From the IMG/VR virus record IMGVR_UViG_3300029049_000104: a DNA stretch of 5,442 bases. One strand, 5' to 3'. Position 1 is the first letter of the stretch; every line of letters begins with the position of its first letter. Positions 1 through 5,442 of the stretch are shown here, one piece after another. The notes beneath the pieces were generated by a model. That model was not told where the DNA came from. It did no database searches and saw only the letters and a program-made list of their open reading frames with translations. Position numbers and translations under genes: made by a program. The stretch comes from a virus. Taxonomy: Duplodnaviria; Heunggongvirae; Uroviricota; Caudoviricetes.

Positions 1-1575
1 TGGCATGAGGCGTTACTGATTGCTGTCGGGGAGGTCAATAAAGACCGTTCTCCTTATGCCAGTAAACATGCCATTCGTGATGTGCGTGCACGCCGCCAGG
101 CAAATCTGGAATTTCTTAAATCGTGTGACCTTGAAAATAAGGAAACCGGCGAGCGCATCGACCTTATCAGTAAGGTGATGGGCAGTATTTCTAATCCTGA
201 AATTCGCCGGATGGAGCTGATGAACACCATTGCCGGTATTGAGCGTTACGCCGCTGCAGAGGGTGATGTGGGGATGTTTATCACGCTGACCGCGCCGTCA
301 AAGTATCACCCGACACGTCAGGTCGGAAAAGGCGAAAGTAAAACCGTTCAGCTTAATCACGGCTGGAACGATGAGGCATTTAATCCAAAGGATGCGCAGC
401 GTTATCTCTGCCGTATCTGGAGCCTGATGCGCACGGCATTCAAGGATAATGATTTACAGGTCTACGGTTTGCGTGTCGTCGAGCCACACCACGACGGAAC
501 GCCGCACTGGCATATGATGCTTTTTTGTAATCCACGCCAGCGTAACCAGATTATCGAAATCATGCGTCGCTATGCGCTCAAAGAGGATGGCGACGAAAGA
601 GGAGCCGCGCGAAACCGTTTTCAGGCAAAACACCTTAATCGGGGCGGTGCTGCGGGGTATATCGCGAAATACATCTCAAAAAACATCGACGGCTATGCAC
701 TGGATGGTCAGCTCGATAACGATACCGGCAGACCGCTGAAAGATACTGCCGCGGCTGTTACCGCATGGGCGTCAACGTGGCGCATTCCGCAATTTAAAAC
801 GGTTGGCCTGCCGACAATGGGGGCTTACCGTGAACTACGCAAATTGCCTCGCGGCGTCAGCATTGCTGATGAGTTTGACGAGCGCGTCGAGGCTGCACGC
901 GCCGCCGCAGACAGTGGTGATTTTGCGTTGTATATCAGCGCGCAGGGTGGGGCAAATGTTCCGCGCGATTGTCAGACTGTCAGAGTCGCCCGTAGCCCGT
1001 CGGATGACGTTAACGAGTACGAGGAAGAGGTCGAGAGAGTGGTCGGCATTTACGCGCCGCATCTCGGCGCGCGTCATATTCATATCACCAGAACCACGGA
1101 CTGGCGCATTGTGCCGAAAGTTCCGGTCGTTGAGCCTTTGACTTTAAAAAGCGGCATCGCCGCGCCTCGGAGTCCTGTCAATAACTGTGGAAAGCTTGCC
1201 GACGGTGGCGATCCAGTTATGACACCTACGCCGTCTGAGCATGCCGCAGCGGTGCTAAATCTGGTTGATGGCGGTGTTATCGAATGGAATGACCCGGAGG
1301 TCGTGAGGACGCTCAGGGGCGCATTAAAACACGGGCTGAGAACGCCAAGTCGTCAGCAAAGAAACGGAAGCCCATTAAAACCGCATGAAATAGCGCCATC
1401 GGCCAGACTGACCCGGTCGGAACGAATGCAAATTACCCGTATCCGCGTTGACCTTGCTCAGAACGGTATCAGGCCTCAGCGATGGGAGCTTGAGGCGCTG
1501 GCGCGTGGCGCGACCGTAAATTACGACGGGAAAAAATTTAGGTATTTTATAGTTAATGAGTGGCCTATTTTCTAG
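1..1575 (+). CDS. A: Replication initiation endonuclease gpA (rolling-circle HUH initiator), 5'-truncated by the window edge; stop TAG at 1573..1575
   Basis: The frame of the 82..1575 ORF stays open back to base 1 (WHEALLIAVGEVNKDRSPYASKHAIRDVRA...), so the gene begins upstream of the window. HUH motif PHWHMMLF (HWH at 505..513). Paired catalytic tyrosines GYIAKYISKNIDGY (Tyr codons 658..660 and 670..672), the Y-x3-Y arrangement typical of phiX174/P2 A-type initiators. Confidence 0.9.
   Translation, partial: WHEALLIAVGEVNKDRSPYASKHAIRDVRARRQANLEFLKSCDLENKETGERIDLISKVMGSISNPEIRRMELMNTIAGIERYAAAEGDVGMFITLTAPSKYHPTRQVGKGESKTVQLNHGWNDEAFNPKDAQRYLCRIWSLMRTAFKDNDLQVYGLRVVEPHHDGTPHWHMMLFCNPRQRNQIIEIMRRYALKEDGDERGAARNRFQAKHLNRGGAAGYIAKYISKNIDGYALDGQLDNDTGRPLKDTAAAVTAWASTWRIPQFKTVGLPTMGAYRELRKLPRGVSIADEFDERVEAARAAADSGDFALYISAQGGANVPRDCQTVRVARSPSDDVNEYEEEVERVVGIYAPHLGARHIHITRTTDWRIVPKVPVVEPLTLKSGIAAPRSPVNNCGKLADGGDPVMTPTPSEHAAAVLNLVDGGVIEWNDPEVVRTLRGALKHGLRTPSRQQRNGSPLKPHEIAPSARLTRSERMQITRIRVDLAQNGIRPQRWELEALARGATVNYDGKKFRYFIVNEWPIF
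1162..1181 (+). other. Candidate replication origin / gpA nick region inside the A coding sequence (gcgcctcggagtcctgtcaa)
   Basis: In P2 and 186 the origin lies within the 3' part of gene A. This 20-mer matches what I recall of the conserved P2/186 ori nick region, but that recollection is not verified. Confidence 0.3.
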
Positions 1576-1618
1576 GCTACCATTAATGTCGGGTTTAGAT
1601 AATGCAATAATTTATTGG

Positions 1619-1654
1619 CAAGGTCTTCAGATTTAACTAAAGACCTTGTGTTTT
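1619..1654. terminator. Candidate bidirectional intrinsic terminator between convergent gene A (+) and the cargo gene (-)
   Basis: Perfect 9-bp inverted repeat caaggtctt (1619..1627) / aagaccttg (1640..1648) with a 12-nt loop, followed on + by tgttttaattgttttc. On the - strand the hairpin is followed by A/T-rich sequence. It lies 44 nt past the A stop and about 48 nt past the cargo gene stop (1696). Confidence 0.5.
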
Positions 1655-1695
1655 AATTGTTTTCTAGTCTTTTATATGAGCGTAAGTCTATGGGG

Positions 1696-2289
1696 TTACT
1701 GTGGTGGAGTCCATATTTTTAATGCGATATTTTTATATGTTTCCCCGCGTGCTGTAATAGCATTGGCGTTGAATTCAACATATTCTTCAAGATTGATATC
1801 GTTATTTGCAGATAAGAATCTTACCAGCTCAGGGTTGTTTTGATAAAAGTTTGCGCATAATGTCTGGCAAAGAACGTTTTCACCGCTATATACTGTTTTC
1901 TTTTCTGAGTACAACTTATCATTTAATGATCTGTTTCTTGAACGGGGAAGCAATATCAAACCACCAATCAAGTTTCTCTTCTGCTTGTATTCAGTGTCAG
2001 ATGAAAAACCGAAGGCTGATGAAGGCATGGTTGTATCATCAATTACTTCGCGAAGAACATGTTCTATATCAAAAGTTTTCATACCTTTGTCGCGTTGCAT
2101 ATAAACATCAAACCCTACTTTGTTTGTTAGGTTTATCTCGTTTTCAATGTAAGAGGCGATACGAGCCAGAATATAAAGCATATCTGATCTGGTTTTATTC
2201 TCGTACGCCATTTCTGGTATTCTATTAAGTAATGTATAATGCTTGTCCCATTCGTTTTGGACATAGCTTAACAATGCTGGATAATCTTT
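1696..2289 (-). CDS. C-terminal segment of the GmrSD-like cargo protein: DUF1524 / His-Me-finger (HNH-like) nuclease-type domain; stop TAA at 1696..1698. Probably the same gene as 2304..3628, split by the assembly gap
   Basis: The frame is open from the gap edge (KDYPALLSYVQNEWDK...), with no need for the TTG start the ORF track assigns at 2274. Motif DIEH (2059..2070) followed about 25 aa later by KRNLIGGLILLPRSRNRSLNDKLYSEKK, which fits the DUF1524 pattern EH ... GNLxLL ... N ... N. AT-rich codon usage matches the upstream segment. Confidence 0.75.
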   Translation of the reverse strand, partial: KDYPALLSYVQNEWDKHYTLLNRIPEMAYENKTRSDMLYILARIASYIENEINLTNKVGFDVYMQRDKGMKTFDIEHVLREVIDDTTMPSSAFGFSSDTEYKQKRNLIGGLILLPRSRNRSLNDKLYSEKKTVYSGENVLCQTLCANFYQNNPELVRFLSANNDINLEEYVEFNANAITARGETYKNIALKIWTPPQ

Positions 2290-2303
2290 NNNNNNNNNNN
2301 NNN
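2290..2303. other. Assembly gap or masked bases (14 N) inside the cargo gene
   Basis: A run of n characters is directly visible. Its length is not a multiple of 3, and the true gap length is unknown. Confidence 0.99.
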
Positions 2304-3628
2304 TCTTTAGCTAAGCTGAATGCAATATCTTTTAAATTGTCATAAGTGTTTGCTTTCTTCGATACGATTCGACTGGTGAGAATTAGATCAATATACTTAG
2401 ATATTATTTGGATTTTTTTCTTACGAACATCACGGGTATCTGATAAATCTACAGAAGATAGAATTATCATGGTTTGAAAGTTGAATTTTCTAATTCCATT
2501 ATAGAAAACGTCAGGGTAATCAGTAGTCAGATTTTTCTCAGCATTGGCAATTGTCAAGCATAAATTTGCATACTCGGGTATATCTGTTTTTGCAAAGTTA
2601 TAAAAATCATCGGAAGTAATCAGACCGATATCATGGGTTTTATCTTCAAACCACCGATGATAAGAATCATTGATTTTATCAAAATCACCAGGTGCATCGC
2701 CTTTATTTTTACCTCTAATAGTGTTTGCCCATTTAGCGCGTAATAAATTCCTGATAAATAGAGAATCTCCCTCTGGATCTTTGTCTCTAAGTTTAGACAT
2801 GGTTTTTACCCATACCTGATGGCATTCTTGACTATCTTCGGGGCTAGTGATTTTTGACAGAATAAAACCTTTTAATAGTTCAATTGCACCGAGTCTCAAG
2901 CCACGGTCATTCATTGTGACAAATACTCTATGCGCTTCTGACTCGCTTGAGACGGATATATCTATTAAAAGAACTTTTTCCATTAAATAATCAATAAAGA
3001 AAGAAACTTTTTCTTTTATTGTTGGATCCAAAGCATCCTCAATGGATTTCATTGCCTCAATTATTCTTTTATCGCTATCACTAAGATTAGTAATGCTATC
3101 TACATCATCTAGTGCGTCTGCAAGACATTTTGCGTTGTCAGTATATTTTGTGAATATTTCTTTTCTAACTTCGGAAAATTCAATATTGAAATCGCGTTCC
3201 CCATAAGAAACACTCCCAATAAAATTTTCTAAAGCCAAAGTGTCTGGAATGTGGTTATCCTTGATATATCTTTCAAAAAAAACAAGAAGAATAAATATAG
3301 ACGTGATTCGTTGTTGTCCATCAATCAACGGGCGCTTACCGTTGGTTTCAACCGCCGTAATGATAGAACCAAGAAAGTATGGAGGATAAGATGATACATC
3401 GCGTCTACCATGAGTAGACTCATAACTCAGTAAGAAAGCATTTTGAATGTCATTTAACATTTCAAGAAAATGCCTGCTTTCCCATTTATAATCCCTCTGA
3501 AAATATGGTAGTGAGTACTTGCTTTGAAAGCAGGTTTTTAAACTTAGAGTCGATGGGGTTATATACGCCATTAATACATCCTTTTGTCTGTAAAGAGCTT
3601 CTGTGAGAAGCGCATTATACTGCATCAA
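2304..3628 (-). CDS. N-terminal segment of the GmrSD-like cargo protein: DUF262 (ParB/Srx-like NTPase-type) domain plus a long central region. Start is TTG at 3626..3628 or, more likely, ATG at 3623..3625
   Basis: DUF262 hallmarks: YSLPYFQRDYKWE (QR codons at 3494..3499), PYFLGSIIT, LIDGQQRITS (DGQQR at 3308..3322), and FVTMNDRGLRLGAIELLKG. The frame is open into the gap. The 20 codons the ORF track adds after the gap (to 2225) are in an arbitrary frame and are not trusted. Confidence 0.8.
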
Positions 3629-3731
3629 GCTGCATTAGTTTTCTACATGTTAATTGATGTCTACAAAGTAGATTTGACAAGTTTTTGAGGTGGGCGTGCA
3701 CTTGCATTCAAACCGACCCATGAAGCGGGCG

Positions 3732-3750
3732 GGCGAGGCGGGGAAAGCAC
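3732..3750. other. P2-type cohesive end site (cos), 19-nt ggcgaggcggggaaagcac; the adjacent sequence up to about 3919 resembles the P2 left-end packaging region
   Basis: Exact match to the P2 19-nt cohesive-end sequence as I recall it. The following sequence (ctgcgcgctg.cggtggtgctgatt...tttttcagcgtct.agcgcgtcgtga...) is close to the start of the P2 genome. Its position between the A-side cargo and the end of Q is as expected. Confidence 0.8.
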
Positions 3751-3892
3751 TGCGCGCTGGCGGTGGTGCTGATTTTATTTTTTCAGCGTCTGAGCGCGTC
3801 GTGATGGCGTTTAGATTGTGCGCCGGGGTGTTGGTGTGTCTGCGGGATGTTTTGTGCGGTGGTGAGCGTGTGAGGGCGTGATGACGGGGTGT

Positions 3893-3914
3893 AAAAAAGC
3901 CGCCCGCAGGCGGC
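3893..3914 (-). terminator. Intrinsic terminator immediately downstream of Q on the - strand
   Basis: GC stem gccgcc (3899..3904) / ggcggc (3909..3914) with tetraloop cgca. On the - strand it reads GCCGCCTGCGGGCGGC followed by TTTTTTAC (3898..3891). It begins 5 nt after the Q stop codon. Confidence 0.6.
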
Positions 3915-3919
3915 GATGT

Positions 3920-4954
3920 TCAGCCGTTGTCAGTGTCCAGTGAGTAGTTTTTAAAGCGGATGACCTCCTGACCGAGCCAGCCGTTTATCTCGCGGATCCT
4001 GTCCTGTAACGGGATAAGCTCATTGCGGACAAAGACCTTTGCCACTTTCTCAATATCACCCAGCGACCCGACGTTCTCCGGCTTGCCGCCCATCAACTGA
4101 AAAGGGATGCGGTGCGCGTCCAGCAGGTCTGCGGCGCTGGCTTTTTTGATATTAAAAAAATCGTCCTTCGTTGCCACTTCACTGAGCGGGATAATTTTAA
4201 TGCCGTCGGCTTTTCCCTGTGGGGCGTAAAGAAACAGGTTTTTAAAGTTGTTGCGGCCTTTCGACTTAACCATGTTTTCGCGAAGCATTTCGATATCGTT
4301 GCGATCCTGCACGGCATCGGTGACGTACATGATATATCCGGCATGAGCGCCGTTTTCGTAATACTTGCGGCGGAACAGCGTGGCCGACTCATTCAGCCAG
4401 GCAGAGTTAAGGGCGCTGAGATATTCCGGCAGGCCGTACAGCTCCTGATTGATATCCGGCTCCAGCAGGTGAAACACGGAGCCGGGCGTGAAGGCTGTCG
4501 GCTCGTTGAAGGACGGCACCCACCAGTAAACATCCTCTTCCACACCACGGCGGGTATATTTTGCCGGTGAGGTTTCCAGTCTGATGACTTTACCGGTGGT
4601 GCTGTATCGCTTTTCCAGAAACGCATTACCGAACACCAGAAAATCCAGCACAAAGCGGCTGAAATCCTGCTGGGAAAGCCACGGATGCGGGATAAATGTC
4701 GAGGCCAGAATATTACGTTTGACGTAAATCGGTGAGCTGTGATGTACGGCAGCACGCAGGCTTTTTGCCAGACCGGTAAAGCTGACCGGTGGCTCATACC
4801 ATCTGCCGTTACTGATGCACTCGACGTAATCCAGAATGTCACGGCGGTCGAGTACCGGCACCGGCTCACCAAAGGTGAATGCCTCCATTTTCGGGGCGCT
4901 GGCGGTCATTTTTTTTGCCGCAGGTTGCGGTGTTTTCCCTTTTTTCTTGCTCAT
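3920..4954 (-). CDS. Q: Portal (capsid portal vertex) protein gpQ, complete, 344 aa
   Basis: A 344-aa ORF with lysine-rich N-terminus MSKKKGKTPQPAAKK... matching the size and sequence I recall for P2 gpQ. It lies immediately cos-proximal and downstream of P, as in P2. Confidence 0.93.
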   Translation of the reverse strand: MSKKKGKTPQPAAKKMTASAPKMEAFTFGEPVPVLDRRDILDYVECISNGRWYEPPVSFTGLAKSLRAAVHHSSPIYVKRNILASTFIPHPWLSQQDFSRFVLDFLVFGNAFLEKRYSTTGKVIRLETSPAKYTRRGVEEDVYWWVPSFNEPTAFTPGSVFHLLEPDINQELYGLPEYLSALNSAWLNESATLFRRKYYENGAHAGYIMYVTDAVQDRNDIEMLRENMVKSKGRNNFKNLFLYAPQGKADGIKIIPLSEVATKDDFFNIKKASAADLLDAHRIPFQLMGGKPENVGSLGDIEKVAKVFVRNELIPLQDRIREINGWLGQEVIRFKNYSLDTDNG

Positions 4955-5442
4955 CAGTAAAACTCCAGAATGGTGGATGTCAGCGGGGTGCTGATACCGG
5001 CGGTGAGTGGCTCATTTAACAGGGCGTGCATGGTCGCCCAGGCGAGGTCGGCGTGGCTGGCTTCCTCGCTGCGGCTGGCCTCATAGGTGGCGCTGCGTCC
5101 GCTGCTGGTCATGGTCTTGCGGATAGCCATAAACGAGCTGGTGATGTCGGTGGCGCTGACGTCATATTCCAGACAGCCACGGCGGATAACGTCTTTTGCC
5201 TTGAGCACCATTGCGGTTTTCATTTCCGGTGTGTAGCGGATATCGCGCGCGGCGGGATAGAACGAGCGAACGAGCTGGAACACGCCGACACCGAGGCCGG
5301 TGGCATCAATACCGATGTATTCGACGTTGTATTTTTCGGTGAGTTTGCGGATGGATTCCGCCTGAGTGGCAAAGTCCATGCCTTTCCACTGGTGACGCTC
5401 AAGTATTCTGAATTTGCCACCGGCCACCACCGGCGGTGCCAG
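4954..5442 (-). CDS. P: Terminase large (ATPase/nuclease) subunit gpP, C-terminal portion only; the gene continues beyond the window end
   Basis: The frame is open to the window edge (LAPP before the first in-window Met). Its stop TGA (4954..4956) overlaps the Q start ATG (4952..4954) as TGATG, so the two are translationally coupled. The position upstream of Q matches P2 gene order. The sequence matches my recollection of the gpP C-terminus but was not checked against a database. Confidence 0.85.
   Translation of the reverse strand: MAPPVVAGGKFRILERHQWKGMDFATQAESIRKLTEKYNVEYIGIDATGLGVGVFQLVRSFYPAARDIRYTPEMKTAMVLKAKDVIRRGCLEYDVSATDITSSFMAIRKTMTSSGRSATYEASRSEEASHADLAWATMHALLNEPLTAGISTPLTSTILEFY

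What the first reader, a model, noticed from the sequence alone, without database searches (positions are those of the whole stretch)
1696..3628. GmrSD/BrxU-like (DUF262 + DUF1524) candidate type IV restriction protein occupies the P2 tin/old cargo locus
In P2 the interval between gene A and cos carries tin and old, and in P2-like prophages this interval is a known variable hotspot for anti-phage systems. Here it holds a single large minus-strand gene. Its N-terminus has DUF262 hallmarks (PYFQRDYKWE, LIDGQQRITS, FVTMNDRGLRL) and its C-terminus has a DUF1524/His-Me-finger-like signature (DIEH ... NLIGGLILLPRSRNRSLND). This two-domain architecture is that of GmrSD, BrxU and SspE-type enzymes, which cleave modified DNA such as glucosyl-hmC or hmC. 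No methyltransferase is adjacent, which fits a modification-dependent rather than type I-III system. A prophage-borne enzyme of this kind would plausibly exclude superinfecting phages with hypermodified DNA, much as tin does for T-even phages. Whether this particular protein is already described cannot be judged without a database search.
Basis: partly seen in the sequence, partly recalled or inferred. Interest (0 to 1): 0.8.

Follow-up and report, generated by a model that had tools for sequence, protein, structure and literature searches.

The report
GmrSD-like defence nuclease in P2 prophage
A P2-like prophage carries, in its known anti-phage cargo slot, one gene for a two-domain NTPase-nuclease of the GmrSD superfamily; this is an untested but fairly ordinary new member of a known class of phage-defence enzymes.

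Summary
Between the P2 replication gene A (ends 1575) and cos (3732-3750) lies one minus-strand gene, 1696-3571. A run of 14 N (2290-2303) interrupts it and puts the two halves out of frame. Seven near-identical relatives have 10 bases there and an intact 623-aa protein (RefSeq WP_001695619.1, 'DUF262 domain-containing protein'). Outside the gap the window protein is identical to it.

Pfam assigns GmrSD_N/DUF262 (E 5e-31) and GmrSD_C/DUF1524 (E 1.5e-7), both above the curated cut-offs. The catalytic motifs (FQR, DGQQR, EH, N545) are invariant across a family of ~620-aa proteins.

The predicted fold matches only DndI, SspE and BrxU. By sequence the protein is far from all tested enzymes: 20% identity to HEC-06, and BrxU is barely detectable.

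There is no conserved partner gene. Close homologues sit in the same P2 slot in Klebsiella. Distant homologues are nested in type I R-M and Hachiman loci.

My reading is a stand-alone, NTP-regulated His-Me-finger nuclease used for prophage-encoded phage exclusion, probably dependent on DNA modification (type IV-like). The substrate is unknown and untested. The P2 gpA-gpQ hotspot and DUF262/DUF1524 cargo in it are already catalogued (Rousset 2022). Verdict: new member of a known kind, of modest interest.

The parts
1696..3571 (-). Coding sequence of the cargo gene. It encodes 623 aa once the N-run is replaced by the 10 nt found in relatives. Stop codon at 1696-1698, start ATG at 3569-3571.
   Evidence: Identical to WP_001695619.1 outside the gap. 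The start is supported by 25 homologues.
2290..2303 (.). Run of 14 N inside the gene (codons ~423-427). Relatives have 10 nt here (TGTTAGAGGG on the coding strand).
2861..3523 (-). N-terminal DUF262 / GmrSD_N domain (ParB/Srx-like NTPase), aa 17-237.
3479..3508 (-). PYFQRDYKWE motif (aa 22-31). F24 occupies the position of the phosphorothioate-sensing Tyr of DndI (Y25) and SspE (Y30).
3308..3322 (-). DGQQR motif (aa 84-88), the NTP-hydrolysis motif of the superfamily. Invariant in 25 of 25 homologues.
   Evidence: Its role is shown in DndI (R87A), HEC-06 (Q79A, R80A) and BrxU.
2891..2923 (-). FVTMNDRGLRL motif (aa 217-227), the third conserved block of DUF262. Invariant in the family.
2224..2860 (-). 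All-helical middle (linker) domain, aa 238-448. It contains the N-run.
   Evidence: AlphaFold2 model: helices from 244 to 452, pLDDT mostly above 85.
1741..2223 (-). C-terminal DUF1524 / GmrSD_C His-Me-finger nuclease domain, aa 449-609.
2059..2070 (-). DIEH (aa 500-503). E502-H503 corresponds to the catalytic EH of HEC-06 and DH of BrxU.
1918..1974 (-). NLIGGLILLPRSRNRSLND (aa 532-550). N545 (1933-1935) aligns with the catalytic N541 of DndI. The canonical 'GN' is G-G/A in this family.
3579..3583 (-). AAGGA ribosome-binding site, 7 nt upstream of ATG 3571.
   Evidence: read from the sequence
3614..3619 (-). Perfect TATAAT hexamer, a candidate -10 element for the cargo gene. It has no good -35 partner, and the consensus scan did not call a promoter here.
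   Evidence: candidate only
1618..1649 (.). Hairpin with a 10-bp stem between the convergent gpA and cargo genes, T-rich on the + strand side. Likely terminator.
   Evidence: z-score only -1.5; structure read from the sequence
1576..3673 (.). Low-GC cargo segment (30-38% GC against 51-59% in the backbone). It has no DNA match in other P2-like phages; homology to P2 resumes at about 3674-3700.
3732..3750 (+). P2 cos cohesive-end 19-mer, GGCGAGGCGGGGAAAGCAC.
   Evidence: Exact match; 0 expected by chance. The identity of the 19-mer comes from my own knowledge of P2.
1..1575 (+). 3' part of the P2 replication gene A (left flank of the hotspot).
   Evidence: PF05840, E 2.6e-85. Annotated 'replication endonuclease' in relatives.
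3920..4954 (-). Portal gene Q (right flank of the hotspot).
   Evidence: PF04860

Best explanation
The gene encodes a stand-alone, single-chain member of the GmrSD superfamily. A P2-like prophage carries it as cargo in its gpA-cos-gpQ defence hotspot, and it is presumably expressed in the lysogen to exclude other phages.

Proposed mechanism, inferred from characterised relatives:
- The N-terminal ParB/Srx-like DUF262 domain (FQR, DGQQR, FVTMNDRG) binds and hydrolyses NTP and acts as a switch.
- A helical middle domain mediates dimerisation and/or DNA contact.
- The C-terminal His-Me-finger domain nicks or cuts DNA, with E502-H503 as general base and N545 as metal ligand.

The gene travels alone on a prophage through E. 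coli, Salmonella, Klebsiella and Enterobacter. It has no methylase, phosphorothioation genes or any other conserved partner. Self/non-self discrimination is therefore most likely by a feature present only on invader DNA, that is, modification-dependent (type IV-like) restriction of phages with modified bases. Which modification is unknown.

Shown here: domain identity, motif conservation, fold, genomic position, absence of a partner, defence-island association. Inferred: enzymatic activities, modification dependence, target phages.
For: - Pfam assigns GmrSD_N (E 5.4e-31) and GmrSD_C (E 1.5e-7), both above the curated cut-offs.
- The best PADLOC matches are HEC-06 (9.5e-38) and Orf5 (= DndI) (3.3e-32). 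One Orf5 model covers residues 18-619. Orf5 is DndI according to PMC4198939.
- In the 25 aligned homologues (51-85% identity to the window protein) the catalytic motifs are invariant. dN is 0.098 with saturated dS against the 85%-identical Klebsiella homologue, which indicates purifying selection.
- The slot is the known P2 defence hotspot (PMC9122126). The Klebsiella homologue (85%) and four of the five IMG/VR homologues at 73-100% (L009-L012, L014) lie directly between portal and gpA; in L014 small extra ORFs flank the gene.
- Among 97 loci the proteobacterial ones share no recurrent neighbour. 38 of 97, all from the 30-34%-identity group, are nested on the same strand in type I R-M (30), next to HamA/HamB-like genes (16) or next to Mrr-type nucleases (8). 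Other neighbours are HEC-04-like, PDC-S05 and RT proteins.
- The tested relative HEC-06 loses defence when its QR and EH motifs are mutated. HEC-06 blocks T4, and a HEC-06 homologue defends against T-even phages but not T4-GT7.
- F24 replaces the phosphorothioate-sensing Tyr of DndI and SspE.
Against: - No experiment exists for this protein or its ~620-aa subfamily.
- It is only 20% identical to HEC-06 over 261 aa, and the PADLOC HEC-06 models cover only the N-terminal ~45% of the protein.
- The closest solved folds, DndI and SspE, are not modification-dependent cutters. They are phosphorothioate-sensing effectors that attack unmarked DNA.
- The GmrSD_C score is modest, and the canonical 'GN' asparagine of the nuclease motif is Gly or Ala in this family.
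- The nucleotide-site segments of the model (residues 1-28 and 212-227) have low confidence.
- No clear sigma-70 promoter was found.
- In the window itself the ORF is interrupted by a run of N of the wrong length.
- Of the 50,697 GenBank phage records searched, none shares the cargo gene's DNA and only one, an uncultured faecal-metagenome phage, encodes even a distant homologue (23% identity).
Confidence: 0.6

Rival explanations
1. A defence nuclease of the same fold that does not read DNA modification. Some other infection cue would release it, such as a phage protein, a change in the nucleotide pool sensed by the NTPase domain, or DNA ends or replication intermediates. It could act as an abortive-infection toxin.
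For: - The architecture alone does not specify the trigger.
- DndI and SspE show that the DUF262 switch can sense something other than base modification.
- Some GmrSD enzymes are reported as extremely toxic (PMC12373910).
- The family is unusually well conserved, about 50-55% identity from Enterobacteria to Pseudomonas, Burkholderia and Myxococcus over the full length. That is more than expected for enzymes chasing diverse phage modifications.
Against: - Every stand-alone DUF262+DUF1524 enzyme named in the papers read here whose discrimination rule is reported (GmrSD, BrxU, a HEC-06 homologue) is modification-dependent.
- The gene is stably carried intact in many genomes without an antitoxin-like neighbour.
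Confidence: 0.2
2. A DndI/SspE-type effector that relies on phosphorothioate marks in host DNA for self-protection and attacks unmarked phage DNA.
For: - PADLOC Orf5/DndI models match strongly.
- The nuclease motif aligns with DndI, N541 to N545.
Against: - No dnd or ssp gene is in the window.
- None of the annotated neighbour clusters among the 97 homologous loci is Dnd/Ssp-like; several smaller clusters were not annotated.
- The gene rides on a prophage that moves between hosts. DndI is toxic in cells without phosphorothioation, so such a cargo would kill most new lysogens (inference).
- The phosphorothioate-sensing Tyr (DndI Y25, SspE Y30) is an invariant Phe here, as in HEC-06.
- Only three families of this superfamily have solved structures, so 'closest solved' is a weak criterion.
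Confidence: 0.07
3. In this particular genome the gene is a pseudogene: the 14-position gap reflects a real +4 insertion or frameshift. The cargo would then be decaying.
For: - The two halves are out of frame in the window as given.
- Relatives show decay around the gene: IS903B removes the N-terminal half in strain PK13, and IS5 sits between the gene start and cos in PEC41.
Against: - Runs of N normally mark unresolved or masked sequence, not real bases.
- The flanks are identical to relatives that all have 10 nt there.
- The rest of the ORF has no stop or amino-acid change relative to WP_001695619.1.
Confidence: 0.1
4. A non-defence function, for example a ParB-like partition or DNA-processing protein used by the prophage itself.
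For: - About a quarter of P2-like phages carry a putative partition system in this same hotspot.
Against: - There is no ParA partner.
- A conserved His-Me nuclease domain is fused to it.
- Homologues are embedded in R-M and Hachiman loci in unrelated chromosomes, not tied to replicons.
- The gene is absent from most P2-like phages, being present in 8 of 5426 complete E. coli genomes.
Confidence: 0.03

Closest known systems
HEC-06 (GmrSD-like single-gene defence; Payne et al. 2024 bioRxiv 10.1101/2024.01.29.577857)
   Same: - Best PADLOC match (E 9.5e-38).
- Single-chain DUF262 + helical linker + DUF1524.
- Has the F-Q-R and DGQQR motifs and an 'EH' nuclease motif.
- Functions alone.
- Relatives are embedded in larger defence loci.
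- HEC-06 is reported to block T4, and a homologue is modification-dependent.
   Different: - Only 20% identity over 261 N-terminal residues to the tested protein.
- The PADLOC best-stretch match covers only the N-terminal ~45% of the profile.
- 623 aa against ~560 aa.
- This one is P2-prophage cargo rather than embedded in an Hma locus.
DndI (Orf5) of Salmonella Cerro 87, PDB 9JFL (PMC11662687)
   Same: - Same three-part architecture.
- DGQQR motif.
- Nuclease motif NxIG-x-LLxxxxN, with N541 aligned to N545.
   Different: - 13-15% identity.
- DndI works with IscS-DndBCDE phosphorothioation and senses it through Y25. Here there are no dnd genes, and Phe occupies that position.
- DndI is toxic without phosphorothioation, whereas this gene travels alone on a prophage.
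SspE (PDB 6JIV, 7DRS, 7DRI)
   Same: - DUF262 NTPase plus DUF1524 nicking nuclease.
   Different: - Sequence similarity is marginal (E 0.02-0.37).
- SspE is ~770 aa and depends on SspABCD phosphorothioation.
- None of the neighbour clusters annotated here is Ssp-like.
BrxU / HEC-05 (PDB 7P9K) and classical GmrSD (Eco94GmrSD, EcoCT GmrSD)
   Same: - Single polypeptide and no methylase.
- These are the enzymes for which cleavage of hmC or glc-hmC DNA is established.
   Different: - Sequence relation is barely detectable (BLASTP E 0.004 to HEC-05; PADLOC HEC-05 7e-4 and mREase_IV 3e-6).
- BrxU has a canonical beta-beta-alpha HNH with DHIYP. Here the motif is of the DndI/SspE type.
- This gene is not embedded in BREX.
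P2 tin and old (the cargo of the same slot in phage P2)
   Same: - Same genomic position between gene A and cos/Q.
- Same presumed biological role: a prophage-encoded gene that excludes other phages.
   Different: - Unrelated proteins. No DNA similarity to P2 in the cargo segment.
- Old is an ATPase-TOPRIM nuclease.
- Tin acts on T-even replication (my own knowledge), not as a DNA-modification reader.

Membership tests
GmrSD superfamily (DUF262 + DUF1524 single-chain enzymes) | N-terminal DUF262/GmrSD_N (ParB/Srx-like) domain scoring above the Pfam threshold | tested here: met
   PF03235: 108.7 bits against a cut-off of 33.2, E 5.4e-31, residues 17-237
GmrSD superfamily (DUF262 + DUF1524 single-chain enzymes) | DGQQR NTP-hydrolysis motif | tested here: met
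   D84-G-Q-Q-R88, invariant in 25 of 25 homologues
GmrSD superfamily (DUF262 + DUF1524 single-chain enzymes) | C-terminal DUF1524/GmrSD_C His-Me-finger domain with a (D/E)H ... N catalytic motif | tested here: met
   PF07510: 31.8 bits against a cut-off of 23. E502-H503 and N545 are invariant. N545 aligns to the catalytic N541 of DndI. Deviation: the 'GN' Asn is Gly or Ala.
GmrSD superfamily (DUF262 + DUF1524 single-chain enzymes) | Overall fold: NTPase domain, helical linker, nuclease domain | tested here: met
   [not shown]
Type IV (modification-dependent) restriction enzyme | Cleaves modified but not unmodified DNA; restricts modified phage only | not testable with these tools
   Needs plaque assays (T4 versus T4-GT7 and others) and in-vitro cleavage.
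Type IV (modification-dependent) restriction enzyme | No cognate methyltransferase or other self-protecting partner | tested here: met
   None in the window. No recurrent neighbour in proteobacterial loci. In the P2 slot it lies directly between portal and gpA in L009-L012 and the Klebsiella loci.
HEC-06 (PADLOC family) | Near full-length match to the HEC-06 profiles | tested here: not met
   E 9.5e-38, but the best stretch covers profile positions 14-275 of 558 only.
BrxU (HEC-05) | Sequence membership and embedding in a BREX locus | tested here: not met
   PADLOC HEC-05 E 7e-4 with no significant stretch. BLASTP E 0.004. The context is a P2 prophage.
DndI / SspE phosphorothioate-sensing effectors | Genetic linkage to dndBCDE or sspABCD modification genes | tested here: not met
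   Absent from the window. None of the recurrent neighbour clusters that were annotated in the 97 loci is Dnd/Ssp-like.
DndI / SspE phosphorothioate-sensing effectors | Conserved Tyr of the phosphorothioate-sensing hydrophobic patch (DndI Y25, SspE Y30) | tested here: not met
   The aligned residue is F24, invariant in the family.
P2 gpA-gpQ defence hotspot cargo (Rousset et al. 2022) | Located between replication gene A and cos/portal gene Q of a P2-like prophage, variable between otherwise similar phages | tested here: met
   Flanks identified and cos found at 3732-3750. 2154 of 5426 E. coli genomes match the flanks but only 8 carry the cargo. The hotspot definition is in PMC9122126.

The most novel reading that the evidence does not exclude
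The ~620-aa subfamily is strikingly conserved. Identity is 50-55% across Proteobacteria, and 30-34% over the full length into Firmicutes, Bacteroidota, Actinobacteria and archaea (299 clusters at E of 1e-30 or better). It may therefore have a discrimination rule unlike any characterised GmrSD-like enzyme. That rule would be neither hmC or glc-hmC reading (GmrSD, BrxU) nor phosphorothioate sensing (DndI, SspE). It could be recognition of another widespread phage DNA feature (7-deazaguanines, modified thymidines, or a structural or replicative intermediate), or a nucleotide-gated abortive response.
Probability: 0.25. Interest if true: 0.55.

Novelty: new member of a known kind. Interest (0 to 1): 0.3.

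Why it matters
The find adds a concrete, easily cloned candidate of 1.9 kb to the list of defence genes that P2-like prophages swap at their cos-proximal hotspot. It is a single gene with a native upstream region of about 160 bp.

It also points to a large, well-conserved and so far untested branch of the GmrSD superfamily. That branch sits closer in sequence and fold to HEC-06, DndI and SspE than to the classical GmrSD and BrxU enzymes. Determining its substrate would show how far 'DUF262+DUF1524' can be read as 'type IV restriction' in automated defence annotation. It would also show which phages a P2 lysogen of this type excludes.

It does not open a new category. The hotspot, the domain pair and the defence role of relatives are all published.

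Tried and rejected
- NCBIfam gave no hit, and PHROGs gave only an unknown-function family.
- I looked for this protein in published test sets. It is not mentioned in the text of Rousset 2022, and its accession is not in the stored (truncated) parts of Tables S1 and S5, although 'DUF262/DUF1524' cargo is listed there. It is also not among the GmrSD clusters CLS_001-020 of PMC12373910 as far as the stored list goes, using seven accessions. Because those files are cut, its absence from them is not proof that it was left untested.
- I searched for a conserved partner gene by all-against-all clustering of the ORFs within 6 kb of the match in 97 loci (loci hold up to 8-10 kb per side). None was found in Proteobacteria; recurrent neighbours appear only in distant homologues and are defence genes.
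- The gene-calling there was a crude longest-ORF heuristic. Single-linkage clustering lumped ~450-aa ORFs, likely HsdS, with HsdR.
- The promoter scan found nothing convincing upstream of the gene. The TATAAT at 3614-3619 is only a candidate.
- The intergenic hairpin is not significantly more stable than shuffled sequence (z -1.5).
- dN/dS could not be computed because dS is saturated.
- I did not obtain full-length reference sequences of HEC-06, BrxU or GmrSD. The supplement truncates them at ~400 aa, so the C-terminal comparison rests on profiles and structures only.
- I could not check whether the E. coli hosts that carry the prophage also carry dnd or ssp genes.
Full report
**What is in the window.** The 5442-bp window is a piece of a P2-like prophage. 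It holds the 3' part of replication gene A (to 1575, + strand; PF05840, E 2.6e-85). It also holds portal gene Q (3920-4954, -) and the C-terminal part of terminase P (from 4954, -). The exact P2 cohesive-end 19-mer GGCGAGGCGGGGAAAGCAC lies at 3732-3750 (its identity is from my own knowledge of P2). Between A and cos is a segment of 30-38% GC, against 51-59% in the flanks. This segment has no DNA match in any deposited P2-like phage; homology resumes at about 3674-3700. It is the tin/old position, described by Rousset et al. 2022 (PMC9122126) as the gpA-gpQ hotspot, with 1,650 gene arrangements in E. coli.

**Checking the observation.** The segment holds one long minus-strand gene. As given, the window splits it into two ORFs in different frames (2225-3628 and 1696-2274), because a run of 14 N sits at 2290-2303. 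A megablast against 5,426 complete E. coli genomes found 8 with the whole segment at 98.5-99.3% identity. In strain SW071614 the gene is annotated as a 623-aa 'DUF262 domain-containing protein', WP_001695619.1. In seven close relatives the gap is 10 nt, TGTTAGAGGG. Filling the window with those 10 nt gives a continuous ORF whose product is identical to WP_001695619.1 at every position outside the gap. So the N-run does not keep the real length, and intactness in this genome is likely but unproven.

All 25 aligned homologues start M/L-A/T-Y ('MAY' in 22), which places the start at ATG 3571, with AAGGA 7 nt upstream. One RefSeq record annotates a 641-aa form whose length places its start at ATG 3625.

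**What the protein is.**
- Pfam assigns GmrSD_N/DUF262 (residues 17-237, 108.7 bits, cut-off 33.2) and GmrSD_C/DUF1524 (residues 449-609, 31.8 bits, cut-off 23).
- PADLOC's best models are HEC-06 (E 9.5e-38, N-terminal ~270 residues) and 'Orf5' (E 3.3e-32; one model spans 18-619). SspE, mREase_IV and HEC-05/BrxU score much more weakly.
- Orf5 is the old name of DndI (PMC4198939).
- NCBIfam has nothing, and PHROGs has only an unknown-function family.
- Against PDB sequences only DndI (9JFL; E 2.4e-10, or 2.4e-14 with the family profile) and, marginally, SspE are found.
- An AlphaFold2 model built on 25 homologues has mean pLDDT 82.9. It shows an alpha/beta N-domain, a long all-helical middle domain and a C-terminal domain with the two strands that carry DIEH and LILLP.
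- Foldseek finds DndI (1.2e-11) and BrxU (5.7e-6) and nothing else significant.
- Direct BLASTP gives 20% identity over 261 residues (E 5e-12) to the first 399 residues of the experimentally tested HEC-06, and E 0.004 to HEC-05/BrxU.

The protein is therefore a clear member of the GmrSD superfamily, but of none of its characterised families.

**Conservation.** The homologue search returned 2,472 proteins. The best 120 are almost all 619-661 aa (three shorter or partial entries) and cover 82-100% of the query: 85% identity in Klebsiella, 73-78% in Dickeya, Cronobacter, Morganella and Serratia, and about 51-56% in Pseudomonas, Burkholderia, Lysobacter, Acidocella and others. A word-free scan of 1.84 billion cluster representatives found 299 clusters at E of 1e-30 or better and 6,725 at E of 1e-3 or better. 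In GTDB genomes full-length relatives at 30-34% identity occur in Firmicutes, Bacteroidales, Spirochaetes, Actinobacteria, Akkermansia and two archaea.

In the 25-sequence alignment (51-85% identity to the first sequence) the following are invariant:
- P22-Y-F-Q-R26, Y28-K-W30
- D84-G-Q-Q-R88
- V216 to G228 (VFVTMNDRGLRLG)
- D500-I-E-H503
- L539-L540, R542-S543, N545-R-S-L548 and K556

Against the Klebsiella homologue dN is 0.098 while dS is saturated (76% nucleotide identity, 85% protein identity). The gene is thus under purifying selection.

One deviation from the canonical DUF1524 motif: the Asn of '...IGN-L-x-LL...', present in DndI and SspE, is Gly or Ala in this family. The downstream Asn (N545) aligns with DndI N541, whose mutation abolishes nicking and defence.

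**Genomic context of relatives.**
- The 85%-identical Klebsiella gene lies in the same slot, portal - X - gpA, of a P2-like prophage. IMG/VR loci L009-L012 (84-100%) show the same arrangement; L014 (73%) does too, with small extra ORFs flanking the gene, while L013 (76%) is not in a recognisable P2 context.
- A 55%-identical Pseudomonas gene sits between a reverse-transcriptase gene, an HTH gene and an AbiTii gene.
- I clustered all ORFs within 6 kb of the gene in 97 loci. The proteobacterial loci share no recurrent neighbour.
- 38 of 97 loci, all from the 30-34%-identity group, have the gene on the same strand inside other defence systems. The arrangements are hsdM-(hsdS)-X-hsdR or hsdR-hamA-helicase-X-(Mrr nuclease or SEC-C protein). 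Counts: type I R-M in 30 loci, HamA/HamB-like genes in 16, Mrr in 8.
- Other recurrent neighbours match HEC-04, PDC-S05, a type II methylase (three loci), mad3/8 and RT-protease models. None of the clusters annotated matched Dnd or Ssp models.
- This is the 'embedded defence gene' pattern described for GmrSD-like genes by Payne et al. 2024.
- E. coli plasmids carry a 39.5%-identical paralogue. No phage record shares the gene at DNA level, and by protein search only one uncultured metagenomic phage shows a distant (23%) match.

**Mechanism.** What follows is inference from relatives. In HEC-06, mutating the DGQQR residues (Q79A, R80A) or the EH pair (E471A, H472A) abolishes defence, and the corresponding mutations do the same in BrxU. 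In DndI, R87A abolishes ATPase-dependent discrimination and N541A abolishes nicking. All these residues are conserved here (Q87/R88, E502/H503, N545). I therefore propose an NTP-gated His-Me-finger nuclease, probably dimeric.

How it spares the host cannot be read from the sequence. Three arguments favour modification-dependent (type IV-like) action:
- It has no partner gene and moves on a prophage between genera.
- The stand-alone relatives with known rules (GmrSD, BrxU, a HEC-06 homologue) cut modified phage DNA. HEC-06 is reported to block T4, and the homologue protects against T-even phages but not T4-GT7.
- Nesting in type I R-M loci fits complementary targeting of modified DNA, as proposed for BrxU within BREX.

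Because its hosts are Dam+ Dcm+ enterobacteria, the target cannot be GATC-m6A or CCWGG-m5C (inference).

**The main caution.** The nearest solved structures and one of the two nearest profile families are the phosphorothioate-sensing DndI and SspE, which attack unmarked DNA. I rate that rival low, for three reasons. No dnd or ssp genes were found among the neighbours annotated here. DndI is toxic without phosphorothioation, which is incompatible with a roaming prophage cargo. And the phosphorothioate-sensing Tyr (DndI Y25, SspE Y30) is an invariant Phe, as in HEC-06. A modification-independent trigger remains a real possibility at about 0.2.

**Comparison with what is known, and novelty.** The hotspot is published, and DUF262/DUF1524 cargo in it is catalogued in Table S5 of Rousset 2022. 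The text names none of the tested systems as DUF262/DUF1524. The superfamily and its defence role are established. The exact protein is in RefSeq under a generic name, with about 169 near-identical entries in E. coli and Salmonella and 40 in the Klebsiella/Enterobacter cluster. I found no experimental test of this subfamily. Its accessions are absent from the stored part of the cluster list of the 15 GmrSD groups tested in PMC12373910, but that file is truncated. The finding is thus a correctly recognised new member of a known kind. It is a reasonable cloning target but not surprising. Interest 0.3.

**Uncertainties.**
- Whether the gene is intact in this genome (the N-run).
- The promoter. 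The only candidate is a TATAAT at 3614-3619 without a good -35 element, and the scan called nothing there.
- The substrate.
- Low model confidence at the nucleotide-binding segments (residues 1-28 and 212-227).
- The crude gene-calling used in the neighbourhood analysis.

Noticed in passing
window 2290-2303: The N-run is 14 positions long, but all seven close relatives have 10 nt (TGTTAGAGGG on the coding strand). The gap therefore does not preserve length and makes the gene look frameshifted.
   Followed up: yes
window 3732-3750: An exact copy of the P2 19-nt cohesive-end sequence GGCGAGGCGGGGAAAGCAC. The cargo gene's start lies only 160 bp from cos.
   Followed up: partly
window 3690-3881 (+): A 63-aa GTG-start ORF spans the cos site. 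Its counterpart is annotated as a 'hypothetical protein' (WP_153071063.1) in E. coli 23CRST007. It is probably a spurious call.
   Followed up: partly
L107 (E. coli PEC41) 2522-3502; L008 (E. coli PK13) 2386-4475: Insertion sequences hit this cargo in relatives. In PEC41, IS5 sits between the gene start and cos/portal. In PK13, IS903B replaces the N-terminal half, leaving a 366-aa remnant annotated 'HNH endonuclease family protein'. This could mean decay or counter-selection of the gene.
   Followed up: partly
L106 (E. coli 23CRST007) 437-2362: RefSeq records disagree on the start codon: 641 aa (length implies the upstream ATG, window 3625) against 623 aa (ATG 3571). Homologue N-termini support the shorter form.
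   Followed up: yes
L045, L047, L048, L052, L054 (hsdM-hsdS-X-hsdR); L019, L020, L022, L077, L082, L096 (hsdR-hamA-helicase-X-Mrr or SEC-C): Distant homologues (30-34% identity) are nested on the same strand inside type I R-M operons, sometimes together with a Hachiman-like HamA/helicase pair and an Mrr-type nuclease. These are multi-layer 'embedded' defence loci.
   Followed up: partly
L045 2746-4476 and eight other loci: A recurrent ~576-aa ORF lies immediately upstream of hsdM in the same nested loci. It has no Pfam or PADLOC match and may be a further uncharacterised embedded defence gene.
   Followed up: partly
L015 (IMGVR_UViG_2874396476_000002) 8001-9851: A 38%-identical homologue occurs on another contig that has P2-type capsid-scaffold and terminase genes, but not directly next to the portal/gpA pair. 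It may mark a second insertion site or a different phage layout.
   Followed up: no
one search hits, e.g. P0176, P0180, P0271, P0290, P0302: Some family members are 720-905 aa long. They match the query over their first ~600 residues, so they carry 100-280-aa C-terminal extensions of unknown nature.
   Followed up: no
plasmid hits H37-H45 (e.g. NZ_CP025918.1 3405-5252): E. coli plasmids, and one 5.8-kb Klebsiella plasmid, carry a 39-40%-identical full-length paralogue annotated 'DUF262 domain-containing protein'.
   Followed up: no
window 1618-1649: A 10-bp-stem hairpin lies between the convergent gpA and cargo genes and is followed by a T-rich run on the + strand. It is a likely terminator for gene A and possibly bidirectional. 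It is not significantly more stable than shuffled sequence.
   Followed up: partly

What the first reader, a model, noticed from the sequence alone, without database searches (positions are those of the whole stretch)
2225..2304. Assembly gap splits the cargo gene: one fused protein or a two-gene GmrS/GmrD-like pair
The 14-N run at 2290..2303 lies inside coding sequence. The upstream frame is open into the gap (...DNLKDIAFSLAK) and the downstream frame is open from the gap (KDYPALLSYVQNEWDK...), with no stop codon or ribosome-binding site visible on either side. This favours a single continuous gene whose real gap length differs from 14, which makes the track's overlapping ORFs 2225..3628 and 1696..2274 an artefact. 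The original GmrS and GmrD are separate polypeptides, however, so a short junction with a stop and restart hidden in the gap cannot be excluded.
Basis: seen in the sequence. Interest (0 to 1): 0.5.

Follow-up and report, generated by a model that had tools for sequence, protein, structure and literature searches.

The report
Assembly gap inside one GmrSD gene
The 14-N run is an assembly placeholder for 10 real bases inside a single, intact GmrSD-family anti-phage nuclease gene in the known cargo hotspot of a P2-like prophage, so the apparent split into two overlapping ORFs is an artefact and the finding is ordinary.

Summary
The only Ns in the window are 14 Ns at 2290..2303, inside minus-strand coding sequence.

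In nine complete E. coli genomes and three IMG/VR P2-like contigs, the same flanks are joined by 10 bases, CCCTCTAACA on the plus strand. With 10 bases instead of 14, the two frames join without a stop (...AFSLAK-DVRG-KDYPALL...). This gives one 623-aa protein (window 1696..3571, minus strand) whose DNA is identical to RefSeq WP_001695619.1.

More than 100 homologues at 51-100% identity are single chains of about 621-624 aa. None of the 15 aligned has an indel at the gap site, and Arg425, which lies inside the missing stretch, is invariant.

The protein has GmrSD_N (DGQQR motif) and GmrSD_C (EH...N His-Me finger nuclease) domains. Its predicted fold best matches BrxU and SspE.

It is the sole cargo gene between gpA and cos/gpQ, the known P2 defence hotspot. 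The two-gene alternative is rejected. Published analysis (citing a personal communication) reports that the founding "separate" GmrS/GmrD pair was itself one protein, split by a sequencing or annotation error.

Residual doubt: this strain's real bases under the Ns are unseen. Interest is low.

The parts
2290..2303 (.). Run of 14 N. It is a placeholder for 10 real bases (plus strand CCCTCTAACA, minus strand TGTTAGAGGG) that supply the third base of codon Asp423 and all of Val424, Arg425 and Gly426.
   Evidence: position and count. (the same 10 nt in L001-L007). (restored junction 100% in 8 and 99.3% in 1 of 9 complete E. coli genomes). (codon mapping).
1696..3571 (-). Single GmrSD-family (DUF262 + DUF1524) gene. 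It is 1876 nt as written and 1872 nt (623 aa plus stop) once the gap is 10 nt. The start is the ATG at 3571 (MAYITP...), and the stop is at 1696-1698.
   Evidence: continuous ORF. (RefSeq CDS WP_001695619.1, 'DUF262 domain-containing protein'). (0 differences in 1926 nt against L001). (all 15 homologues start MAY(I/V)...).
3579..3583 (-). Shine-Dalgarno-like AAGGA, 7 nt upstream of the ATG at 3571.
   Evidence: Read from the sequence (upstream string ...ACAAAAGGATGTATTA|ATG).
2861..3523 (-). GmrSD_N / DUF262 (ParB-like NTPase) domain, residues 17-237.
   Evidence: PF03235, E 5.4e-31, 108.7 bits against a cut-off of 33.2.
3308..3322 (-). DGQQR motif (residues 84-88), the NTP-hydrolysis signature of GmrSD-like proteins.
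   Evidence: position. (D84 G85 Q86 Q87 R88 invariant in 15 homologues). Motif definition in PMC4619093.
1741..2223 (-). GmrSD_C / DUF1524 (His-Me finger / HNH-type nuclease) domain, residues 449-609.
   Evidence: PF07510, E 1.5e-7, 31.8 bits against a cut-off of 23; the fold best matches BrxU and the SspE C-terminal domain.
2056..2067 (-). I-E-H-V nuclease motif (residues 501-504). E502 and H503 are the predicted catalytic pair.
   Evidence: I501 E502 H503 invariant. The equivalent E/H residues are required for defence in HEC-06 and the D/H residues in BrxU.
1933..1968 (-). IGGLILLPRSRN (residues 534-545). This is the counterpart of the family motif L(G/A)NLxLLxxxN. The first Asn is replaced by Gly/Ala throughout this clade, and the second Asn (N545) is invariant.
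   Evidence: Motif definition from PMC4619093.
2225..3628 (-). Artefactual ORF. It is the real gene's N-terminal 422 codons plus an upstream extension, followed by XXXXXX and a 20-aa out-of-frame tail (RLSSIVKLCPKRMGQALYIT*) created by the 4 surplus Ns.
1696..2274 (-). Artefactual ORF. It is the real gene's C-terminal 192 codons, 'started' at an internal TTG (Leu) codon.
1..1575 (+). 3' part of the P2-type gpA replication endonuclease gene, which forms the left border of the cargo hotspot.
   Evidence: 'replication endonuclease' in the RefSeq relatives.
3732..3750 (+). P2 cos cohesive-end sequence GGCGAGGCGGGGAAAGCAC, which forms the right border of the hotspot.
   Evidence: exact match, 0 expected by chance. 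(identical to bases 1-19 of NC_001895, annotated cosL).
3920..4954 (-). gpQ portal protein gene.
4954..5442 (-). 3' part of the gpP terminase large subunit gene.

Best explanation
The N-run is a scaffolding or consensus placeholder of the wrong length: 14 Ns stand for 10 real bases. It lies inside one intact 623-codon gene on the minus strand (1696..3571). The gene encodes a single-chain GmrSD-family enzyme with three parts: an N-terminal ParB-like DUF262 NTPase domain with the DGQQR motif, a long helical middle region, and a C-terminal DUF1524 His-Me finger nuclease domain with the E-H...N motif. The four surplus Ns shift the frame, so a mechanical ORF finder reports two overlapping ORFs. The gene is the only cargo in the gpA-cos-gpQ hotspot of a P2-like (Peduovirus) prophage. 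By inference from characterised relatives (Eco94GmrSD, BrxU, HEC-06, SspE, DndI), it most likely protects the lysogen as an NTP-dependent nuclease that cuts or nicks incoming foreign DNA, probably DNA with modified bases, and spares the unmodified host and P2 DNA. What is shown here: gap length and content in relatives, ORF continuity, domain and motif content, fold, and locus. What is inferred: the cause of the gap (low coverage in 30%-GC DNA), defence activity, and substrate.
For: The gap is 10 nt, CCCTCTAACA, between identical flanks in 4 E. coli chromosomes and 3 IMG/VR contigs. The restored 136-nt junction is 100% identical in 8 and 99.3% identical in 1 of the 9 complete E. coli genomes that carry the gene. 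The seven full-length, uninterrupted matches span 2097 nt against the 2101-nt query.

With 10 nt the frame is continuous, and the restored gene has 0 differences in 1926 nt from L001, where RefSeq annotates one CDS. The 120 best homologues listed (51-100% identity, from Enterobacteria to Pseudomonas, Burkholderia, Aeromonas and Acetobacteraceae) are, apart from two shorter entries (one marked partial), single proteins of about 619-661 aa, most of them 621-624. In a 15-sequence alignment there is no indel at the gap site, Arg425 (inside the missing stretch) is invariant and Lys427 is nearly so.

In the AlphaFold model (mean pLDDT 81) residues 423-426 sit at a helix end and the following loop, in a stretch with pLDDT about 95. 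They are not at a domain break.

Pfam GmrSD_N and GmrSD_C both score above their gathering cut-offs. The best PADLOC matches are the GmrSD-like HEC-06 and Orf5 models. The top Foldseek hits are BrxU (7p9k) and the SspE C-terminal domain, and the top PDB sequence hit is DndI (9jfl).

The locus lies between gpA and cos/gpQ, which is the P2 defence hotspot described in PMC9122126. The 85%-identical Klebsiella homologue occupies the same slot. The 55-60%-identical Aeromonas and Pseudomonas homologues are single genes in other prophage or defence islets.
Against: The actual bases of this strain under the Ns are unknown. If the N-run preserved the true length (14 nt), the strain would carry a 4-nt insertion and a frameshift. 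I could not find the source assembly, so I cannot say which program wrote the Ns or why.

No member of this particular clade has been tested, so activity and substrate rest on family resemblance. The clade departs from the canonical GmrD motifs: there is no 'PQ' after E-H, and Gly/Ala replaces the first Asn. NCBIfam has no model for it, and the canonical type IV model in PADLOC (mREase_IV) matches only the N-terminal ~90 residues at E 3e-6.
Confidence: 0.93

Rival explanations
1. A two-gene GmrS/GmrD-like pair: the gap hides a stop codon, an RBS and a restart, so the DUF262 and DUF1524 parts are separate polypeptides.
For: The gap lies about 25 residues upstream of where Pfam places the start of GmrSD_C (residue 449). 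Separate GmrS and GmrD genes are described for a minority of family members (PMC4619093).
Against: Ten or fourteen bases cannot hold a stop, an RBS, a spacer and a start. All relatives with identical flanks have TGTTAGAGGG on the coding strand, read in frame as (GA)T GTT AGA GGG with no stop. All homologues are fused, with an invariant Arg in the missing stretch. The model puts the site inside a confidently folded helical region. The founding two-gene case is reported to have been one double-domain protein.
Confidence: 0.01
2. A strain-specific lesion: the N-run has the true length, or hides a small indel or mutation, so in this strain the gene is frameshifted and is a pseudogene.
For: As written, the two halves are out of frame (14 mod 3 is not 10 mod 3). 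Disrupted alleles of this cassette do occur: one is truncated by IS903B in strain PK13.
Against: Outside the Ns, the 1926 nt compared (the 1872-nt gene plus 54 nt upstream) are identical to an intact allele, and both halves are free of stops. A 4-nt insertion that coincides exactly with the only uncalled bases of the window would be a coincidence. N-run lengths written by scaffolders are estimates (general knowledge).
Confidence: 0.05
3. The protein is the restriction arm of a phosphorothioate-based system, like DndI or SspE, rather than a stand-alone type IV-like enzyme.
For: The best PDB sequence match is DndI (9jfl, E 2.4e-10), and SspE models also hit. Full-length PADLOC 'Orf5' models match.
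Against: There are no dnd or ssp modification genes in the hotspot, which holds this gene alone. None were seen next to the Klebsiella, Aeromonas or Pseudomonas homologues. The residue aligned with DndI's PT-sensing Tyr25 is an invariant Phe. DndI is toxic without PT modification (PMC11662687), which fits poorly with a gene that moves alone between phages.
Confidence: 0.04

Closest known systems
Single-chain GmrSD type IV restriction enzymes (Eco94GmrSD, EcoCT596 GmrSD; Pfam PF03235 + PF07510)
   Same: It has the same two-domain single-chain architecture: DUF262 with DGQQR, a helical linker, and DUF1524 with E-H...N. Both Pfam domains score above their cut-offs. It is prophage-borne, like the CT596 enzyme.
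   Different: It is only distantly related in sequence: PADLOC's mREase_IV model matches only residues 8-96 at E 3e-6. The GmrD motifs are variant, with no PQ after EH and Gly/Ala in place of the first Asn. Specificity for glucosyl-5hmC DNA is untested.
HEC-06 (GmrSD-like defence protein embedded in Hma systems; bioRxiv 10.1101/2024.01.29.577857)
   Same: It is the best PADLOC family (E 9.5e-38). It is a stand-alone single gene with the DGQQR and E-H motifs that are required for defence in HEC-06.
   Different: The best HMM stretch covers mainly the N-terminal ~270 residues. The genomic context here is a P2 prophage hotspot, not an Hma or type I RM operon. No phage-challenge data exist for this clade.
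BrxU (PDB 7P9K), the BREX-associated GmrSD-family type IV enzyme
   Same: It is the top Foldseek hit (E 1.5e-4, probability 1.00) and has the same domain order.
   Different: Identity is 12%, and the overall TM-score is low (0.24-0.26) because the domain arrangement differs. Whether this protein has BrxU's RLFDS nucleotide-binding motif was not checked (one search reports it absent from HEC-06, EcoCT GmrSD and SspE). It is not linked to BREX.
DndI (PDB 9JFL) and SspE (6JIV/7DRI), phosphorothioate-sensing DUF262-DUF1524 nucleases
   Same: DndI is the best PDB sequence match (E 2.4e-10). The SspE C-terminal domain is the best-superposing structure (TMt 0.48). Both share the DGQQR NTPase plus HNH nickase logic.
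   Different: There is no PT-modification operon nearby, and the position of the PT-sensing Tyr is Phe. This protein travels alone as phage cargo.
P2 gpA-gpQ (tin/old) defence hotspot (Rousset et al. 2022, PMC9122126)
   Same: The position is exactly the same: between gpA and cos/gpQ. It is an AT-rich foreign cassette that is swapped between diverged backbones.
   Different: The main text of that paper does not mention a DUF262/GmrSD cassette. I did not check its supplementary tables.

Membership tests
GmrSD family (type IV restriction, Pfam PF03235 + PF07510) | N-terminal DUF262 / GmrSD_N (ParB/Srx-like) domain | tested here: met
   PF03235 at 108.7 bits against a cut-off of 33.2, residues 17-237.
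GmrSD family (type IV restriction, Pfam PF03235 + PF07510) | (I/V)(I/V)DGQQRLTT(I/L/V)xLL motif with DGQQR conserved | tested here: met
   LIDGQQRITSIFILL at residues 82-96. D84-R88 are invariant in 15 homologues. Motif as defined in PMC4619093.
GmrSD family (type IV restriction, Pfam PF03235 + PF07510) | C-terminal DUF1524 / GmrSD_C His-Me finger domain | tested here: met
   PF07510 at 31.8 bits against a cut-off of 23, residues 449-609. The fold matches BrxU and the SspE C-terminal domain.
GmrSD family (type IV restriction, Pfam PF03235 + PF07510) | GmrD motifs (I/L/V)(E/D)H(I/L/V)xPQ, L(G/A)NLxLLxxxN and NxxFxxKK | tested here: inconclusive
   I-E-H-V is present and invariant, but PQ is absent (LR/LK instead). 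In IG(G/A)LxLLPRSRN the first Asn is Gly/Ala and the last Asn (N545) is invariant but one residue further along. DxxYxxK stands in place of NxxFxxKK. The core E-H...N is kept and the periphery is variant.
GmrSD family (type IV restriction, Pfam PF03235 + PF07510) | Both domains on one polypeptide (the predominant form) | tested here: met
   The ORF is continuous once the gap is 10 nt. There is a single CDS in the RefSeq relatives. All homologues are fused.
GmrSD family (type IV restriction, Pfam PF03235 + PF07510) | NTP-dependent cleavage of modified (for example glucosyl-5hmC) DNA; restriction of T-even phages | not testable with these tools
   This needs purified protein or phage plaque assays.
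P2-like prophage cos-proximal defence hotspot | Variable cassette between gpA and cos/gpQ of a Peduovirus | tested here: met
   gpA ends at 1575, cos is at 3732-3750 and gpQ at 3920-4954. The cassette GC is 30-38% against 50-59% for the backbone. Hotspot definition is in PMC9122126.
PT-dependent DndI / SspE systems | Genetic linkage to dndBCDE or sspABCD modification genes | tested here: not met
   The hotspot holds this gene only. No dnd or ssp genes are next to homologues in three other genera.
HEC-06 (PADLOC) | Match to the HEC-06 profile HMMs over the full length | tested here: inconclusive
   E 9.5e-38, but the best stretch covers residues 11-280 of 623 (profile positions 14-275 of 558), with a second shorter stretch.

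The most novel reading that the evidence does not exclude
This roughly 621-aa clade is widespread as solitary prophage cargo from Enterobacteria to Pseudomonas and Burkholderia, and it has a variant nuclease motif (E-H with no PQ, Gly/Ala for the first Asn). It could be a functionally distinct, still uncharacterised GmrSD-like defence enzyme whose trigger or substrate differs from glucosyl-5hmC (GmrSD), BrxU-type modified cytosines or phosphorothioate (SspE/DndI). A less likely alternative is that the Ns in this strain hide a genuine frameshift that splits the enzyme.
Probability: 0.25. Interest if true: 0.35.

Novelty: already known. Interest (0 to 1): 0.08.

Why it matters
This matters mainly as a quality-control result. 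A 14-N placeholder that is 4 bases too long turns one defence gene into two overlapping ORFs. That can mislead annotation (a spurious stand-alone GmrS or GmrD) and defence-system counting. According to PMC4619093, a sequencing or annotation error likewise gave the GmrSD family its original two-subunit description. The underlying gene is an already annotated GmrSD-family protein in an already described phage hotspot, so nothing new about biology follows from the gap itself.

Tried and rejected
- I searched the phage collection with the cargo region (megablast) and found no match. Only the backbone matches sequenced Peduoviruses.
- An exact-pattern scan of genome contigs with a variable gap found 0 hits. 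The species-representative genomes do not carry the cassette, and the source contig was not found.
- Exact look-ups of the two X-containing products, from the ATG at 3571 and the ATG at 3625, are not on record. The origin of the window, and therefore the program that wrote the Ns, remains unknown.
- NCBIfam has no family for the protein.
- The sigma-70 promoter scan found no more sites than in shuffles and none upstream of the gene, so I name no promoter.
- I considered that the assembly broke at a repeat and rejected it, because the junction sequence occurs once per genome. Low coverage in the most AT-rich part of the window (30% GC) is the more likely cause, but this is inference.
- I considered the longer start (ATG 3625 or TTG 3628, used in one RefSeq annotation) and rejected it. 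All homologues down to 51% identity begin MAY(I/V).., and an AAGGA lies 7 nt before the ATG at 3571.
Full report
**Observation**

The window contains exactly 14 Ns, at 2290..2303. They lie inside minus-strand coding sequence. The frame upstream of the gap reads ...KKANTYDNLKDIAFSLAK into the Ns, and the frame downstream reads KDYPALLSYVQNEWDKHYTLL... out of them.

- 2225..3628 ends in XXXXXX plus a 20-residue out-of-frame tail.
- 1696..2274 begins at an internal TTG.

As written, the two halves are out of register.

**What the Ns stand for**

A megablast of window 1600..3700 against 5,426 complete E. coli genomes found nine chromosomes with the same cassette. The seven full-length, uninterrupted matches span 2097 nt against the 2101-nt query.

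I read seven loci directly: four E. coli chromosomes (L001-L004) and three IMG/VR P2-like contigs (L005-L007). In all seven, the identical flanks are joined by the same 10 bases, CCCTCTAACA on the plus strand. A 136-nt junction rebuilt with these 10 bases is 100% identical in eight of the nine genomes and 99.3% in the ninth.

With 10 bases the minus strand reads GCT AAA GAT GTT AGA GGG AAA GAT, which is A K D V R G K D. There is no stop, and the two frames join into one ORF of 623 codons. The Ns hide the third base of Asp423 and all of Val424, Arg425 and Gly426.

Outside the gap, the restored gene region has 0 differences in 1926 nt from L001. RefSeq annotates L001 there as a single CDS, WP_001695619.1, 'DUF262 domain-containing protein'.

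**One protein, not two**

A search of 5.8 billion proteins returned an essentially identical 623-aa cluster of 169 members whose representative differs by one residue, V253A. It also returned more than 100 full-length homologues at 51-85% identity. They come from Klebsiella, Dickeya, Cronobacter, Morganella, Serratia, Aeromonas, Pseudomonas, Burkholderia, Lysobacter and acetic-acid bacteria. Nearly all are about 621-624 aa.

In an alignment of 15 of them there is no indel at the gap site. Arg425 is invariant and Lys427 nearly so.

An AlphaFold model built on that alignment has a mean pLDDT of 81. It places residues 423-426 at the end of helix 410-424 and the short loop before helix 429-452. 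That stretch has pLDDT about 95, so the gap is inside a folded helical region and not at a domain break.

Ten bases cannot hold a stop, a ribosome-binding site and a start codon. The two-gene reading is therefore rejected for all sequenced relatives. For this strain it is left with only the residual doubt that its own bases have not been seen.

**The founding 'two-gene' case**

That premise is outdated.
- Machnicka et al. 2015 (PMC4619093) found the fused form to be predominant. They state, citing a personal communication from L. W. Black, that the founding E. coli CT596 pair turned out to be a double-domain protein.
- A later preprint says the same.
- He et al. 2015 (PMC4437046) purified a single-chain enzyme.

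**What the gene is**

Pfam finds two domains, both above their gathering cut-offs:
- GmrSD_N (PF03235): residues 17-237, 108.7 bits against a cut-off of 33.2.
- GmrSD_C (PF07510): residues 449-609, 31.8 bits against a cut-off of 23.

The motifs compare with the family definitions as follows:
- The DGQQR NTPase motif (residues 84-88) is invariant in the clade.
- The nuclease I-E-H-V motif (residues 501-504) is invariant.
- Asn545 is invariant.
- The clade lacks the 'PQ' that usually follows E-H.
- The clade has Gly/Ala where the family motif LGNL has its first Asn.

Database matches are:
- PADLOC's best models are the GmrSD-like HEC-06 (E 9.5e-38) and 'Orf5' families. SspE and the canonical type IV model score much weaker.
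- The best PDB match by sequence is DndI (9JFL, E 2.4e-10).
- The best matches by fold are BrxU (7P9K) and the SspE C-terminal domain (probability 1.00).
- NCBIfam has no model for the protein.

**Start codon**

The start is the ATG at 3571. Every homologue begins MAY(I/V).., and AAGGA lies 7 nt upstream. The longer ORF from 3625/3628, used in one RefSeq record, is probably an over-extension.

**Where it sits**

The window is a P2-like (Peduovirus) prophage, laid out as follows:
- The 3' part of gpA runs to 1575.
- The cargo gene is convergent with gpA.
- The 19-nt P2 cohesive end GGCGAGGCGGGGAAAGCAC lies at 3732-3750. It is identical to cosL of NC_001895.
- The tQ terminator follows.
- gpQ is at 3920-4954.
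- The end of gpP follows.

This gpA-cos-gpQ interval is the known P2 hotspot that holds tin/old in P2 itself and many defence systems in relatives (PMC9122126).

The cassette has 30-38% GC against 50-59% for the backbone. It is identical between prophages whose gpA and Q genes differ by about 2.6-2.7%, as expected for a recently exchanged module.

Homologue contexts are:
- The 85%-identical Klebsiella homologue occupies the same slot.
- The Aeromonas homologue is a solitary gene at a prophage end.
- The Pseudomonas homologue is a solitary gene next to a reverse transcriptase, an AbiTii protein and a Dam-type methylase.

**Mechanism (inferred)**

By analogy with characterised relatives, the DUF262 domain binds and hydrolyses NTP through DGQQR and controls the C-terminal His-Me finger nuclease. 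The nuclease cuts or nicks invading DNA.

Mutating the corresponding Q/R and E/H residues abolishes defence in HEC-06. The corresponding D/H mutations do so in BrxU, and DndI R87A loses both ATPase activity and defence.

The gene travels alone, without any modification genes. A modification-dependent (type IV-like) specificity that spares unmodified host and P2 DNA is therefore the most economical reading. A phosphorothioate-linked role like that of DndI or SspE is unlikely.

None of this has been tested for this clade.

**Why the gap is there (inferred)**

The junction is single-copy in every genome, so a repeat is not the cause. The Ns fall in the most AT-rich 300-nt bin of the window (30% GC), where short-read coverage is often poor.

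I could not find the source assembly. The program that wrote the Ns, and whether the length of 14 was an estimate, remain unknown.

**Verdict**

The finding is a correct reading of an artefact. The gene is single, intact in all relatives, already annotated, a member of a known family, and located in a known hotspot. Interest is low.

The only open points are the unseen bases of this strain (about 5% chance of a real lesion) and the untested specificity of this GmrSD-like clade.

Noticed in passing
window 1576-3700 compared with 1-1575 and 3916-5442 (restored coordinates; compared with L001, L002, L005 and L007): The cargo cassette is identical or nearly so (0-2 differences in 1926 nt) between prophages whose gpA (43-51 of 1575) and gpQ (27-58 of 1035) differ by 2.6-5.6%. 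GC drops from 50-59% to 30-38% across it. This looks like a recently exchanged module in diverged P2-like backbones.
   Followed up: partly
L003 2386-4475 (E. coli PK13, NZ_CP074028.1): In this strain an IS903B element truncates the same gene. RefSeq annotates the remaining C-terminal 366 codons as a stand-alone 'HNH endonuclease family protein'. This is a real case of a pseudo 'GmrD-only' gene. The phage DNA beyond the IS is replaced by capsule-export genes.
   Followed up: partly
L004 4682-5662 (E. coli PEC41): An IS5 element is inserted between the intact cargo gene and cos. At the alignment joint, window bases 3635-3638 match on both sides of the insertion, which looks like a 4-bp target duplication. 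The gene itself is untouched.
   Followed up: no
window 3690-3881 (+): A 63-aa GTG ORF spans the cos site. One RefSeq relative annotates it as 'hypothetical protein' (L002 4293-4478). It overlaps the packaging signal and is probably not a gene.
   Followed up: no
window 1606-1661: A 25-nt imperfect inverted repeat (72% complementary; core CAAGGTCTT...AAGACCTTG, followed by a T-rich run) lies between the convergent gpA and cargo genes. It is likely a shared or bidirectional terminator. The standard terminator scan missed it because of its long loop.
   Followed up: no
window 3571 compared with 3625/3628 (-): RefSeq relatives disagree on the start codon (623 aa in L001, 641 aa in L002). Conservation of the MAY(I/V) N-terminus down to 51% identity, and an AAGGA 7 nt upstream, favour the ATG at 3571.
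   Followed up: yes
window 1933-2067 (-), residues 501-545: The whole clade lacks the 'PQ' after the catalytic E-H and has Gly/Ala instead of the first Asn of the family's LGNL motif. The residue aligned with DndI's phosphorothioate-sensing Tyr25 is an invariant Phe24.
   Followed up: partly
L010 3291-8976 and L011 849-6354 (Pseudomonas): The 55%-identical homologue sits between a reverse transcriptase (RVT_1) with a small HTH gene and an AbiTii protein, next to a Dam-type methyltransferase and a phage lysis gene. This is a compact prophage defence islet.
   Followed up: no
window 3899-3914 (-): A GC-rich hairpin followed by a T run corresponds in position to the tQ terminator annotated in P2 (NC_001895, 160-181).
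   Followed up: partly
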